Below, one piece after another: positions 1 to 64,000 of a DNA stretch of 64,000 nt (positions are counted from its first letter, which is position 1; each line of letters starts with the position of its first letter). The notes below the pieces were generated by a model, which was not told the DNA's origin, did not search any database, and saw only the letters and a list, made by a program, of their open reading frames with translations. The DNA comes from Candidatus Woesearchaeota archaeon (GTDB lineage Archaea > Nanobdellota > Nanobdellia > SCGC-AAA011-G17 > PNOQ01): positions 84 through 64,083 of the forward strand of contig CAZRTL010000006.1 of assembly GCA_964603065.1 (NCBI GenBank), written 5' to 3'. The position numbers were made by a program, and so were the translations under genes.

Positions 1-2
1 AT

Positions 3-1007
3 TATGACCAAAAGGGCCAGATTATTCAAATTGAAGAGATTATGGATTATGGAATTTTTGAAACTATTTATGATTATGATTTAACTGGAAATGTTATTTC
101 TATTATCAATAGCGTGACTGGGGACATTACATTATATGATTATAATATGGTTGGACAATTAGAGAATGTTTCTTTTAATGGAAATAAGGTTGAATATAGT
201 TATTATGATGATGGGTTAATAGACCAAATAAATTATCCAAACGGAGTATCAACTAATTATATTTATGATACTAGAAATTTTGTTGAAGAAATAAGAATTG
301 ACAATACAGTCGGTAATATATTTGATGAACAGTACTATTATGACAACGTTGGTAACTTGTTAAGAACAGAAGATTGGGAGCCAATAAATAATAATCCTGG
401 AACGGAGGGAAAATGTGCAGAATTTAATTATGATGATTTATACAGGTTAACTGATGTTACCGATAGAGGACAGGGCTGTGATGATAGTCAAGAATGGACT
501 GATTATTACAACCCAAATCCCGATCAAGGAATTGGAGTTAACTTAGATTATACTTATGATGCTGTAGGGAACAGGTTGACTAGGGCTGTTGGAGGATATA
601 TAACTGACCCTTGGGATGAAACTTATATTTATGGCTATGAAGGGGGACAGCCTAGTGGCGCTTCTCAGAACAATAAATTAGCTTTTACCGAATCTGATGT
701 TGTTGGGGATTGTAATTATCATTATGATGCTGCGGGAAATTTAAGAAGTAAAAGATGTAATGATGGTCAGACGAAAGTAGATTATATTGTTGATTATAAA
801 AACATGATAACGGATATAATTTATTATGAATGGATAGATAATGATTATTTATTGACTGGAGAGTCTCTGAGTTTTGAGTATGATGCGTTGGGTAGAAGAG
901 TTAAGAAATTAGTTATAACTTCTGATTCAGAGTTAGAGACAATTTATAGTTATGGTCTTGGAATGAATCCTTTATTTGAAGATACTAGAGAGTTATTGGA
1001 TTCTTAG
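3..1007 (+). CDS. YD/RHS-repeat protein, C-terminal part (the N-terminus lies upstream of the window)
   Basis: Repeated YD motifs (YDYDLTGN, YYDDGLID, YIYDTRN, YYYDNVGN, YTYDAVGN, FEYDALGRR). The reading frame is open to the window edge. The protein ends just before where an RHS core would normally begin. Confidence 0.8.
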   Translation, partial: YDQKGQIIQIEEIMDYGIFETIYDYDLTGNVISIINSVTGDITLYDYNMVGQLENVSFNGNKVEYSYYDDGLIDQINYPNGVSTNYIYDTRNFVEEIRIDNTVGNIFDEQYYYDNVGNLLRTEDWEPINNNPGTEGKCAEFNYDDLYRLTDVTDRGQGCDDSQEWTDYYNPNPDQGIGVNLDYTYDAVGNRLTRAVGGYITDPWDETYIYGYEGGQPSGASQNNKLAFTESDVVGDCNYHYDAAGNLRSKRCNDGQTKVDYIVDYKNMITDIIYYEWIDNDYLLTGESLSFEYDALGRRVKKLVITSDSELETIYSYGLGMNPLFEDTRELLDS

Positions 1008-1043
1008 TAAGCTTTATTAATTCTTTATCTTTGTTTTTATTGT

Positions 1044-1118
1044 GGACTCGTAGCTCAGCTTGGATAGAGCACTTCCCTCCTAAGGAAGGGGTCGAGGGTT
1101 CAAATCCCTTCGGGTCCG
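1044..1118 (+). tRNA. tRNA-Arg(CCT)
   Basis: Manual cloverleaf: acceptor GGACTCG/CGGGTCC, D arm GCTC..GAGC, anticodon stem CTTCC/GGAAG with loop CTCCTAA, T arm GAGGG-TTCAAAT-CCCTC. Confidence 0.85.
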
Positions 1119-1159
1119 CTTGTAGTAATTTTTTTAAATAATGAGGAGTAAATAATGCT

Positions 1160-2428
1160 ATGGGAAAGAGTGTGATATTTGTAGTTTTGCTAATAATTAG
1201 TATTAGTTTAGTTTCTGCTAAAGTTATTGATATCCCCAAAGTTAAACAGGGAAAATTTTTACCAGAAAATATTCAAGAGGATTCTCCAATTGGAATAAAA
1301 AGGTATGTTTATGGTGGTAACTCTTTAGTTGCTTCTCAAGATAGTGAAGGAGTTAAATATTATCATCAAGATAGACTTTGGAGTAATAGAGTAATTACTG
1401 ATTCTTCTGGAAATAAAGATAGTGAGTTTTTGTCTTTGCCTTTTGGACAAGTAGTGATTGAAGGCATAGATTATAGTTTTACTGGAAAAGAGTTAGATTC
1501 TTCTGGATTATATTACTTTGGAGCTAGATATTATGATTCTAATTTGGGAAGGTTTTCTTCTAGGGATCCTGTTCCGAATGAATTACCTTATGCTTATGTT
1601 GGAAATAATCCTATGAATTTTATTGATCCTGATGGAATGGATAGATATTCTATGTTGGCAGGAGATAAATCTATTGTTGGGCATTATCTTACTCCAGTTC
1701 TTCCTTTTAATTATATCAAAGATGTTACTGGATCGACAACTCTTGGTGCTTTAGGAGGGATTGCTTTTATGTTGGGTCATGAATGGGGGGAATATACCAA
1801 TCCTGCGATGTATAATTTTCCTGGCACTATTCAAGGGGCAGGCTATAGTTTTGGTGAATACCTGAATAGTCCTGATACGAGAGAGGATTTAAGATTGGGG
1901 ATAATTGGTTTAGCTGTAGAAAGTTTGAATCTTCCGGTTTCAATTGAAACAGAATCTTTATTTTTATCTGGGCAAGATAATCCTTTGGCTGCTGCCCCTT
2001 ATAATGAAAGAGTTTTTTTCGGTTTAGAATCTGGGAGTATTGAGAATGAGGGTATGTCCTTGAGATTTGGTTTGGTTGCTGGGCATAATGAGCCTGTCGC
2101 TGATGATGCTTTGCCCCTTTCTCATGTTTATACAAATAGGGGAGTAGGATTTGGATTTAGTAGCTTGGGAAGCCATGGCCAGATTGGAGATGCTGGAGAC
2201 TTTTTAGGGTTAGGGATAAGAATAAAGAAAACTCTTTTTTCGATTGATAGTATTGGAGTGAGCTTTCCTGCTTATGGCTTGTTTAGTATTAATCAACCAA
2301 GAGAAGGTAGTTCTTATGGCCAGCTATCTGGAGGGGCCGGCATAGAATTTAATGATTGGGGTAGATTCCCTATACGCATGGTTTCTAGTGGTGATTCGAT
2401 AGGATTGGGTATTGGCGGAAGTTTTTAG
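1160..2428 (+). CDS. Secreted RHS-repeat-associated core domain protein with a Gly-rich C-terminal domain of unknown function (toxin-like cassette)
   Basis: N-terminal signal peptide. RHS core signature YYHQDRLWSNRVITDSSGN...PFGQ...FGARYYDSNLGRFSSRDPV..PYAYVGNNPMNFIDPDG. The RHS core is shared with 5139..6236; the C-terminal domain is different. Confidence 0.75.
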   Translation: MGKSVIFVVLLIISISLVSAKVIDIPKVKQGKFLPENIQEDSPIGIKRYVYGGNSLVASQDSEGVKYYHQDRLWSNRVITDSSGNKDSEFLSLPFGQVVIEGIDYSFTGKELDSSGLYYFGARYYDSNLGRFSSRDPVPNELPYAYVGNNPMNFIDPDGMDRYSMLAGDKSIVGHYLTPVLPFNYIKDVTGSTTLGALGGIAFMLGHEWGEYTNPAMYNFPGTIQGAGYSFGEYLNSPDTREDLRLGIIGLAVESLNLPVSIETESLFLSGQDNPLAAAPYNERVFFGLESGSIENEGMSLRFGLVAGHNEPVADDALPLSHVYTNRGVGFGFSSLGSHGQIGDAGDFLGLGIRIKKTLFSIDSIGVSFPAYGLFSINQPREGSSYGQLSGGAGIEFNDWGRFPIRMVSSGDSIGLGIGGSF

Positions 2429-2432
2429 AAAT

Positions 2433-3266
2433 TTAAATTTTTACAGCAATTCTACCATCTTTTAGAATTCTTACTTTGCCCCCCGATTCTGAAACGGTTA
2501 TTGCTATTGCATTTGTTTCTTTTGTTATAGCCGCACAAGCTCTGTGTTTAGTTCCAAATCCTCCCGGTAAATCTATATCAGAAATATTGATATCTAAATA
2601 TGTTCCTGCGCTTATTATGTGCCCTTCTTCATCTATTATGAAAGCTCCATCCAGTTGAGCAAATTCTTTTACGGTTTCTTTTACAGAAAGATCTGTGATT
2701 TTTATTTTTTCATCTAATCTTCCGAATGGGTTTATTATTAGTTGTTTTAAATATCTGTTTAGCTCCGATATTTCACCAATAATAAAAGCTGTGCCTATTT
2801 TTCTTCCTTCTCTTCCTTCTTGAGAGATTTCTCTTGCTATATCTAAAACAGCTTCAATTATCTCAGGACTTATTTTTTCAGAAATGTTTTGTTTTCCCAT
2901 TTTAAAGAAAACTTCATCAACATCAAATATGAAAAGAACACCTTTATACCCAGTCCCCATACTCCCATCCTCTATACAAACAATTTTCTCTCCTTTTTTT
3001 ATATAATCTTTTGTTATAGACTCCATGAGAATTTCTTTTACAGGAACTATGGAACCAGTCTCTAATCTTTTTATTTTTGTTTTATACTCTATTTTTTTAT
3101 ATACTTTTGGCTGGACTTTTTTAAAAATTGTTACTTTTATATCTAATTTTTCTTCTTCTTCATATTCTTCTTTTTGTATTTTCTCTATAGAAACTATTCC
3201 ATCTGCATTGATTTCTCGGGCTATTTTAGTAGCTGCTGCTCCAATAGACTGCTCAATAAGGTTCAT
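2433..3266 (-). CDS. dacZ: Diadenylate cyclase (DAC domain, DacZ-like)
   Basis: DAC motifs DGAFIID and GTKHRACAAIT followed by VSESGG. Confidence 0.75.
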   Translation of the reverse strand: MNLIEQSIGAAATKIAREINADGIVSIEKIQKEEYEEEEKLDIKVTIFKKVQPKVYKKIEYKTKIKRLETGSIVPVKEILMESITKDYIKKGEKIVCIEDGSMGTGYKGVLFIFDVDEVFFKMGKQNISEKISPEIIEAVLDIAREISQEGREGRKIGTAFIIGEISELNRYLKQLIINPFGRLDEKIKITDLSVKETVKEFAQLDGAFIIDEEGHIISAGTYLDINISDIDLPGGFGTKHRACAAITKETNAIAITVSESGGKVRILKDGRIAVKI

Positions 3267-3303
3267 TTCGTTAGTAGGAGTTAGAATTTATTAAAAAGCC
3301 TTT

Positions 3304-5088
3304 CTATAATTTAGCTTCTATGTTTTCGTTTTTGTCCAAAGATTCAATTAATGTTCTTCCTAATTGGGATTTTTTGTGGATTTGTATTTTTGATTTGTTT
3401 GAAGCTATTGCTGAGAATAAAAACTGTCCATTTAGTGTAAATTCTATTGATTTCTTTACTATGTTTTTTGGAAATTTGAAAACTATATATTTAGCTGTGT
3501 CTGCAACCTCATAAGTTAGAGATTCTTGTCTTTTTAACTTTGGTTTAACTGTTAATTTAATTCCTACTTTGTTTTCAATGTTTTCTATTCTTTTTCCTTT
3601 TGTTCCGATTATTTGGGCAATATCTTTTTCTGGAATGAATATGTTTGCTCTATTTTGTGAGATAATTTCAACTTCTGCATCTTTCGAATATTGTCTTATT
3701 TCTTTTAGTAATTGTTTCTCTGCTAATTTTTGAGATGGAGATTTATCATTTTGAACAGGAATTATTACCGTTTCTTCCCCATAGGAATATATTTCATATG
3801 CTAATGTATTTTCGTTAAAATCAAAAACTTCAATTACTGGACGTGCTAAATCTGCTTCTGTCATTCCTGATGGAACTTTAACTGACATTTTTAGAGTTAG
3901 AACTTTCTCGACTTTTCCCGAGTCCATGAAAATTATTGTATCAACTACTGAAGGAATTAATCCGGTGTCTGTTCGGCCTATAAATCTTTGAACTGCATCT
4001 ATTGCAGAAGCCGAGTGTAAAACTCCAAGGCATTCAGAACCTGCTAACCTTAGATCCATGAATAGTTTGAAATCAGGAGTGTCTCTTATTTCGTCGAAAA
4101 TTAAGTTATCTGGTCTTGAAAGGAATAAAATGTCGTGTATCTCTTCGGATGTTGAAAAGTTTTTTGAGTATTGAGTAATTCTATCATCTAGTTGTAGATC
4201 TCTTGGAGATTCAACTGTTTTTGTTATTTTGTTATTTTGAGCATAATATTCGGCTATTGCCTGAGCTAGAGTTGATTTTCCCGACCCAGTTTCTCCTGCT
4301 ATTAATACTCCTCTAGCTTGAGCCTTTACTCTTTCTAATAAAGATTCATCTAATTTATAATCATCTAAGTTTAACTTTTTAATTGGTCTTATTGCAGTTA
4401 TTTCAAGACCATCAGAAATTGGTTTTCTTACTATAACTATTCTGTAGTTTTTATATTGTATTACTGTTGAACCCGAACGTGAAATTTCTACAAAGGATTT
4501 TGGATCCATTCTAGCTTTTTCAATTATTTCTTTGGCTAATTCATTTATTTTTTTGTATTTTAATTTTTTTCCTGTTTTGACAAGTTGCCAGTTTCCTGGA
4601 GCGCCTCTTTTTGCTAGGGGTATGGAATCTTCTTTTAGATGAACTGACATAGTTGTTTTGTCGAAATATTTTTCTATGCTTAATTTTTGTTTTGGTCTAA
4701 CTTGTTCTATGAAATTTACTTCTAGACCATAAACTCTTGCAGACTCTGCTTGAACTATGTCTGCAGTTATTAATGTAGAAGACTCTTCGTATGCAATTTG
4801 CCTTATCATTGCATCTATTTCACCAGATTTTGCAAATTTAATTTGATCGGGAGTTGGCCTAGATCCAACAAACCTTAATTCTACTTTCCCTTGTTTCTTT
4901 AGTTCTTGAAGTTTTTTTAGTTCATCAAGTCCAAGAAATCCAGTTTCTTTTCTTCTATTTGCTTGAGCTTCAAGTTCTGAAACTGCTGCATTTGCTATGA
5001 TTATTGTTCCCTGTATCTCTTTTTTTTCTATTGATTCAGAAATAACTCCTTCAATTATTGCAGAAGTATCTGGTACATATGTTTTCAT
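3304..5088 (-). CDS. PIN-domain / PilT-like ATPase / KH-domain protein
   Basis: N-terminal PIN-like region. Walker A GETGSGKST. C-terminal KH motif IIGTKGKRI. Confidence 0.6.
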   Translation of the reverse strand: MKTYVPDTSAIIEGVISESIEKKEIQGTIIIANAAVSELEAQANRRKETGFLGLDELKKLQELKKQGKVELRFVGSRPTPDQIKFAKSGEIDAMIRQIAYEESSTLITADIVQAESARVYGLEVNFIEQVRPKQKLSIEKYFDKTTMSVHLKEDSIPLAKRGAPGNWQLVKTGKKLKYKKINELAKEIIEKARMDPKSFVEISRSGSTVIQYKNYRIVIVRKPISDGLEITAIRPIKKLNLDDYKLDESLLERVKAQARGVLIAGETGSGKSTLAQAIAEYYAQNNKITKTVESPRDLQLDDRITQYSKNFSTSEEIHDILFLSRPDNLIFDEIRDTPDFKLFMDLRLAGSECLGVLHSASAIDAVQRFIGRTDTGLIPSVVDTIIFMDSGKVEKVLTLKMSVKVPSGMTEADLARPVIEVFDFNENTLAYEIYSYGEETVIIPVQNDKSPSQKLAEKQLLKEIRQYSKDAEVEIISQNRANIFIPEKDIAQIIGTKGKRIENIENKVGIKLTVKPKLKRQESLTYEVADTAKYIVFKFPKNIVKKSIEFTLNGQFLFSAIASNKSKIQIHKKSQLGRTLIESLDKNENIEAKL

Positions 5089-5138
5089 AATTTTGTTATT
5101 AGGAAAGGTTTTTATATACTTTTTCTTTTTAATATAGT

Positions 5139-6236
5139 ATGAAGAAGAGTGTGATTTTGGTAGTGTTACTGTTATTATTTATTCCTATATCTAGTTCTAA
5201 AACTGTTGATATACCCGGAGTTGAAAGAGGAAGTTTAATTGGCGAGGATGTTCCTTCAGAGCCCTTACAAGAAATAGGAGTAACTAGATACGTTTATGCA
5301 GGAAATAACTTAGTGGCTTCTCAAGTTGGAAATGATATTAAGTATTATCATCAAGATAGACTAGGAAGTAATAGATTAATTACAGATTCTTCCGGAAATG
5401 AAGATGGAGAGTTTTTATCTTTACCTTTTGGACAGCCTGTTGTTGATGAAGTTGAGTATGGTTTTACAGGAAAAGAGCAAGATTCTTCAGGTTTACATTA
5501 TTTTGGAGCGAGATATTATGATTCAAATTTAGGAAGATTTACTTCTAGAGATCCAGTTCTTAGTGAACTTCCTTACGCTTACGTTTCTAACAATCCTATG
5601 AATTTCATTGATCCTAGTGGAGCTATTCGAGAGTACGCTATTCAGAAGGGAGACGATTTGACTAAAATCAGTGAGCGTTTTGATACTAGTGTAGATGAGC
5701 TTGTTAAATTGAATAACCTACAAGATCCAAATTTAATTAAGGTGGGCCAAATGATTAGACTGCCGGATTTTTCTTTATCTAAATCTTCTGAATCTAGACT
5801 AAGCACTGTTGATTCCGACTTAGCGAAAGTTATTAGAGAGGCCCAAAAAGACTCCCCATTTGAGTTCCAAATAGTCGAAGGAAAAAGAACTAGGACCAGG
5901 CAATCTGACCTTTATAAAAAAGCAAGAAAATGGGTTGGAAAAGGCCAGACTCAAGATCCCACTGCCAATAATGTTCATCTTTGGGTTCCTATAAAAACTA
6001 ATTCTAAAGGGAGATGCGTCGGATGTGTTACTTGGACTTTGAGTTCTAAACATTTTTCTGGAAAAGCCGTGGATTTGGTGGAAGTTGACTCTAAAGGAAA
6101 TTTTGATTGGAACTATCCTCACTATAAAGAGATCTCGGCTCACATAAAAGCTACTGCTAAGAGAATGGGAATAACTATTGAATGGGGTGGAGATTGGAAG
6201 GATGATCGCGACATCCCACATTGGCAAGTTAAATAA
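5139..6236 (+). CDS. Secreted RHS-core domain protein with LysM and peptidase-M15 (LAS metallopeptidase) C-terminal domains
   Basis: Signal peptide. The RHS core (YYHQDRLGSNRLITDSSGN...FGARYYDSNLGRFTSRDPV) is paralogous to 1160..2428. LysM: YAIQKGDDLTKISERF...VGQMIRLP. M15 motifs SKHFSGKAVDL and WGGDW..DIPHWQ. Confidence 0.75.
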   Translation: MKKSVILVVLLLLFIPISSSKTVDIPGVERGSLIGEDVPSEPLQEIGVTRYVYAGNNLVASQVGNDIKYYHQDRLGSNRLITDSSGNEDGEFLSLPFGQPVVDEVEYGFTGKEQDSSGLHYFGARYYDSNLGRFTSRDPVLSELPYAYVSNNPMNFIDPSGAIREYAIQKGDDLTKISERFDTSVDELVKLNNLQDPNLIKVGQMIRLPDFSLSKSSESRLSTVDSDLAKVIREAQKDSPFEFQIVEGKRTRTRQSDLYKKARKWVGKGQTQDPTANNVHLWVPIKTNSKGRCVGCVTWTLSSKHFSGKAVDLVEVDSKGNFDWNYPHYKEISAHIKATAKRMGITIEWGGDWKDDRDIPHWQVK

Positions 6237-6253
6237 ATGGCCCCCTAGAATGT

Positions 6254-6967
6254 TTAAATCTTTCTTAGAAATAATAAAAATCCGGTGTGGCCGAGCATTT
6301 GATTTTCTGGCCTTATAATTCCTTTTTCATATTTCCAGTTTCTTTCTAAAATTTCAATGAAATCAGTTACTTGTAAGTTTTCAGTTAAATTATCTAAAAC
6401 ATTTTGAATTTGAGGTATTGTTGGTACATAAATTACTAAGAATCCTCCAGAAGTTAAAGCTGATTCTGCATGTTTTAAAACTAAATGAGGCTTTTCTAAA
6501 TCTAAATTAATTAAATCTAGATCTTTTTCGTCGATTCCTTCGTAAATATCTTTATTTTTTATAGTTATATTTTTTAATCCTAAATCTTCAAAATTCTTTT
6601 CTGCTATTTTTATAAAATCTTTTCTTTTTTCATATGCTATTACTTTTTTTGCTATGTTTGCTAAGGAAGAAGTTAACATTCCGGAGCCAATTCCACAATC
6701 TAGAACTTTTGAATCTTTGTTTACTCCGGTTTCTATTATAATTCTTCCAATATCTTTTGAAGTCATTATTTGAGGACCTCTTTTTATTTTTTTTAGATTA
6801 TCTGGGAATTTTGCATCGTAAACTGAGAATTCTTTTTTTGTGTTTGATAAGACTTTTGATTTAGTTTTTATGTCTTTTTCTTTAATAACTCCAAAATTAG
6901 TATGAAGATCTCCTTCGCTCCAGTAAAACTTTTTGTTTTCTCTTTGAAGTATTTTTTTGTATTTCAT
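6254..6967 (-). CDS. trmI: tRNA (adenine-N1)-methyltransferase TrmI/Gcd14 family
   Basis: SAM-binding motif VLDCGIGSGMLTSSLA plus TrmI-like flanking regions. The start is moved to MKYKK because the upstream ORF extension is translation of tRNA-Leu. Confidence 0.6.
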   Translation of the reverse strand: MKYKKILQRENKKFYWSEGDLHTNFGVIKEKDIKTKSKVLSNTKKEFSVYDAKFPDNLKKIKRGPQIMTSKDIGRIIIETGVNKDSKVLDCGIGSGMLTSSLANIAKKVIAYEKRKDFIKIAEKNFEDLGLKNITIKNKDIYEGIDEKDLDLINLDLEKPHLVLKHAESALTSGGFLVIYVPTIPQIQNVLDNLTENLQVTDFIEILERNWKYEKGIIRPENQMLGHTGFLLFLRKI

Positions 6968-6975
6968 TTTAGAAA

Positions 6976-7059
6976 TGCAGGAGACAGGGTTCGAACCTGC
7001 GTAGGCACTAAGCCGAAGGATTTTGAGTCCTCCCCGTTTGACCACTCCGGCACTCCTGC
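6976..7059 (-). tRNA. tRNA-Leu(CAA), long variable arm
   Basis: Reverse complement GCAGGAG..GAGGA-CTCAAAA-TCCTT, long variable arm, T arm CAGG-TTCGAAC-CCTG, acceptor closes. Confidence 0.8.
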
Positions 7060-7133
7060 ATGTTTTTTGTGTAATTATTTTGATTTAAAAGTCTTATGGA
7101 AAGCTTTTTAATTTTGTATTTTTTCTTTTAGTT

Positions 7134-7985
7134 ATGCCAACTAATGTAACTCCAGAATATCAGAGAGCTGAAAAGGAATATTTTCAAGCTGAAGGAATAA
7201 AAGAGAAAGTAAAGTGTTTGCAGAGAATGCTATCTGTTGCTCCCAGCCATAAGGGAGGAGAGAAACTAAGAAAAGATATTAAACAAAGAATAGCTAGATA
7301 TAAATCTCTATTGGAGAAAGAGAAACAGGCTGGCAAGGGCAAGGGGGGAGGTCTAACTATTAAAAAAGAAGGATCTGCCCAAGTTGTTTTGATAGGTAAA
7401 ACTAATTCTGGAAAATCTTTTTTGTTGGGTAAAATTACTAATGCTAATCCTGAAATAGCCGAGTATGAACATACTACAAAAATTCCTGAAATTGGAACTA
7501 TGGAATATAATGGAGTGCCTATACAAATTGTTGAAATGCCCGCCATAACTGAAAATTATTTAGAAAAAGAAAAAGGGCCTATGTTTTTGGGTATTATTCG
7601 TGGAGCAGACTTAATAGTTATTTTAGCTGAAGATAAAGCTGAAGAGAAGTTTATTATAAAAGAATTGGAATTGGTTGGAATAAAAGGAGATAGGATTGTT
7701 GTTAGGAAGAAAGAGGATCCGTATCATATTAAAAATAAAATTTGGAGTTTTTTAAATTTAATTTATGTTTTTACCAAAACCCCGGGAAAGGAAAAAGATT
7801 ACCCTCCCCTTGCTTTAAAGAAAAGATCTACAGTAAGAGATTTAGCTTTGAATGTACATAAGGATTTTGTCAAAAAGTTTAGTTTTGCTAAAGTGTGGGG
7901 AAGATCTGCCAAACACGAAGGTATGAAATGTGGATTGAAACATGTTTTACAAAGTGGAGATATTATTGAGTTACACACAAAATGA
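7134..7985 (+). CDS. DRG/Obg-like GTP-binding protein with C-terminal TGS domain (G3/G4 motifs degenerate)
   Basis: P-loop GKTNSGKS. DRG-like N-terminal helix. TGS-like C-terminus. The DxxG and NKxD motifs are not conserved. Confidence 0.5.
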   Translation: MPTNVTPEYQRAEKEYFQAEGIKEKVKCLQRMLSVAPSHKGGEKLRKDIKQRIARYKSLLEKEKQAGKGKGGGLTIKKEGSAQVVLIGKTNSGKSFLLGKITNANPEIAEYEHTTKIPEIGTMEYNGVPIQIVEMPAITENYLEKEKGPMFLGIIRGADLIVILAEDKAEEKFIIKELELVGIKGDRIVVRKKEDPYHIKNKIWSFLNLIYVFTKTPGKEKDYPPLALKKRSTVRDLALNVHKDFVKKFSFAKVWGRSAKHEGMKCGLKHVLQSGDIIELHTK

Positions 7986-8530
7986 GAAGAGATAAATTTA
8001 CTTCAAGGGCAAAAAGTGAGGGATACAAGGCGAGAAGTGTCTTTAAACTGAAAAATTTAGATAATAAATTTAAGTTAATAAAAAAAGAAGATAAAATTTT
8101 GGATTTAGGAGCATGGCCAGGCAGTTGGAGTCAATACTCTTTGGAGAAAGGTGCGGAAGTTGATGCAGTTGATGTTGCCAAAATTAAGATAGATGGAATT
8201 AATTTTATTGAGGCAAATGTTTTTGATGAAGATCTAATTGAAAAATTAGATATGTATGACATTGTAATGAGCGATTTAGCTCCCAAAACAATTGGAGTTA
8301 GGAAAATAGATAATGAAGCAAGTTTTGAACTGAGTATGCGGGCATTAGAAATAGCAAAAGAAGTTTTAATTAAAAAGGGAAGTTTTATCTGTAAAATTTT
8401 CCAAAGTGAATTTTTTGATAAATTTTTAAAAGAAGTGAAAAAAGAATTTAGATCTGTTAAAGTAATAAAGCCAGAGGCTTCTAAAAAAAGAAGTAAGGAA
8501 ATTTATATCATCGGTATTAGAAAGATTTAA
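7982..8530 (+). CDS. rlmE: 23S rRNA 2'-O-ribose methyltransferase RlmE/FtsJ
   Basis: FtsJ motifs RSRAAFKL-like (YKARSVFKLKNL), DLGAWPGSWSQ, MSDLAPK. Overlaps the preceding gene in an ATGA junction. Confidence 0.8.
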   Translation: MRRDKFTSRAKSEGYKARSVFKLKNLDNKFKLIKKEDKILDLGAWPGSWSQYSLEKGAEVDAVDVAKIKIDGINFIEANVFDEDLIEKLDMYDIVMSDLAPKTIGVRKIDNEASFELSMRALEIAKEVLIKKGSFICKIFQSEFFDKFLKEVKKEFRSVKVIKPEASKKRSKEIYIIGIRKI

Positions 8531-8555
8531 ATAAATCTTTTTTCAATTTTATTTT

Positions 8556-10874
8556 ATGAAGAGATGGTGGTTATTAATTTTTGGATTGATTTTATTTAGT
8601 TTTAGTGTTAATGCTATTCCTTGTGATGGATATTGGAATGGTGAACTTTCTAATCCAGTTAGTTTTGTAGATTGTGATTTTGATTGTGATAATTATGATT
8701 ATCAAAATCTTTGCGAAGGACAAGATCCTAATAAAGTTGAATGTTTTGGTGAAGATAGTGTTGGTGTAGATGGTCCTCCTGATGGAGTGGGAGATGTCTT
8801 ACATAAATGTCAATGGAATAATAATCAGTGTATAAATTGGTTCCATGACGGAGATTCTAATGTAGTTTATAATAGTGGTTCAACGGATTCTTTTTCTTCG
8901 TACTCTTTTCTTGAATCTGTTTGTTATAATCCATTAAGTGTTCCTGACTCTTGCGATTGGTTAAAAGGAAGTTTTGTTATAGAGAGAGGATTTTGTCAGT
9001 ATCATGGAAATCCACCTCTTTTTGCAGAAATTAAAGGCCTTTCAGAATCTGACCCTTATCAAAATTGTGTTAATGATGTAAATAATCTTTTTGACTTGAA
9101 AGAAGCTTGGGGGCAGAATACACGGGCAGTTCAGTTACCCGGTTTTTCTGGAGGGAGTAGTAGTTATAGGTTGGGGGGATTTTGTTTAAATTATTGTAGA
9201 GAGTATTCTGGTTATGTTGATGATTTTGGATTATGTGGCAATGATGGTGGGGTGGTTAATGGATGGGCACATAATAACTGTCCTAACGTTAGATATGAAG
9301 ATTCTTGTGCTGGTTCTATTTTACGTGAATACTCTTGTGATGGAACCCAGACTAATCCATCTACCACTTGGGCAGATGGGGTTAATTATTTGTTGACTAC
9401 GACCGATTGCTATTCTCCTGGAGGACCTGCAACTTGCGACAATAGTTGTGGAACTTCTTCTAATTCTGGAACTGATACGTGCAGATTGGGAGATGGAGGA
9501 GGATATTGTACAGGTACGGGACTAAATGCTCGTTGTGAGAGTGGAGGATCTTCTCCTGATTTAGATGATGGGGAGAGTTATGTTACTGAGTTTAACAATG
9601 AATGTTCTTCAGGTGGTGGATGGACTGGAAGTGTTGATTGGGCCAATGGAGGAAGTATTGGGTATTATGGGGAGTATAATAATGAACTTTATTGGAAAGA
9701 GGCAATTATTTATGATGAGGGAGGGATTTTTATTTTTGGGCAGAATGATACCTCAGATAGAGGAGATTTTGAAACCGAAGCATGTGGAGACGATGAAAAT
9801 GAGTTTTTTATAGGGGGGTTATGTTGTGATGATTCTAATGATCAAATTTTGAGTAATGTAATAGATAATATTGATGATATTTTTGATATGAATGGAAGTT
9901 ATTGTATGGATGCCAATATAGGTAGTTGTGGTAATTTAGTGAAGGATTCCTGGGAACAATGTGATGGACTATATATAGATTATAATAGGACTATTCTGGC
10001 CGGTTCTAATATGGCAACTACTTCTGAACTTTATTTAGTTCTAGGTAATGATTCTGCCTGCGGAGGAGATATTTGTGATTTGAATACTTGTACTTGTTCG
10101 GGTAGTCCGCCAATAAATTGTCAGTTAGGGAATGCTCATTGGGGCCCTACTAAGTCTAATGATAATGTAGTAGAAGGAGAAACTATAGATTTAATTATTG
10201 ATGGTACTGACTGTGATGGATTAGGAGTTGAATTTTTTGTAAAAGAGAGCGATGGAGTTTTTGGAGTACAAGATTGGGATAGTGCGGATTGGGTTTTGAT
10301 TTATGGTAATTCTCCTATTGGTTCTGCAACTTTTGAGGGCAATAAAGCAAATTTTACCTGGACTTCAGTTTGGACTGACGATGATGATAGTTGGGATTCG
10401 GACCCAGAATATATTTTTAGAGCAATTTCGACAAGTGATTCGTCTTTATATAAAAATTCTTTTGATGAACTTAAAGTTAGTCAAAATCCTGCTGGAGATT
10501 GTGAAATTGATTTGGGTGAAGAATGTTGTATTGCGGGCGAGGTTTGTTCTGGCGGGAATTGGGATGGAAGCGGAGCCATTTGTTCTGCTGGAGAGAGTTG
10601 TTGTTTGACTGTATGTTCTAACCCTTTAGATTATCCTGGATCTATTGATGGAACTTATATGGGATGGGGTGAATGTATTGATGATGGAGATGGGGATAGT
10701 GTCGGAATAAGAAAAACTTACCTTTATAATTCAACTACAGGAATACTTATTAATGAAATAGGGTCGGAGGAATGTATATTTGGAGAAGAAGAGATTCCCT
10801 TCTTTAGTAATTTCGCAATGTTTTTGGTATTTTTTATATTGATAGGATTCTATTTTTGGAATCGAAAGAAATAA
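8556..10874 (+). CDS. Large cysteine-rich secreted surface protein with C-terminal transmembrane anchor
   Basis: Signal peptide. Very high Cys content with repeated C-x-C spacing. C-terminal hydrophobic helix followed by RKK. Confidence 0.5.
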   Translation: MKRWWLLIFGLILFSFSVNAIPCDGYWNGELSNPVSFVDCDFDCDNYDYQNLCEGQDPNKVECFGEDSVGVDGPPDGVGDVLHKCQWNNNQCINWFHDGDSNVVYNSGSTDSFSSYSFLESVCYNPLSVPDSCDWLKGSFVIERGFCQYHGNPPLFAEIKGLSESDPYQNCVNDVNNLFDLKEAWGQNTRAVQLPGFSGGSSSYRLGGFCLNYCREYSGYVDDFGLCGNDGGVVNGWAHNNCPNVRYEDSCAGSILREYSCDGTQTNPSTTWADGVNYLLTTTDCYSPGGPATCDNSCGTSSNSGTDTCRLGDGGGYCTGTGLNARCESGGSSPDLDDGESYVTEFNNECSSGGGWTGSVDWANGGSIGYYGEYNNELYWKEAIIYDEGGIFIFGQNDTSDRGDFETEACGDDENEFFIGGLCCDDSNDQILSNVIDNIDDIFDMNGSYCMDANIGSCGNLVKDSWEQCDGLYIDYNRTILAGSNMATTSELYLVLGNDSACGGDICDLNTCTCSGSPPINCQLGNAHWGPTKSNDNVVEGETIDLIIDGTDCDGLGVEFFVKESDGVFGVQDWDSADWVLIYGNSPIGSATFEGNKANFTWTSVWTDDDDSWDSDPEYIFRAISTSDSSLYKNSFDELKVSQNPAGDCEIDLGEECCIAGEVCSGGNWDGSGAICSAGESCCLTVCSNPLDYPGSIDGTYMGWGECIDDGDGDSVGIRKTYLYNSTTGILINEIGSEECIFGEEEIPFFSNFAMFLVFFILIGFYFWNRKK

Positions 10875-10899
10875 ATATATGTTAATTTAAGGTAAGTAT

Positions 10900-11208
10900 A
10901 TGGAAGAAAATATTCAAATTTTAGGATTGGATTCTTTTGAAAATAAGGAAAAAGATAAAATAATGAGCTATGTTGAGAGGTACAGCGATAAAATTTTTAG
11001 AAATATTGTGGGGGATATGATTATACATGCTAAAAAGCACGAAAAGGATGGTAATCGGGCTAATTATTCTTTTCATATTAAAATCCAAACTCCCGAAACT
11101 TTGATTAGTGTTAGAGATGATGATTGGATATTATCCACGGCTCTGCATAAAGTTTTGAAAAAAGTTGAAAATAATATTAAGCATAAATTTAAAGTTGAAG
11201 GAAAATAA
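10900..11208 (+). CDS. Small protein, possibly YfiA/HPF-like ribosome-associated factor
   Basis: About 100 aa with a beta-alpha-beta pattern and an HPF-like spacing of charged and hydrophobic residues. Weak call. Confidence 0.3.
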   Translation: MEENIQILGLDSFENKEKDKIMSYVERYSDKIFRNIVGDMIIHAKKHEKDGNRANYSFHIKIQTPETLISVRDDDWILSTALHKVLKKVENNIKHKFKVEGK

Positions 11209-11552
11209 TGGAATATAAGCAAGTTATTTTAGTTAGACAAGATTTGAAACTATCTAAAGGAAAAATGAGCTCCCAGGTGAGTCATGCTAGTGTCGAAGCT
11301 ACTTTAAAATCTGATCAGGATAAAGTTAGGTCATGGAGAGGCAAAGGCATGAAGAAAGTTGTTTTGAAAGTCAAAGATGAAAAAGAGTTACTAAAATATA
11401 AAAGATTAGCAGATGAATTAGGTTTAGTTAATTCTCTGGTTAAGGATGCGGGCAGAACGGAAATAAAACCTGGAACCTTGACTTGTTTGGCTATTGGCCC
11501 GGATTTACTTGAAAAAGTGGATAAGGTTTCTAAAGATTTGAAGATGGTTTGA
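11208..11552 (+). CDS. pth2: Peptidyl-tRNA hydrolase PTH2
   Basis: KQVILVRQDLKLSKGKMSSQVSHASV...TCLAIGP matches archaeal Pth2. Confidence 0.8.
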   Translation: MEYKQVILVRQDLKLSKGKMSSQVSHASVEATLKSDQDKVRSWRGKGMKKVVLKVKDEKELLKYKRLADELGLVNSLVKDAGRTEIKPGTLTCLAIGPDLLEKVDKVSKDLKMV

Positions 11553-11592
11553 TAAAAATAAAGTTTATAAATCAGGTGAGTTTCTCTTTTAT

Positions 11593-12078
11593 ATGAGAAA
11601 AGATGCCTATTACACAAATATGGACGATTTTAATATAAGTGCTGTTGATTTGGCTAGATCTAGGCAGGCTGGTGCGAAAATAGCATTAAGTGCTAAGGGA
11701 GTTACTGAAGAAGTTGATAGAGCAAAGAATTTCATGTTAAAGAATAGTGGGGTTTTTATTACTGGAGATTATGAACTAGTTGAAGAGAATGCTGTACAAA
11801 GAGTCTATCATATATTTTTTAGATTTGATGATAGATTGGGCAAGAGAAATCATAATATAACTCAAATTCCTCTTACTTTTGATAGAGATGACCCCGAAGA
11901 TATTGGAGACCTAGTGATGTTAGGATTGGAAAATCTTAGTAATAACTTTAATAGATATGACGAACTACAGGCCACTCACCCCTGTTGTTTAATTACTGAG
12001 GCTGAAGAGTTGAAAGGTAAATTAGGAATTTTGCTTCTTTATAAACCGGAAGAAATAATTAATTATGAGCCTTCTTGA
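11593..12078 (+). CDS. hypothetical protein
   Basis: ORF only. Confidence 0.3.
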   Translation: MRKDAYYTNMDDFNISAVDLARSRQAGAKIALSAKGVTEEVDRAKNFMLKNSGVFITGDYELVEENAVQRVYHIFFRFDDRLGKRNHNITQIPLTFDRDDPEDIGDLVMLGLENLSNNFNRYDELQATHPCCLITEAEELKGKLGILLLYKPEEIINYEPS

Positions 12079-12084
12079 GAAAAA

Positions 12085-12429
12085 TTAATTTGTCATTTTT
12101 TCTATTTGTTTTAAAAAATTATTTACATTAAAAGGTTTTTTGATAAATCCAATTACATTTTTATATAATGCTAGTTTTTCTTCTCTCTCCTCGTCTGTGA
12201 TTAGATAAATAATTTTTAATCCTTTTGTTTTTTTAACAGCTTCTAAAACTTCTTTTCTAGGATTATAGCACCCCATTAGAATAAAATTTGGCTTATGTTT
12301 TTTGATTTTTTCTAGGCAATTATTGCAATTGGCAGTGGAAATAACTTTGTATTGATTTTTTTTAAGAATTGTTTTGATTGTAAATCGGGTATCTCTATCA
12401 TTATCTACAATCATTATTGTTTTTTTCAT
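12085..12429 (-). CDS. Response regulator receiver domain protein
   Basis: CheY-like: IMIVDND..D..K..P. Confidence 0.65.
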   Translation of the reverse strand: MKKTIMIVDNDRDTRFTIKTILKKNQYKVISTANCNNCLEKIKKHKPNFILMGCYNPRKEVLEAVKKTKGLKIIYLITDEEREEKLALYKNVIGFIKKPFNVNNFLKQIEKMTN

Positions 12430-12443
12430 GTTCTACTTCTCGG

Positions 12444-12812
12444 TTAAGCCCCTAATATTTTTTTTATTTTCTTTTTGAAAACAATATTGTCAATTGGTTT
12501 TTCTATATATGCTACCGGATTTAATTTTTTAATGACTCCCTTACCATTTTTGCTTAGACTAACTACTGATAAAAAGGCGACTTTTTGTTTTTTTAACTTT
12601 GGACTTGCCCTAATCTTTTCTAATGTTTCTATTCCTGACATTTTTGGCATTAATATATCCAGTATCATCAAATCAAATTTCTCTTTTCCAAGAAGTTTAA
12701 TAGCCCCCTTCCCATTGTCGATAGTTTTTATTTCATGTCCCATGGTTTCAATCAACATTTTTACAGATTCCAGAACATCAAGCTCATCATCAACGACTAA
12801 AATTTTTGCCAT
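12444..12812 (-). CDS. Response regulator receiver domain protein
   Basis: KILVVDDE...DLMILDILMPKMSG..L.KIR. Confidence 0.75.
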   Translation of the reverse strand: MAKILVVDDELDVLESVKMLIETMGHEIKTIDNGKGAIKLLGKEKFDLMILDILMPKMSGIETLEKIRASPKLKKQKVAFLSVVSLSKNGKGVIKKLNPVAYIEKPIDNIVFKKKIKKILGA

Positions 12813-12836
12813 CTTTATGTTTTTTTGGATTTATTC

Positions 12837-14846
12837 CTATTTAAGCTTTTTTATTGGTAAAGTAAAATAAAATGTTGAACCCTTACCTAAAGTACTTTCA
12901 ACCCAAATTTTACCTCCATGTTGTTTTATTATTCCCCTACAAATACTTAAACCCAACCCAGTTCCCCCATATTTTCTAGTATAGCTAGATTCTAATTGAG
13001 TAAATGAATGAAATATTCTCTCACGATCTTTCTTAGATATTCCTATGCCCGTATCTTTTATTTTGACTAAAATATAATCTTTTTCTCTTTTAGCTTCAAT
13101 ATTTATTCCACCTTTATGTGTAAATTTAATGGCATTATCGATTAAATTAGTTAATATTTCTGTTATTCTTTTTTTGTCTGCCGTAATTAAGGGGAGGCTA
13201 TCTAATTTATAATCAAGTTCTAAACCTTTTTTCTCTGCTACTGGAGTCATACTTTTCACCACCAAGCCAACACAATCTCCCAATTGTATTTCACTAAGTT
13301 TTAGTTTAAACCCTTCTGCTTGTACCCTAGAGATTTCCAAAATATCTTCTATTAAGTCATTAAGACGGTTTATATTTCTAAGTATAATATCGAAACTCTT
13401 TTTTTGTTTTTCATTTAATTTTCCTAAATCTCCTTGTAATATCATTTGGGTTTGTATTTTTGCAGGAGTTAAAGGAGTTTTTAATTCATGGGAAGTTATA
13501 GTTAGAAATCTACTTTTTAGAACATCTAATTCTTTTAATTTTTTGTAAGATTCTTTTAATTTTTTTTCAGATTCCTTTTCTTTACTTATATCTCTCACTG
13601 TAGCTTGCAGTACTCCCTTGCCCAAGAGGTTCATTCTGGTTAATAAGACCGTTGCAGGGAAAACTTGTCCATCTAATCTTTTGTGATCCCATTCAAAAAG
13701 GTGTTTTCCTTTTTTCATTGCAGTATTTATCATTTCCATGGCTTTAGTGGAAGATAATTTTCCATCAGGTTGATTTTTTGGGGAATACTGCCAAGGAGCT
13801 TTAGATGTAAAATCTTTTTCATTTTTGGCTTTAAACATTTTTATTGTTGATGGATTTCCTGCGGTGAATTTCCATGTAGGGGGTTCTAAAATCATTATTG
13901 CATCGCTCGATGATTCGTACATTGTATTTGCTTTTTCATAAACTTCTTTTAATTTTCCTCGAGCTTGTCTTATTTCGGTAATATCCCTATCAATCCCCCT
14001 ATAACCTAGTAGTTTGCCTTTTGAATCTATAATAGGTACACCATTTGTTTCAAGTACAACAATTTTTCCATTTTTATGTTTATTTTTATTAATTAAACCA
14101 GAAAATGATTTTTTTAATTTTACAATGTTTGCAAATTCGGGGCCAAGCTTTTTAGCATCTTCCTTTGTCATTAAGTCGAAAGGAGTTTTCCCTATAATCT
14201 CTTTGGGGGAATACCCAAGTATATCTTTAATTTTTGGACTAGCGTATGTATAAGTGCCTTTCGCATTAACTTCCCAAATCCAATCAGAAGTAGATTCTAC
14301 TAGCCCCCTAAATTTTTCCTCACCTTCTCGTAATTTTATAGTTCTTTTCTTAATTTTGATTTCTAATTCTTCATGGGATTTTTTTAATTTTTTTTCTGCT
14401 TTTATTCTATCAGTAATGTCTGTATTAATTCCAACATATCCAGTAATTTCACCTTTGACATTTTTCAATGCTGCAGCAGTTCCATAAACCCAAGTTACTC
14501 TTTTTTTTCTATCTATTAGTCGGTACTCTGTCCCCCATTTACCTCCGGCCTTAACTGTTTTATACCAATTTTTCTCCACTTTTTTTCGATCATCTGGATG
14601 AATCCCATTTATCCACCCCTTTCCAAGAGTTTCTTTTATTGTTAATCCAGTCATATTACGCCAAAAAGTATTCACAAAAGTACAATTTCCTTTTTTATCA
14701 GTCATATAAATTGCTGAAGGAGAAGAAGAGATAAGTGTTTTGAATTTTTCTTCGCTTTCAATCAATTTTGCTTTTTCTTCTTCTAAATCTTCTAAAATAT
14801 TAAGCAGGGCCTCAGGTTTCAATAATAGATTTTTCTTGGATTTCAT
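12837..14846 (-). CDS. PAS-domain sensor histidine kinase
   Basis: Multiple PAS-like repeats. HisKA H-box ITSHELKTPLT. HATPase motifs DTGIGI and GGTGLGLSI. Confidence 0.85.
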   Translation of the reverse strand: MKSKKNLLLKPEALLNILEDLEEEKAKLIESEEKFKTLISSSPSAIYMTDKKGNCTFVNTFWRNMTGLTIKETLGKGWINGIHPDDRKKVEKNWYKTVKAGGKWGTEYRLIDRKKRVTWVYGTAAALKNVKGEITGYVGINTDITDRIKAEKKLKKSHEELEIKIKKRTIKLREGEEKFRGLVESTSDWIWEVNAKGTYTYASPKIKDILGYSPKEIIGKTPFDLMTKEDAKKLGPEFANIVKLKKSFSGLINKNKHKNGKIVVLETNGVPIIDSKGKLLGYRGIDRDITEIRQARGKLKEVYEKANTMYESSSDAIMILEPPTWKFTAGNPSTIKMFKAKNEKDFTSKAPWQYSPKNQPDGKLSSTKAMEMINTAMKKGKHLFEWDHKRLDGQVFPATVLLTRMNLLGKGVLQATVRDISKEKESEKKLKESYKKLKELDVLKSRFLTITSHELKTPLTPAKIQTQMILQGDLGKLNEKQKKSFDIILRNINRLNDLIEDILEISRVQAEGFKLKLSEIQLGDCVGLVVKSMTPVAEKKGLELDYKLDSLPLITADKKRITEILTNLIDNAIKFTHKGGINIEAKREKDYILVKIKDTGIGISKKDRERIFHSFTQLESSYTRKYGGTGLGLSICRGIIKQHGGKIWVESTLGKGSTFYFTLPIKKLK

Positions 14847-16225
14847 TTTTTGTTTTTTGTAAGCTTCTTTTTTAATTCTATCATTTTTTCTTCTCTTTTA
14901 ATTGCAACTTTTGTAAATCTTTCAAGATCTAGAGATTTTTTCTTTATACCCATTTCTGCCTTTTTACGTATTTTAATTTCAGATTGAAGTTGTTTATTAT
15001 GTGTTTCTAATTCTTTTCTTTTTTTCCTTAATTCAAATGCCATCTTATTGATAGAATCTCCGAGTTCTCCTATTTCATCTTTTGATTTTATTTTTACCCT
15101 AGGTCTTAGGTTTCCCTTTCCGATTTGAATTGCAGTATTTTTGAGTTTTATTATGGGTTTTGAAATATTGTGTGCAATGAAAATACTTATTAAAACTGAA
15201 ATTGCTAGAAAAATAAATAATATGAGAAAAATACTGTTTCTTAATTCCTCCACTGGTTTAAGTATCTCTTCTGTTTCATGTTCTATCATTAATATCCAAT
15301 CCAATCCTTTGTAATTTTTGTGGCCGTGAGAGTGAGTATGGGCAAATAATATTTTTCCTTCTTCCGGTTCAAGTTCATCTGAAATGAAAGAATTATTTTC
15401 TTCTTTTTCAAGTCTGGATAGTAACTTTTCTGACACTCGATCTAGGATCCCGTAATCATAATATTCTTCAGACGCATAAATTATTTTTCCATCAGAAGTT
15501 AATAGTTTGAGGTGCATTGTTTCATGTTTTTCAGTCAGTTCTATTTCTTTGAGCATGCTGATTAATTCTTCTATATTCAAAACGACTTTCATTACTCCCA
15601 AAAAATTTCCAGATTCATCGCTTATTTTTATTCCTGCAGAGATAGAATAAATACTTGTGCTTTCGTCATATTCAATATTTTCTATATATAGTTCTTCTTC
15701 ACTCGCCTTTTGCCACCATACTTCATCATCTTGCTTGTAATCTGTGGTTTTTCCAGTTTGAGCGATATTTGCCCCATATTTGTTAGTCACAAAAACTTCT
15801 CCATATACTTTATATCCTTCTTCCTTCTCATGGAAATCTGATTTTTTTCTTAGCTGCTGCGATATTTTATTGTTGATTAAGTTTTGCATAAATGGAGTAA
15901 TTTCTTCTTTTGAAGTGGATATCCAATCTTCATTTTTTTCATTGATATATGATTCGATATCTTCAAAATTGTCGAATTCTTGGTTGGATTCAATGATAAA
16001 ATTATGTAATTCTCTACTGGCATAGGCATATGAATGCCACGCTTCGAATCTATTTTGTATATTTCTATCAATTTTATCCATAGTTTCTTTAACTAAAACT
16101 ATGGAGGATTCCTCTATTGATTTTTCTAGTGTTTGTTGACTAATATCAACAGAAATATAACCCATCAATCCCATGAGTAGAGCGATTACCAAAAATCCCG
16201 ATATTAATTTTTGGTTTAATTTCAT
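14843..16225 (-). CDS. Membrane sensor protein with extracellular (Cache-like) domain, HAMP domain and coiled coil
   Basis: N-terminal TM, about 300-aa periplasmic-type domain, second TM, then a HAMP-like segment (IKLKNTAIQIGKGNL...DEIGELGDSINKMAFEL). Overlaps the kinase gene. Confidence 0.6.
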   Translation of the reverse strand: MKLNQKLISGFLVIALLMGLMGYISVDISQQTLEKSIEESSIVLVKETMDKIDRNIQNRFEAWHSYAYASRELHNFIIESNQEFDNFEDIESYINEKNEDWISTSKEEITPFMQNLINNKISQQLRKKSDFHEKEEGYKVYGEVFVTNKYGANIAQTGKTTDYKQDDEVWWQKASEEELYIENIEYDESTSIYSISAGIKISDESGNFLGVMKVVLNIEELISMLKEIELTEKHETMHLKLLTSDGKIIYASEEYYDYGILDRVSEKLLSRLEKEENNSFISDELEPEEGKILFAHTHSHGHKNYKGLDWILMIEHETEEILKPVEELRNSIFLILFIFLAISVLISIFIAHNISKPIIKLKNTAIQIGKGNLRPRVKIKSKDEIGELGDSINKMAFELRKKRKELETHNKQLQSEIKIRKKAEMGIKKKSLDLERFTKVAIKREEKMIELKKKLTKNKK

Positions 16226-16303
16226 CTTTACCTCTTTTATTTAATATTTTATTTAAAAAGTATAAAAGCCTTACTATTCACCTAAAAAATCTAAATCGGA
16301 AAG

Positions 16304-16313
16304 TTTTTAAATA
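16304..16313 (+). promoter_or_regulatory. TATA-box-like element upstream of 5S rRNA
   Basis: tttttaaata lies about 25-30 nt upstream of the 5S 5' end. Confidence 0.35.
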
Positions 16314-16334
16314 GTGATTTATCTTGTTTTTCTA

Positions 16335-16446
16335 GGACGATCATAGTGGACTGGTCATACCCGAACTCATTTCGAACTCGGTAGTCAAGCAGTCTTACGT
16401 TCCTGATTGTACTGCATTGTTGTGCGGGAACTCAGGAAAGTTGTCC
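16335..16446 (+). rRNA. rrf: 5S rRNA
   Basis: GGACGATCATAGTGG...CATACCCGAACTCATTTCGAACTCGG.AGTCAAGC... matches archaeal 5S conserved blocks. The terminal helix GGACGA/TTGTCC closes. GC-rich island in AT-rich DNA. Confidence 0.85.
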
Positions 16447-16488
16447 TTTTTTCATTAATTTTATAAATTCTCATTTTAGTTTAGTTTT

Positions 16489-16785
16489 ATGGATAACAAA
16501 GAAATAGCCAGGGAGAGAATTAAGAAATTATTTTCGGAGGCGGATGAGGTTTTTTCTAAGGATAAGAAGTTAGCTAATAGGTATGTTAATTTGGCTAGAA
16601 AAATAGCTATGAAGTTTAATTTAAGAATGCCTCGAGGTTTTAAAAGAAGATTTTGTAAGCATTGTTATTCATATTTAGTGCCTGGAAAAAACTTAAGGGT
16701 TAGAACTAAAGATAAGAAAGTTGTTTATTATTGTTTAGAATGTAAAAAATTTACGAGATTTCCTCTTTTAGTGAAGGGTAAGTAG
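16489..16785 (+). CDS. rnp4: RNase P protein subunit Rpp21/Rpr2
   Basis: Rpr2-like N-terminus and zinc ribbon CKHC...CLEC. Confidence 0.75.
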   Translation: MDNKEIARERIKKLFSEADEVFSKDKKLANRYVNLARKIAMKFNLRMPRGFKRRFCKHCYSYLVPGKNLRVRTKDKKVVYYCLECKKFTRFPLLVKGK

Positions 16786-17164
16786 TCCACCATTTGTTTT
16801 TTATCCAATCTTTTTCCAGTTTTAAGAGGAAAGCAAAACCTCTATTTTTTAGCTCTTTATCTACGACCCCTCCTAAATGAGGGTGAGTAAATTGCTTTGG
16901 TAAGGGGGAGTGGAATCCGTGCATATAATGAATTAATTCGTGAGCTATTGTCGTATCTATTATAAATTCTGGAACTTGTTCGTCTCTAAATAAGTTATTT
17001 ACTGCTATTTCCGTTGATCCATCTTTTAATCTTTTTATATGGCCAAATTTAGTTTTCCAGTTACCTTTAAATCTTATTCTTATTTCGTTTAATCTGTTTA
17101 CTTCTGGCATTAGAACATTCCAAATTCTTTCTAATCTACATTGAAGCCACAAATCCGATCTCAT
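16751..17164 (-). CDS. SprT/Wss1-like zinc metalloprotease domain protein
   Basis: HELIHYMHGFH (HExxH). Confidence 0.45.
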   Translation of the reverse strand: MRSDLWLQCRLERIWNVLMPEVNRLNEIRIRFKGNWKTKFGHIKRLKDGSTEIAVNNLFRDEQVPEFIIDTTIAHELIHYMHGFHSPLPKQFTHPHLGGVVDKELKNRGFAFLLKLEKDWIKNKWWTTYPSLKEEIS

Positions 17165-17216
17165 AAAAATTCGTTATTTTGGAGTTTTAAAAGAATTGTT
17201 AAGAATAAAAGTATAT

Positions 17217-17414
17217 TTAGAATTTCTTAAATTGCGATACTTTTTCTAATAAATCAATATGTCCTAAGAATAAAGCTCTGCAACAGTATCTATCCAGTTT
17301 TAGGTCATTTAGAACTTTTTTAGGTTCTTCGCCTTCATCTACTCTCTTATTATATTCTTCCCAGAGGTGACCTACTGGTTTTCCACAACTGAAACATCTT
17401 ATTGGTATTATCAT
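17217..17414 (-). CDS. rpoN: DNA-directed RNA polymerase subunit N (Rpo10)
   Basis: MIIPIRCFSCGK...YCCRALF. Confidence 0.85.
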   Translation of the reverse strand: MIIPIRCFSCGKPVGHLWEEYNKRVDEGEEPKKVLNDLKLDRYCCRALFLGHIDLLEKVSQFKKF

Positions 17415-17415
17415 T

Positions 17416-17808
17416 TTATCTGTAAGATTTTTGTCTTTTTGCTCTAGCTTTAGAGTCGTTTGGTTTACACATTTCTTTTCTTCTAGTATCTGCTACTAAT
17501 AAATGTCTGTCGTAATCTAAAAACTTTTTCTTTAATGTTTTATTTGCTTCTGCTAGGCATCTAGCAATTGCTAATCTTGAAGCATCTGCTTGTGAAGACC
17601 ATCCTCCCCCATTTACATTTACACTAATGTTGAATTTTTTTACTTGATCTCCAGCAAGTACCAAAGGTTCCATTATCTTCATTTTTGCTATTTCTGGACT
17701 ATGATTTTCTAATAGTGTCGAATTTATTCTAACTACTCCTTTTCCATCTGAAAGGGTAGCTTTTGCTATCGAAGTTTTTCTTTTTCCGTTTTTATGTATA
17801 GCTTTCAT
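17416..17808 (-). CDS. rps9: 30S ribosomal protein S9 (uS9)
   Basis: Sequence pattern and operon context. Confidence 0.85.
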   Translation of the reverse strand: MKAIHKNGKRKTSIAKATLSDGKGVVRINSTLLENHSPEIAKMKIMEPLVLAGDQVKKFNISVNVNGGGWSSQADASRLAIARCLAEANKTLKKKFLDYDRHLLVADTRRKEMCKPNDSKARAKRQKSYR

Positions 17809-18218
17809 CTTTTAAGTTGTTGACATAATTCTTCGACTGTAATGTATTTAAAAGTTTTACTTTTTGTTATATTTGAAGATTCAATTTTCTCAATTTTCTC
17901 TTTTGAGAACTTCTCTGGGACTCCCATGTGACACATTATGTTTTCGAATGCTTTTTTACCTTTTTCCTGTTTATAAGGTAGCATACCTCTAATTGCCCTT
18001 CTTACAAATCTATCTGGCATTTTTGGTAAATAAGGTCCTTTTAATGGGGTTCCTCTTTTGTCTTGTTCTTTGTATTTTCTATGAATAGTAACTTTATCTC
18101 CAGTTATGATAGCCTTTTCACAATTAACCAATTCAATTTTTTCTCCAAGCAATGCTCTTTTAGCAACTACTGTTGAAAACCTTCCTAATATTGAATCTTT
18201 AACATCTATTACTACCAT
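17805..18218 (-). CDS. rpl13: 50S ribosomal protein L13 (uL13)
   Basis: Sequence pattern and operon context. Confidence 0.85.
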   Translation of the reverse strand: MVVIDVKDSILGRFSTVVAKRALLGEKIELVNCEKAIITGDKVTIHRKYKEQDKRGTPLKGPYLPKMPDRFVRRAIRGMLPYKQEKGKKAFENIMCHMGVPEKFSKEKIEKIESSNITKSKTFKYITVEELCQQLKR

Positions 18219-18219
18219 T

Positions 18220-18561
18220 TTATCCGATTATTTTAATGTTTTTCCCCTTTGGATCTTTCTTTATTAATTCATGAATCGAAGTTAAATTTCCTTCTAACTT
18301 TTCTTTTGCTGATTCTGTTATTGAAAATGATGCAACTGTTATTTTATGATCTAGTTTTCCTGAACCAAGTATTTTACCTGGGACCAATACTATTTCATTA
18401 TCTTTGGTATATTTGTTTAATTTTTCTAAATTTACTTCCCTTATAGATCTGGTTGGTTTTTGTAGTTCTTTTGATATCCTTTTCCAGAAACTAGAGTTCT
18501 CTTTAGTAGAATGTTCTTTTAGTTCTTGTATTAAATTTTCTCTATGGGAATTTGTTTTCAT
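18220..18561 (-). CDS. rpl18e: 50S ribosomal protein L18e
   Basis: Sequence pattern and conserved position between rpoD and rpl13. Confidence 0.75.
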   Translation of the reverse strand: MKTNSHRENLIQELKEHSTKENSSFWKRISKELQKPTRSIREVNLEKLNKYTKDNEIVLVPGKILGSGKLDHKITVASFSITESAKEKLEGNLTSIHELIKKDPKGKNIKIIG

Positions 18562-19367
18562 TTTTTGAGTATTTTTTTAATTGTTTTTTTCTTTGAACTT
18601 CCTATTTTTTTAGAAAAATCATCTAATTTAAAATCTAACTCCTTTATTGCATTTGTTAGCATGTCTTTTGGATCTAATTGTCCAAAAGGTTCAATTGTAA
18701 ATATAAATTCTCCTTCTGTGTATTCCACCTGAATTAAATCCTGTGAAAGAGATTCAATTGCTTCATATAAATTATTTTCGAGAATTGCAGATTCATCTAA
18801 TTTATTGTCTTTTAATGCACTATCTGGAATTAAGTCCTTATACTTTGCGATTAATTTAGGATCATTTGTTATTTTTAATTTGGGTTTATGTTTGTATACA
18901 ACAACTCCTGGAGAAAATTTCATATGATCTTTTCCTTTTCCTAATTCTGCTGTTGCAACCAATTTGATTTCTTGGTCTTCTGTTAATGTTACTATTGGAA
19001 TATTATCCAGAACAGATTTTGTTTCTGGATCTTTTAATGTTAAATCTTTAGAATATACCACCTTTGGACCTTTTTCTTCTAAGGATAATGTAGTTTGACA
19101 TTTTGCACATCCTTTTCCTTTACAGGTACATCTTTCTTTTAGGTTATATGATTTTGAATCTGTTTTTATAGGGATTAGTCCCAATCTATGAGAAAGAAGT
19201 TCATCGTATAAAGCCGAGTCATTTTTTACTATTTCTACTTCTGATATTGCCATTACGGGAGTTTCAGATATTATTGTTCTTCTAAGTGTATTTGCTTCTG
19301 TTTCATTTATTCCGGAAATCTCAAGAATCAACTTTTGATCGTCTTGTTTTATTTTTTTTATTTCCAT
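18558..19367 (-). CDS. rpoD: DNA-directed RNA polymerase subunit D (Rpo3)
   Basis: Rpb3-like, Cys cluster CTCKGKGCAKCQ. Confidence 0.8.
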   Translation of the reverse strand: MEIKKIKQDDQKLILEISGINETEANTLRRTIISETPVMAISEVEIVKNDSALYDELLSHRLGLIPIKTDSKSYNLKERCTCKGKGCAKCQTTLSLEEKGPKVVYSKDLTLKDPETKSVLDNIPIVTLTEDQEIKLVATAELGKGKDHMKFSPGVVVYKHKPKLKITNDPKLIAKYKDLIPDSALKDNKLDESAILENNLYEAIESLSQDLIQVEYTEGEFIFTIEPFGQLDPKDMLTNAIKELDFKLDDFSKKIGSSKKKTIKKILKK

Positions 19368-19369
19368 TT

Positions 19370-19786
19370 TTATACACGCCTACCCCTTTTACCGCCCTTC
19401 TTTCTACAACCGTCATGTGCTGCAGGTGTAACTTCTTCTATGTTTCCTATTTTCAATCCTGCTCTTGTTAAAGTTCTTATTGCTGCTTGTGCTCCTGGTC
19501 CTGGTGACATTGGTCCATTGTGTCCGCCCGGTGCACGTACTTTTATATGTACAGCATTAATTCCTTTTTCAATTGCAGTTTCTGCTGCCATTTTTGCTGC
19601 AGACATAGCTACAGTCGGACTTGATTCTAATCTGTGAACTTTTGTGATCATTCCACCGGAACTTTTTGTTATCGTCTCTGATCCAGTTATGTCAGTAATG
19701 TGAATTATTGTATTATTATATGAAGAGTATATATGGGCTATTCCCCATCTTAATTTTCTTTGATCCTTTCTAAAATCTCTAACCAT
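19370..19786 (-). CDS. rps11: 30S ribosomal protein S11 (uS11)
   Basis: [20 protein letters not shown]... Confidence 0.85.
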
Positions 19787-20468
19787 TTTCTGCTACCTCT
19801 TCTACTTTTGGAGTTTCTTCAGCAACTACGGGGGTTTCTTCAACCTTTGGAACTTCTTTAATTTTAGGTTCCTCTTTCTTTTTAGTAGGTGCTTCAACTT
19901 TGGGTTCTTCCTTTTTGATTATTTTTTCTTTCTTTTCTTTCTCTAATTTTTCTTTTATAGTTCTTTCTGGATGATCTGCTTTTGAAACGGAAGAAGTTGG
20001 GTTGAAAGTTAATTTTGATTCGTCGTCTTTTGAAACGAAGAAAGAAGGAGCAGTGACTTTTTTGCCATTAATTAAAATGTGGCCATGTGTAATGAATTGT
20101 CTGGCTTGTTTCACGGACCTTGCAAGGCCTTTTCTTAAAACAACGGTCTGTAATCTTCTTTCTAAGTAATCCTTAACTTTTAAGTCTAGAATATCTTCTA
20201 GTTTTGAATCTTTAGAAATTATCCCATATTTCAATAATTTAGTTAGTAATTGTTCTCTTTCTTTTGCACTTTGTTCTGAACGAATATTAGCAATAATTTT
20301 TTTTACTTGATTCCTTGCTGATCTTAATCTAGACGCATATCTCCAGACTTCTTTTTTATTTTTTAGGCCATATTCTCTAACAATATCCTTTTCTTCTAAA
20401 ATTCTTTCTCTTTGCCATGGATGAAATGGCGTTTGATATGTTTTTCTTAATCTTTTTGTTTGACCCAT
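19779..20468 (-). CDS. rps4: 30S ribosomal protein S4 (uS4) with K/E/P-rich C-terminal extension
   Basis: S4 N-terminal and S4-domain pattern. C-terminal PKVE-type low-complexity tail. Confidence 0.8.
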
Positions 20469-20469
20469 T

Positions 20470-20919
20470 TTATTTTTTCTTTCTCTTTACTCCAAGAGAT
20501 TTTCCTTTTCTGAAATTAGCTTTAGTTCTTTGGCCTCTTACAGGCAATCCAACACCATGTCTGAATCCTCTATAAGATTTTATTTTTCTTAATCTTTTAA
20601 TATCAAATTCTTTTCTTAATTTTAAGTCGGAAACTACTAGATGTTTATCTTCTCCAGTATCATAATCTTTTTGTCTATTTACCATCCAAGAAGGAATACT
20701 ATGTTTTACAGGCTCTTTTATTGTTTCCTCTATTTTTTTTATTTCTGAATCTTGAAGAGAACCTGTTTTTTTATTTTTGTCCATATTGGTAACTACACAA
20801 ACGGCATTTGCCATAGAGAAACTAACTCCTTTAATTTTTGTTAGGGTTTGTACAATAGGCTTACTACCATCTAAATCTGTAGCCGCTACTCTCACAATAT
20901 ATTTTAATTTTTCTTCCAT
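20470..20919 (-). CDS. rps13: 30S ribosomal protein S13 (uS13)
   Basis: Sequence pattern and operon context. Confidence 0.8.
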
Positions 20920-20960
20920 TCTTTGTTTTTGTTGTTAGTGCGCCCTTTTTAAAGCTTTTG

Positions 20961-21524
20961 CTAGGTTTGTACAAATAATTTACGTTTGTCTTCGTCGTTT
21001 AACTCTACGAAAATTCTCCTTATGATTACTTGGATTGGATCTGGTATTAATTTGACTCTTTCTTTTATGTCATCAAAGTTTTCGAACTCCTTTTCGTCTC
21101 TTTGTTCCAAAATTTCAGTTGTGTGTTTCTTTCCAATCCCTGGTAATAATTCTAGTTGGTGCATTCTTGTGTTTATCGGACCTGCTTTATTGAAGAAATC
21201 TATGAATTTCTTTTCATTTTTACTTATTAATTCTTTTATTACAAAGTCTAGTTCCATTCTAGCTGTTTGTGTTAATTTTGAAATAGGAATTTTTCCAACT
21301 ATGTGGTGTATTTTTTCCCTTTCCTCTCCACCTATATAAGCTTCTTCGTAGGGCTGTAGAAATTTTCCTTTTTTTGGAACTAATTCTAGAAGTGTAAAGT
21401 GATCACGACCTATTGCTTGCGCTATGGGAGTCTTTTGGTGTAAAGGCCTCCTGTCTGATGAATATCCGTTGGGTAGGAAATCCAAAATAACTGCATAATC
21501 TTCTTTTGTTATTGGCCGCATCAT
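20961..21524 (-). CDS. DUF655-family protein with helix-hairpin-helix motif
   Basis: HhH LELLPGIGKKHTTEILEQR. Conserved archaeal neighbour of rpoF and rpl21e. Confidence 0.5.
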   Translation of the reverse strand: MMRPITKEDYAVILDFLPNGYSSDRRPLHQKTPIAQAIGRDHFTLLELVPKKGKFLQPYEEAYIGGEEREKIHHIVGKIPISKLTQTARMELDFVIKELISKNEKKFIDFFNKAGPINTRMHQLELLPGIGKKHTTEILEQRDEKEFENFDDIKERVKLIPDPIQVIIRRIFVELNDEDKRKLFVQT

Positions 21525-21532
21525 TTTGTTCG

Positions 21533-21862
21533 TTAAGCATGTTTTTTCACTATGTTTAGTATTTTGTCTAAATCCTCTTGTTTCAAGGTGAGATTTTCAC
21601 CAGAAAGGATTGTTCTTAAGCTGTCAATGTCTGTTGGCAATATATTGATTATTAGTGTAATATGTTTATTCCTTAATCTTGTTACTCCTGCTGATTCTAA
21701 TTCTTTCTTTAATTCTTTATAAGTTTTTGTTTTTGGAGCATTATTTAGATATTCTTCTACTTTTTTGGCCCTGAAATTTAGTTCTTTATCTCTCTTTTTC
21801 ATTTCATCTATTCTTTCCTTCATTTCAGGTACACTTATTGGAGTTTGTTCTGTTATTTCCAT
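21533..21862 (-). CDS. rpoF: DNA-directed RNA polymerase subunit F (Rpo4)
   Basis: Size, HRDC-like C-terminus, position directly downstream of rpl21e. Confidence 0.55.
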   Translation of the reverse strand: MEITEQTPISVPEMKERIDEMKKRDKELNFRAKKVEEYLNNAPKTKTYKELKKELESAGVTRLRNKHITLIINILPTDIDSLRTILSGENLTLKQEDLDKILNIVKKHA

Positions 21863-21864
21863 TT

Positions 21865-22152
21865 TTATCTTCTTTTCAAATGTACTGGGTGAGTTAAGAT
21901 GGTTTTAATTTTATTTCCATCTTTTATTTGAACATAATAATTTGAACCTTGTTTTTCTTTTATTGTTCCAGCCTTTCCATGAAATCTTGGGTTGTATAAT
22001 CCCTTTTGAATTGCTGGTTCGGCAGCTAGGTAAACCCTATCTCCTTCCTTGAATTTTTGGAAGAACCTTCTAAGGCTGATCTTTCCTTTTGTTCTGACAT
22101 TTTTTCTTAATTTATGCCTAGTTTTCCTTCTTAATCCACCGATTCGTTTCAT
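21865..22152 (-). CDS. rpl21e: 50S ribosomal protein L21e
   Basis: MKRIGGLRRKTRHKLRKNVRTKGKISLRRF... Confidence 0.85.
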   Translation of the reverse strand: MKRIGGLRRKTRHKLRKNVRTKGKISLRRFFQKFKEGDRVYLAAEPAIQKGLYNPRFHGKAGTIKEKQGSNYYVQIKDGNKIKTILTHPVHLKRR

Positions 22153-22196
22153 TTCAAAATAATGGGAATAAAGTTGATTTATAAAGGTTTTTGTTG

Positions 22197-22484
22197 TTAT
22201 AGAAGTTTAGCCAATGCTTGATCTAGTGCGAAAAATAAGTTCGGATTTTCTGCTTCAGATGTTTTGTTTTCTTCTGCCTCTAAATCAGTTTTTATCTTAT
22301 ATTTAGAATCTTTTGCTAGAATTATGGTTATTTTTTTGAAATCTTTGACTTTTTCCGAGATTTTTTTTGTATAGTTCCCAACTACTTTTTTTACCACTAT
22401 CAATTGACCTTTTTCTATTTCTTCAAAGTTATCTAAATTTATGTTACCACCTAGCTCTATCATGATTAACTCCTTAGAATTCAT
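22197..22484 (-). CDS. hypothetical protein
   Basis: ORF only. Confidence 0.3.
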   Translation of the reverse strand: MNSKELIMIELGGNINLDNFEEIEKGQLIVVKKVVGNYTKKISEKVKDFKKITIILAKDSKYKIKTDLEAEENKTSEAENPNLFFALDQALAKLL

Positions 22485-22755
22485 ATGATTTAAGCTTTTC
22501 TATCTAGTATATAAGGTGTAAATTAGCAGTTTGATGGGCTTTGAATAATATCCCGTATACAGCGCTATTTTTTCTAGGCTGGATCCCTCCACCCTATCAG
22601 TTATATTTGTAAATTCGGCTAAACTTTTGTCAGCTCTTTCCGAATAGCCCTGTTCATTTTCTATCCTGTTTGATTTGTTTTTCATATTTCTAGTCCATTG
22701 ATATAGAAATTCTGTAGATTCCCTTCCTGCTTTGAATATTTTACATAGAGACATT

Positions 22756-24438
22756 TTATTTTAATTTTTTAGTTACATATGGGCCTTCTTTTTTGTATCC
22801 CAACTTATAATAGTATTCTCTTACTCCTATTCCAGAAATAACTATCATTTTGTCTTTTTTGTGCCGTTTTGCTATCTCTTCTGCTTTCTGCATTAATTTT
22901 TTGCCCCAACCTTTATGTTGAACTTGGCCTTTTTCTTTTATTCCTGTTGAAGTCCCGTAAACATGAAGTTCTCTTATTAATGCTGAGTTCTTTGTTATTT
23001 CTTTTCTTAAGTTTTTGTGAGGAAAACGCATCCTTGCGAACCCAACTAACAGATCATTTTTTGTGTCTTCTGCCGATATAAAAAATTCTTTTCCGTTTGA
23101 TGCTCCATATTCTTGAACTTTGATTTTTACATCATTCCAACTTATTTCTTTTCCCATAGGTTCCCTGCATCTTATACAATTGCAAGTTACTTTATATTTT
23201 TGGAATAAGTGTTGTCTAAAATTTGTCATTTCTACGCCGGCGGACCATTGTTGTGTTGGAACGTCTCTTTGTATCCTCATTATCCTGCAATATCTTGGAA
23301 CATATTTTTTGAATTTTGCAATTAGTTCTGCTGCATCTTTCGAATTTAGAGGTTTGAATTTTCCTTGTTTATATTCTGCATATAGTGCGGTTCCTGGAGA
23401 AACCATGGTTGGATATACTTTTAGCATGTCTGGTTTGAAATTTTCATCTGAGAATAATTGTTTCATTCCTTCTAGATCCTTTTTTTTATTTGTTAAAGGT
23501 AATCCTGGCATGTAGTGCCCTGCAACTTTAAAACCTAAATCTTTTAAAATTCTTATGGAGTCTTTTGTGTCTTTTATTGTATGCCCTCGGTGGACTTTTT
23601 TTATTACATCTTCGTAGACAGATTGTATTCCTAATTCTACTCTTGTACATCCAAGTCTTAGCATTTGATTTCCATGTTTTAGTAGGCCCCAATCAGGTTT
23701 TGTTTCAATACATAAAGCTACACATCTTACTTTTGCAGTTTCATTTATTGTTTGTTCTTTAGTTAGTGTACATGTTTTTTTTAGTTTGAGTAGTTTGTCT
23801 TGAATTCTTTTTGTTCTTTCTTTATTTTCGAAATTTTCACTTGGAAGTTCGTAGAACTTTTTGAATTTTATATAATCAAACTCTCCTTTTTTGTTGAAAA
23901 ATAATTTTGAAAAGTCATTTAGAGCTTTGAATGAAAATTTTATGAATTCTTCTTGGTATTTTTTTGGAAATGATGGGAAAGTTCCTCCCATGATAATTAA
24001 TTCTATCTTTTCGAAGTTGTGCCCCAGTAAAACATATTGTTCTAATCTATTGAATATTTGTAAATAAGGATCATAATGATTTCTTATTGCACGCATTGTT
24101 GCTGGTTCTCCTCCAGTATATGATTGAGGTACATCTCCAAAAGATGAATTTAGACCTCCAGGACAATAAATGCATTTTCCATGAGGACAAGAAATAGGTT
24201 TTGTCATAATTGCTAAGGGTGCTACTCCTGAAATTGTTCTTACTGGCTTTGTTAATAATTTTGGTTTGAGAATTTTTATCTTATCTTCTGGAGCATTCAT
24301 TAAAATCTGAATTAGACTTGGAAGTTTTTTTGGTTTGTACTTTTTTGATAGTCTATCTCTTAGTTTTATAATCTCAGATCTAGTCTTAAGATCCTTTTCT
24401 AGGATTTCTTTTACTATTTCTTCATACAATTTTTCCAT
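22756..24438 (-). CDS. elp3: Elongator complex protein 3 homolog (radical SAM plus GNAT acetyltransferase), tRNA U34 modification
   Basis: Radical-SAM CxxxCxxC (CPHGKCIYC) and C-terminal GNAT domain. Confidence 0.85.
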   Translation of the reverse strand: MEKLYEEIVKEILEKDLKTRSEIIKLRDRLSKKYKPKKLPSLIQILMNAPEDKIKILKPKLLTKPVRTISGVAPLAIMTKPISCPHGKCIYCPGGLNSSFGDVPQSYTGGEPATMRAIRNHYDPYLQIFNRLEQYVLLGHNFEKIELIIMGGTFPSFPKKYQEEFIKFSFKALNDFSKLFFNKKGEFDYIKFKKFYELPSENFENKERTKRIQDKLLKLKKTCTLTKEQTINETAKVRCVALCIETKPDWGLLKHGNQMLRLGCTRVELGIQSVYEDVIKKVHRGHTIKDTKDSIRILKDLGFKVAGHYMPGLPLTNKKKDLEGMKQLFSDENFKPDMLKVYPTMVSPGTALYAEYKQGKFKPLNSKDAAELIAKFKKYVPRYCRIMRIQRDVPTQQWSAGVEMTNFRQHLFQKYKVTCNCIRCREPMGKEISWNDVKIKVQEYGASNGKEFFISAEDTKNDLLVGFARMRFPHKNLRKEITKNSALIRELHVYGTSTGIKEKGQVQHKGWGKKLMQKAEEIAKRHKKDKMIVISGIGVREYYYKLGYKKEGPYVTKKLK

Positions 24439-24459
24439 GATTTTTGTAAAAGAGAAACG

Positions 24460-24466
24460 TTTAAAA
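24460..24466 (+). promoter_or_regulatory. TATA-like element upstream of SRP RNA
   Basis: TTTAAAA lies about 25-30 nt upstream of the predicted RNA start. Confidence 0.3.
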
Positions 24467-24490
24467 GGACTTCTTTTTTTAGAAAATAGT

Positions 24491-24754
24491 AGGCTAGCTG
24501 GGTAGTCAGCCCTTACCTGTACCGCAAATGGGCTACATGGCGGAGTGAAGCTTAGGCGAGGCTGAGAAGTTGATTATCGGTCTCAATTTGGACGTTGATC
24601 CTTTGTCTTACAGGGTTGATGTTTTAGAGAACCAGGTCAGACCGGGAACGGAGCAGCCTTAACCTTTAATATTGGCGCTTGTAAGTAGCAGAGGGGAGAA
24701 AGAATTGGGGTTAAGCTGATGGTTGATTTCTTTGTCGAACTTAAGTGGCCTACA
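24491..24754 (+). ncRNA. ffs: Signal recognition particle RNA (7S RNA)
   Basis: GC-rich island. Helix-8 core ACCAGGTCAGACCGGGAACGGAGCAGCC closely matches the universal SRP RNA motif (CCAGGUCAGGUCCGGAAGGAAGCAGCC). Followed by an oligo-T run. The ends are approximate. Confidence 0.75.
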
Positions 24755-25077
24755 TTTTTTTAGAAACATTTTTAAAATACTTTTATACTCTATTTTTATG
24801 TCGGATAGAAATTTTTTGATGGGGATAATGCTCGATCATGAGGAACATGCGCTTTTAAGAGATTTTGAGAGATCTTTACCTGGACTTGAAACGTTGAATG
24901 GCAGATATCTGGTAGATGTTGCAAATTGTGGCTCTTATACTTTAGATGGATATAGGCAAGATTCTGAATGTTTTTAATTAAGTATATATTTTTATTATTT
25001 CTTAGTGGGGGGTAATAGAATTAATATTTTTGATACACTTAAAGATCCAAAAGAAATAAGGTTTGATAGGAAATAAT

Positions 25078-25527
25078 TTATAATTTTGCTATTATGTCAC
25101 TTAAACTTTGAGCTAGAATGTTATACATTTTTTGTATTGTTAATTCATATATAGCTTCTTTTAAAGGCCCAGTACAATAAGGAAGAATTTCAGTGTTAAA
25201 TGTTGTACCTTTATCTACTTTACAATCCATTGATTTTCCTTCAAATAAACTCGCTACTTCTAATTCTGTTTCCGAAGGCATATCTAAAATCGTTACTCTA
25301 ACTTTACATTGATCATTATCTTGTCCTTTTATTTGGTATGTAAAAGTTGAACCCTCGTCTAAAACTGTTAATTTTGTTTTTTTACAATTTTCTAAATGTC
25401 TATTATAACATGATTTATCGTCTGCACAATCAAACTCATAAGAGAAATAAAAAACACCTATTATGACCAATATTATTATTATAATCGGAATAATAAGAAC
25501 TTTTGGATCCCTTTTCTTCTTTTTCAT
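25078..25527 (-). CDS. Small membrane-anchored Cys-containing protein, unknown function
   Basis: N-terminal TM helix. Confidence 0.35.
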   Translation of the reverse strand: MKKKKRDPKVLIIPIIIIILVIIGVFYFSYEFDCADDKSCYNRHLENCKKTKLTVLDEGSTFTYQIKGQDNDQCKVRVTILDMPSETELEVASLFEGKSMDCKVDKGTTFNTEILPYCTGPLKEAIYELTIQKMYNILAQSLSDIIAKL

Positions 25528-25565
25528 AAAGAAAAAATGAAATTAAGATTTTATTAAGTTTTCGT

Positions 25566-26852
25566 TTATAGATCATCCTTAGTTATTATCTTAACCTTTG
25601 GAGATCTTTGAATTTTCGAAGACATTGCAATTAAATTTTTAATTCCAACTCTTTCTGATAGCTTAACTAGATCTAATTCAATCATTCCATCAAAGATAAC
25701 TGTAGTTATTCCAGATTTCAAAGATTTTATTGTTGTTGCTAGTTCCGATGTAGGAACTTTTCCTAGAATATTGGTATCTTCATCTAGTAAGTAGGCCCCT
25801 CGTGTTCCAACAAGATCGTCTAGCATTTCTTTATACAATTTTGATTCTTGTGGAGTCACTCTAGTTCTTCTTACAGGTGGTGCCCTTGAAATTGTTTCTG
25901 TTTTTGCTGGCGCTCTTGAAGTTGTTGTTCTTGTTGTAGGAGCTCTTGAAACTGTTCTTTGTGGAGTTCTTCTTCCATTAGCTGGTTCTGTAATATCTAA
26001 TTTTGCTTGTTCAACTGCTACCTTACTTCTTAGAGCTTTGTTTATTTCTTTTTTTGTTAGCTCTTCAACTTCTTTGCCATCGGGTGCCTTAATAACATAA
26101 TCTATTTCAGCAACACTCATAAGTTCTTTTATAATTAAGACTCCTCCACGATCTCCATCTACAAAAACAGTTACATCCTTTCTTTTACTTAGATCTATAA
26201 CTGTTTGAGGTACTGAAGTTCCGTTTAGAGCTATTGCATTTTTTATGCCGTGTTTTAATAGAGTTAAGACATCTGCTCTCCCTTCGACTACAATTATTTC
26301 ATCAGATTCTTCTATAAATGGACCTGCTGCCAATCTATCCTTTCCATATTCAACAATTTCCATCATTCTTACAGAATGTGCAACCTCTTCTGTAATCTCT
26401 TGTGAATCAGGTAGTGCATTATCTGTAAAGTCCTTTAGAAGTTCTTTTGCTCTATCTACCACGAAAGCTCTTTTAGAAGTTCTTACATCTTCTATGTTTT
26501 TTGAATTTACTTTAGCATTACATGGGCCAATTCTTTGAATTGTTTCCAAAGCCGCTGCAATAATTGCTGTTTCTGCTTTGTCTAAGCTAGAAGGTATAAT
26601 TATTTCTCCGCTGGCTTTTCCAGCTTTTGTCGTTAAATTTACCTCAATTCTACCTATTTTTCCGTTTCTTTGTAATTCTCGTAATTCTAGATCTTCCCCT
26701 AGAAGACCCTCTGTTTGTCCAAATATTGCTCCAATTACGTCTGGTCTGTCTACAGTACCTTCAACCGTAATATGAGCATGAATAATATATTTAGCTGCTA
26801 CTAAGCCAATTTTTCCCATTTTACATTTCCTCCTATGTATACAATAAACCAA
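25566..26852 (-). CDS. dnaG: Archaeal DnaG-type primase (Toprim domain)
   Basis: Toprim motifs IVVEGRADVL...FVDGDRGG. Internal SRAP-type low-complexity insert. Confidence 0.8.
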   Translation of the reverse strand: MVYCIHRRKCKMGKIGLVAAKYIIHAHITVEGTVDRPDVIGAIFGQTEGLLGEDLELRELQRNGKIGRIEVNLTTKAGKASGEIIIPSSLDKAETAIIAAALETIQRIGPCNAKVNSKNIEDVRTSKRAFVVDRAKELLKDFTDNALPDSQEITEEVAHSVRMMEIVEYGKDRLAAGPFIEESDEIIVVEGRADVLTLLKHGIKNAIALNGTSVPQTVIDLSKRKDVTVFVDGDRGGVLIIKELMSVAEIDYVIKAPDGKEVEELTKKEINKALRSKVAVEQAKLDITEPANGRRTPQRTVSRAPTTRTTTSRAPAKTETISRAPPVRRTRVTPQESKLYKEMLDDLVGTRGAYLLDEDTNILGKVPTSELATTIKSLKSGITTVIFDGMIELDLVKLSERVGIKNLIAMSSKIQRSPKVKIITKDDL

Positions 26853-27067
26853 TAAAGAACAAGTTTTCCCCCATTTTTGGGTTGTTTACGTCAAATATGA
26901 CAAATGAATATGATATTTTTTGTGAATATGATATTTTTTCGTTCTTTAAAGGTTTGTAGCCCGATACTAACCCCAAAGCTCATAGCTTGATGTTGCATCG
27001 TTAGCTCCGTTTGGTAAATTCTCTTACCGGGCTTGATATTTGGTTTTGATTTTGGTTTATAAATGTT

Positions 27068-27514
27068 GTGATTTATCACTATTATTACGATATGGTGGTA
27101 ACACCTAGAAAAGCTTATAAAGGGAAGAAATTCAAAAAATGTATGTTATCTTTAGTAATAAATTCGGTTGTTAGGGGAGAGAATCCAACTTCGGAGCAAT
27201 TTAAAGATCTTGTTTCTAATATAGAATCTGAAGGAATATTTGATAGAGAACCTAGAAGATTTATTGTTAGTGAAGAGAAAGTTGGAAAATTTACTGTTTA
27301 TAGAACTAAGTCGATAGGAAAAGGCAATATTGTTTATACTGTTTTTGAGCATAGAGATATTTCCGATAAAGATTTTGATCTTTCAAATAAAAGAATAGGA
27401 TATGAAATTCATATGTCTCCAGAAGGAGAGCTAGTTAGAGTTAATAAAAAGGAAAACCCTGTTCTTTTTGATGGTTGCGTTGAAGTGTTGACTACTCAGA
27501 AAAGATATCTTTAA
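27068..27514 (+). CDS. hypothetical protein
   Basis: ORF only. Confidence 0.3.
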   Translation: MIYHYYYDMVVTPRKAYKGKKFKKCMLSLVINSVVRGENPTSEQFKDLVSNIESEGIFDREPRRFIVSEEKVGKFTVYRTKSIGKGNIVYTVFEHRDISDKDFDLSNKRIGYEIHMSPEGELVRVNKKENPVLFDGCVEVLTTQKRYL

Positions 27515-27515
27515 T

Positions 27516-28013
27516 TTATTTGAATTTCTGTAAATTTAGATAAGATTTAGTCCTATTAAAGATATCATGTGCATCTTCTTTTATCTCTTTTTCATATCTT
27601 TCTCTTCTTCCGGTTGCTAGGAATTTATCAAATACTCCTCTTACAAACTTGTAAATTGGGCTATTAGACCATCTTTCTTCATAATCTGTCTCAATATAGG
27701 CTTCATATTTGATTTTTAATGCGCCTTCTACGGTTTTTCCTTGTTTTGTTTCAATTATTTCATAATCTTTTAAAGAAATAGATAGTTCTAGTATAAGTCT
27801 TGTATAATTGTCTAAGTATTTTTGTCCAGCCCATTTTATAGTTACAGATTTTTTGTCTCCACGTACTACATCATCATATTCTTTTTCGTGAAAAACATAA
27901 CCATGTAAATCAAACCAAGCTTTTAATGTTCTGTATAAGTCAATCATACTAAATTGAGCTTTTTTCTGTATTACTAAATTATCTCCCCTAATTATCCAGT
28001 CAGCCTCAACCAT
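27516..28013 (-). CDS. Uncharacterised family protein, paralog 3 of a tandem triplet
   Basis: Shares the (Q/G)vFsM.dLY..lkaW...gY.f.EK...W backbone with the two upstream ORFs. Confidence 0.5.
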   Translation of the reverse strand: MVEADWIIRGDNLVIQKKAQFSMIDLYRTLKAWFDLHGYVFHEKEYDDVVRGDKKSVTIKWAGQKYLDNYTRLILELSISLKDYEIIETKQGKTVEGALKIKYEAYIETDYEERWSNSPIYKFVRGVFDKFLATGRRERYEKEIKEDAHDIFNRTKSYLNLQKFK

Positions 28014-28051
28014 GTTTAAATTTTGGAAACTGAGATATATAAAGTTTTTCT

Positions 28052-28561
28052 TTAGTATTGATGCATTGTTAAGAAGTTTTTTATTTCGTCCTGCAATGCA
28101 TAAGTTTTTGAATATAAATTTGTTTTGTAATCATCAAGTCTGTTGCTTATTATGAATTTTTCGTATATAGTTTGGAAGGCACCTTTTTTTTCTCCCCATT
28201 TTTTTTGCCTATCTGTTAAAACATGAGAGCTTATTCTTATTTCTACTTCTCCCGCCTGAGTTTTTATTTTTTTACCGTCTTGTTCTAATTCAACATCTTT
28301 TAATCCTAAAACAAAGAAACCCATTTTTATGACAAAAGCAAAATAATCACTAATATCTTTTTGAGCATACCACCTTATTTCTAATTGTTGAGTATCTCCT
28401 TTCATTCTTTGAACAAACTTTTCTTCTTGGAATGTTTTATCTTCGTTGCCATAACCTTGATAATCTAGCCACATCTTGATATGTTTGTATAAATCAGACA
28501 TACTAAAAACTCCTTTCCACTTTACTTTTATTCCGGGAACAATGGTAAGTTTTTCTTGCAT
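28052..28561 (-). CDS. Uncharacterised family protein, paralog 2 of a tandem triplet
   Basis: Same backbone as neighbours. Confidence 0.5.
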   Translation of the reverse strand: MQEKLTIVPGIKVKWKGVFSMSDLYKHIKMWLDYQGYGNEDKTFQEEKFVQRMKGDTQQLEIRWYAQKDISDYFAFVIKMGFFVLGLKDVELEQDGKKIKTQAGEVEIRISSHVLTDRQKKWGEKKGAFQTIYEKFIISNRLDDYKTNLYSKTYALQDEIKNFLTMHQY

Positions 28562-28596
28562 TTTTTTATTTTTGTAAATATATTTTATAAACTTTT

Positions 28597-29079
28597 TTAT
28601 CGGTAAAAATCTAATATTTCTTTTGTTGTTTTATGGAAATCTGCAACTTCATCCCTTAATTTCTTTGCGTTTTTACTTATTGTATCTTTGAAAAAAACTT
28701 TTGTGTATAAATTTAGTAAGAAATTTTTAAATCTTGATGAAACCCATTGATCTTTGTAATCAACAACTATTTTTGTTGTGAAGGTTATTTTTGCGAAACC
28801 GGCAACTAGATTTTCTGAAACTGGATTTATGTCCATTAGTAAAACGTGAACATCTATATCATATTTTATGAAATCTGTTACTTCTCTTTCTGCTTCCCAC
28901 TTGAACTCTATTTCTTTTCCACGGTCTGAAGTTTTATGTTGATGTAATTTTTCATTAAAATCATATTTATTATCGGCTAACCAGGCGTACATATCTTTGT
29001 ATAATTTGTCCAGATTAAAAACTCCTCTTTCTCTAATTTGGTATCCTTGACTTAGGTGTACCTTCATATCTTTGCTCAT
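28597..29079 (-). CDS. Uncharacterised family protein, paralog 1 of a tandem triplet
   Basis: Same backbone as neighbours. Confidence 0.5.
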   Translation of the reverse strand: MSKDMKVHLSQGYQIRERGVFNLDKLYKDMYAWLADNKYDFNEKLHQHKTSDRGKEIEFKWEAEREVTDFIKYDIDVHVLLMDINPVSENLVAGFAKITFTTKIVVDYKDQWVSSRFKNFLLNLYTKVFFKDTISKNAKKLRDEVADFHKTTKEILDFYR

Positions 29080-29115
29080 TATTTGAGGAATAGAATTATT
29101 AGTTAATAAATGTTT

Positions 29116-29541
29116 TTATCTTTCTTTTAATCTGAATTTCTCCATGAAAATATCATATAAATCAGGCTGTATTTTTAGAACGTCTTTGTAGGTTAGTAAT
29201 CCGATTAATTTATCCCCTTCTGTAACTGGAAGTCTTCTTACATTTTCTCTGGACATGAAGTAAATCGCATCATATAAGTCTAAATCTGGAGAAATTTTTA
29301 GCATCTTAGTTGACATAATATCTTTTGCTTTCGATTTTTTCATATCTAAATTATTTGCAACCGCTTTATTTACGAAATCTTTTTCCGTTATGATTCCTAA
29401 TAAAACCCCTTCTTCTTCTACAATTAAGCTTCCAACTTCTCCTTCAATCATTTTTTGAGCACAGTTTAGGAGATTTTCTTCTGGAGTAACTCTTATCGGA
29501 ATCTTAGTCATTGCATCTGCAACTCTTACACCTGTTTTCAT
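29116..29541 (-). CDS. CBS-domain pair protein
   Basis: Two CBS-like repeats. Confidence 0.6.
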   Translation of the reverse strand: MKTGVRVADAMTKIPIRVTPEENLLNCAQKMIEGEVGSLIVEEEGVLLGIITEKDFVNKAVANNLDMKKSKAKDIMSTKMLKISPDLDLYDAIYFMSRENVRRLPVTEGDKLIGLLTYKDVLKIQPDLYDIFMEKFRLKER

Positions 29542-29616
29542 GATATTTTGATGTAGGGGTTAAAATTAATAAAGATATTGGTGCTACTTTTGTATGGGAA
29601 TTTATTATTCAAAACA

Positions 29617-29624
29617 TTTATAAA
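29617..29624 (+). promoter_or_regulatory. TATA box (TTTATAAA) for the thermosome gene
   Basis: About 25 nt upstream of the ATG, consistent with a leaderless archaeal transcript. Confidence 0.4.
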
Positions 29625-29648
29625 TGAACTAGGATTTGCTGGGTTATT

Positions 29649-31253
29649 ATGGCAGAAGAAAAACAACCAGTTTATATCCTTTCTGAAGGAAATCAAAGGA
29701 CTTATGGAAAAGAAGCTCAGAGAAACAATATTATGGCTGCTAAATTAGTAGCTGAGACTGTTAGAAGTACTTTAGGTCCTAAAGGAATGGACAAAATGCT
29801 GGTTGATTCTATGGGTGATGTTGTTATTACCAATGATGGCGTTACAATTTTAGAAGAAATGCAGATTGAACATCCGGCTGCTAAGATGATAGTTGAGATT
29901 GCGAAGACTCAAGAAGATGAAGTTGGAGATGGTACTACTTCGGCCGTAGTTTTTGCAGGGGAATTATTAAAAAATGCTGAAGCTTTATTAGAAAAAAACA
30001 TTCATCCTACAATTGTTGCTAAAGGTTTTAGAATGGCAGAGGCTAAAGCTCAAGAAATTTTAAATGAAATTGCTGAGAGTATCTCTTTAGATGATAATAA
30101 TGCTTTGGAGAAGATAGCCATGACTGCTATGACTGGAAAAGGAGCTGAAGCTTCTAAGGAAAAATTAGCCAGATTAGCTGTTACGGCAGTTAAACAAGTT
30201 TTAGATCATGATATAGATTTGGATAATATTAAAGTTGAGAAGAAAGTTGGCGGTGGTGTTGAGAATTCAGAATTGATCCAGGGCGTTGTTTTGGATAAGG
30301 AAAAATTACATTCAAGTATGCCTTCAAAAATTAATGAAGCTAAGGTTGCTTTGATTAGTGTCCCTTTAGAGATTAAAGATACTGAGATTGATGCTAAGAT
30401 TCAAATTAGTAGCCCAGAGCAGATGCAATCTTTTATTGAGCAAGAAGAAATGATGTTAAAAAATATGGCTGACAAGATTATAAACTCTGGGGCCAATGTT
30501 TTAATTTCGCAAAAAGGAATTGATGATTTAGCACAACATTATTTAGCAAAAAGTGGAATTTATGCTGTTAGAAGAGTTAAGCAATCAGATATGGAAAAAT
30601 TAGTCCGAGCTACTGGTGGAAAAATTGTAAGTAATTTGAAAGATTTAAATGAAAATGATTTAGGAAAAGCTGGAATAGTTGAAGAGGTTAAAATTGGCGA
30701 TGAAGAATTTACTTATGTTACTAATTGTGAAAATCCAAAAGCTGTTACATTATTAGTTCGTGGTGGAACTGAACATGTTGTTGATGAAGTTGAAAGAGCT
30801 GTTCAGGATGCCTTGGGAGATTTGGCAGCAGCTTTGAAGAGTGGAAAAGTTGTTGGGGGCGCAGGTGCTCCTGAAGTTGAACTAGCAAGAAGACTTCGTG
30901 AGTTTGCAAATGGTTTAAGCGGTCGTGAACAATTAGCTGTTTTGGCTTTTGCAGATTCTATGGAAGTTATTCCAGTTACCTTGGCCGAGAATGCCGGAAT
31001 AGATCCCATTGATATTCTAACTGAATTGAAAGCTAGACATGATGCTGGAGATAAATGGTCAGGTATAGATGTTTTTTCCGGTAAGGTTGTTGACTCTTGG
31101 AGTTCAGGTGTGATTGAACCCTTGAAGATTAAAACTCAAGCTGTTAAGAGTGCTGCTGAAGTTTCGGAAATGATTTTGAGAATTGATGATGTGATTGCTT
31201 CTGGTAAAGCTTCTGGAAATGCTCCGATGCAACCTCCAATGGGTTATGAGTAA
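29649..31253 (+). CDS. ths: Thermosome subunit (group II chaperonin)
   Basis: [15 protein letters not shown], and C-terminal GGM-like tail. Confidence 0.9.
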
Positions 31254-31284
31254 GGTTTATAAAATTCTATTTTTAATTTAAAGT

Positions 31285-31971
31285 ATGTTTTTTTGGAAAA
31301 AAGAGAAATTTGTGAAATATGCTGAGAGGATAAGGAAATTTTTAGATAAAGGAGATTATGATTCCGCTATAGCTAGATATAATAAACTTGAGGGTTTCTA
31401 TAATTTATTAGATGGAGAGAAGAAATTAAAATATAGAGAAGAATATGAATCTTTGTTAAATCAATTGTTAATCTATATGAAAATCCAGCAGTTAGATGTT
31501 GTTATTGAAGGAGATAATTTAGATTTGATAAAAGACAATCTGAATTATTTGGAAGACATGAGTAAAAGTGTTGGAAAAATTTCTGTAAACTATGAGAAGT
31601 TTGTACAGATGAAGTATAAAAAATTCTATAATGAATATGGCCATAAATTAGTTTTGGTAGAACTGAATGAAATCTTGGAGAAAATTTACAAGTTGAGAGA
31701 TGAGCAGAATTATGATTTGGCCTTAGTTCTATTTCCGGATTTAATGAAAAAATATAAAGAATTGAAAGAGTATGTTCCGGAGAAATCTAGGAAGTTGTTA
31801 GAGGGTATTCATCTTTTGAGGGAAGATTTGAAAGAAAGATTATTGGAGTTTCGGGCTTATGCAGATGTTGCTGAAACTAATGTTAAAACCTTGAAGAGGT
31901 CTTTGAGGAAGAGAAAAGTTGAGGAAGCTAAAGAATTACATAAGAAAGTTTTCCCTAAAGAGAAAATATAG
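31285..31971 (+). CDS. hypothetical coiled-coil protein
   Basis: K/E-rich. Confidence 0.3.
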   Translation: MFFWKKEKFVKYAERIRKFLDKGDYDSAIARYNKLEGFYNLLDGEKKLKYREEYESLLNQLLIYMKIQQLDVVIEGDNLDLIKDNLNYLEDMSKSVGKISVNYEKFVQMKYKKFYNEYGHKLVLVELNEILEKIYKLRDEQNYDLALVLFPDLMKKYKELKEYVPEKSRKLLEGIHLLREDLKERLLEFRAYADVAETNVKTLKRSLRKRKVEEAKELHKKVFPKEKI

Positions 31972-32003
31972 GAAGTTATATTAATTAGTTCTTAATTCTA
32001 GTT

Positions 32004-33092
32004 TTGATGGGTATAACTATGTCTAAGCCGGAAGTTTATATTCCTGAAACAGTTATTACAAATCAGGATTTAGAGAATTTAGTTGATACTAGCGATGAAT
32101 GGATTGTTGAAAGAACTGGAATTAGAGAGAGAAGAATTTCTTTAGATAAGGGCGTTAAGGAAATGGGTGCTATTGCTGCCAGAAAAGTTTTGGATGCGAA
32201 TATTGTTGTTGGGGAAGAAATTGATGAGGTGACTTTCGCTATTAATTGGCACGATAGTAATCAAGAGTTCCCGTGCCATGCTGGTCATGTTGCTAAAGAA
32301 AATAATATTGAAAGTGCTGCTATCTTTGATGTTGGAGCTGGTTGTACTGGCTTAGTGTATGCTTTAACTCTTGCACATAATCGTATGGTGGCAGATCATA
32401 GGTTAAATAAAATTTTAGTTGTTGGTGGAGAGAGGCTTACTGATATGACTGATTATTCGGATAGAAATACTTGTGTCTTGTTTGGGGATGCAGTCGGTGC
32501 ATATTTGTTGGAAAGATCAGAAAGTGAAGAGGGAATTATTAATAATTTTCTTGGTGGGGAACCTGATGTTGGTGATAAAGATTGGCCTTCTGGATTTTTA
32601 TCTTTGAAAAGAAAAGCGGGACTTAAATTGAGAGCCTCTGAGGGGGATTATAAATTTTTTCCAGAGGAAGCCGATCAAAACTATCTTATTATGAATGGAA
32701 AACCAGTTTTTAAATTTGCTTCTAGAGTTATGAGGCATGCAGTTCATGAAGTTTTGGAAGGAACTAAATATTCTTTAGAAGATGTTGATGTAATTGTTCC
32801 ACATGGTGCTAATATGAGAATTATTGATTCGGCCGATAAGGGATTGAGGAATAAAGGATTTAAAGGTAGGATTTATACCAATTTAGAAAGGTTTGGTAAT
32901 ACTTCTACAGGTTCTATTCCCTTGGCTGCTAATGAAGCTTATGAAAATGGTTTAATAAAAAGAGGAAGCTTAGTTGTTAATGTTGCTTTTGGTGCAGGGT
33001 TTACTTATGGTGCTAATTTGTATAGGGCTAGTTGTACTGGTATGTCTACTGGAGTCGGTTTAAACGAAATTCTTAAAAATGCTAGTTCTTAG
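32004..33092 (+). CDS. 3-oxoacyl-ACP synthase III (FabH)-like condensing enzyme
   Basis: FabH signatures TSDEWIVERTGIRER, FDVGAGCTGLVYAL, and C-terminal H..N motifs. Confidence 0.65.
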   Translation: MMGITMSKPEVYIPETVITNQDLENLVDTSDEWIVERTGIRERRISLDKGVKEMGAIAARKVLDANIVVGEEIDEVTFAINWHDSNQEFPCHAGHVAKENNIESAAIFDVGAGCTGLVYALTLAHNRMVADHRLNKILVVGGERLTDMTDYSDRNTCVLFGDAVGAYLLERSESEEGIINNFLGGEPDVGDKDWPSGFLSLKRKAGLKLRASEGDYKFFPEEADQNYLIMNGKPVFKFASRVMRHAVHEVLEGTKYSLEDVDVIVPHGANMRIIDSADKGLRNKGFKGRIYTNLERFGNTSTGSIPLAANEAYENGLIKRGSLVVNVAFGAGFTYGANLYRASCTGMSTGVGLNEILKNASS

Positions 33093-33100
33093 TTGTTTTT

Positions 33101-34189
33101 ATGTTTAAATTTTTAAAAGATAAGTTGAAGGATGCTGCAGGTAAGTTTAGTAAAGAGGCAGAGGAAGTTAATGAGGAAGAGGAAAAAGTAGAAGATAAAG
33201 TTGAGGAAGAGATTAAAGAAGAGTTAGAAGAAACTTTAGAAGAGGAAACTGCTGAGAAGGTTGCTGAAGAGGTAGTTGAAGAGTCTAAGGAAGAAATTGT
33301 TGAGGATATTCCTAAAGAAAAATTAAGTTTTAAAGAAAAGATAAAAAAAGCTGTTTCTAAGAAAATTTCAGATAAAAAGTTTGAAGAGTTATTTGAAGAA
33401 TTAGAATTTTCATTGTTAGAAGCTAATGTTGCTGTTGAAGTTATAGATAAATTAAAAGAAGGCTTGAAGATGGAGATCGTTGATGTCCCCATTAAAGGGA
33501 AGGTTGATGAGTTCATTTTAGAGAAGTTAAAAGAGAATATTATGGAGTTGTTTAAAGAGGAAATTGATTTAGTCGAGGTTATTAAAAAAAGTGAGAAACC
33601 CTATGTTATTGTGTTTTTAGGGGTGAATGGTTCAGGTAAGACTACTTCTATTGCTAAATTTGCTAAAACTTTACAAAGTAATGGTTTAAGTGTTGTTTTG
33701 GCTGCTGCTGATACTTTTAGAGCTGCTGCGATAGATCAGTTGCAATTGCATGCAGATAAGTTAGGAGTTAAGATGATTAAGCATGATTATGGTTCGGATG
33801 CGGCTGCAGTAGGTTTTGATGCTATAAAACATGCTAAAACCAAGGAAGTGGATGTGGTTTTGATTGATACTGCAGGTAGGATGCATTCTAATGCGAATCT
33901 AATGGATGAGTTGAAGAAAGTTATTAGAGTTGTTGAACCTAATTTTAAGATATTTGTTGGAGAGTCAATAGTTGGTAATGATTGTATAGAGCAGAGTAGG
34001 AAGTTTAATGATTCTGTAGGTGTGGATGGTATAATATTAAGTAAATCAGATGTTGATGAGAAGGGTGGAACTGCAATTTCTATTTCGTATGTTGTTGATA
34101 AGCCTGTTATTTATTTGGGTACTGGGCAAGAGTATGGTGATATTGAGAAGTTTTCTGTTAGTAAGTTGATGGATAGTCTGGGGCTGTGA
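33101..34189 (+). CDS. ftsY: Signal recognition particle receptor FtsY
   Basis: Acidic N-domain. NG domain motifs GVNGSGKTT, DTAGR, SKSD. Confidence 0.9.
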   Translation: MFKFLKDKLKDAAGKFSKEAEEVNEEEEKVEDKVEEEIKEELEETLEEETAEKVAEEVVEESKEEIVEDIPKEKLSFKEKIKKAVSKKISDKKFEELFEELEFSLLEANVAVEVIDKLKEGLKMEIVDVPIKGKVDEFILEKLKENIMELFKEEIDLVEVIKKSEKPYVIVFLGVNGSGKTTSIAKFAKTLQSNGLSVVLAAADTFRAAAIDQLQLHADKLGVKMIKHDYGSDAAAVGFDAIKHAKTKEVDVVLIDTAGRMHSNANLMDELKKVIRVVEPNFKIFVGESIVGNDCIEQSRKFNDSVGVDGIILSKSDVDEKGGTAISISYVVDKPVIYLGTGQEYGDIEKFSVSKLMDSLGL

Positions 34190-34190
34190 G

Positions 34191-34460
34191 ATGATGAAAA
34201 GGAATGACGATTTTCCGGATAATATTCAAGAGGAAAAATCTATCAATATAGCACTAATTACAGGAGTATTTATTGTCGTATTTTTAACTTTTCTCGATAT
34301 GATGTATGATATACTAGAAACTTATACCAGCATAACTCCTTTTCTTTGGAAGTTTGCAGTACTGGTGATTTTGGTTCTAATTATCAGACGTATTTCGAGA
34401 AGTCATAGTAGGCTGGAAAAACTTGAATTGAAATTGAAGAAAATGATAAGGGGAAAATAG
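34191..34460 (+). CDS. Small membrane protein
   Basis: Two predicted TM helices. Confidence 0.3.
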   Translation: MMKRNDDFPDNIQEEKSINIALITGVFIVVFLTFLDMMYDILETYTSITPFLWKFAVLVILVLIIRRISRSHSRLEKLELKLKKMIRGK

Positions 34461-34516
34461 ATAGTGTCCTAGTTCTTTTAATTACATTTATAAATCATAA
34501 TTCTCTCTAAAATTCT

Positions 34517-35860
34517 ATGGTTATGGACAAATTGAGTTCAACATTAAAGAATACTCTTAGTAAAATAACTGGAGCTACTTTTGTAGATGAGAATCTAGTT
34601 AATGAAATTGTTAAAGATATTCAAAGAGCTTTACTTCAAGCAGATGTTAATGTTAAATTAGTTTTTGAACTGTCCAAATCAATTAAAAGTAGAGCTTTAG
34701 AAGAAAAAGCTCCAAAAGCAGTAGGACAAAAAGAGTTCTTAGTTAAAATAGTATACGACGAACTAGTTAAATTTCTAGGAAAAGAAAAAAAAGGAATTAA
34801 AATTACAAAAAAACAACCGTTCAAAATTATGCTTGTAGGTCTTTTCGGAACTGGAAAAACTACGATAGCAGCAAAATTAGGAAATTATTATACAAAAAGA
34901 GGACATAAGGTAGCTTTAGTGGGGTTGGATGTTTATAGGCCGGCTGCAATGGACCAGTTAGAACAGTTAGCAAAATCAATTAATATTCCATATTACATAA
35001 ATAGAGAAGAAAAAAACCCAAAGAAAATTTGGAAGTCATTAAAGGATGAAGTAAAGAAGTATGATATTGTAATTGTAGATACTGCAGGTAGAGATGCATT
35101 GTCAGAAGATTTAGTTAAGGAAATTGAAGAATTAAATAAAGAAATCAAACCCGAAGAAAAACTTTTAGTAATAAATGCAGATATAGGTCAGACTGCAGAG
35201 AAGCAAGCAAGCCAGTTCCATGAGTCTTGTGGAATAACTGGAGTTGCAATTACTAAGATGGATGGAACTGCAAAAGCAGGGGGCGCCCTATCAGCAGCAG
35301 CAGTTACCGGAGCTCCTGTTAAGTTTTTAGGTATTGGAGAAAAAGTAGATGATATTGAAGAGTTTAATCCTGAAGGTTTTGTTTCTAGATTATTAGGAAT
35401 GGGAGATTTAGAAGCTTTATTAGAAAAAGTTAGAGTTGAAATTTCTGAAGAAACTGCTGAAGATTTAGGTAAAAAATTCTTAAAAGGAGATTTTAATTTT
35501 TTAGATTTATATGAACAGATTCAGGGAATGAAAAAATTAGGACCTATGAATAAGATTATGGAGATGATTCCGGGTTTGAGTGGAATGAAAGTTCCTAAAG
35601 ATATGTTAGAAGTTCAGGATGAGAAATTAAAAAAATGGAAATTTATAATGCAATCCATGACTAAGAAAGAGTTAGAAGAACCTGATTTAGTTTTTAATAG
35701 GAAAAGAATTGATAGGATTGCGAAAGGTTCTGGAACTACTGCTACGGAAGTTAGAGAGTTGTTGAAACAATATAGGCAGAGTAAGAAGATGATGAAGATG
35801 ATGAAGGGTGATCCTAATAAGTTAATGAAGAAATTTAAGGGCAAGTTGCCTGGTATGTAA
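34517..35860 (+). CDS. srp54: Signal recognition particle protein SRP54
   Basis: NG domain (GLFGTGKTT, DTAGR) plus Met-rich M domain. Confidence 0.9.
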   Translation: MVMDKLSSTLKNTLSKITGATFVDENLVNEIVKDIQRALLQADVNVKLVFELSKSIKSRALEEKAPKAVGQKEFLVKIVYDELVKFLGKEKKGIKITKKQPFKIMLVGLFGTGKTTIAAKLGNYYTKRGHKVALVGLDVYRPAAMDQLEQLAKSINIPYYINREEKNPKKIWKSLKDEVKKYDIVIVDTAGRDALSEDLVKEIEELNKEIKPEEKLLVINADIGQTAEKQASQFHESCGITGVAITKMDGTAKAGGALSAAAVTGAPVKFLGIGEKVDDIEEFNPEGFVSRLLGMGDLEALLEKVRVEISEETAEDLGKKFLKGDFNFLDLYEQIQGMKKLGPMNKIMEMIPGLSGMKVPKDMLEVQDEKLKKWKFIMQSMTKKELEEPDLVFNRKRIDRIAKGSGTTATEVRELLKQYRQSKKMMKMMKGDPNKLMKKFKGKLPGM

Positions 35861-35883
35861 AGATTTATATAGTTAGATTCCTC

Positions 35884-36231
35884 TTGTGCAGTTACAATGC
35901 GAAGGAGGTGTTTTATTTGAAAAAATTAATTTTTGTGTTATTTCTTGTTAGTATTTTATTAATTTCTGGTTGTCAAACACAAGAGGAGACCCAACAGAGT
36001 CCTAATAAAATAGACTATGAGCAGATTGGTGCAGATTGCTCTGCAATGATGGATCTTACAGCAAAATGCCCAGGAATTATAAATGCTGAGAGTGAAGAAG
36101 AAATTCAAACTGAGCTTGAGAAATGTGGTATACAACCTGATAAAGGATTCAGCTTATTTAGATTGCTTAATTGTGCTTGTTGCGTAAGTAGTGGGAATCC
36201 TGCTTGTTGTGTAAGTTGTATAAAAGGATAA
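35884..36231 (+). CDS. Small Cys-rich lipoprotein-like protein
   Basis: Signal peptide ending LISGC. Confidence 0.3.
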   Translation: MCSYNAKEVFYLKKLIFVLFLVSILLISGCQTQEETQQSPNKIDYEQIGADCSAMMDLTAKCPGIINAESEEEIQTELEKCGIQPDKGFSLFRLLNCACCVSSGNPACCVSCIKG

Positions 36232-36282
36232 TTTTTATTTTTTTATTTTTTATAAAGCTTTAAATAGTTTGGATTATTTGAT

Positions 36283-37008
36283 ATGGTAATGGGATTTAAT
36301 TGGAGGGATGAACTGAAGAAATTTTTTTATACTTTAATCCTTTCGGTTTTTATTGGATACATTGTTTTCGAAATTGCCGCCTCGGCTGCAAATAGCATAG
36401 ACACCCTTGGTTCAGGATTTATTGCTGCAGGTTATTTTATTATAGGGTTCGTGTCTACATTTTTAGTTCTTAGAACTTTTTTGGGCATAGCTTGTCATGA
36501 AGGTATTTTCAAGGCTGTCATTAGGTCAATAGCCCACTTATTATTAATAATGGGGTTACTGTATGTTGGATTCTATGGTTCCCATTTTGTTAGTAATTTT
36601 GAGGAGTATAGATCTAACAGGTTAACTGAAAGCTCCATTAATTCTGCTAAAAATAAATACGCTGAAGCTGTAAATAAAGATAGTCTTTCTATTTGCGAAG
36701 AAATATCTGATGAAAAATTTAAGAATTTATGTGTTATTTCTTTGGAAAAATCTTATCAACGTTGTGAAGAGGAAACGCGTGTAGCGGGACGGCATGAAGA
36801 TATACCTTATTGGCATATTGATTTTTTTAGTAATTGTATCACTTCTGTTTTATACTCTACTGGAGATTTGGAGGGTTGTTACCTCCAATATGATAATCGT
36901 TTTTGTATAAGACAAGATGATTTAGGCAATTGTATTTATGATAATGCACATTTTTGTGATAGAATGGATCATTATATGGCTAGAGGAACTTTTAAGTATA
37001 TTGGATAA
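36283..37008 (+). CDS. Membrane protein with Cys-rich extracytoplasmic domain
   Basis: Three N-terminal TM helices. Confidence 0.3.
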   Translation: MVMGFNWRDELKKFFYTLILSVFIGYIVFEIAASAANSIDTLGSGFIAAGYFIIGFVSTFLVLRTFLGIACHEGIFKAVIRSIAHLLLIMGLLYVGFYGSHFVSNFEEYRSNRLTESSINSAKNKYAEAVNKDSLSICEEISDEKFKNLCVISLEKSYQRCEEETRVAGRHEDIPYWHIDFFSNCITSVLYSTGDLEGCYLQYDNRFCIRQDDLGNCIYDNAHFCDRMDHYMARGTFKYIG

Positions 37009-37049
37009 TCTTTAATTAATTTTATAAATTCTTTTTCTTTCTTTTTATT

Positions 37050-37661
37050 ATGAAAAAAATACTTTATTCTGGAGCTGAAGCTCATTTATATTTAGAAAAT
37101 GATAAGCTAGTCAAAGAAAGAGTTCCTAAAGGATATAGACATAAGTTTATTGATAATATGAAAAGGAAGTATCCTACTAGGAGAGAGTTTAAAATTTTAA
37201 TGAGAGCAAGAAATCTGGGAATGAATGTTCCTGAAGTTTTTGAAGTTGATGAAAATGAAATGAAAGTAATTATGGAATTTGTTAAAGGTGATTTGTTAAA
37301 AGAAACATTAGATAATTATAAAAAAAATAAGAGAGAAGAAGTTTGTAAGTTAATCGGGGAGCAAGTAGCAAAGATGCATGATGATAATATTATTCACGGA
37401 GACTTAACTACGAGTAATATGATTTTGAAAGAAGGAAAAGTTTTTTTCATAGATTTTGGGTTAGGTTGCATTTCTCATAAAATTGAAGATAAAGCCGTCG
37501 ATTTACATTTACTTAGACAGGCGATGGAAAGTAAACATTTTAAGCATGGAGATAATTTTGATTTAGTTTTGAAGGGCTATAATAAATCAAATAATTATGA
37601 AGAGACTTTAGAAAGGTTAGAAAAAGTTGAGAAAAGAGGAAGATACAAGAGAAAAGTTTAA
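37050..37661 (+). CDS. bud32: KEOPS complex kinase Bud32 (RIO-type small kinase)
   Basis: Catalytic HGDLTTSNMI and DFGL motifs. About 200 aa. Confidence 0.75.
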   Translation: MKKILYSGAEAHLYLENDKLVKERVPKGYRHKFIDNMKRKYPTRREFKILMRARNLGMNVPEVFEVDENEMKVIMEFVKGDLLKETLDNYKKNKREEVCKLIGEQVAKMHDDNIIHGDLTTSNMILKEGKVFFIDFGLGCISHKIEDKAVDLHLLRQAMESKHFKHGDNFDLVLKGYNKSNNYEETLERLEKVEKRGRYKRKV

Positions 37662-38788
37662 TTAATTACTTTTTCATACTGTTCGAAATATCTATCTACT
37701 AAACTATTTAATTCGCACCTGGCAGTTACGAGTTCTCTACCTGCTTTTCCAAATTCTTTTGCCTTTTTTGGATTTACTACTAGCTCTGTCATCCCGGCTG
37801 CAATTGATTCAGGATTCTTTGGAATTACAATAAGTCCAGTTTCTCCAGATTTTATATACTCAGGAACTCCTCCAACCTCTGTTGCTACAACTCCTCTTTC
37901 CATAGCCAATCCTTCTATCATTATTCTTGGAACTCCCTCGGTATGGCTTGAAAGAACTACTGTGGAACACCCATACCCATTTCTTAAGTTTTCATGATCC
38001 ATTGCTCTAAATATACGAACTTTTCCTTCCAATCCTTGTACAGAAATTTCTCTTTGAACTTGAGAGACATATTCTGGATCTTGAAATGGTCCTACAATTG
38101 CGGTTGTGAAATCCATGCCAGACTCCTGTAATATTTTTGATGCTTGAACTAAGTCTAATTGGCCCTTTCTTGGTTCAATCCTAGCCGGGTACAAAAATAC
38201 ATTTTCATCAAATATACTTAACCTTTGTCTGAATTTCTCAGGATTTGATTTTTTTGGATTGAAAAAATCTGCGTCAACATAAGTCCCTATGTTTATAGAA
38301 TCTAATCCAAGAGTTTTTGCTGCAGATTCACAAATTCCCATTTTTAAATCTACTTTGGGGAGTATTTTTTCTAAAGGACTTCTATCCTTTACACTTTCAG
38401 GATTTAGGTTTAATCCTCCCCCATGAAATGCGAAAATTATAGGTAACTTCTGTTCTAATGCTTTTTCCATAACTAGATAGGCTCCTTCATAATATCCATA
38501 ATGAACGTGCATTAAATCAAAATCATTTTCTCTAGTAATTTCGTCAAATTTGTCTCCAAATTTTTTCAAAACTTTTTTTGAAGCCTTTGAACCTCTTTGG
38601 GGGTTATAAACTGGGTGGCAATTTATGCCGGTATTATCAGTAAAACTCATTGCATTATTATCTTGGGAGTAATATAGTACATGAACTTCTGCTAGCTCCC
38701 GATTTATTATGTTTCTATGGAGTGCTTTCATGTGAATTTGTAAGCCACCCATATTTTCGTATGTATGTACTAATTTTAATATTTTCAT
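37658..38788 (-). CDS. Glycosyltransferase, GT4 (group 1) family
   Basis: C-terminal EGVPRIMIEGLAMERGVVATEVGG..E. Confidence 0.7.
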   Translation of the reverse strand: MKILKLVHTYENMGGLQIHMKALHRNIINRELAEVHVLYYSQDNNAMSFTDNTGINCHPVYNPQRGSKASKKVLKKFGDKFDEITRENDFDLMHVHYGYYEGAYLVMEKALEQKLPIIFAFHGGGLNLNPESVKDRSPLEKILPKVDLKMGICESAAKTLGLDSINIGTYVDADFFNPKKSNPEKFRQRLSIFDENVFLYPARIEPRKGQLDLVQASKILQESGMDFTTAIVGPFQDPEYVSQVQREISVQGLEGKVRIFRAMDHENLRNGYGCSTVVLSSHTEGVPRIMIEGLAMERGVVATEVGGVPEYIKSGETGLIVIPKNPESIAAGMTELVVNPKKAKEFGKAGRELVTARCELNSLVDRYFEQYEKVIN

Positions 38789-38880
38789 TTAAATCGATTT
38801 TTTAATTAATATACCACTTAAAAGTCTTTGTATTTACAAAGAGAAACTTTTAAAAGTGAAATATTTTCCTTTATTCTTAT

Positions 38881-38953
38881 AGCCCTGTAGTGTAGTGGCC
38901 AAGCATCTATGGTTTTGGTCCATAGGACCCAGGTTCGAATCCTGGCGGGGCTA
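38881..38953 (+). tRNA. tRNA-Gln(TTG)
   Basis: Cloverleaf with anticodon stem TATGG/CCATA, loop TTTTGGT. Close paralog of the tRNA-Glu at 62836. Confidence 0.7.
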
Positions 38954-38960
38954 TTTTTTT
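38954..38960 (+). terminator. oligo-T terminator after tRNA-Gln
   Basis: T7 run immediately 3' of the tRNA. Confidence 0.4.
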
Positions 38961-38963
38961 AAA

Positions 38964-39911
38964 ATGAAAAAAGTGATATTAATTTTAATTTTGGTCCTTG
39001 CTGCCATTTTAGTTTTTAATCGGGGTCTCTCTATTAATTATCCAATTTATGATATTCATGAACATTTAGAAGAGGGAAATTTAGATACCTTGCTTTATGC
39101 GATGGAAGAGAATGATATTTCTTATATAGGTGTTGTAGCCAGTTCAAAGTTTACTTTTACTTTGAAAAATCCAGGTTTTGAAGATTTTGAAAATAATAAT
39201 GATTATTTATTAACTGCTTCTGAGAAAATAATTCCTTTTGTAACTATTGATCCAAGGGACGAAAATTCTTTAGAGTATTTGAAAAGTCTGGAAGGCGTTA
39301 GAGGTTTGAAATTATATTCTGGACATCAAAGTTCTTTTCATAGATATTTGGGACCTTTAGATAGAGAAGAGGTTTTGCCAGTTTATGAATATGTTGAGGA
39401 GAATAAAATCCCGGTTATTTTCCATGTTAACCCGTATAATGAAACTATTAGAGAAGAGTTTGAATTTGTTTTGAGTGAATATCCTGGAATGGTTGTAGAC
39501 TGCCCACATTTTTGTTTGTCGTCGATAAATGATGGAAGATTTAGAGAGTTGTATAATAAATATCCTAATTTGTATACAGACATTTCTTTTGGCTCAATGT
39601 TTGCTCAAGTAGGATTTGAAAGATTTAGTGAGAATTCGGAAAAGTATAGAAACTTGATCATTGAATATCAAGATAGGATTATGTTTGCTTCAGATATGGT
39701 TTTAACTAAAGCTAAAAGTAAAGAATTTGCTGCTGAAATGATTGGGTGTTATAGGGATATGTTAGAATCGGAAGAGTATGAATGTAATGTTGAAGGCTTT
39801 TCTGATGATTTTTCAGTTCATGGGAATTTTACTGGTTTGAATTTACCTGATGAAGTTTTGAAGAAAATTTATTATGAGAACCCAATTCGATTTTTAGAAG
39901 CTAATTATTAG
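38964..39911 (+). CDS. Amidohydrolase-family (TIM-barrel metal-dependent hydrolase) protein, membrane-anchored
   Basis: N-terminal TM. Amidohydrolase-2-like motifs. The start is moved to MKKVIL because the upstream ORF extension is tRNA sequence. Confidence 0.45.
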   Translation: MKKVILILILVLAAILVFNRGLSINYPIYDIHEHLEEGNLDTLLYAMEENDISYIGVVASSKFTFTLKNPGFEDFENNNDYLLTASEKIIPFVTIDPRDENSLEYLKSLEGVRGLKLYSGHQSSFHRYLGPLDREEVLPVYEYVEENKIPVIFHVNPYNETIREEFEFVLSEYPGMVVDCPHFCLSSINDGRFRELYNKYPNLYTDISFGSMFAQVGFERFSENSEKYRNLIIEYQDRIMFASDMVLTKAKSKEFAAEMIGCYRDMLESEEYECNVEGFSDDFSVHGNFTGLNLPDEVLKKIYYENPIRFLEANY

Positions 39912-39949
39912 TTATAATAAAGCTTATATATTTTGAATTCTTTAATGAT

Positions 39950-40216
39950 TTGATTAAAATGGCAGAAGAAAAACAAATCGGAAAGGTATTTAGTTTTTTC
40001 AGTAAGATCGGTGTTGCAGCTATAGAGTTGACAGATGATTCATTGATATTGGGGAACAAGATTCGCTTTAAAGGGAATACTACAGATTTTGAACAAGAAG
40101 TAGAATCTATGCAGATTGAAGGAGAAGATGTTCAAGAAGTAGGGCCTGGAAAATCGGTTGGTCTTAAAGTTAAGGACAAAGTAAGACCCGGTGATTTGGT
40201 TTTTAAGATTCTTTAA
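39950..40216 (+). CDS. Small EF-Tu-domain-2-like beta-barrel protein
   Basis: Weak pattern similarity only. Confidence 0.3.
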   Translation: MIKMAEEKQIGKVFSFFSKIGVAAIELTDDSLILGNKIRFKGNTTDFEQEVESMQIEGEDVQEVGPGKSVGLKVKDKVRPGDLVFKIL

Positions 40217-40277
40217 TTTTCTTTTTTTGTTATTCTAGAGTAGTAAGATTTATAAGTGTAATATCGATTTTGGTTTT

Positions 40278-40874
40278 ATGGTAAAATTCAAAGAATTTGA
40301 GTTTGAATATGAAAGATCGTCTGGTTTTGAGGTTAATTATGTATTGCCAGAAAAGTTCATTAATACCCTTATAGGAGAAATTGGTAGACAAATTGGTCAT
40401 CCTATTGGACAGGGTGTGGGACAGGGTTCTGCCTTTGGTCTGTTATATAGGGGGCGTTATGTTGAACAGTATTTGGATTGTTACGAGAGAGCTTTAATTG
40501 GAGACTTGGAGAATTATTCAAAAAATAAAATAAAGGAAAAACGAGAGGAGGATTCAAAATTATCTGGAAGATTAGCTTACCAAGCTATTGATGATATTTT
40601 AAAGAGTCATAAGTTTTTCTGGTTACCAACTTTTAGGCTCCAGTTTAATCAAGAAGAAGAAAATTTTGATATTACTAGGCGCTTTCGAAAAAGTTTTATT
40701 TACGGTAATACGAATTGTGGACTTTATATTGACACAAGAGATGATGATCTTTTACCTATTTGCTTAAAAATTGGAGAAAGATATGAGAAACTTACTTCAG
40801 GTAGGGAGTTTAATTTTTCTGAAGAAACTAGAAAAAGTGCTACCATAGTTTACGTAAAAACAGTTTGGAAATAA
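40278..40874 (+). CDS. hypothetical protein
   Basis: ORF only. Confidence 0.3.
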   Translation: MVKFKEFEFEYERSSGFEVNYVLPEKFINTLIGEIGRQIGHPIGQGVGQGSAFGLLYRGRYVEQYLDCYERALIGDLENYSKNKIKEKREEDSKLSGRLAYQAIDDILKSHKFFWLPTFRLQFNQEEENFDITRRFRKSFIYGNTNCGLYIDTRDDDLLPICLKIGERYEKLTSGREFNFSEETRKSATIVYVKTVWK

Positions 40875-40971
40875 AAACATTTATAAATAGCTAATTTTCT
40901 CTCTTTTCTAAGGATAAGTCGGTTGTGGCTTACTTATGCCTGGAATGAATTAATTCTAGGTTAACTAAAAA

Positions 40972-41427
40972 ATGGCACGTATGTATTCAAGAAGAAAAGG
41001 AAAGAGTGGAAGTACTAAACCTGTAGAGAAAAAGAAGCAAAGTTGGGTCAAGTATGATGCTAAAGAAGTAGAAAGTTTAATTTTAAAATTAAATAAATCT
41101 GGATTCACTAAAAGTCAGATTGGTCTAACTTTAAGAGATTCTTATGGAGTTGCTTCTGTAAAAAATGCAACTAAGAAAACTATCAATCAAATTTTAACTA
41201 AAAATAAAGTTGAAGCTGAACTTCCTGAAGATTTGAATGCATTAATCAAAAAAGATATTCAATTAATTAAACATTTTGAGGCGAATAAACAAGATATGTC
41301 CGCTAAAAGAGGAATTAGATTAACAGAAAGTAAGATTAACAGACTTGTTAAATATTATAAGAAAAATGGTAAACTACCTAAAGATTGGGTTTTTGATAAA
41401 GATAGAGCAAAACTATTGGTTGGTTAA
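40972..41427 (+). CDS. rps15: 30S ribosomal protein S15 (uS15/S13e)
   Basis: MARMYSRRKGKSGSTKP... Confidence 0.8.
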   Translation: MARMYSRRKGKSGSTKPVEKKKQSWVKYDAKEVESLILKLNKSGFTKSQIGLTLRDSYGVASVKNATKKTINQILTKNKVEAELPEDLNALIKKDIQLIKHFEANKQDMSAKRGIRLTESKINRLVKYYKKNGKLPKDWVFDKDRAKLLVG

Positions 41428-41429
41428 AG

Positions 41430-42038
41430 ATGGCAAATAAAGAAAAAGGAAAGAAGAAAGAAAAAAAGAAAATAGTTAGAAAGACCAATGTTGTTCTAAA
41501 GAAAAAGAAAAAGAGATGGGTAAGTATACTTGCTCCTAAAAGTTTTGGTAGTGGAGAGATGGGAGAAAGTCTCGTTGTTGATGCTCAGGATTTAATTGGA
41601 AGAAAAATAATTTCAAGTTTATCTAATTTTAATAGAGGTAGGAATACTAGTATTAAGGCAATTTTTGAATGTAAGGAAGTTATTGAAGGAAATTGTGTTT
41701 GTGAACCGATTGGTTATTATATTTTGAATAGTTTTGCTAGAAGAATTGTTAAAAAAGGTAAAACTAAGATTGCTATGTCTTTGAAATTAAAAACTAAAGA
41801 TAATGTTGATGTTATTTTGAAAGTAATTTTGTCTACTAGAAAGAAAATTTCTGGCGGGGTTTCTAAATCTATGAGATTGGAATTAAGTAAATTTCTAGCG
41901 GAGACTGTTAAGAAAAATAGTTTTGAAGGAAATTTAGACTCAGTTATAAACTATAGTTTCCAGAAAAAAATAAAAGAATTCATTAAGAAAGTTTATCCAG
42001 TAGGTTCTTTAGAAGTTGTTATGTTTAAGAAGGCTTAA
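41430..42038 (+). CDS. rps3ae: 30S ribosomal protein S3Ae (eS1)
   Basis: KRWVSILAPKSFG...KAIFECKEVIEG pattern. Confidence 0.75.
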   Translation: MANKEKGKKKEKKKIVRKTNVVLKKKKKRWVSILAPKSFGSGEMGESLVVDAQDLIGRKIISSLSNFNRGRNTSIKAIFECKEVIEGNCVCEPIGYYILNSFARRIVKKGKTKIAMSLKLKTKDNVDVILKVILSTRKKISGGVSKSMRLELSKFLAETVKKNSFEGNLDSVINYSFQKKIKEFIKKVYPVGSLEVVMFKKA

Positions 42039-42098
42039 TGTTGCCATCTTGTCACGCACGGACGAAAGTGATTTATAAGTTAAATTCTATTTTGTTTT

Positions 42099-43079
42099 AT
42101 GAGAGTTAAGTTTAAGTGTGATACGGAAAGAGAATTATTTTTCGATTCTCTTAGGAAAGGTTTTAATAATTGGTTGGAACTTTGTAATTTTCTTGAAATA
42201 AATAGAAACACTTTATTGAGATATAAAAAAGGAGAGAGTTTAATCCCCGTTGAGACTTTTGAGATTCTTAAAAAATATAGTAATTTGAAGAACTTGGATA
42301 GGAAGGTGGTATTTTTTGAATCTAATTGGGGGCAGAAACTTGGAGGGATTAATAATTATAAAAAAAATAAATGGGTCTATGAACTTGGTAGAAAGAAAAC
42401 AATTGAATTACATAAGCAAAAGGATAATGAAATTTTAAATTTGGATTTGAGTTCTCCTAGGTTGGCCGAGTTTGTTGGTATTCTTATAGGAGATGGATTC
42501 ATTGGAAAATATGGGAGACATAGAATTATTCAAATAACTGGCAATAAAACTAGTGAGAAAGAGTACTATAAGGAATATCTTATTCCTTTAGTTAAAGAAA
42601 TATTTGGTGCTAATGTTTATTTTTATGAAAGAGAATCTTGTATAAGGCTGAGTGTTTATTCTAAGATTGTTTTTAATACTTTGAAGAAATTATTTGAATT
42701 TCCAGTCGGGAAGAAAGAGGATATAACTATTTCTGAAAACTTATTGTTGACTGATGATTGTAAAGTAGGTTTAATTCGTGGTTTGTTTGATACAGATGGA
42801 TGTATAAGTTTACAAAGAGGAAAATATCCTGTTATTGATATTTGTACTACCAGTAAAAAGCTGTCCAAACAAATTCAAAATATTTTAAATGAATTTGGCT
42901 TTGGTGCCTATATTTGTAGATGTTTTGGAAAGGGAAACCACAAAACTTCTTACAGAGTTACTATATTTGGAAAGCGAAAAGTTTTAAAATGGAAAGATTT
43001 AATAGGTTCATCAAATCCTTCCAAAATGAAAAGGATTAATGCCTCAGTAGCTCAGTTGGTCAGAGCGCGGGTTTTGTAA
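42099..43079 (+). CDS. LAGLIDADG homing endonuclease-like protein with N-terminal HTH. The 3' end of the ORF runs into tRNA-Thr.
   Basis: Two LAGLIDADG motifs (FVGILIGDGFI and GLIRGLFDTDGCI). Confidence 0.7.
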   Translation: MRVKFKCDTERELFFDSLRKGFNNWLELCNFLEINRNTLLRYKKGESLIPVETFEILKKYSNLKNLDRKVVFFESNWGQKLGGINNYKKNKWVYELGRKKTIELHKQKDNEILNLDLSSPRLAEFVGILIGDGFIGKYGRHRIIQITGNKTSEKEYYKEYLIPLVKEIFGANVYFYERESCIRLSVYSKIVFNTLKKLFEFPVGKKEDITISENLLLTDDCKVGLIRGLFDTDGCISLQRGKYPVIDICTTSKKLSKQIQNILNEFGFGAYICRCFGKGNHKTSYRVTIFGKRKVLKWKDLIGSSNPSKMKRINASVAQLVRARVL

Positions 43080-43114
43080 ACCTGAGGTCGGGGGTTCGAC
43101 TCCCTCCTGAGGCT
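43041..43114 (+). tRNA. tRNA-Thr(TGT)
   Basis: Acceptor GCCTCAG/CTGAGGC, anticodon stem CGGGT/ACCTG with loop TTTGTAA, T arm GGGGG-TTCGACT-CCCTC. Confidence 0.85.
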
Positions 43115-43158
43115 TATTTAATAGTAAATTTTTTATACTTCTAAATTAATTTTATTTT

Positions 43159-43536
43159 ATGGCAAACTGGAAAAAAGAAGGTGCTAGAGATTTGCTTGCT
43201 TTAGGAAGTATTCCTTTTTACATTATCATTATGGCTAGATCTTTGGTTGGAGAGTATTACCTATTTGTTTTTCAAACTTTGATTGCTCTGGTTTTTATTC
43301 ATCTGGTTGGTTTAAAACTTAAATTCAATAGACATTTAGCTAGAATGTTAGTTTTGATTGTTTTTACTATTTTGTTTTATAACCAATCAATTTTTACTAA
43401 TTTTGCCGTTATTATTGGGTTGATTACCTTAGGAAGTTTGTTTTATTTGAAAGAATCAATTAAAAAAATTGGGTTTGGTTTAATTTTTGGAACTTTAGCT
43501 AGTTTGTTAGGTTATTATTTGGCTCCGTTAATTTAA
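43159..43536 (+). CDS. Membrane protein, unknown function
   Basis: Four predicted TM helices. Confidence 0.35.
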   Translation: MANWKKEGARDLLALGSIPFYIIIMARSLVGEYYLFVFQTLIALVFIHLVGLKLKFNRHLARMLVLIVFTILFYNQSIFTNFAVIIGLITLGSLFYLKESIKKIGFGLIFGTLASLLGYYLAPLI

Positions 43537-43567
43537 TAAATTGATTCTAACTTTATTTTTGTATTCT

Positions 43568-43641
43568 GAGCCTGTGGCGTAGTCTGGTAGCGCATCACGT
43601 TGACTTCGTGAGGGTCGGGAGTTCGAATCTCCCCGGGCTCA
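43568..43641 (+). tRNA. tRNA-Val(GAC)
   Basis: Acceptor GAGCCTG/CGGGCTC, anticodon stem TCACG/CGTGA with loop TTGACTT, T arm GGGAG-TTCGAAT-CTCCC. T6 follows. Confidence 0.85.
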
Positions 43642-43685
43642 TTTTTTGCATAACATTTATAAAGATAAAAAGGGATTTTTTATAC

Positions 43686-45656
43686 ATGCAAAAAAGAGGT
43701 CAAGTAACGATTTTTATTATTCTGGGGATTGTCATTTTACTAGTATTTGGAATCTTGTTTTTTTTCAGAAGTGAGTTTGTAAAATCTGATTTTCAGAGCC
43801 AATTAGCTAAAGTGAAAGTTCCTGAACAAATTCAACCCGTGAAGAATTATATTGATGATTGTTTGGAGGAAACTGTTATGTCTGGAACTAGAATTATTGC
43901 TTCTAATGGGGGTTACTTGAGTGTCCCAAGTGAAGGAGTTCCTAGATCTCTCTTAAATCCATTTTCGAACTCTTTAGAAATTGGAAGTGGAGAGGTTGCT
44001 TATTGGTATTATAAATCGTCTAATAATTTAGATAATACTCAAGTTCCTACAATTGAGAGTATGGAAGAAGATTTGGAGAGGTATGTTGATGATAATTTTG
44101 ATTTTTGTTTGAAAGGATTAGATAATTTTTATGAAGAAGGATTTGAAATTCATTATGAAGGAAAAATTGAAACTGAAGTGAACGTTGAAGGTTCGCACAT
44201 TGAGGTTACTATGGATGCTCCTACTGATATTAGGAAAGATGATGTTGGTAAATATTTTAGCCAACACCTATTGGACGTAGATGTTAATTTAGGTAAATTG
44301 TATAATTTGGCTTTGGATGTTTTTGAAGAAGAAAATGAGAATAAATTTTTAGAACATAAAACGATTGATATGATGGTTGTTTATGATGAGATTCCTTATT
44401 CAAACACCGAATTTACTTGTAATAGATTAATTTGGCAAAAATCCGAGATTGTTGAAGATTTTAAGGATATTGCTCATGTGAATATGGGGGCTCTTAGGTT
44501 AAAAGGTTCGGATTATGAAAAAGTAAGAGAAGATAATGATTATTTTGAAATTGATGTGTATTCGGATAATACTGTATCAACTAATTTCCAATACTTAGAT
44601 AGTTGGCCTTTTGAAGTTGAGGTATTTCCGAGTAAAGGAGATTTGCTATCAGGAGATGCTGTTTCTCAAGCTAATTCGGATATTTACAAATATTTGAACC
44701 TATTTTTTTGTATGAATAATTATCATTTTATTTATGATGTTAAGTATCCAGTTTTAGTTAGCTTGGAGGATGATGAAGGTTTTTCATTCCAGTATGCAAC
44801 TATGGTCATTGTGGATAATAATAACCCTGGAACTTATCAAGGAGAAATTTTAAACTATGAAGACACCAGTGTTTTAGGAGAAGAGTTTTGTGACAATGGA
44901 TTTAATCAAGTAGATGTTGTTGTAATCGATTCTAGTAGCTTAATGTCTTTAGAGAATACTGATGTAAGTTATAATTGCTTTAGTTCAAGTTGTTATATTG
45001 GAAAAACAAATGCTAATGGTGAATTGTCTAGAAATTTCCCGGCTTGCATTAATGGAAGAGTTTATGCTGATAAAGAAGGATACTATTCAGATAGTCAGAT
45101 GTTAAGTACAAATGAGGATTCGAGGGTTTCATTATTACTGGAGCCATATTATGATTTAGATTTAGAAATTAAAGTTGTTGACTTAGATACGGGAAGTGTT
45201 AGAGAATTAAGAAGTGATGAGAATGCAATATTCCAGTTTGAGAATACAGATAATGATTACAAAACTATGGTTACTAATGGCTTAGAAGATATTACTTTAG
45301 TGGCTGGAGAGTATAAGGTTTTAACTTATTTGATGAGTGAGGGAGAGAGTGTTAAAATTGAGGCGGAGACACATGTTGAGTGTGTAGATGTTCCTAGATC
45401 AGGTTTATTCAGATTCTTGACAAAGGAAGAATGTTTTGAGGTTTCAAATGAAGCCAGTGAAATTGATCAGTTTGTTTCAGGAGGAGCAGCATTTGAATTC
45501 GTTTTGACACATTCTGAACTAGATAGTTCAATTAAAGTTACTTTGTATGCGGTCCAAGATTTCGTTCCTGACACGCATAATGAAATGTTACAAATTTTGA
45601 ATAATATCCCAACTAATGGTTTGAGAGATTACTTTACATATCCGGAGCTAGAATGA
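43686..45656 (+). CDS. 656-aa exported protein with a possible class III (type IV pilin-like) signal peptide
   Basis: MQKRG|QVTIFIILGIVILLVFGILFF resembles an archaeal prepilin signal. The start is moved downstream of tRNA-Val. The stop overlaps the giant gene in an ATGA junction. Confidence 0.5.
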   Translation: MQKRGQVTIFIILGIVILLVFGILFFFRSEFVKSDFQSQLAKVKVPEQIQPVKNYIDDCLEETVMSGTRIIASNGGYLSVPSEGVPRSLLNPFSNSLEIGSGEVAYWYYKSSNNLDNTQVPTIESMEEDLERYVDDNFDFCLKGLDNFYEEGFEIHYEGKIETEVNVEGSHIEVTMDAPTDIRKDDVGKYFSQHLLDVDVNLGKLYNLALDVFEEENENKFLEHKTIDMMVVYDEIPYSNTEFTCNRLIWQKSEIVEDFKDIAHVNMGALRLKGSDYEKVREDNDYFEIDVYSDNTVSTNFQYLDSWPFEVEVFPSKGDLLSGDAVSQANSDIYKYLNLFFCMNNYHFIYDVKYPVLVSLEDDEGFSFQYATMVIVDNNNPGTYQGEILNYEDTSVLGEEFCDNGFNQVDVVVIDSSSLMSLENTDVSYNCFSSSCYIGKTNANGELSRNFPACINGRVYADKEGYYSDSQMLSTNEDSRVSLLLEPYYDLDLEIKVVDLDTGSVRELRSDENAIFQFENTDNDYKTMVTNGLEDITLVAGEYKVLTYLMSEGESVKIEAETHVECVDVPRSGLFRFLTKEECFEVSNEASEIDQFVSGGAAFEFVLTHSELDSSIKVTLYAVQDFVPDTHNEMLQILNNIPTNGLRDYFTYPELE

Positions 45657-48600
45657 AAGAAAAAGTATTGATGGCAGTATTTTGTATCTTTTTGATAGTT
45701 TTTAGTAGTGTGCAGGTTAGTGCTTATAGTTTAAATGAGGAAGATGATAGAGATTTAGGAGAGGTTGTTTTAATTAATGTTGATAAATATGAACCTGCAA
45801 CAGTTAGTGCCGATTATTTGAGAAATAAAAAGTTCCCGGTGTATGTTCATTTGACTGGAACTACTTTAGAGAGTTTTTTGTGGGGTGGTAGTAATCCTGA
45901 AGAGCTAGATACTTTGTTCGGTGGTTTGAAAATAGATAGGATACATATTGTAAGGGATTCTATTTCTAGGTATGTTGCCGGAATAACTGAAAGGCCTCCA
46001 AAAGAAGATGGATATTTTGTTGATGCTAATGGAGAAGTTGATTTAGGTTACTTAAAGATTGACTTGAGGAGGATTCCTAAAGAGGAAGATTTACCGGATA
46101 GGATTGATTTGAATTTTACAGCTAGAGTTTATTTTGATACCGAATCTAGTTTTAGCGTTTTTGGAAAGCAAGATTTGTTTTTGGAGTTAGGTAGTGGAAT
46201 TAATAATTTGGAAATTGCTGGAGATGAGGATAGTAATAAAAAAAGTAGAGTTAAAGTTTGGGATGGAAGAGCAGAATTAGAATTTTTACAATTAAGGGGA
46301 GATAGGGCTACGTTTCAGTTGTATGATGGTAGTGGTCGTAAGTTAGGTGGACCATTTACTTTGAGAACTGGGCAGATTCAGACATTAAGATTAAATGATG
46401 GCCCGGCCTTTTTAGATAATCAAGTCAGATTTAAATTAAAAGGGATTTATGGTGCTGGAGAGAGAGCCGTGATTAATATGTATAGGCATGGTTCCTCTAA
46501 TGATGTTGAATTGGTTGAGGATATGAATCTTTACGCAGGTAGTGATTGGGTTTTGGAGGAAATTGGAAGGGATAAGGTCCAGTTAAGAAACTTAAAAACT
46601 AGACAAACTATGATTTTAAATGTGGGCCAAGGAGATTTTGATACAGATATTTGTGAGAGAATAGATCCTATTCAAATAGATAGTGATGAATTATTTTTGA
46701 GAGGAGTTGGTTTCCTTGAGGGAGATCATTTTGAAGATGATACTTTGTTGGGAAGATCAAGTAGTTTTTATTGTAGCGCTATTGACCAGTATGAAAGAGC
46801 TTTAACTTATGCCATTGGAGAAGAGGCAAGTGAAATAAAATATAGTATTGGTACTCTTTATGAAAAAGTTGGAGACATGTATAATGCTTTAGAAATGTAT
46901 GATACTATTTTACCAGAAACTGATTTTTATAGAACTAAAAATGTTCAAAAGAAAATAGATGATTTGAATTTTTTAATAGCAAATGAAATTACTAATTCTA
47001 AGATTTTGGAAGATGATGTAAGAGTCTATTTGAAAGAGGTAATTGATGTTGAAGAGGAAGAATCTTATTTTATGTTTAGAACAATAACTAATGGAATTAA
47101 GGGACAGGAGTTTACAAGAACTATTGGTATGGAAAGCCAGGATTTGATTGTTGAATCTGTTGATGGGGGAAAAACTTACGAATGGTATGCTAGAGATATA
47201 GATGCAGATGAAATTACTGTTATTAAAGTGGATGAAGACGGTAGAACTATCGGAAGTCCTAGGAAATTAGATATTGGTGAACACATTTTAGATAATACAG
47301 TTGTTGAAATTACAGATATTACTACTCCTTATAGTGTTATAATGACGGCTATTCCTGGAGATGGAAGAAGTTATGGAGTTAGTAATTTTCAAGTACATAT
47401 TCCAATTGAGAAGAGTATGATTCAGTGGACTCCTGAGCAAATTGATAATATGATTGATAAAAGCCATAAAGCTGTTGAAGATATTGAAAAGATTATGGAC
47501 AAGCTTGGTAATTTTATTAAGGGAATGAAGGTAGCTTGTTTTGGAATTTATGGAGTTTTAGCAATTAAGAATGCTTTCTTTAGGGATAATAATGTTAGAA
47601 AAGAAGTTGTTGATGAAAAAAGTAGATGGTGTAATGATGGAATTAGAACTGGCGAATTAGATTATAAAAAATTAGATGAGTGTTTGGAAGCTGAAAGTTC
47701 TAAAATAGAACAAGAAATTACTGAAAGAAAAGGATTGAAGAATACTAATGATAATTTCTTTAAGAATAATAAATTGATGAAACAAGATGCTAGTGGAATT
47801 AATGTTGCTGATCCTAGTTCTGCAAGCGCATTGGCCAATAAATTAAAAACTGATAGTGGAATAAATATTAAAGGGGAAGATATTGAAAATTTACTTAATT
47901 ATGATTCTTATACTGGTTTTACTACAGCAGAAGCTCAAAGATTATCTTATTTGGCTTCACATGATCCTGAAGCGTTTGAAGTTGAGTGGAGAGATTACCA
48001 AGAGAGTTCTTTGAAAGCTAAGACTCTTCATACTAGTTTGGGGGGAGTAACTGATCCTGTTCAAATTCAAACTTTAGCTACTCCTATTTTTACTCCTGGA
48101 AAAACTACAACTGATTTTAGTTCGGGTCCGAGTGGAATTGAAACTCAAGTTAAGGCAATAGATCCAAGTGCTCAAATATTTGAAGCTAGATCTATTCAGA
48201 GTGATGGAGGGGAATTTTATGTTTCTAGTAAAACTGGAACTGAAGCTGTTAAGGTAGAAATCCATAGAGATGCAAATTTGAATCCGGTTGAGTTTGGAGA
48301 TTATTATCTTTACAAAGGAAGTGGAAATAGGTATTTCTTACATAAAGGAGATGTTACTCAGTTATACAGACAGAATTATAATTCTAATTCTCATAAAGTT
48401 TTACAAATAAATGATGATGGAAAATTATGGATGTTCCCATTTAGTAGCTCTTTGGGAAAAAGAGATGATCCATTATATGATAAAGTTGATTATGCTAATT
48501 ATGTTGTTGTAGATTATGATGATTCGGGTAAGATAAAATCTTATAATCTTATGAATGTTGGTGCTGATGGCGAAATTAATTATCCAGGTACGGGAGATGA

Positions 48601-51600
48601 TGTCCCTGTTCCGAGAGCTCCTTACTTATTATGGCCTCCTGCTGAAAATAGAAATGCTCAATATGTTGCTTTAGCTAATCAAGTAGATTCTGAATATAAG
48701 AAATTCGCTACAAGAAGTTTGATTCCTGGAAAGACTGTTTCATTCGGAGGAGATTTAGTTTATAGTGTTAGTGAGTCTGCATCTAGATCATTACAACAGC
48801 CGACCACACAGTGCGAATATTATATGAGTGCAAGTGATTGTAAATTATTGTATAACTTTTGTGATCCTGTAATGTGCCCAGCTTCTAGATTTGATTTGGG
48901 TAACAGGTGGAATGTTGATAATGTTGTTCAGACTGGAATAATTGGAAGTTTAGTTTTGGGAATGCCAAATAGTATTGCTCTTGGTGGAAATAATATTGTA
49001 CCGCCAATTTGTTTGACAGGAGTTCATGCAGGTTTAGATAATTTAAGAAGTAAGTTCCAAGGTTTTGAAGATTGTTTACAAAAGGCTAAGGTTGAAGGAG
49101 AGGATGTTGGAATTTGTAATACTATTAGAAGTGTATATATGTGTGAGATTATGTGGAGAGAAGGATTGTCTATTTTTGGAAGTTTAGGCAAATTAGCTGA
49201 TGTTGTTTCTGAAAAAGTATTTGGAATATTTGGTGGAGATGGTTGGGAATATTCAAGATGGCAAGAGTCTTGGGGCGAATTAAGAGATAATGTTAATTTC
49301 TTTACTACAGAATATTCAAGAAGTGCGTTTGTCTCATATCAATCTAGAAGTTTAGGAGAGTTTGGAAGTGAGATTTGTAAAGCTGCTATTTATGGAAAGA
49401 CTCCAGGTGCAGGAGATTTCATTGGAGAATTGTTAGAGCCGGATAGTCCGTATCAATTTACTGGATGGTTCGATGAGTTAGAGTATTCTTCTGTTGAGGA
49501 AGGTAGATCTATCTATAGAGTTTATTATCATATTTATGCTGGAAGAGATGAAGATATTGAGTATGTTGCTTATTTGAAAGGTCCTGGTTTGAATAATTTA
49601 TATGTAACTAATCCTGAAAGGGGATTAAGAAGAGAGTATTTGAGAACTGGAGAGTATGCAGATAGAAGTTATACTATCACTGGAGATACTGGATATAATA
49701 CTATGTGTATTTTTATTAATGGAAACGAGCAGTGTGGATTTGGAAAGGTAAGTAGTTCTTATGCGTCCCAACAATTGCAAGATTGGATGCTAGAAGATGA
49801 ATTGTTAAGAAATGATATAGAAACTGCTGAAGAGTGTATGCCGGATACGCCTCATTTGAATCCTTATTTGCCAGGTGTTGTAACTCCTTCATTACCAGGG
49901 GCAGGAGCAATTAGTGAGCAAGGAGTTATTAGAATTTGTTCTGCGGATGATCCTGATGGGACTGGAACTAGATGGTTACAGGTTGGAACGTGTGGAGAGA
50001 ATGAGTTAGGAATTAGTTTAGGTAATTGTTATATTGATTATGAGAATAGTGCAAATTTCAATGACTTAAAGAAAAAGGATGAAGTTGCTGATGAGTATAT
50101 TAATGAAACAGTAAAGAAAGAAATTGATGAGCATATTGAAGAGTTTAATTTAGAATTAGATAAAGTGGATGTTAAAGTAAACAAAATAATAGAACAAGTG
50201 AAAGATAAAGGAGTTAAGGTAAAAGAAATTGATGAGTTGATGACTTATCCTGCTTTATATTTAGATGCTAAGGATCAGTTAGATGATTCTAGTGTTCATA
50301 TTAGAACTCATAAGAAAGTTGCTGAAATATTCAATGCTTTAGGAAATACTCAGCTAAAGATCGCTGGAGTTGGACCTCTTCCTATTACTGCAACACCTCT
50401 TATTAGAAGTCTGGCAGAGCTTAATCTCCAGTTTAATATTAAAGCGATTGGAATGTTTTCAACGCGTAACGATATAAATTTGAACTGGATGATGTCTACA
50501 TTACCAAGTGGAGTTACTCTTAGCCCAAGTAATAATGAAGAAGAAGGGTTTGTTGGAAGATGGAGTAATAATGTCGGAACTTATAATAATAGAATTGCTA
50601 CGGATGAAAATACGTTTAAAGATTTTGATAAAGGATTGGAAGATATCTATCATGATTTTTTGAACTCTTATGCTGTTGGTACCTCGGATGATGGAGGATA
50701 TTTACATGAGTTAAATGTAAGAAAGAGACATTTTGACAATACTATCGATAGGCATAGTTTGACTCCTATGCAATTGAGTCAAGTTAGGAACTATGAAGAA
50801 TTTAGAGATTTGATTTTGACTGGAGAATTTGAAGGAAGTTATGATTATGACTATACTGTAGGTTTATTAGATAAGGATAAAGAGATTGAAATTATTTTTG
50901 CAATTCCTACATTTGATTGGGACCAGAAGTATAAATGGGATGGCAGTGAGTGGGATGATATGAAAATTGGAGTTTTTGGAGATAGTAATGTCGGATTAGA
51001 TTTTCTTCCAGGATTGGTGGAAATAAAAGATCAATTGAATAAATATCATGGTAGAACTGAAAGAGTAGTTATTTCTGTTTCTGATGGAATCAGCATGATT
51101 GCTTTAACTAAAGAAGAATTCAATGCGTTGGTTTTTACAATTGAAGGTGATCCGGATGCTGTAGGAGATAGTGGGGTTGTTAATTCTGCTTTACAAGATC
51201 AAGTTAGTCCAATGGTTGTTAATCAGGTCGAGAATGCTGAAGTTATGATAGATCTTTTTTTAGAAAGGGCAGGGAATGATGCCGATAATTTGGAAGAATT
51301 GGAAAGGTTGACTGTTTTGGCCGAACAATCAGAATTTGTAGCTAGAGAAAATGCATATGCTGGTTTAATTAGTGATGATGATTCTGATGAGATAGTTGAT
51401 AGTTTAAGAGATATAAGTAATAAAATGGATGAAGCGATTTTAATCGTTGAAGATGTAGCTTTAAAAAATAGAATGGAACAAGTTCAAGAAAACATTATGA
51501 TTTTAGAAAACAATCCTGTTCTTTTTGTTCCTCAAGAAGGAGATTTGCCAGGTACGGAGAGTTGTCTTTTGCCTAGTACTCCTGAAAGAAATCCTTATAC

Positions 51601-52672
51601 AAATACGCAATCAAACATTAATTCATTTTTAGAAATTTATGGAAGTACTTTGGATAACATAGAAGAAGAAAGAAGTCAAGATATTCCCGGAGATGATTGT
51701 TTTGGTTATACTGAAGATGCTGCTGTTGATAGTTTAGTTTCTTCTGGTGTGGCCCAGTTAGATAATATAGTTGAATTAAGTGATTCCGAGGAAGATTCTC
51801 TTTTGTATACAGAAGTTGAGTTATTTCTTGGACAGAATGCTGCCATGTTGCGAATGTTGGGATGTGAAGAGGACGCTGGTTTAGTTGGGGCAGTGATAGA
51901 TTCTGCTGTGACCCGAACTGGAGTTGAGGTTGATTCTTGTAGTGTTTCTGAGGAAACGGTGGAGGAGGCAGATTGTTCTAGTTTTAATGATAATTTAGCA
52001 CAATGTGGAAATGAGAATTTTTGTTTTGTAAAAGAAAATGATAGAGATTGGTGGGATTTTTTTGGAGAAGATTATATTTGTGTTGATTGTTCTGAAATTG
52101 AGTCCTGTGAAGATATTCAAAATGAAGGTAAATGTGATGGAATGTGTGGAAATGTTAATGGTTGTAAGTGGGATTATGGTTTGTGTGTAGAACAAACTAT
52201 CGAAGAGGAAGAATGTTTGCTTACAAAAATTAATCCTTCAAATTTTGTTGGAGATGATCTCGTAGTGGATAAAGGTTTTGTTGAAAAAATTAATAGAATT
52301 AATGATTATGCTACTAACAATAATGTTAAGGTATTTATTACTGATTCATTTAGAGCTACAAACGATGTTAGTGGTGCAATCGTGACTCCTTCTGAAAGAT
52401 CCAATCATTTAGTGGGCCATGCAATAGATATGAATTTGATGTATGGGGCAAATTATGGAGATTATTGTAACTCTGGGTGTTTATCCCAAGATACACTTCC
52501 ACAAGATATTCAAGTGTTTATAGAAGATATTAGAAGTGATAGTGGTTTAAGATGGGGGGGAGACTTTAGTACCCCCGATGTTGTTCATATAGATGATGGT
52601 TTAAATTTAAGGAGCCCCGACCAATGGGAAGCACTGCTTAGAAAAATACAAGAGAATCCAGATTGTTATTAA
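45653..52672 (+). CDS. Giant (2339 aa) secreted protein with C-terminal peptidase M15 (LAS/D-Ala-D-Ala carboxypeptidase-like) domain
   Basis: Sec signal peptide. Uninterrupted 7-kb ORF. C-terminal motifs SNHLVGHAIDMN and GLRWGGDF...VVHIDDG. Cys-rich module just upstream of the peptidase. Confidence 0.7.
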   Translation: MKEKVLMAVFCIFLIVFSSVQVSAYSLNEEDDRDLGEVVLINVDKYEPATVSADYLRNKKFPVYVHLTGTTLESFLWGGSNPEELDTLFGGLKIDRIHIVRDSISRYVAGITERPPKEDGYFVDANGEVDLGYLKIDLRRIPKEEDLPDRIDLNFTARVYFDTESSFSVFGKQDLFLELGSGINNLEIAGDEDSNKKSRVKVWDGRAELEFLQLRGDRATFQLYDGSGRKLGGPFTLRTGQIQTLRLNDGPAFLDNQVRFKLKGIYGAGERAVINMYRHGSSNDVELVEDMNLYAGSDWVLEEIGRDKVQLRNLKTRQTMILNVGQGDFDTDICERIDPIQIDSDELFLRGVGFLEGDHFEDDTLLGRSSSFYCSAIDQYERALTYAIGEEASEIKYSIGTLYEKVGDMYNALEMYDTILPETDFYRTKNVQKKIDDLNFLIANEITNSKILEDDVRVYLKEVIDVEEEESYFMFRTITNGIKGQEFTRTIGMESQDLIVESVDGGKTYEWYARDIDADEITVIKVDEDGRTIGSPRKLDIGEHILDNTVVEITDITTPYSVIMTAIPGDGRSYGVSNFQVHIPIEKSMIQWTPEQIDNMIDKSHKAVEDIEKIMDKLGNFIKGMKVACFGIYGVLAIKNAFFRDNNVRKEVVDEKSRWCNDGIRTGELDYKKLDECLEAESSKIEQEITERKGLKNTNDNFFKNNKLMKQDASGINVADPSSASALANKLKTDSGINIKGEDIENLLNYDSYTGFTTAEAQRLSYLASHDPEAFEVEWRDYQESSLKAKTLHTSLGGVTDPVQIQTLATPIFTPGKTTTDFSSGPSGIETQVKAIDPSAQIFEARSIQSDGGEFYVSSKTGTEAVKVEIHRDANLNPVEFGDYYLYKGSGNRYFLHKGDVTQLYRQNYNSNSHKVLQINDDGKLWMFPFSSSLGKRDDPLYDKVDYANYVVVDYDDSGKIKSYNLMNVGADGEINYPGTGDDVPVPRAPYLLWPPAENRNAQYVALANQVDSEYKKFATRSLIPGKTVSFGGDLVYSVSESASRSLQQPTTQCEYYMSASDCKLLYNFCDPVMCPASRFDLGNRWNVDNVVQTGIIGSLVLGMPNSIALGGNNIVPPICLTGVHAGLDNLRSKFQGFEDCLQKAKVEGEDVGICNTIRSVYMCEIMWREGLSIFGSLGKLADVVSEKVFGIFGGDGWEYSRWQESWGELRDNVNFFTTEYSRSAFVSYQSRSLGEFGSEICKAAIYGKTPGAGDFIGELLEPDSPYQFTGWFDELEYSSVEEGRSIYRVYYHIYAGRDEDIEYVAYLKGPGLNNLYVTNPERGLRREYLRTGEYADRSYTITGDTGYNTMCIFINGNEQCGFGKVSSSYASQQLQDWMLEDELLRNDIETAEECMPDTPHLNPYLPGVVTPSLPGAGAISEQGVIRICSADDPDGTGTRWLQVGTCGENELGISLGNCYIDYENSANFNDLKKKDEVADEYINETVKKEIDEHIEEFNLELDKVDVKVNKIIEQVKDKGVKVKEIDELMTYPALYLDAKDQLDDSSVHIRTHKKVAEIFNALGNTQLKIAGVGPLPITATPLIRSLAELNLQFNIKAIGMFSTRNDINLNWMMSTLPSGVTLSPSNNEEEGFVGRWSNNVGTYNNRIATDENTFKDFDKGLEDIYHDFLNSYAVGTSDDGGYLHELNVRKRHFDNTIDRHSLTPMQLSQVRNYEEFRDLILTGEFEGSYDYDYTVGLLDKDKEIEIIFAIPTFDWDQKYKWDGSEWDDMKIGVFGDSNVGLDFLPGLVEIKDQLNKYHGRTERVVISVSDGISMIALTKEEFNALVFTIEGDPDAVGDSGVVNSALQDQVSPMVVNQVENAEVMIDLFLERAGNDADNLEELERLTVLAEQSEFVARENAYAGLISDDDSDEIVDSLRDISNKMDEAILIVEDVALKNRMEQVQENIMILENNPVLFVPQEGDLPGTESCLLPSTPERNPYTNTQSNINSFLEIYGSTLDNIEEERSQDIPGDDCFGYTEDAAVDSLVSSGVAQLDNIVELSDSEEDSLLYTEVELFLGQNAAMLRMLGCEEDAGLVGAVIDSAVTRTGVEVDSCSVSEETVEEADCSSFNDNLAQCGNENFCFVKENDRDWWDFFGEDYICVDCSEIESCEDIQNEGKCDGMCGNVNGCKWDYGLCVEQTIEEEECLLTKINPSNFVGDDLVVDKGFVEKINRINDYATNNNVKVFITDSFRATNDVSGAIVTPSERSNHLVGHAIDMNLMYGANYGDYCNSGCLSQDTLPQDIQVFIEDIRSDSGLRWGGDFSTPDVVHIDDGLNLRSPDQWEALLRKIQENPDCY

Positions 52673-53379
52673 TTCTTAAGAAAATAAAATGCAGGGAACA
52701 GGACTCGAACCTGCGTAGGCACTAAGCCATCAGGTTTCTTATATGGAAATATCCTAAGCCTGACCCGTTTGACCACTCCGGCATCCCTGCATATTTTTTC
52801 TAACTTTTTAATATTTTTTAAAGGTATCGTTTTGAGAAAATTATTTACTGATGATTTTTTTATTCGAATACCATAATATTCTTTTTGATATTTTTTATTT
52901 ATCCAAGAATCTATTGTATTTTCTATTTTTATTGAATTCAAATATTGATTTATTTCAGTAATGATTTGCTTACTTGCACTACAATATCCTATACTATTTC
53001 TCCTAATTCCTCCATCTGTGTCAAACAACCCTCCTAAGAAATATTTTGTTTGTTCTTTGGTTAAATTTTTTGGAATAATTATTTTGTCTGATTTTTTGCC
53101 TAATGGAATTTTAAATTCTTTATTGAAGAAAGTATATAATTTTTTGTTTCTTATTGAAATATAATAGGCTCTCTTTCCTTGTTTAATTGATGTTTTTGTA
53201 TTTACTTTTTCTTTTATTAATTTGAGAATTAATTCTAAATATTTTTTATTATTTGAATGAATAAATATTCCATAATCAGGAGAATTATCTTTATCTTTCC
53301 ATTTAACGCCCCCTTTTAGATGACCATCTCCAGCTATTACGCCTGCCAAATATATTAAATCATTATCAAGTTTGAACAT
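52669..53379 (-). CDS. LAGLIDADG homing endonuclease-like protein. The ORF reads through the whole co-oriented tRNA-Leu(TAG) gene.
   Basis: LAGVIAGDGHL and FLGGLFDTDGGI. The last 40 or so codons are translation of the tRNA sequence. Confidence 0.7.
   Translation of the reverse strand: MFKLDNDLIYLAGVIAGDGHLKGGVKWKDKDNSPDYGIFIHSNNKKYLELILKLIKEKVNTKTSIKQGKRAYYISIRNKKLYTFFNKEFKIPLGKKSDKIIIPKNLTKEQTKYFLGGLFDTDGGIRRNSIGYCSASKQIITEINQYLNSIKIENTIDSWINKKYQKEYYGIRIKKSSVNNFLKTIPLKNIKKLEKICRDAGVVKRVRLRIFPYKKPDGLVPTQVRVLFPAFYFLKN
52689..52789 (-). tRNA. tRNA-Leu(TAG) with 17-nt bulge-helix-bulge intron at 37/38
   Basis: Acceptor GCAGGGA/TCCCTGC, anticodon stem TCAGG/CCTGA, loop CTTAGG|intron ATATTTCCATATAAGAA|A. 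The bulge-helix-bulge geometry is canonical (CTTA/TAAG helix, 3-nt bulges). Confidence 0.75.
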
Positions 53380-53438
53380 ATACTAAATTTTGAAGAAATT
53401 AGGTTTATAAATTATATTTATATACTTGACAACATACT

Positions 53439-53609
53439 TTATTTCTTTTTGTTTTGCCATGAAAAACTTCTTAATTTTGATGTTTCTCCGTATCCACAAC
53501 TAGCACATTTATGTTTTATTTTATGGTAGGAAAGTTTACCACAACGTCTACATCGCATTGTAGTTCTCTTTCCAGACTTCTTACCCATAGAGGGTGTTCC
53601 TTTAACCAT
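53439..53609 (-). CDS. rpl37e: 50S ribosomal protein L37e
   Basis: [35 protein letters not shown]. Not in the supplied ORF track (below size cut-off). Conserved LSm-L37e operon. Confidence 0.8.
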
Positions 53610-53832
53610 TTTCAGGCGATATTAATATAATTGTATCTCCTCTTATGAACACATTTCCAAGTTTTCTTGTTACTTGCCCGTCTACTCTTTCTTCAGCTTC
53701 TTCTAATACTGTGTTTATATGTATGTCAAAAGCTTTTAATTTTCCTAGTAATTGTCTTCCGTTTTTTAGTTCAACTAATACTCTCAAACCTCTTGCTCTG
53801 TTTAATGCATCTAATGGTCTATCTGCTTCCAT
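53602..53832 (-). CDS. Sm-like archaeal protein (SmAP/LSm)
   Basis: Sm1/Sm2 motifs: [25 protein letters not shown]...[10 protein letters not shown]. Confidence 0.8.
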
Positions 53833-53943
53833 ATTTTTAAACCCCCGTTAGGTATTGTTTATTATTGCCTATGGCTTATTTAAAAAGTTATCGGAAATTC
53901 AAAAACAAAAAGTATTTAAAGGGAATATTTTCACTAAATTGAT

Positions 53944-54321
53944 ATGGCAAGATCACAAGATAGACCAAGGAGAAAAGTTTCTGGATCTAGATATGTAGAT
54001 TTGAGAAAAAAGAAATTTGCACAATTAGGTAGAGATCCTACTCTAACTAAAGTTGGAGAAAAGAAAGTTAAAACTTTAAGAGTTAAAGGTGGTCATGATA
54101 AGAAGATATTATATTCCGATAAGATGTTAAATGTTTTTGATCCTAAAACTAAGAAGTATAAAAAAGTTGAAATAAAAACTGTTGTTGAGAATCCAGCAAA
54201 TAGACATTATGTGAGAAGAAACATTTTGACTAAAGGTACTATTGTGGACACAGAATTGGGAAAAGCAAAGATTATTTCTAGGCCCGGACAAGAGGCTGTT
54301 TTGAATGCTGTTTTAGTTTAA
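53944..54321 (+). CDS. rps8e: 30S ribosomal protein S8e
   Basis: RKVSGSRY..LRKKKF.QLGR.PT.TKVGE...RVKGGH.K...ENPANR...RRNI.TKG.. Confidence 0.8.
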   Translation: MARSQDRPRRKVSGSRYVDLRKKKFAQLGRDPTLTKVGEKKVKTLRVKGGHDKKILYSDKMLNVFDPKTKKYKKVEIKTVVENPANRHYVRRNILTKGTIVDTELGKAKIISRPGQEAVLNAVLV

Positions 54322-54407
54322 AATTTTTATTAACCGAAAGCTTTATAAATGGTTTTGGAGACTTCTATATAAACCTTATTACACCTACCGATGGTGGTGA
54401 AAATAAA

Positions 54408-55337
54408 ATGGCTAATTATGTTAAAAAATGTCCTGAATGTGGCAGTATAAATTTAATTTTTAAAGATGAAAGAGGAGAAATTATTTGTAAAGATTGTGGC
54501 CTTGTTATAGAGGAGAAAATGATCGATTTTGGTCATGAATGGAGAGAATTTGACTCTGATCAGGCCGCTAAAAGAAGAAGAACTGGTGCTCCTTTGACAT
54601 CTACTAAGTTTGACCAAGGTTTAGGTACTTCTATTGGGAGTGGTTCGGATATATTCAAATTAAGTGGAAAATCAAAACAAAGATTTTCTAGATTACAGAA
54701 ATGGCAACATAGAATTAGTACAGCTATCGAGAGAAACTTAAAATTGGCCTTGGCTGAACTAAAGAGAGTTTCTTCATATTTAAAATTACCAAATTCAGTT
54801 GTAGAGGATGCTTCTACTATTTATAGAAATGCAGTTCAGAGAGGATTAGTTAGAGGAAGATCAATGGAGTCGGTCGTGGCCGGGGCATTATATGCTGCTT
54901 GTAGAAGGCACGAAATTCCTAGAACTTTAGATGAGTTGGCTGATGCATCAGGAATTGATAAAAAAGATATTGGTAGAACTTATAGATTTATTACAAGAGA
55001 ATTGGGGATTAGAATACTTCCAAGCAATCCTATCGATTATATTCCAAGATTTTCAAGTGCTTTGAAATTATCGGCAGAAACTCAGAGTAAGGCTGTTGAA
55101 ATATTAGAAATGGCTCAGGCTGCTGAATTGACTTCCGGAAGGGGGCCAACAGGAATTGCAGCTGCTTCGTTATATGTTGCTGCCTTAATGAATAATGAAA
55201 AAAGAACTCAGAGGGAAGTTGCAGATGTTGCAGGAGTTACGGAAGTTACCATTAGAAATAGATACAAGGAATTATTGAAAGAGTTAGGTTTAGAAGAAGA
55301 AGTTAAGAAAAAGATTAAGTTAGAAGAAGTAGAGTAA
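54408..55337 (+). CDS. tfb: Transcription initiation factor TFB (TFIIB)
   Basis: N-terminal Zn ribbon CPECGS...CKDCG, two cyclin-fold repeats. Confidence 0.9.
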   Translation: MANYVKKCPECGSINLIFKDERGEIICKDCGLVIEEKMIDFGHEWREFDSDQAAKRRRTGAPLTSTKFDQGLGTSIGSGSDIFKLSGKSKQRFSRLQKWQHRISTAIERNLKLALAELKRVSSYLKLPNSVVEDASTIYRNAVQRGLVRGRSMESVVAGALYAACRRHEIPRTLDELADASGIDKKDIGRTYRFITRELGIRILPSNPIDYIPRFSSALKLSAETQSKAVEILEMAQAAELTSGRGPTGIAAASLYVAALMNNEKRTQREVADVAGVTEVTIRNRYKELLKELGLEEEVKKKIKLEEVE

Positions 55338-55378
55338 AGTTTTTATAGTAATAAAACAAAATCAATAGAGGTGATATA

Positions 55379-55678
55379 ATGGTCGATTCTAATATGGATA
55401 AGTTGGTTGAGAGTAGCTTAGAGCTGCAAAAAATATCTCTTCGGTTAGTTGAATCTAATAATAATTTAACAAAAAAAATAGATAGTCTTGTTTCTCTGTT
55501 TGAAGAAGCTGCTAGAAATATGTCTACAGGCGGTTCTGAGCAAATTCATGCTTTAAATAGAAAGATAAATGAATTGGTTACCCAGAATAAACAGTTGGCT
55601 AGAGGATTAGTTTTGATGGAAGAGAAAATTAGAAAAAACCCGCCAAGTATTAGTGCAAGACCCATTCCTAAATTATAA
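55379..55678 (+). CDS. hypothetical coiled-coil protein
   Basis: ORF only. Confidence 0.3.
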   Translation: MVDSNMDKLVESSLELQKISLRLVESNNNLTKKIDSLVSLFEEAARNMSTGGSEQIHALNRKINELVTQNKQLARGLVLMEEKIRKNPPSISARPIPKL

Positions 55679-56397
55679 TGAAAACAAAGAAAACTTATTT
55701 TATGCATGAAGATTATGTGGAGGATATTAGGCCTGTTAGTCATGTTAGTATAGATGAAAAGAAAATTAGTTTTTTAAAAAGTTTTATTAATGAAATTGGA
55801 ATTATTTCTTCAAAAGAAAGCCCCTCTGTAAAAGTTCCTATTCAATCTGTTTTAAGAGAAAAAATTAAAAATGGTTTTGATTTTTCTGATGTTGTTCCGA
55901 AACAGGAATCTAGTTTTTATGAGTCAAAAGCTCTTCCGGAATTACCTAATAAAACTTTGCCTACTTTGGAGAATAAAAGGCCTAGAAGAACTGTTGATTT
56001 AGTTCCACAAAAAGAAATTGAGGAGAAGATTGAGAAAAAACCTTCTGGTAGAGTGTATTCTAAAGAAGGAGTTTTATATTATAAACCCGGAAAAACTTCT
56101 TTTAAAAAGTATGGGATTATAGATCCTCTGATTGCTGATAAGGAGGTTACTAGAATTAGATGTGTTGATTTAATTATTAGAGTTGATTATAGGGAACATA
56201 AAAATTTGCATACTGGTTTGAGTTTTAAAAAAGCAAATGATATTAATAAACTGTTGAAGAAAATTGCTAAAGAAGCTGGATATGATGTTAGTGAAGAAGA
56301 ATCCCTTTTAGATTTTGATATGCCTGAGGGGTTTAGTTTACATGGAAATTATGGTACTGATTTTATTGATCCAAATTTTGTTCTAGAGAGGATTTAG
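55678..56397 (+). CDS. hypothetical protein
   Basis: ORF only. Confidence 0.3.
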   Translation: MKTKKTYFMHEDYVEDIRPVSHVSIDEKKISFLKSFINEIGIISSKESPSVKVPIQSVLREKIKNGFDFSDVVPKQESSFYESKALPELPNKTLPTLENKRPRRTVDLVPQKEIEEKIEKKPSGRVYSKEGVLYYKPGKTSFKKYGIIDPLIADKEVTRIRCVDLIIRVDYREHKNLHTGLSFKKANDINKLLKKIAKEAGYDVSEEESLLDFDMPEGFSLHGNYGTDFIDPNFVLERI

Positions 56398-56446
56398 TGA
56401 TTTTTAGGAAAAGATTTTTAAAGAGTAATACTATATTTCAATTAAA

Positions 56447-56824
56447 ATGGTAGAGCAGCTATTAAATTTAATTGAAAGAGGAGAGCATTTAAATATTTTA
56501 AGGAGCCAAGGTAGAAAGGCAATACTTAGAGAAGAAATTGCTAAGAGGGTGGCTAGATTGAAAAACCAAAGTAGTATTTTGGAAGGCCGTTTGGAGTTAG
56601 TTTCTGCAGATATGAATCCTATTAATAGTTTCAGAGAGAGAATGTATACTGTAACATTTAAATCTGAAGGGAATAAAGAACATATATTCAATATTCCTTT
56701 GGTAGATTGGGAAGATTCCTATAGGAGTAAATTACTTAACGGTGCTGCCGATGTGAAAATTGTTTACAGGGGACAAGAAGGAAAACATTATTGGCCTCTG
56801 ATAGAAAGAATTGATTTTCTTTAA
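56447..56824 (+). CDS. hypothetical protein
   Basis: ORF only. Confidence 0.3.
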   Translation: MVEQLLNLIERGEHLNILRSQGRKAILREEIAKRVARLKNQSSILEGRLELVSADMNPINSFRERMYTVTFKSEGNKEHIFNIPLVDWEDSYRSKLLNGAADVKIVYRGQEGKHYWPLIERIDFL

Positions 56825-57822
56825 TTCCAATCTACTTCCACTTGGTCAGTTCTTTGATAGGGATATATTTGAGGATTAGTTTTTTTAAGTTTATTTCTTC
56901 CTTTATACATCAAATATCCAGTTAAAGCAATCATTGCTGCATTGTCTACTAAGTATGGTATTTCTGGAATGAAGCATTTGGCTCCTCTTTCTTTTGCCAT
57001 TATTTTTGACATTTCTTGAAGTCTAGAATTACATGCAACTCCTCCGCCTAGTGCGAGCTCTTTTTTATTACAGTGTGCCATTGCCCTTTCCGATACTTCT
57101 AATAGCATAGCAAAAGTGGTTTCCTGTAAAGAATAAGCTAACTCTTCTGTCTTGTATTTTTTTGAATCGTACAAATGTTTTAGTTTTGTTAACATTCCAG
57201 TAAATGAAATATCCATTCCTTTAACGGAGTAAGGCAATTCTATATAATTGTGAGATTTTTCAGCTAGTTTTGAGATTTTTGGTCCACCGGGAAAACCAAG
57301 CCCCATATATCTTGCAAATGAATCCAGAAAATTTCCAACTCCTTGATCCAGAGTTTCTCCAAATATTCTATACTTTCCTTCATCAAAAGCTATAATTTGA
57401 GTATTTGCTCCTGAAGTGTATAGAAGAACTGGATCTTTCGCCTTTGTTACTATTTTGGTAATTTCTAAGTGTGCTATACAATGATTTACTTCTATAAAAG
57501 GAAGTTTAAGTTCTTCAACTAATTCTTTTCCAACTCTTAGGCAAGGTCCTAATCCAGGTCCTGCAGAATATGCTATAAAATCGATATCCTCTAGTTTTAT
57601 TTTTGCTGTTTCTAATGCTTCTTTTAGTAATTTATCTTTATGTTTTTCGTGATGTTTGGCGGCCTTTATTGGAATGATTCCGCCTTTTTCTGTTGTGAAA
57701 GTTCTTTTTAGATTGCACAATACTTTAGGGCCTTTTGTTATTGCGATTCCGAAAGTATCTCAGCAGAATTAATCTAGAGCTGTACTTTCGATACCAAGGA
57801 TTATTGGATTTTCTTTTTCCAT
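56821..57822 (-). CDS. kae1: tRNA N6-adenosine threonylcarbamoyltransferase Kae1 (KEOPS), coding sequence interrupted by a predicted 18-nt bulge-helix-bulge intron (exons 57777..57822 and 56821..57758)
   Basis: Exon 1 (MEKENPIILGIESTA) sits at the end of the upstream ORF. Exon 2 (…TFGIAITKGPKVLCNLKRTFTTEKGGIIPIKAAKHH…GPGLGPCLRVG…VNHCIAHLEI) is the supplied 299-aa ORF. They are in the same frame, separated by TAA..TGA. The predicted splice gives a 327-aa Kae1. Confidence 0.7.
57759..57776 (-). other. Predicted bulge-helix-bulge intron inside kae1 mRNA (UAGAUUAAUUCUGCUGAG)
   Basis: Exon-exon helix GAAAGUA/UACUUUC. Central 4-bp helix CAGC/GCUG. 3-nt bulges UC|U (5' site) and AG|A (3' site). Intronic mini-hairpin AGA-UUAAU-UCU. 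Removal restores the frame and yields …ESTAHTFGIAI…. Confidence 0.6.
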
Positions 57823-59007
57823 CTTTGATTTTTGCATTCTTTTGTATATCCCGCCTTGCCTTATTATTATGTTATGTTCATCTAATATCCTTTTTATAAT
57901 TTTTGTTGAGGATAAATTTTGTTCTAAACAACTATTGACCTTAGTTCCTAACCATTTTGGCCAGTGATGCGGCAGTTTCTCTGCGTTGATTATTTTTTCC
58001 ATTAATTGATATCGATAAGACTGTACCATTGGATTAAACAATGGGAGAGAATATGCATCTTCTAATCTTATTTTTACTTGTTGCATAGTTTTTTTATGTA
58101 AATTTCCTATATTAGATTGTATGTTTAATGAGTCAAATATTTTTTGGATAAATTCTGCATTTGGTTTTGTGACTATCCCCGCCCTATATTGAGTTATATC
58201 TATATATCCATCACTATCTGCAATCCCCTGTAAGAAACTTATTTTGAATTGTTTTGGAGCTTTTAATATCCAATCTGATTTTATTTTATCATAGCTTGTA
58301 AGTTCAGTATTTTTTAGCCCTAAACAAACCTTGAATGCCCAATCGATTAACGGAGAGCATTGGGAATGCCATGCATAAAAATCATGTGGGTTTCTTTTTC
58401 CTTTTGGGCAGTTTTTTGTTCTGTTTATTTTAATTCCTAAGGATTTCAAACAATGAGATGCATACTTTCCGAAATTTAAGTTGGTTTTGAATTTGGTAGT
58501 CAATCTTAACTGGATTCTCCTTGTAACCTTATTTTTTCTTTTTATTCCATGTTTTGATGCGTCCCCAACCATTATCCCAAGGATGTACCCTAATTCTTTT
58601 TCAATATTTTTTGAATTTAGTTGGGACAAAACATTAGTTATATCAGAATATTTATTGATTTTCTCAGGAACATTAATCCATGGTCCAGTTTGTATTCCCC
58701 CTCTTGTTGAATTAATTGATAATATTTTTTTATTTGGTTTTAGTTGATTGTAGTAGTTCAGGTAGTGTGCAATACATGGGATAGATTCTTCTCGAAACCA
58801 TTTAGTTATTGTGAATTTGGAAACATTTATGATTTTTGAGATTTTATTGACCGGCATTTTTCTATTTCTTAATCTATACGCTTTTAAGAATAATTTTAAT
58901 GTTTCTTTTTCTTTATTTGAAAAACTTGTCCCCCAGAAAATATTTAAAAATGTTAAATCTTTTACTTTTTTATCGTTTGATAACTTTATTATCTCTTCTG
59001 TTTTCAT
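57823..59007 (-). CDS. LAGLIDADG homing endonuclease-like protein with N-terminal HTH, in frame with and not separated by a stop from kae1 exon 1
   Basis: LAGLIDADG motifs LGYILGIMVGDASK and FLQGIADSDGYIDI. HTH ISKIINVSKFTITKWF. Confidence 0.65.
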
Positions 59008-59016
59008 ATCTACTTA

Positions 59017-59460
59017 TTGAATTTTATCTTTATAAACTCTTTTTGTGTACTTGACAACATAGTTTTACATTCTTTAATTCCAAGAATTATTGGATTTTTC
59101 ATATATTTTTATTTTTTAATAAGACTTATAAATTGTTTTGTTTTCCCTATTTTTATGGAAACAAAAAGAAAAAATATATTATTTGAAAATATGAGGAAAG
59201 AACTTGAGTCTTCGGGTTTAGTCCAAGTTGTGGCCTCTCAAAGTTTTTTAAGAGGAGTTCATAATTGCAATGCCGAAGGAGTTATTTGTATAAATTATAA
59301 AAATCCTGAAACTACCCTTGGAGATGTTAGAAGTTTTTTAGATAGGGAAGGAGATTTAGAAAGTAAAGGGAATGGAGAGTTGGTTTATCAAGTAAATTAT
59401 GTAGAGAGACACTCTTCTGGATATGATAAAGTTGTAGTTAGAGAAATATTTCCCAAATAA
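59017..59460 (+). CDS. hypothetical protein
   Basis: ORF only. The real start may be the internal METKRK. Confidence 0.3.
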   Translation: MNFIFINSFCVLDNIVLHSLIPRIIGFFIYFYFLIRLINCFVFPIFMETKRKNILFENMRKELESSGLVQVVASQSFLRGVHNCNAEGVICINYKNPETTLGDVRSFLDREGDLESKGNGELVYQVNYVERHSSGYDKVVVREIFPK

Positions 59461-59727
59461 AAATCCTTAAAAATAATCTTTTACTCTTTCATTTTATGAG
59501 AAACGTTAATCTAGAGATAGGAAGGCCTTTATTTCATATACTTATGGATAGATTGATGAGTGTTGGAGATGTTGAAGTTAAATCGAGAAAAGAAGAGTAT
59601 TTTGTTGGAGACTTTTATGAAACTCGACGAGGAGTTATATTGATTAATTTTGATTTTGTTAATTTTAGCTTATATGCAATTATTCTCTAAGAGGAAGCCT
59701 CTAAACAAATTCAAGAAAGTTTAGAAA

Positions 59728-60912
59728 TTATTTTCCTAGAATTAACTCTATTATATCTAAATGTTTTAAGGTATGATCTTTGCCAATAGTTCTTTTTGTT
59801 TTTACATCTATGGCTCTAATGAAATTCTTTCCGAAATCTGTATGTAATCTGAATGCAAAGTCCAAAGATGTTGTTCCCTCTTTCATTAAGAAGCAATCTG
59901 GTAGAACTCTTCCTTCGGAATCTTCTAATTTAGAAACCCCTCCGGGATGTATAGCAATCCTTTTTAGTAAATCAAAAACTGCTGTGTCTAATATTTTTTG
60001 AACCCCAGTAAAATTAAATTTGGATAAAACATTATTTTTTATTAAGTCTAAGCCTTCTTTTTGTTTTTCATTTAAATCCCCTTTAAGTTCAAAATTGTTT
60101 TCTCCAGGAATATATGAAATTAGATTGTGTTTTGTAGCTTCTTTTAATGCTAATTCAGATTCTGCTGAGCAAGATATTAGGATATGATCTGGAAATTCTT
60201 TTTTTAGAGCTTCATAATTTTTTTCTGAACCAGGAATATCTATTTTGTTGCATGCTATTATCATAGGTTTTGTTTGTTTTCTTAATTCTGAAGCTAGCTT
60301 TAGCATTTGTTCTTCACTCCATTCCATAGGATTTTCTGGAAGTTCTTTTACTTCTTTTGATACCATGTCTACAGTTACTCTCAATCCAGATAGCTGTTTA
60401 GCTAGAGCTTTTGAAATATCTAAATGTTCTTGATGTACCTGTCTAGCAAACTTTTCCCAGCCTTTTTTTAATATTTGGAAGTACCACATGTCCAATTCGA
60501 ATTCTAGGAATCTTATGTCGTTACTTGGACTATATGATAAGGTTGGAACTGGTTCTCCTTTTTCGTTTGTTGAACCTGAAATATCTATTACATGAATTAA
60601 AGCATCTGCTTGGTTTAAATCTCCCAAAAACTGATTCCCCATGCCCTTTCCTTCATGTGCTCCAGGAACTAATCCTGCTACGTCTAAAAGTTCAACGGGT
60701 ACAAATCTATATTTATCTAGGACAAAACCTTCTCTAGGATTGGCTGTTTTATCAAATTCTCTTGCTATGTCTAGAATTTTTGCATGTCCTGCTCCATGAT
60801 TTGGTTTTATTGTTGTGAAGGGATAATTAGCTATATCTATGTCTGCTAAGGTCATAGCTTTGAAAAATGTTGATTTCCCGCTGCTGGGTTTGCCTACTAT
60901 TCCAATTAACAT
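59728..60912 (-). CDS. ychF: YchF/OLA1-type Obg-family GTPase with C-terminal TGS domain
   Basis: G1 GKPSSGKST, NYPFTTIKPNHG, G3 DVAGL, G4 NKID, C-terminal TGS-like region. Confidence 0.7.
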   Translation of the reverse strand: MLIGIVGKPSSGKSTFFKAMTLADIDIANYPFTTIKPNHGAGHAKILDIAREFDKTANPREGFVLDKYRFVPVELLDVAGLVPGAHEGKGMGNQFLGDLNQADALIHVIDISGSTNEKGEPVPTLSYSPSNDIRFLEFELDMWYFQILKKGWEKFARQVHQEHLDISKALAKQLSGLRVTVDMVSKEVKELPENPMEWSEEQMLKLASELRKQTKPMIIACNKIDIPGSEKNYEALKKEFPDHILISCSAESELALKEATKHNLISYIPGENNFELKGDLNEKQKEGLDLIKNNVLSKFNFTGVQKILDTAVFDLLKRIAIHPGGVSKLEDSEGRVLPDCFLMKEGTTSLDFAFRLHTDFGKNFIRAIDVKTKRTIGKDHTLKHLDIIELILGK

Positions 60913-60962
60913 AGTTTTGATAGAATAGAAGTTTATTTAAATAATTTTGTTTTCCCTTTTTT

Positions 60963-61457
60963 ATGTTACCATTTGGTCATTTGATATTTGCTTGGGTGAT
61001 AGGGTTAATTATCCAGAAATTAGCAAGAGTTAAGATATCCAGATTAGCTTGGGCATTATTATTATTTGGAGCTATTTTACCCGATGTTGATTATTTATTT
61101 TCTTTATTTTTGGGAGTGCCCTTACATAGAGGAATTACCCATTCTTTAATTTTTGTAGTTTTTAGTTTTTTTACAGTTTTTGTTATTTTAAACCATTATA
61201 AATTGGGAAAGGAGACCATGTTTTTTTCATTTGGACTTTTGACTCACTTATTTGCAGATATATTTTTTCCAACAGGAATTTTATTGTTCTGGCCGATTGG
61301 AACTTGGTTTAGTATATATGGAATTAGTAATTTAGCTAATTTGCCTTTAGTTGATGCTAGTTTATTTAAAAATTATATACTCAAATTTAGTATTGATACT
61401 TTTTTAGGATTGGTTTGGTTTGTATATTTATATTTTAAAGGAAAAATTAATTTTTAA
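60963..61457 (+). CDS. Membrane-bound metal-dependent hydrolase (YdjM/DUF457-like)
   Basis: His/Asp-containing TM helices (FGHL.., LPDVDY, ITHS, THLFAD). Confidence 0.45.
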   Translation: MLPFGHLIFAWVIGLIIQKLARVKISRLAWALLLFGAILPDVDYLFSLFLGVPLHRGITHSLIFVVFSFFTVFVILNHYKLGKETMFFSFGLLTHLFADIFFPTGILLFWPIGTWFSIYGISNLANLPLVDASLFKNYILKFSIDTFLGLVWFVYLYFKGKINF

Positions 61458-62253
61458 AACCCATTATATGATAAACTAATTGGGCTGCTCCCCTTTCTGT
61501 TAAATTATTATTTTTTATTGGAGAAACTTCGACTATGTCTGATCCAATTACATTCTTTTTTTCAAAGATTTTTTTTAGCAACTCTATTGTAAAATACCAG
61601 TCTAGACCGCCCTGAACAGGAGTTCCTGTTGCAGGCATAAAAGAAGGATCAATTCCATCTACATCAATTGTTATATAAACATTATCCGTTTTTATTTTTT
61701 TTATTATTTCATCTATATCTACTTTTATTGGGCATGTAAAAATAGTGTCTTTGAAATCTTCTACGTATTTTGTTTCATCACTGTCAAAAACTCTTATTCC
61801 TACTTGAACTGTTTTAAGTCCAAACTCCCTTATTCTTCTCATGACACAAGAATGATCAAATTTTGTTGGAGAACTGTTAAATCTTGGACTTTCGTTTCGC
61901 ATATCTAAATGTGCATCTATTTGTAATACTGTTATATCTTTGTGCTTTTCTTTTAATGAATCTAAAATTCCAATTGTTATTGAATGTTCTCCGCCTATAG
62001 AAATTGGAAAAGAGTCTGTTTCATTTAGAGTAGATTTTACTTTTTCTATCATTTCTTCAGGCTTTAAGTTTTCTACGTTAGCTTCTTTTTCTTCTATATC
62101 TATTTTATCAAAAGTTGTATCTTTTATGTAAGGATCATAATCTTCTATTTGTTCGAAGAGCATTTTTTTTATTGCTTCGGGTCCTTTTGAAGTTCCTTTT
62201 TTTCCAGATGCTGTTCCTTCGTATGGAATTGAAATTAGTGTTATTTTTTTCAT
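61447..62253 (-). CDS. Agmatinase/arginase-family (ureohydrolase) protein
   Basis: Mn-binding motifs GGEHSIT, DAHLD, ITIDVDGIDP. Probably agmatinase. Confidence 0.7.
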   Translation of the reverse strand: MKKITLISIPYEGTASGKKGTSKGPEAIKKMLFEQIEDYDPYIKDTTFDKIDIEEKEANVENLKPEEMIEKVKSTLNETDSFPISIGGEHSITIGILDSLKEKHKDITVLQIDAHLDMRNESPRFNSSPTKFDHSCVMRRIREFGLKTVQVGIRVFDSDETKYVEDFKDTIFTCPIKVDIDEIIKKIKTDNVYITIDVDGIDPSFMPATGTPVQGGLDWYFTIELLKKIFEKKNVIGSDIVEVSPIKNNNLTERGAAQLVYHIMGFKN

Positions 62254-62346
62254 TTTTTAATAATTTTGTTTAAGAATTTGCATTTTAAGCCTTTCTATTT
62301 TGATATTAGAAACTTTTATATATCAAATTTTAGTCTTCTTTATTGT

Positions 62347-62462
62347 GAGCCCGTAGCTTAGCCTGGTTTATAGCACTGGTCTTATATGACGGTTGCTGAT
62401 TTAGGTCAGTAGCTTGCTAAGAACACCAGAGGTCGGGGGTTCAAATCCCCTCGGGCTCACCA
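62347..62462 (+). tRNA. tRNA-Ile(TAT) with 37-nt bulge-helix-bulge intron at 37/38 and encoded CCA
   Basis: Acceptor GAGCCCG/CGGGCTC, anticodon stem CTGGT/ACCAG, loop CTTATA|intron|C. The bulge-helix-bulge is canonical (CTTA/TAAG helix, bulges TA|T and AA|C, intronic helix GAC/GTC). T arm GGGGG-TTCAAAT-CCCCT. CCA lies at 62460..62462. Confidence 0.7.
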
Positions 62463-62487
62463 TTAATTTTATAAGGTTTTATTTTTA

Positions 62488-62796
62488 TTGGGAATTATGG
62501 TTCATTCGAATTTTGGTTTGAGACATTTACATAGAAGAAAGAGAAAGAATTTTATTGATAGATTTATTTATATTTTTGCTATTGGTGGGCCTTTGATGAA
62601 TATCCCCCAATTACTAAAAATTTGGATTGAAAAAAGTGCTTCCGGTGTTTCTATAATCTCTTGGGTTGGTTTTTCTTTGACTGCGTTGATTTGGTTAATA
62701 TACGGAGTTATCCATAAAGAAAAACCAATTGTTGTAGCTAATGTTTTGTATTTTGTTCTACAAATTGGAATTATTGTTGGAGCCTTGTTGTACTAG
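62488..62796 (+). CDS. SemiSWEET/PQ-loop-like small membrane protein (3 TM)
   Basis: Three TM helices with the PQ-like motif PLMNIPQLLKIW. Confidence 0.4.
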   Translation: MGIMVHSNFGLRHLHRRKRKNFIDRFIYIFAIGGPLMNIPQLLKIWIEKSASGVSIISWVGFSLTALIWLIYGVIHKEKPIVVANVLYFVLQIGIIVGALLY

Positions 62797-62835
62797 AGAA
62801 ACATTTAAAAACTCTTAACTTTCTCAGTTCGTTAT

Positions 62836-62910
62836 GCTCCTGTAGTGTAGTCCGGCCAAGCATCCATGGTTTTCGTCCATGGGACCCGGGTTCAAATCCC
62901 GGCGGGAGCA
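62836..62910 (+). tRNA. tRNA-Glu(TTC)
   Basis: Acceptor GCTCCTG/CGGGAGC, anticodon stem CATGG/CCATG, loop TTTTCGT, T arm CCGGG-TTCAAAT-CCCGG. Confidence 0.75.
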
Positions 62911-62956
62911 TACTTTTATTTTTAGAAAAAATTAAAGAAATGTTGGGGAACCTGAC

Positions 62957-63742
62957 ATGGATGTTAGTGATCCTTTTGGAAAGGATGAGCGTGCTTTGAC
63001 TGAATCATTGCCTCTGAGAGTTCAAAAAATGATTGAGGATAGATTTGAGAAAGGAGAATCTTTAGATATAGATTATAGAAATTATTTTTCTCCGGGTCAA
63101 GAAAGGAAAATTAGAGCTGAAGCATACATAGCCACTTTTGATCAACTTAATGATTTAACTACACGAATTTTAGATTCGGAATCTATTATTTTAAAAAATG
63201 CTGCCACCATAGTAAGGGATACTATTTTGGATATGTACATGAAAGAATCTGCAAAGAAAAAAACTACTCCGATAACTACTCCTTCATTATTTTCACCCAA
63301 TGCCAAATGTGGAGAAAGAGATTTTTCTGGTGCGGCAAATTCTTTTGTTGGAGATTTGACTGAGATTGTAGACGAGTTAGATAAAGTTTTTGTTAAATGT
63401 TCTAGGTTAGCTACGTTTAGTGGAGATCCCACTTTGAAAGATATAGCTAGCGAATTTGGCCAAGTTTTGGAGAGCAAAGTTATGCCCGGTTTGTTAGTTG
63501 AAGGAAAATATTTAACTGACGATTGGGAAATTGATAAGGGAGCAGTTGCTGAAGAAGTGGTACCTAATTTTATGAACCTAGCCGATTATATTCATAATGC
63601 ATTGGATGATTTCAATGTAAAATCTGCACTAGAAGCTAGAGAATTGATTAAAAAAGTTGTTAGAGTTACTAATAAAATAAAATCTTCTGAGGTATCTAAA
63701 CAATTTTTAGAGGCTGTTTTATTACCTGGCTCGTCAGAATAA
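62957..63742 (+). CDS. hypothetical protein
   Basis: ORF only. Confidence 0.3.
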   Translation: MDVSDPFGKDERALTESLPLRVQKMIEDRFEKGESLDIDYRNYFSPGQERKIRAEAYIATFDQLNDLTTRILDSESIILKNAATIVRDTILDMYMKESAKKKTTPITTPSLFSPNAKCGERDFSGAANSFVGDLTEIVDELDKVFVKCSRLATFSGDPTLKDIASEFGQVLESKVMPGLLVEGKYLTDDWEIDKGAVAEEVVPNFMNLADYIHNALDDFNVKSALEARELIKKVVRVTNKIKSSEVSKQFLEAVLLPGSSE

Positions 63743-63833
63743 TTTTTTATTTATCTGATTTTATTTGTTGTTGAGGTTAAATTTATCAAGTAGAAAGTTT
63801 TATAAAAGAGAGTTGAACTTTGAAATTTATAAG

Positions 63834-63935
63834 ATGAAGCGAAGCAGTAACCGTTGGAAGAAAAAAGGTCAGATGCGTTGGAAGTGGCAACGTAAGAAGA
63901 TGAAGAAAGAAAAAAGAAAAAGAAAGAATAAATAA
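63834..63935 (+). CDS. rpl41e: 50S ribosomal protein L41e
   Basis: MKRSSNRWKKKGQMRWKWQRKKMKKEKRKRKNK has the typical eL41 R/K-rich 33-mer with the RWK..G.MRWKW core. Not in the supplied ORF track. Confidence 0.65.
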   Translation: MKRSSNRWKKKGQMRWKWQRKKMKKEKRKRKNK

Positions 63936-64000
63936 TTAGGACTTCATTTACTACTTTTACATCAGAAAACTTTATAAACACCACACGTTCTCATTTCAAT

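Follow-up and report, generated by a model that had tools for sequence, protein, structure and literature searches.

In cyanophage S-PM2, the free-standing endonuclease F-CphI is encoded beside the psbA group I intron (PMC6083498, PMC2790892), and the intron prevents self-cleavage by F-CphI (PMC6083498). T4 mobE together with I-TevIII is a second phage case of such collaborative homing (PMC6083498, PMC2790892), in which the intron interrupts the target of the enzyme and shields the carrier, while the enzyme confers mobility on the intron (PMC6083498, PMC2790892). In Archaea, the cbf5 pre-mRNA of Crenarchaeota contains a bulge-helix-bulge (BHB) intron of 16-44 bp without an associated endonuclease (PMC2738675), and its authors considered it too short for encoding one (PMC2738675). 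cbf5 alone was returned by our literature search for archaeal protein-coding BHB introns.

Here we analysed a window of 64,000 nt from a Candidatus Woesearchaeota genome (contig CAZRTL010000006.1), in which a LAGLIDADG endonuclease gene is followed directly by a kae1 gene with a BHB mini-intron; according to our literature search, kae1 thereby joins cbf5 as a second case of a BHB intron within an archaeal protein-coding gene. We consider it likely that the region is a mobile cassette inserted in the 5′ end of kae1, which would correspond in function to phage collaborative homing but with a BHB intron and an archaeal host. As in the phage systems, the endonuclease gene is located outside but adjoining the intron-bearing gene and the intron is without an ORF, and the strict co-occurrence and the recombination tracts at the junction appear to support the same logic at kae1. 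Unlike the phage systems, the cassette resides in an archaeal chromosome, where its cleavage activity is putative; a protein-spliced BHB intron of 13-28 nt takes the place of the self-splicing group I ribozyme, and a LAGLIDADG enzyme that of the Endo VII-like or HNH type. The cassette also brings a start codon and an exon 1 of its own as substitutes, and the resident 5′ end is displaced. With the I-DmoI and I-Tsp061I introns of archaeal rRNA genes it shares the enzyme fold, the intron class, the presumed splicing machinery and a highly conserved site in an essential gene as the target. The ORF of those introns, however, lies within a long intron of an rRNA gene, whereas here it lies upstream of the exon of a protein-coding host gene, whose intron is too short for any coding sequence. 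The enzyme is also roughly double I-DmoI in size and has additional helical domains at the N and C terminus. Like cbf5, the kae1 locus has a short BHB intron within a gene for a protein, with the tRNA-splicing endonuclease as the expected processing enzyme, but the gene and the lineages are others (DPANN phyla and one Baldrarchaeota-labelled locus) and an endonuclease gene is always adjacent.

All features of the locus are on the minus strand of the window. In this direction, the order begins with the promoter of the resident kae1, followed by what remains of its start, a relic in decay. The displaced promoter is of the native type, with a TATA box (ATTTATAAGT, 59124..59133) ~26 nt 5′ of the relic ATG, which is the geometry of endonuclease-free kae1 loci, where a TATA box is found ~25-30 nt 5′ of the ATG. 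The relic itself (59010..59102; ATG AAA AAT CCA ATA ATT CTT GGA ATT..., MKNPIILGI...) is an ORF of 30 codons ending with a TAG 2 nt 5′ of the endonuclease ATG. Second in order are another TATA box (TTTATAAA, 59029..59036), centred ~25 nt 5′ of the endonuclease ATG, and the free-standing endonuclease gene. The position of TTTATAAA would be compatible with a leaderless or near-leaderless endonuclease transcript, and a comparable box at equal distance to the endonuclease ATG is present in L001-L005, L008, L011, L013, L015 and L016. The endonuclease ORF (59007..57769, 412 codons plus TAA, ending in ...IYKRMQKSKMEKENPIILGIESTALD) is composed of the gene proper (57823..59007, 395 codons for an N-terminal HTH, a double-LAGLIDADG core and a C-terminal helical bundle) and an in-frame tail of 17 codons (57769..57822, MEKENPIILGIESTALD before the stop), which corresponds to kae1 exon 1 plus the initial intron bases. 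Third, within or overlapping the endonuclease 3′ end, come the kae1 start codon and exon 1 (57777..57822, 46 nt, ATG at 57822), encoding MEKENPIILGIESTA and providing the first base of a His codon; this is the substitute 5′ exon brought by the cassette. The 18 nt BHB intron (57759..57776, UAGAUUAAUUCUGCUGAG), placed exactly at ESTA/HTFG, and the resident kae1 exon 2 (56821..57758; ...AT ACT TTC GGA..., HTFGIAIT..., to the stop codon) are fourth and fifth. The remainder of Kae1 at 57720..56821 shares its frame with the endonuclease ORF and matches Pfam TsaD (1e-75), and the spliced translation of the window gives a Kae1 of 327 aa. In all carrier loci, the endonuclease gene ends 0-100 nt ahead of the intron site, and no consistent kae1 promoter or Shine-Dalgarno signal was found within the endonuclease 3′ end, where A-rich TATA-like stretches and an occasional GGAGG occur in some loci.

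The interruption at 57776..57759 adopts a canonical BHB in the minimum-free-energy fold, and the complete hBHBh′ motif extends over 57751..57789. Its outer helix (GAAAGUA/UACUUUC) pairs exon 1 with exon 2, the central helix is CAGC/GCUG, the two 3-nt bulges are UCU and AGA, and the inner helix AGA/UCU is closed by the loop UUAAU. Excision joins GCU C/AU ACU to give Ala-His-Thr and restores the consensus LGIESTA-H-TFG. Across 22 carrier loci the mini-introns are 13-28 nt long, lie at one and the same site (ESTA/HTFG) and all fit the BHB pattern with an outer helix of 7 bp, a central helix of 4 bp and two bulges of 3 nt; splicing at the canonical bulge positions yields GCN C/AU ACU (A-H-T) in every case and a product matching GIESTAHTFG of 74 uninterrupted kae1 genes. 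The length is not a multiple of 3 in 15 of the 22 introns, and exon 2 is therefore out of frame unless the intron is excised. In an alignment of 19 distinct sequences, made after hand removal of the variable inner part of the intron, 98.1% of the cells were paired, compared with 29-53% in slid controls, and the covariation score was reached by none of 500 shuffles. The central pair 9-17 takes three Watson-Crick forms (UA in 9, CG in 7 and AU in 3 sequences, unpaired in none of the 19) as a result of covariation between the intron and the last base of the Thr codon, and pair 3-26 is AU, GU or GC across the aligned carrier sequences. Moreover, two tRNA genes with inserts are located in the window (52790..52690 and 62347..62459); the organism must splice such introns, and BHB splicing therefore very probably operates in it.

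These observations bear on the possibility that kae1 is a pseudogene with stop codons here and the LAGLIDADG gene an unrelated neighbour. A literal reading of the DNA does give two in-frame stops (TAA and TGA) 15 codons into kae1, and gene callers annotate a truncated TsaD of 299 aa. However, exon 2 is strongly constrained (dN/dS 0.05-0.07), a covarying canonical BHB at a fixed site restores the frame and the conserved His in 22 loci, and not one of the sampled loci breaks the association with the endonuclease gene, which leaves this explanation scarcely credible.

The linkage was examined from both sides. When the endonuclease served as the query, kae1 was found directly downstream in 19 loci labelled as Woese-, Nano-, Pace-, Iain- and Aenigmatarchaeota, with one Baldrarchaeota and one Methanosarcinales label. 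A scan with Kae1 exon 2 as query, which is independent of the endonuclease, returned 80 loci, only 2 of which had the endonuclease gene, and these were the sole interrupted ones; the endonuclease was present in 2 of the 76 informative kae1 loci of this metagenome sample. In total, kae1 was interrupted in 22/22 endonuclease carriers and contiguous in 74/74 non-carriers, a contrast (22/22 versus 0/74) that overstates the number of independent events because the carrier loci are phylogenetically non-independent. Chance falls far short of explaining why the endonuclease gene is linked to kae1 and to the intron. The initial annotation had raised the possibility that endonuclease and intron form one mobile unit and had proposed that relatives be compared for an intron without the endonuclease, or the reverse. 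Neither was seen among the 22 carriers and 74 non-carriers, and a single mobile unit is favoured by this strict association, the patchy distribution and the mosaics at the junction. More distant endonuclease homologues (L021-L027, 25-38% identity, labelled Nitrososphaerales, Nitrosopumilales, Hadesarchaea, Bathyarchaeia and others) had no kae1 nearby in any instance, and the kae1 link is thus limited to the closer subfamily.

The endonuclease ORF of the window continues in frame past the kae1 start at 57822 and stops at the TAA (57771..57769) inside the interruption. The initial annotation had described this run into the Kae1 start without an intervening stop, as well as the position of the first stop within the predicted intron, and both hold on the sequence. 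It had also raised the option of an N-terminally extended Kae1, which is not supported. If the 395-aa LAGLIDADG part were a functional N-terminal domain of Kae1, splicing would produce a protein of about 722 aa, and the spliced mRNA, if read from the endonuclease ATG, would indeed encode such a fusion in the window and six other distinct loci. The in-frame arrangement occurs in 7 of 21 distinct loci and in about half of the 37 full-length protein homologues, but in the other 14 distinct loci the endonuclease ORF stops before the kae1 ATG or is out of frame with it, as in the ATGA overlap of L008 and the +1 overlaps of L004, L005 and L058. In carriers, kae1 keeps its own ATG or TTG, always 5-10 codons 5′ of LGIESTA, while Kae1 of 74/74 endonuclease-free relatives has just 2-4 residues ahead of LGIE, and the junction residues (402-412, in the kae1-derived tail) are disordered in the AF2 model, with pLDDT below 50. 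A true fusion is accordingly very improbable; the in-frame arrangement is incidental and no more frequent than expected by chance, being one of three possible frame relations.

Upstream of the endonuclease gene, at 59102..59076, the start of kae1 is present once more as a displaced copy (MKNPIILGI...), which, like the substitute exon 1, is absent from the initial annotation. Positions 59098..59076 and 57812..57790 form a direct repeat with 20 of 23 nt identical, the three differences all being synonymous third positions, and none of 200 shuffles reached its score. Similar relics were noticed at -99 from the endonuclease ATG in L005 (MTIILGIESTCH), perhaps at -97 in L006 and at -181 in L008 (MNCLGIES), where the Leu and Ser codons differ from the functional copy. 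In a DNA-level search upstream of every carrier locus, the relic was significant in the window only, the other relics being short peptide matches; the peptide-level scan gave four sense matches versus one poor antisense match. The L005 relic possibly extends into exon 2-like sequence (HFSGTIIK compared with HTFGIGIVK), a resemblance that is not significant.

Given the direct repeat of the kae1 start that flanks it, the endonuclease gene could be thought to lie inside one long intron of the BHB, group I or group II class with the upstream start as exon 1, as LAGLIDADG genes like that of I-DmoI do in BHB introns of archaeal rRNA (PMC2738675). For a BHB, though, the central helix between the relic and the 3′ splice half cannot form in the window, where CACA faces GCUG with 2 of 4 pairs by eye, and L005, compared in the same way, is similar. 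Beyond GGAATT, the relic ORF departs from kae1 and then closes with a TAG, and in L001 the relic is deleted with the gene otherwise intact. Only ~67 nt of non-coding sequence separate the relic repeat from the endonuclease ATG. The locus has no non-coding room for a group I or II ribozyme, and an Rfam scan of the whole window at the gathering threshold returned SRP RNA, 5S rRNA and tRNAs only. An intein, already discounted in the initial annotation, fits no better: the endonuclease ORF has its own ATG after the TAG, ends at a TAA and precedes the Met of Kae1, Pfam finds no Hint or intein domain, and Cys/Ser/Thr splice junctions are missing. We therefore regard a large intron or an intein as extremely improbable.

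Comparison of close relatives supports the insertion of a cassette instead. The carrier L003/L029 and L028, a locus without endonuclease and intron, share 95% identity in Kae1. From the native TATA box to the intron site, 49 nt of L028 are replaced by 1646 nt in L029, whose native promoter is kept to the left of the insertion. Exon 1 of L029 is MENRITCLGIESTA, versus MISLGLESTAH in the 95%-identical non-carrier relatives, and by this comparison the carrier exon 1 is foreign to the host lineage. The intron-less alleles L028 and L030 contain GGTTTAGAATCAACAGCACATACATTTGG. Within the carriers, a tract of 178 nt in the window (57740..57917) is perfectly identical to L001, while the rest of the alignment is 79.5% identical; it runs from the 3′ end of the endonuclease gene through exon 1 and the intron to 19 nt into exon 2, and its right end matches the breakpoint in L109, a mosaic of a window-type endonuclease gene joined to an L001-type exon 2. 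The strain L108 is otherwise identical to the window over 6.2 kb, with all real differences inside a junction patch of 52 nt (57808..57859; 12 substitutions and one 3-nt indel), in which the window has L001-type and L108 has L020-type sequence. Recombination breakpoints and identity tracts thus lie within ~100 nt of the intron site. These patches indicate recombination at the junction and not cleavage, because the alleles involved already have the intron and should be immune. Overall, the distribution is sporadic, with apparent horizontal spread at one fixed target site, and the results point to the probable horizontal movement of one cassette consisting of promoter, endonuclease gene, substitute exon 1 and intron.

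In the mechanism that we propose, the endonuclease would cut intron-less kae1 DNA at or beside the intron insertion site; that intron-less kae1 is the target is suggested solely by the linkage and the positions of the recombination tracts. The putative target stretch is highly conserved because it encodes GIESTAHTFG. Repair of the break from the carrier allele would copy the endonuclease gene, exon 1 and intron together, and the intron would split the recognition site and in this way protect the carrier allele. On the RNA level, the host tRNA-splicing endonuclease and ligase would excise the intron from the mRNA, such that Kae1 could still be made, with translation from its own ATG (57822), for which coupling, reinitiation and an internal promoter are possible routes. 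In the window, reading on in frame would merely let the intron TAA end the endonuclease ORF on unspliced RNA. Since the cassette brings its own start codon and first exon, the essential kae1 gene keeps working; our literature search found no precedent for a leaderless gene with an insertion of this kind at its very 5′ end. An ORF-less mini-intron tied to a dedicated neighbouring endonuclease gene offers a testable route of spreading at the DNA level.

The initial annotation had also called the protein an HTH plus double-LAGLIDADG protein, and the endonuclease domain is borne out by Pfam (LAGLIDADG_3, 3e-7), by both motifs, LGIMVGD(149)ASK and FLQGIADSD(266)GY, and by an I-DmoI-like model. The XRE-type HTH (residues ~39-84) is more weakly supported, with a sequence-only match at E = 0.14. 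A search of NCBIfam gave no match and the sequence-only match to I-DmoI was weak (E = 0.08); because sequence-only links to solved structures are weak, a fold search was required to settle the family. The AF2 model (pLDDT 90, pTM 0.87) matched I-DmoI in Foldseek with a probability of 1.00 and a TM (target) of 0.66-0.72, about 0.70, with further matches to I-Tsp061I, PI-SceI, bI3 maturase and WhiA, and the protein accordingly has the double LAGLIDADG motif and, as modelled, the pseudo-dimeric alpha-beta-beta-alpha-beta-beta-alpha fold. Forty homologues were detected, and the catalytic pair D149 and D266 is invariant across 29 homologues (36-81% identity). With dN/dS of 0.08-0.12 at dS above 1, the gene is under purifying selection, and the protein looks intact. 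A scan of IMG/VR with the endonuclease alignment found no viral relative. The family offers new LAGLIDADG enzymes, presumably of high specificity, with a predictable target.

WhiA and bI3 maturase likewise combine a double-LAGLIDADG scaffold with helix-turn-helix-type domains (C-terminal in WhiA), and the protein might have been domesticated, serving as a WhiA-like regulator of kae1 or a maturase-like splicing factor that is no longer selfish, is selected by the host and is inherited mostly vertically. Its dN/dS is near that of kae1 itself, gene order is conserved across several phyla, and the identities of endonuclease and Kae1 approximately track each other across loci; strong purifying selection together with this rough co-divergence fits long vertical retention with some host-level function. 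The fold and the extra HTH-like domains at both ends also agree with such a role, and a maturase would account equally well for the strict co-occurrence with the intron. Nevertheless, we consider domestication unlikely. WhiA and bI3 maturase have lost the catalytic acidic residues, whereas the kae1 endonuclease keeps both Asp, and WhiA, a bacterial LAGLIDADG-derived transcription factor that does not cut DNA, is near-universal and vertically inherited in its clade, unlike the kae1 endonuclease gene with its rare and patchy distribution; neither the catalytic loss nor the vertical inheritance of a WhiA-like regulator was thus found. The 95%-identical Kae1 of L028 works without protein or intron, exon 1 is imported with native 5′ ends displaced, and endonuclease and exon 2 types reassort (L109). 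A maturase should be dispensable for a canonical BHB, which the host splicing endonuclease accepts as a substrate.

Another LAGLIDADG gene of the window (53379..52669) continues into the 5′ half of a tRNA-Leu(UAG) gene that contains an intron. It has 20 detected homologues, most of which end in translated tRNA sequence, and in the three contexts inspected an intron-containing tRNA-Leu-like gene adjoins the homologue. The tRNA-Leu genes of these contexts (L110-L112) were missed by Rfam at the gathering threshold, probably due to non-canonical or multiple introns, were mis-typed by ARAGORN and were recognised by eye. A weak tblastn match at 36007..36147 was discarded as a further LAGLIDADG gene, since the ORFs there are without a LAGLIDADG motif. 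The tRNA-Leu case suggests that the spreading route is not limited to kae1. It is conceivable, with the balance slightly against it, that free-standing LAGLIDADG genes with a substitute 5′ segment are a general archaeal vehicle of BHB mini-introns in protein-coding and tRNA genes; if so, the kae1 cassette and the gene abutting tRNA-Leu would be two instances of one strategy. Such a vehicle, if true, would provide a DNA-level mechanism of mobility for archaeal mini-introns and could explain some of the disrupted or multi-intron tRNA genes in DPANN archaea. At the kae1 loci, gene callers split the carriers into a "hypothetical protein" of 411-412 aa and an N-terminally truncated TsaD/Kae1 of 299 aa, and such split calls can distort annotation, completeness or metabolic inference for DPANN genomes.

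The endonuclease ORF lies on the minus strand at 59007..57769 and encodes 412 residues with the C-terminal end ...GGIYKRMQKSKMEKENPIILGIESTALD, directly before the stop codon. The first 395 residues (59007..57823) form the LAGLIDADG protein (Pfam LAGLIDADG_3), and the last 17 consist of the Kae1 start and two additional codons, after which comes TAA. Kae1 continues (Pfam TsaD, 1e-75) at 57720..56821 on the same strand and in the same frame, and the unspliced frame between the two kae1 parts reads IESTA-LD(stop)FC(stop)-DTFGIAIT. The in-frame run of the LAGLIDADG ORF into kae1, as described in the initial annotation, was therefore accurate according to our ORF and Pfam reading of the minus strand, and the TAA within the kae1 intron also terminates the endonuclease ORF on the unspliced RNA. 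In the public record of the close strain L108 (2501..4684), the locus is annotated as a 411-aa protein with a faint LAGLIDADG match and an N-terminally incomplete TsaD of 299 aa; automatic gene calling thus splits the locus, and intron-bearing kae1 genes are entered as truncated.

The interruption of kae1 is, according to its predicted RNA fold (57830..57700), a canonical bulge-helix-bulge (BHB) intron. Exon 1 is paired with exon 2 in an outer helix (CGAAAGUA/UACUUUCG), followed by a central helix of 4 bp (CAGC/GCUG) flanked by two 3-nt bulges, UCU and AGA, on opposite strands, and by an inner helix (AGA/UCU) with the loop UUAAU. If each bulge is cut behind its second base (after UC and AG, respectively), 18 nt (57776..57759) would be removed and GCU C joined to AU ACU, giving a predicted spliced junction of ...GAAAGUACAGCUC joined to AUACUUUCGG..., and the spliced Kae1 would read LGIESTA-H-TFGIAIT, which is identical to the sequence in uninterrupted relatives. 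All 22 carrier loci, i.e., those with the endonuclease gene upstream of kae1, match the pattern of outer 7 bp, central 4 bp, bulge of 3, variable inner part, central 4, bulge of 3 and outer 7. The intron is 13-28 nt long and its length is not a multiple of three in 15 of the 22 carriers, so that exon 2 would be out of frame in most loci unless the intron is excised. We further examined covariation in an alignment of 19 distinct sequences, from which the variable inner segment was taken out by hand. Standard pairs occupied 98.1% of the cells, and the covariation score was equalled in none of 500 shuffles. The central-helix pair 9-17, which combines the synonymous third position of a Thr codon with an intron base, occurs as U-A (9 sequences), C-G (7) and A-U (3) and is unpaired in none, and the outer-helix pair 3-26 occurs in A-U, G-U and G-C forms. 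When the 3′ partners were slid by 1-3 columns, pairing fell to 29-53%.

Loci were collected in two scans. The endonuclease alignment, scanned against species-representative genomes, yielded 27 loci, and an endonuclease-independent kae1 sample was obtained by running an alignment of the proteins encoded by kae1 exon 2 against metagenome contigs. The latter gave 80 loci with 54-74% identity to the Kae1 of the window, and only two of these, L029 and L058, possess the endonuclease gene upstream; the same two are the only ones with an interrupted kae1. Counting all loci with the 5′ end present, kae1 was interrupted in 22 and contiguous in none of the loci with the endonuclease gene, and interrupted in none and contiguous in 74 of those without it. 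The correlation between endonuclease and intron that the initial annotation had named as a test is hence 22/22 versus 0/74, among loci that are not phylogenetically independent. Eight of the 22 carriers had been flagged as “unclear” by the script and were confirmed from the printed sequences and the pattern search. We consider the anatomy of the locus and the linkage of endonuclease and intron established with high confidence. Uninterrupted kae1 genes start only 2-4 codons ahead of LGIE and have a TATA box about 25-30 nt upstream, an arrangement typical of leaderless messages. The uninterrupted kae1 of L028 (about 2966..2998) reads ATA ATA AGC CTA GGT compared with ATG ATA AGC TTA GGT in its close relative L030, and shows no evident canonical start codon where the leaderless message would be expected to begin.

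The order of the two genes is conserved. Of the closest 20 loci (L001-L020), 19 have kae1 directly downstream on the same strand, and the contig of the remaining one, L018, ends before that point; kae1 adjoins none of the seven remotest homologues (L021-L027, 25-38% identity). The latter come from bins labelled Nitrososphaerales, Nitrosopumilales, Hadesarchaea, Bathyarchaeia and Gagatemarchaeum, and in L023 and L025 a convergent EF-1alpha gene lies downstream of the endonuclease homologue. The cassette is also present in two bins labelled outside DPANN, L009 (a 612-kb contig, Baldrarchaeota) and L008 (an 8-kb contig, Methanosarcinales); the length of the L009 contig argues for a real non-DPANN host, and binning may be wrong for L008, whose contig is short and AT-rich. 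A C-terminus of the form ...M-x(3-9)-LGIESTA plus one to three residues and a stop is shared by about half of the homologous proteins, with identities down to about 42%. Of 21 distinct loci, 7 have an endonuclease ORF that is continuous in frame with kae1, and in the other 14 this ORF stops just ahead of the kae1 start or overlaps it out of frame, for example by an ATGA overlap in L008 and by +1 overlaps in L004, L005 and L058. Across the junctions of the carrier loci, the start codon of kae1 is always kept, 5-10 codons ahead of LGIESTA. An N-terminally extended Kae1, which the initial annotation had offered as an alternative, is therefore not supported, and the in-frame fusion is, judging from these junctions, incidental: an endonuclease-Kae1 fusion of about 82 kDa could be made from spliced RNA, and the other loci indicate that it is not a required feature.

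The endonuclease has 40 detectable homologues with 35-99% identity, assigned to Woesearchaeota, Nanoarchaeota or Aenigmatarchaeota where the source is named. In an alignment of 29 sequences, the motifs LGIMVGDASK and FLQGIADSDGY and the catalytic residues D149 and D266 are invariant. The AlphaFold model of the 412-residue ORF is confident (pLDDT 90, pTM 0.87) and disordered only in the Kae1-derived tail (residues 402-412), and Foldseek matched its core to I-DmoI (TM about 0.70), I-Tsp061I, PI-SceI, the bI3 maturase and WhiA. A sequence-only comparison with the PDB was marginal, and an NCBIfam search returned no match. The N-terminal HTH is weakly supported, by PF01381 on two homologues and a marginal XRE match. 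Among the window, L001, L002 and L058, dN/dS was 0.08-0.15 for the endonuclease (0.08-0.12 for the three closest) and 0.05-0.14 for kae1 exon 2 (0.05-0.07 for the three closest), ratios that are approximate because dS exceeds 1. The endonuclease protein is clearly maintained in these loci. The homologues in L017 (4001..4951) and L019 (4001..4948) lack the N-terminal HTH domain, with the match beginning at about query residue 92, and the open frame in L019 has no ATG; the kae1 intron is still there in both. This loss may represent the degeneration phase of the homing-endonuclease life cycle.

Several footprints suggest that the unit moves. In a nearest-neighbour analysis of Kae1 proteins, carriers were scattered among non-carriers. 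The carrier L003 equals L029 over their shared 5.6 kb, and its Kae1 is 95% identical to that of L028 and 91% to that of L030, both of which have neither endonuclease nor intron. At the DNA level, L029 and L028, both from metagenome Ga0180009, share homology that extends through the native kae1 TATA box; beyond it, a stretch of 49 nt in L028 is replaced in L029 by one of 1646 nt, and the two sequences align again from the intron site on, with 86% identity through exon 2. Exon 1 of L029 (MENRITCLGIESTA, with GAAAGTAC) differs from the native MISLGLESTAH of L028 and L030 and resembles the exon 1 of other carriers, and therefore came in together with that gene's endonuclease neighbour. The L029 insertion also contains a small ORF of roughly 100 codons on the opposite strand (about 1380..1700, corresponding to about 3640..3960 in L003), situated between the former kae1 promoter and that of the endonuclease, with a signal-peptide-like start, MMNLKGIKKGLVTILLTCFA...; the equivalent site in the window has two small unannotated plus-strand ORFs (59155..59460 and 59496..59690).

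Displaced copies of the kae1 5′ end, or relics, are present upstream of the endonuclease ATG in the window (MKNPIILGI at -95), L005 (MTIILGIESTCH at -99), L008 (MNCLGIES at -181) and, doubtfully, L006 (MICLSCEAT at -97). The repeat core of the window relic matches the functional copy at 20 of 23 bases, a score reached in none of 200 shuffles; the three differences are synonymous, and the relic retains its own TATA box (59133..59124). The relics of L005 and L008 have a short, native-type N-terminus, and in that of L008, TTG and TCA stand at the positions of CTC and AGT in the functional copy. Mosaics are seen at the strain level as well. L108 (from JGI 3300009008) equals the window over 6.2 kb outside a single patch, 57859..57808, where the endonuclease gene gives way to kae1; this patch contains all the differences, 12 substitutions and one 3-nt indel. 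L001 is 79.5% identical to the window overall and shares with it a perfect 178-nt tract (57917..57740) that takes in the 3′ end of the endonuclease gene, all of exon 1 and the intron, and reaches 19 nt into exon 2; with sites taken as independent, the chance of such a run is estimated at ~0.795^178, in the order of 1e-18. L109 combines a window-type endonuclease gene with an exon 2 that is 100% L001-type, and the switch at 57740/57739 coincides with the end of the L001 tract. Together with the linkage, these footprints support the reading favoured in the initial annotation, that endonuclease and intron form one mobile unit, and extend it, as the unit also brings a substitute 5′ exon.

We propose, with moderate confidence, a mechanism of cleavage and protection. 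The enzyme would cut kae1 alleles that lack the intron, at its insertion site or next to it; the GIESTAHTFG motif constrains the DNA there, and 75 uninterrupted loci give the consensus GGaATnGAAtcnACnGCnCAtACnTTtGG. Repair off the carrier allele would copy the endonuclease gene, exon 1 and the intron together, with exon 2 as the right homology arm; the left arm may be provided by either the relic or the resident 5′ end. The carrier would then be protected, since the intron splits the target, and the splicing endonuclease and ligase of the host would restore the kae1 mRNA. Native kae1 is leaderless and only about 30 nt precede the target site, so that an endonuclease gene borne within an intron there would leave a 5′ exon of just ~30 nt at the beginning of the message; we suggest that the cassette avoids this problem by placing a fresh start codon and exon 1 after the endonuclease gene. 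In function, the closest known system is the collaborative homing of phages (see also PMC2790892), in which the free-standing F-CphI targets the psbA intron insertion site and an ORF-less group I intron blocks self-cleavage (PMC6083498). Archaeal rRNA BHB introns encoding I-DmoI-like enzymes are closest in enzyme and intron type, and the crenarchaeal cbf5 intron is closest as a protein-coding BHB intron (PMC2738675); the latter measures 16-44 bp, too short to encode an endonuclease according to its authors (PMC2738675). Our full-text literature search, covering the searchable library, returned no description of the endonuclease-kae1-mini-intron arrangement. The element is best described as a combination of known kinds, namely a homing endonuclease, a BHB intron and collaborative homing, with the substitute 5′ exon as the unusual extra.

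A second double-LAGLIDADG ORF in the window (236 codons, 53379..52669, minus strand; Pfam LAGLIDADG_3, 9e-15) reads at its 3′ end straight and in frame into the 5′ end of a tRNA gene on the same strand (52790..52690). By eye, this gene is a tRNA-Leu(UAG) with a canonical BHB at position 37/38 (52763..52730), UCAGG-CUUA-GGA-UAUUUCCAUA-UAAG-AAA-CCUGA, predicting a 17-nt intron. The second endonuclease has 20 homologues (33-100% identity), most of which end in a translated tRNA 5′ half, such as ...AGVVKR... or ...GCRSGQTG. In the three contexts inspected, the endonuclease abuts an intron-containing tRNA-Leu-like gene (L110, about 1795..1925; L111, about 1810..1935; L112, about 1840..1965), and the inserts lie at a non-canonical position ahead of the anticodon loop or are two in number. 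Rfam at the gathering threshold missed all three genes, and ARAGORN mis-typed two of them as Pro and Lys and found none in the third. By sequence, the pairing of the second endonuclease with tRNA-Leu is the same layout as that of endonuclease and kae1. A further tRNA gene with an insert is located at 62347..62459 on the plus strand; it was matched by the Rfam tRNA model over 113 nt and overlooked by ARAGORN. A gene of the arginase family on the opposite strand lies next to it upstream, and it has no adjacent LAGLIDADG gene. Given the inserts in these two tRNA genes of the window, the organism must possess splicing enzymes.
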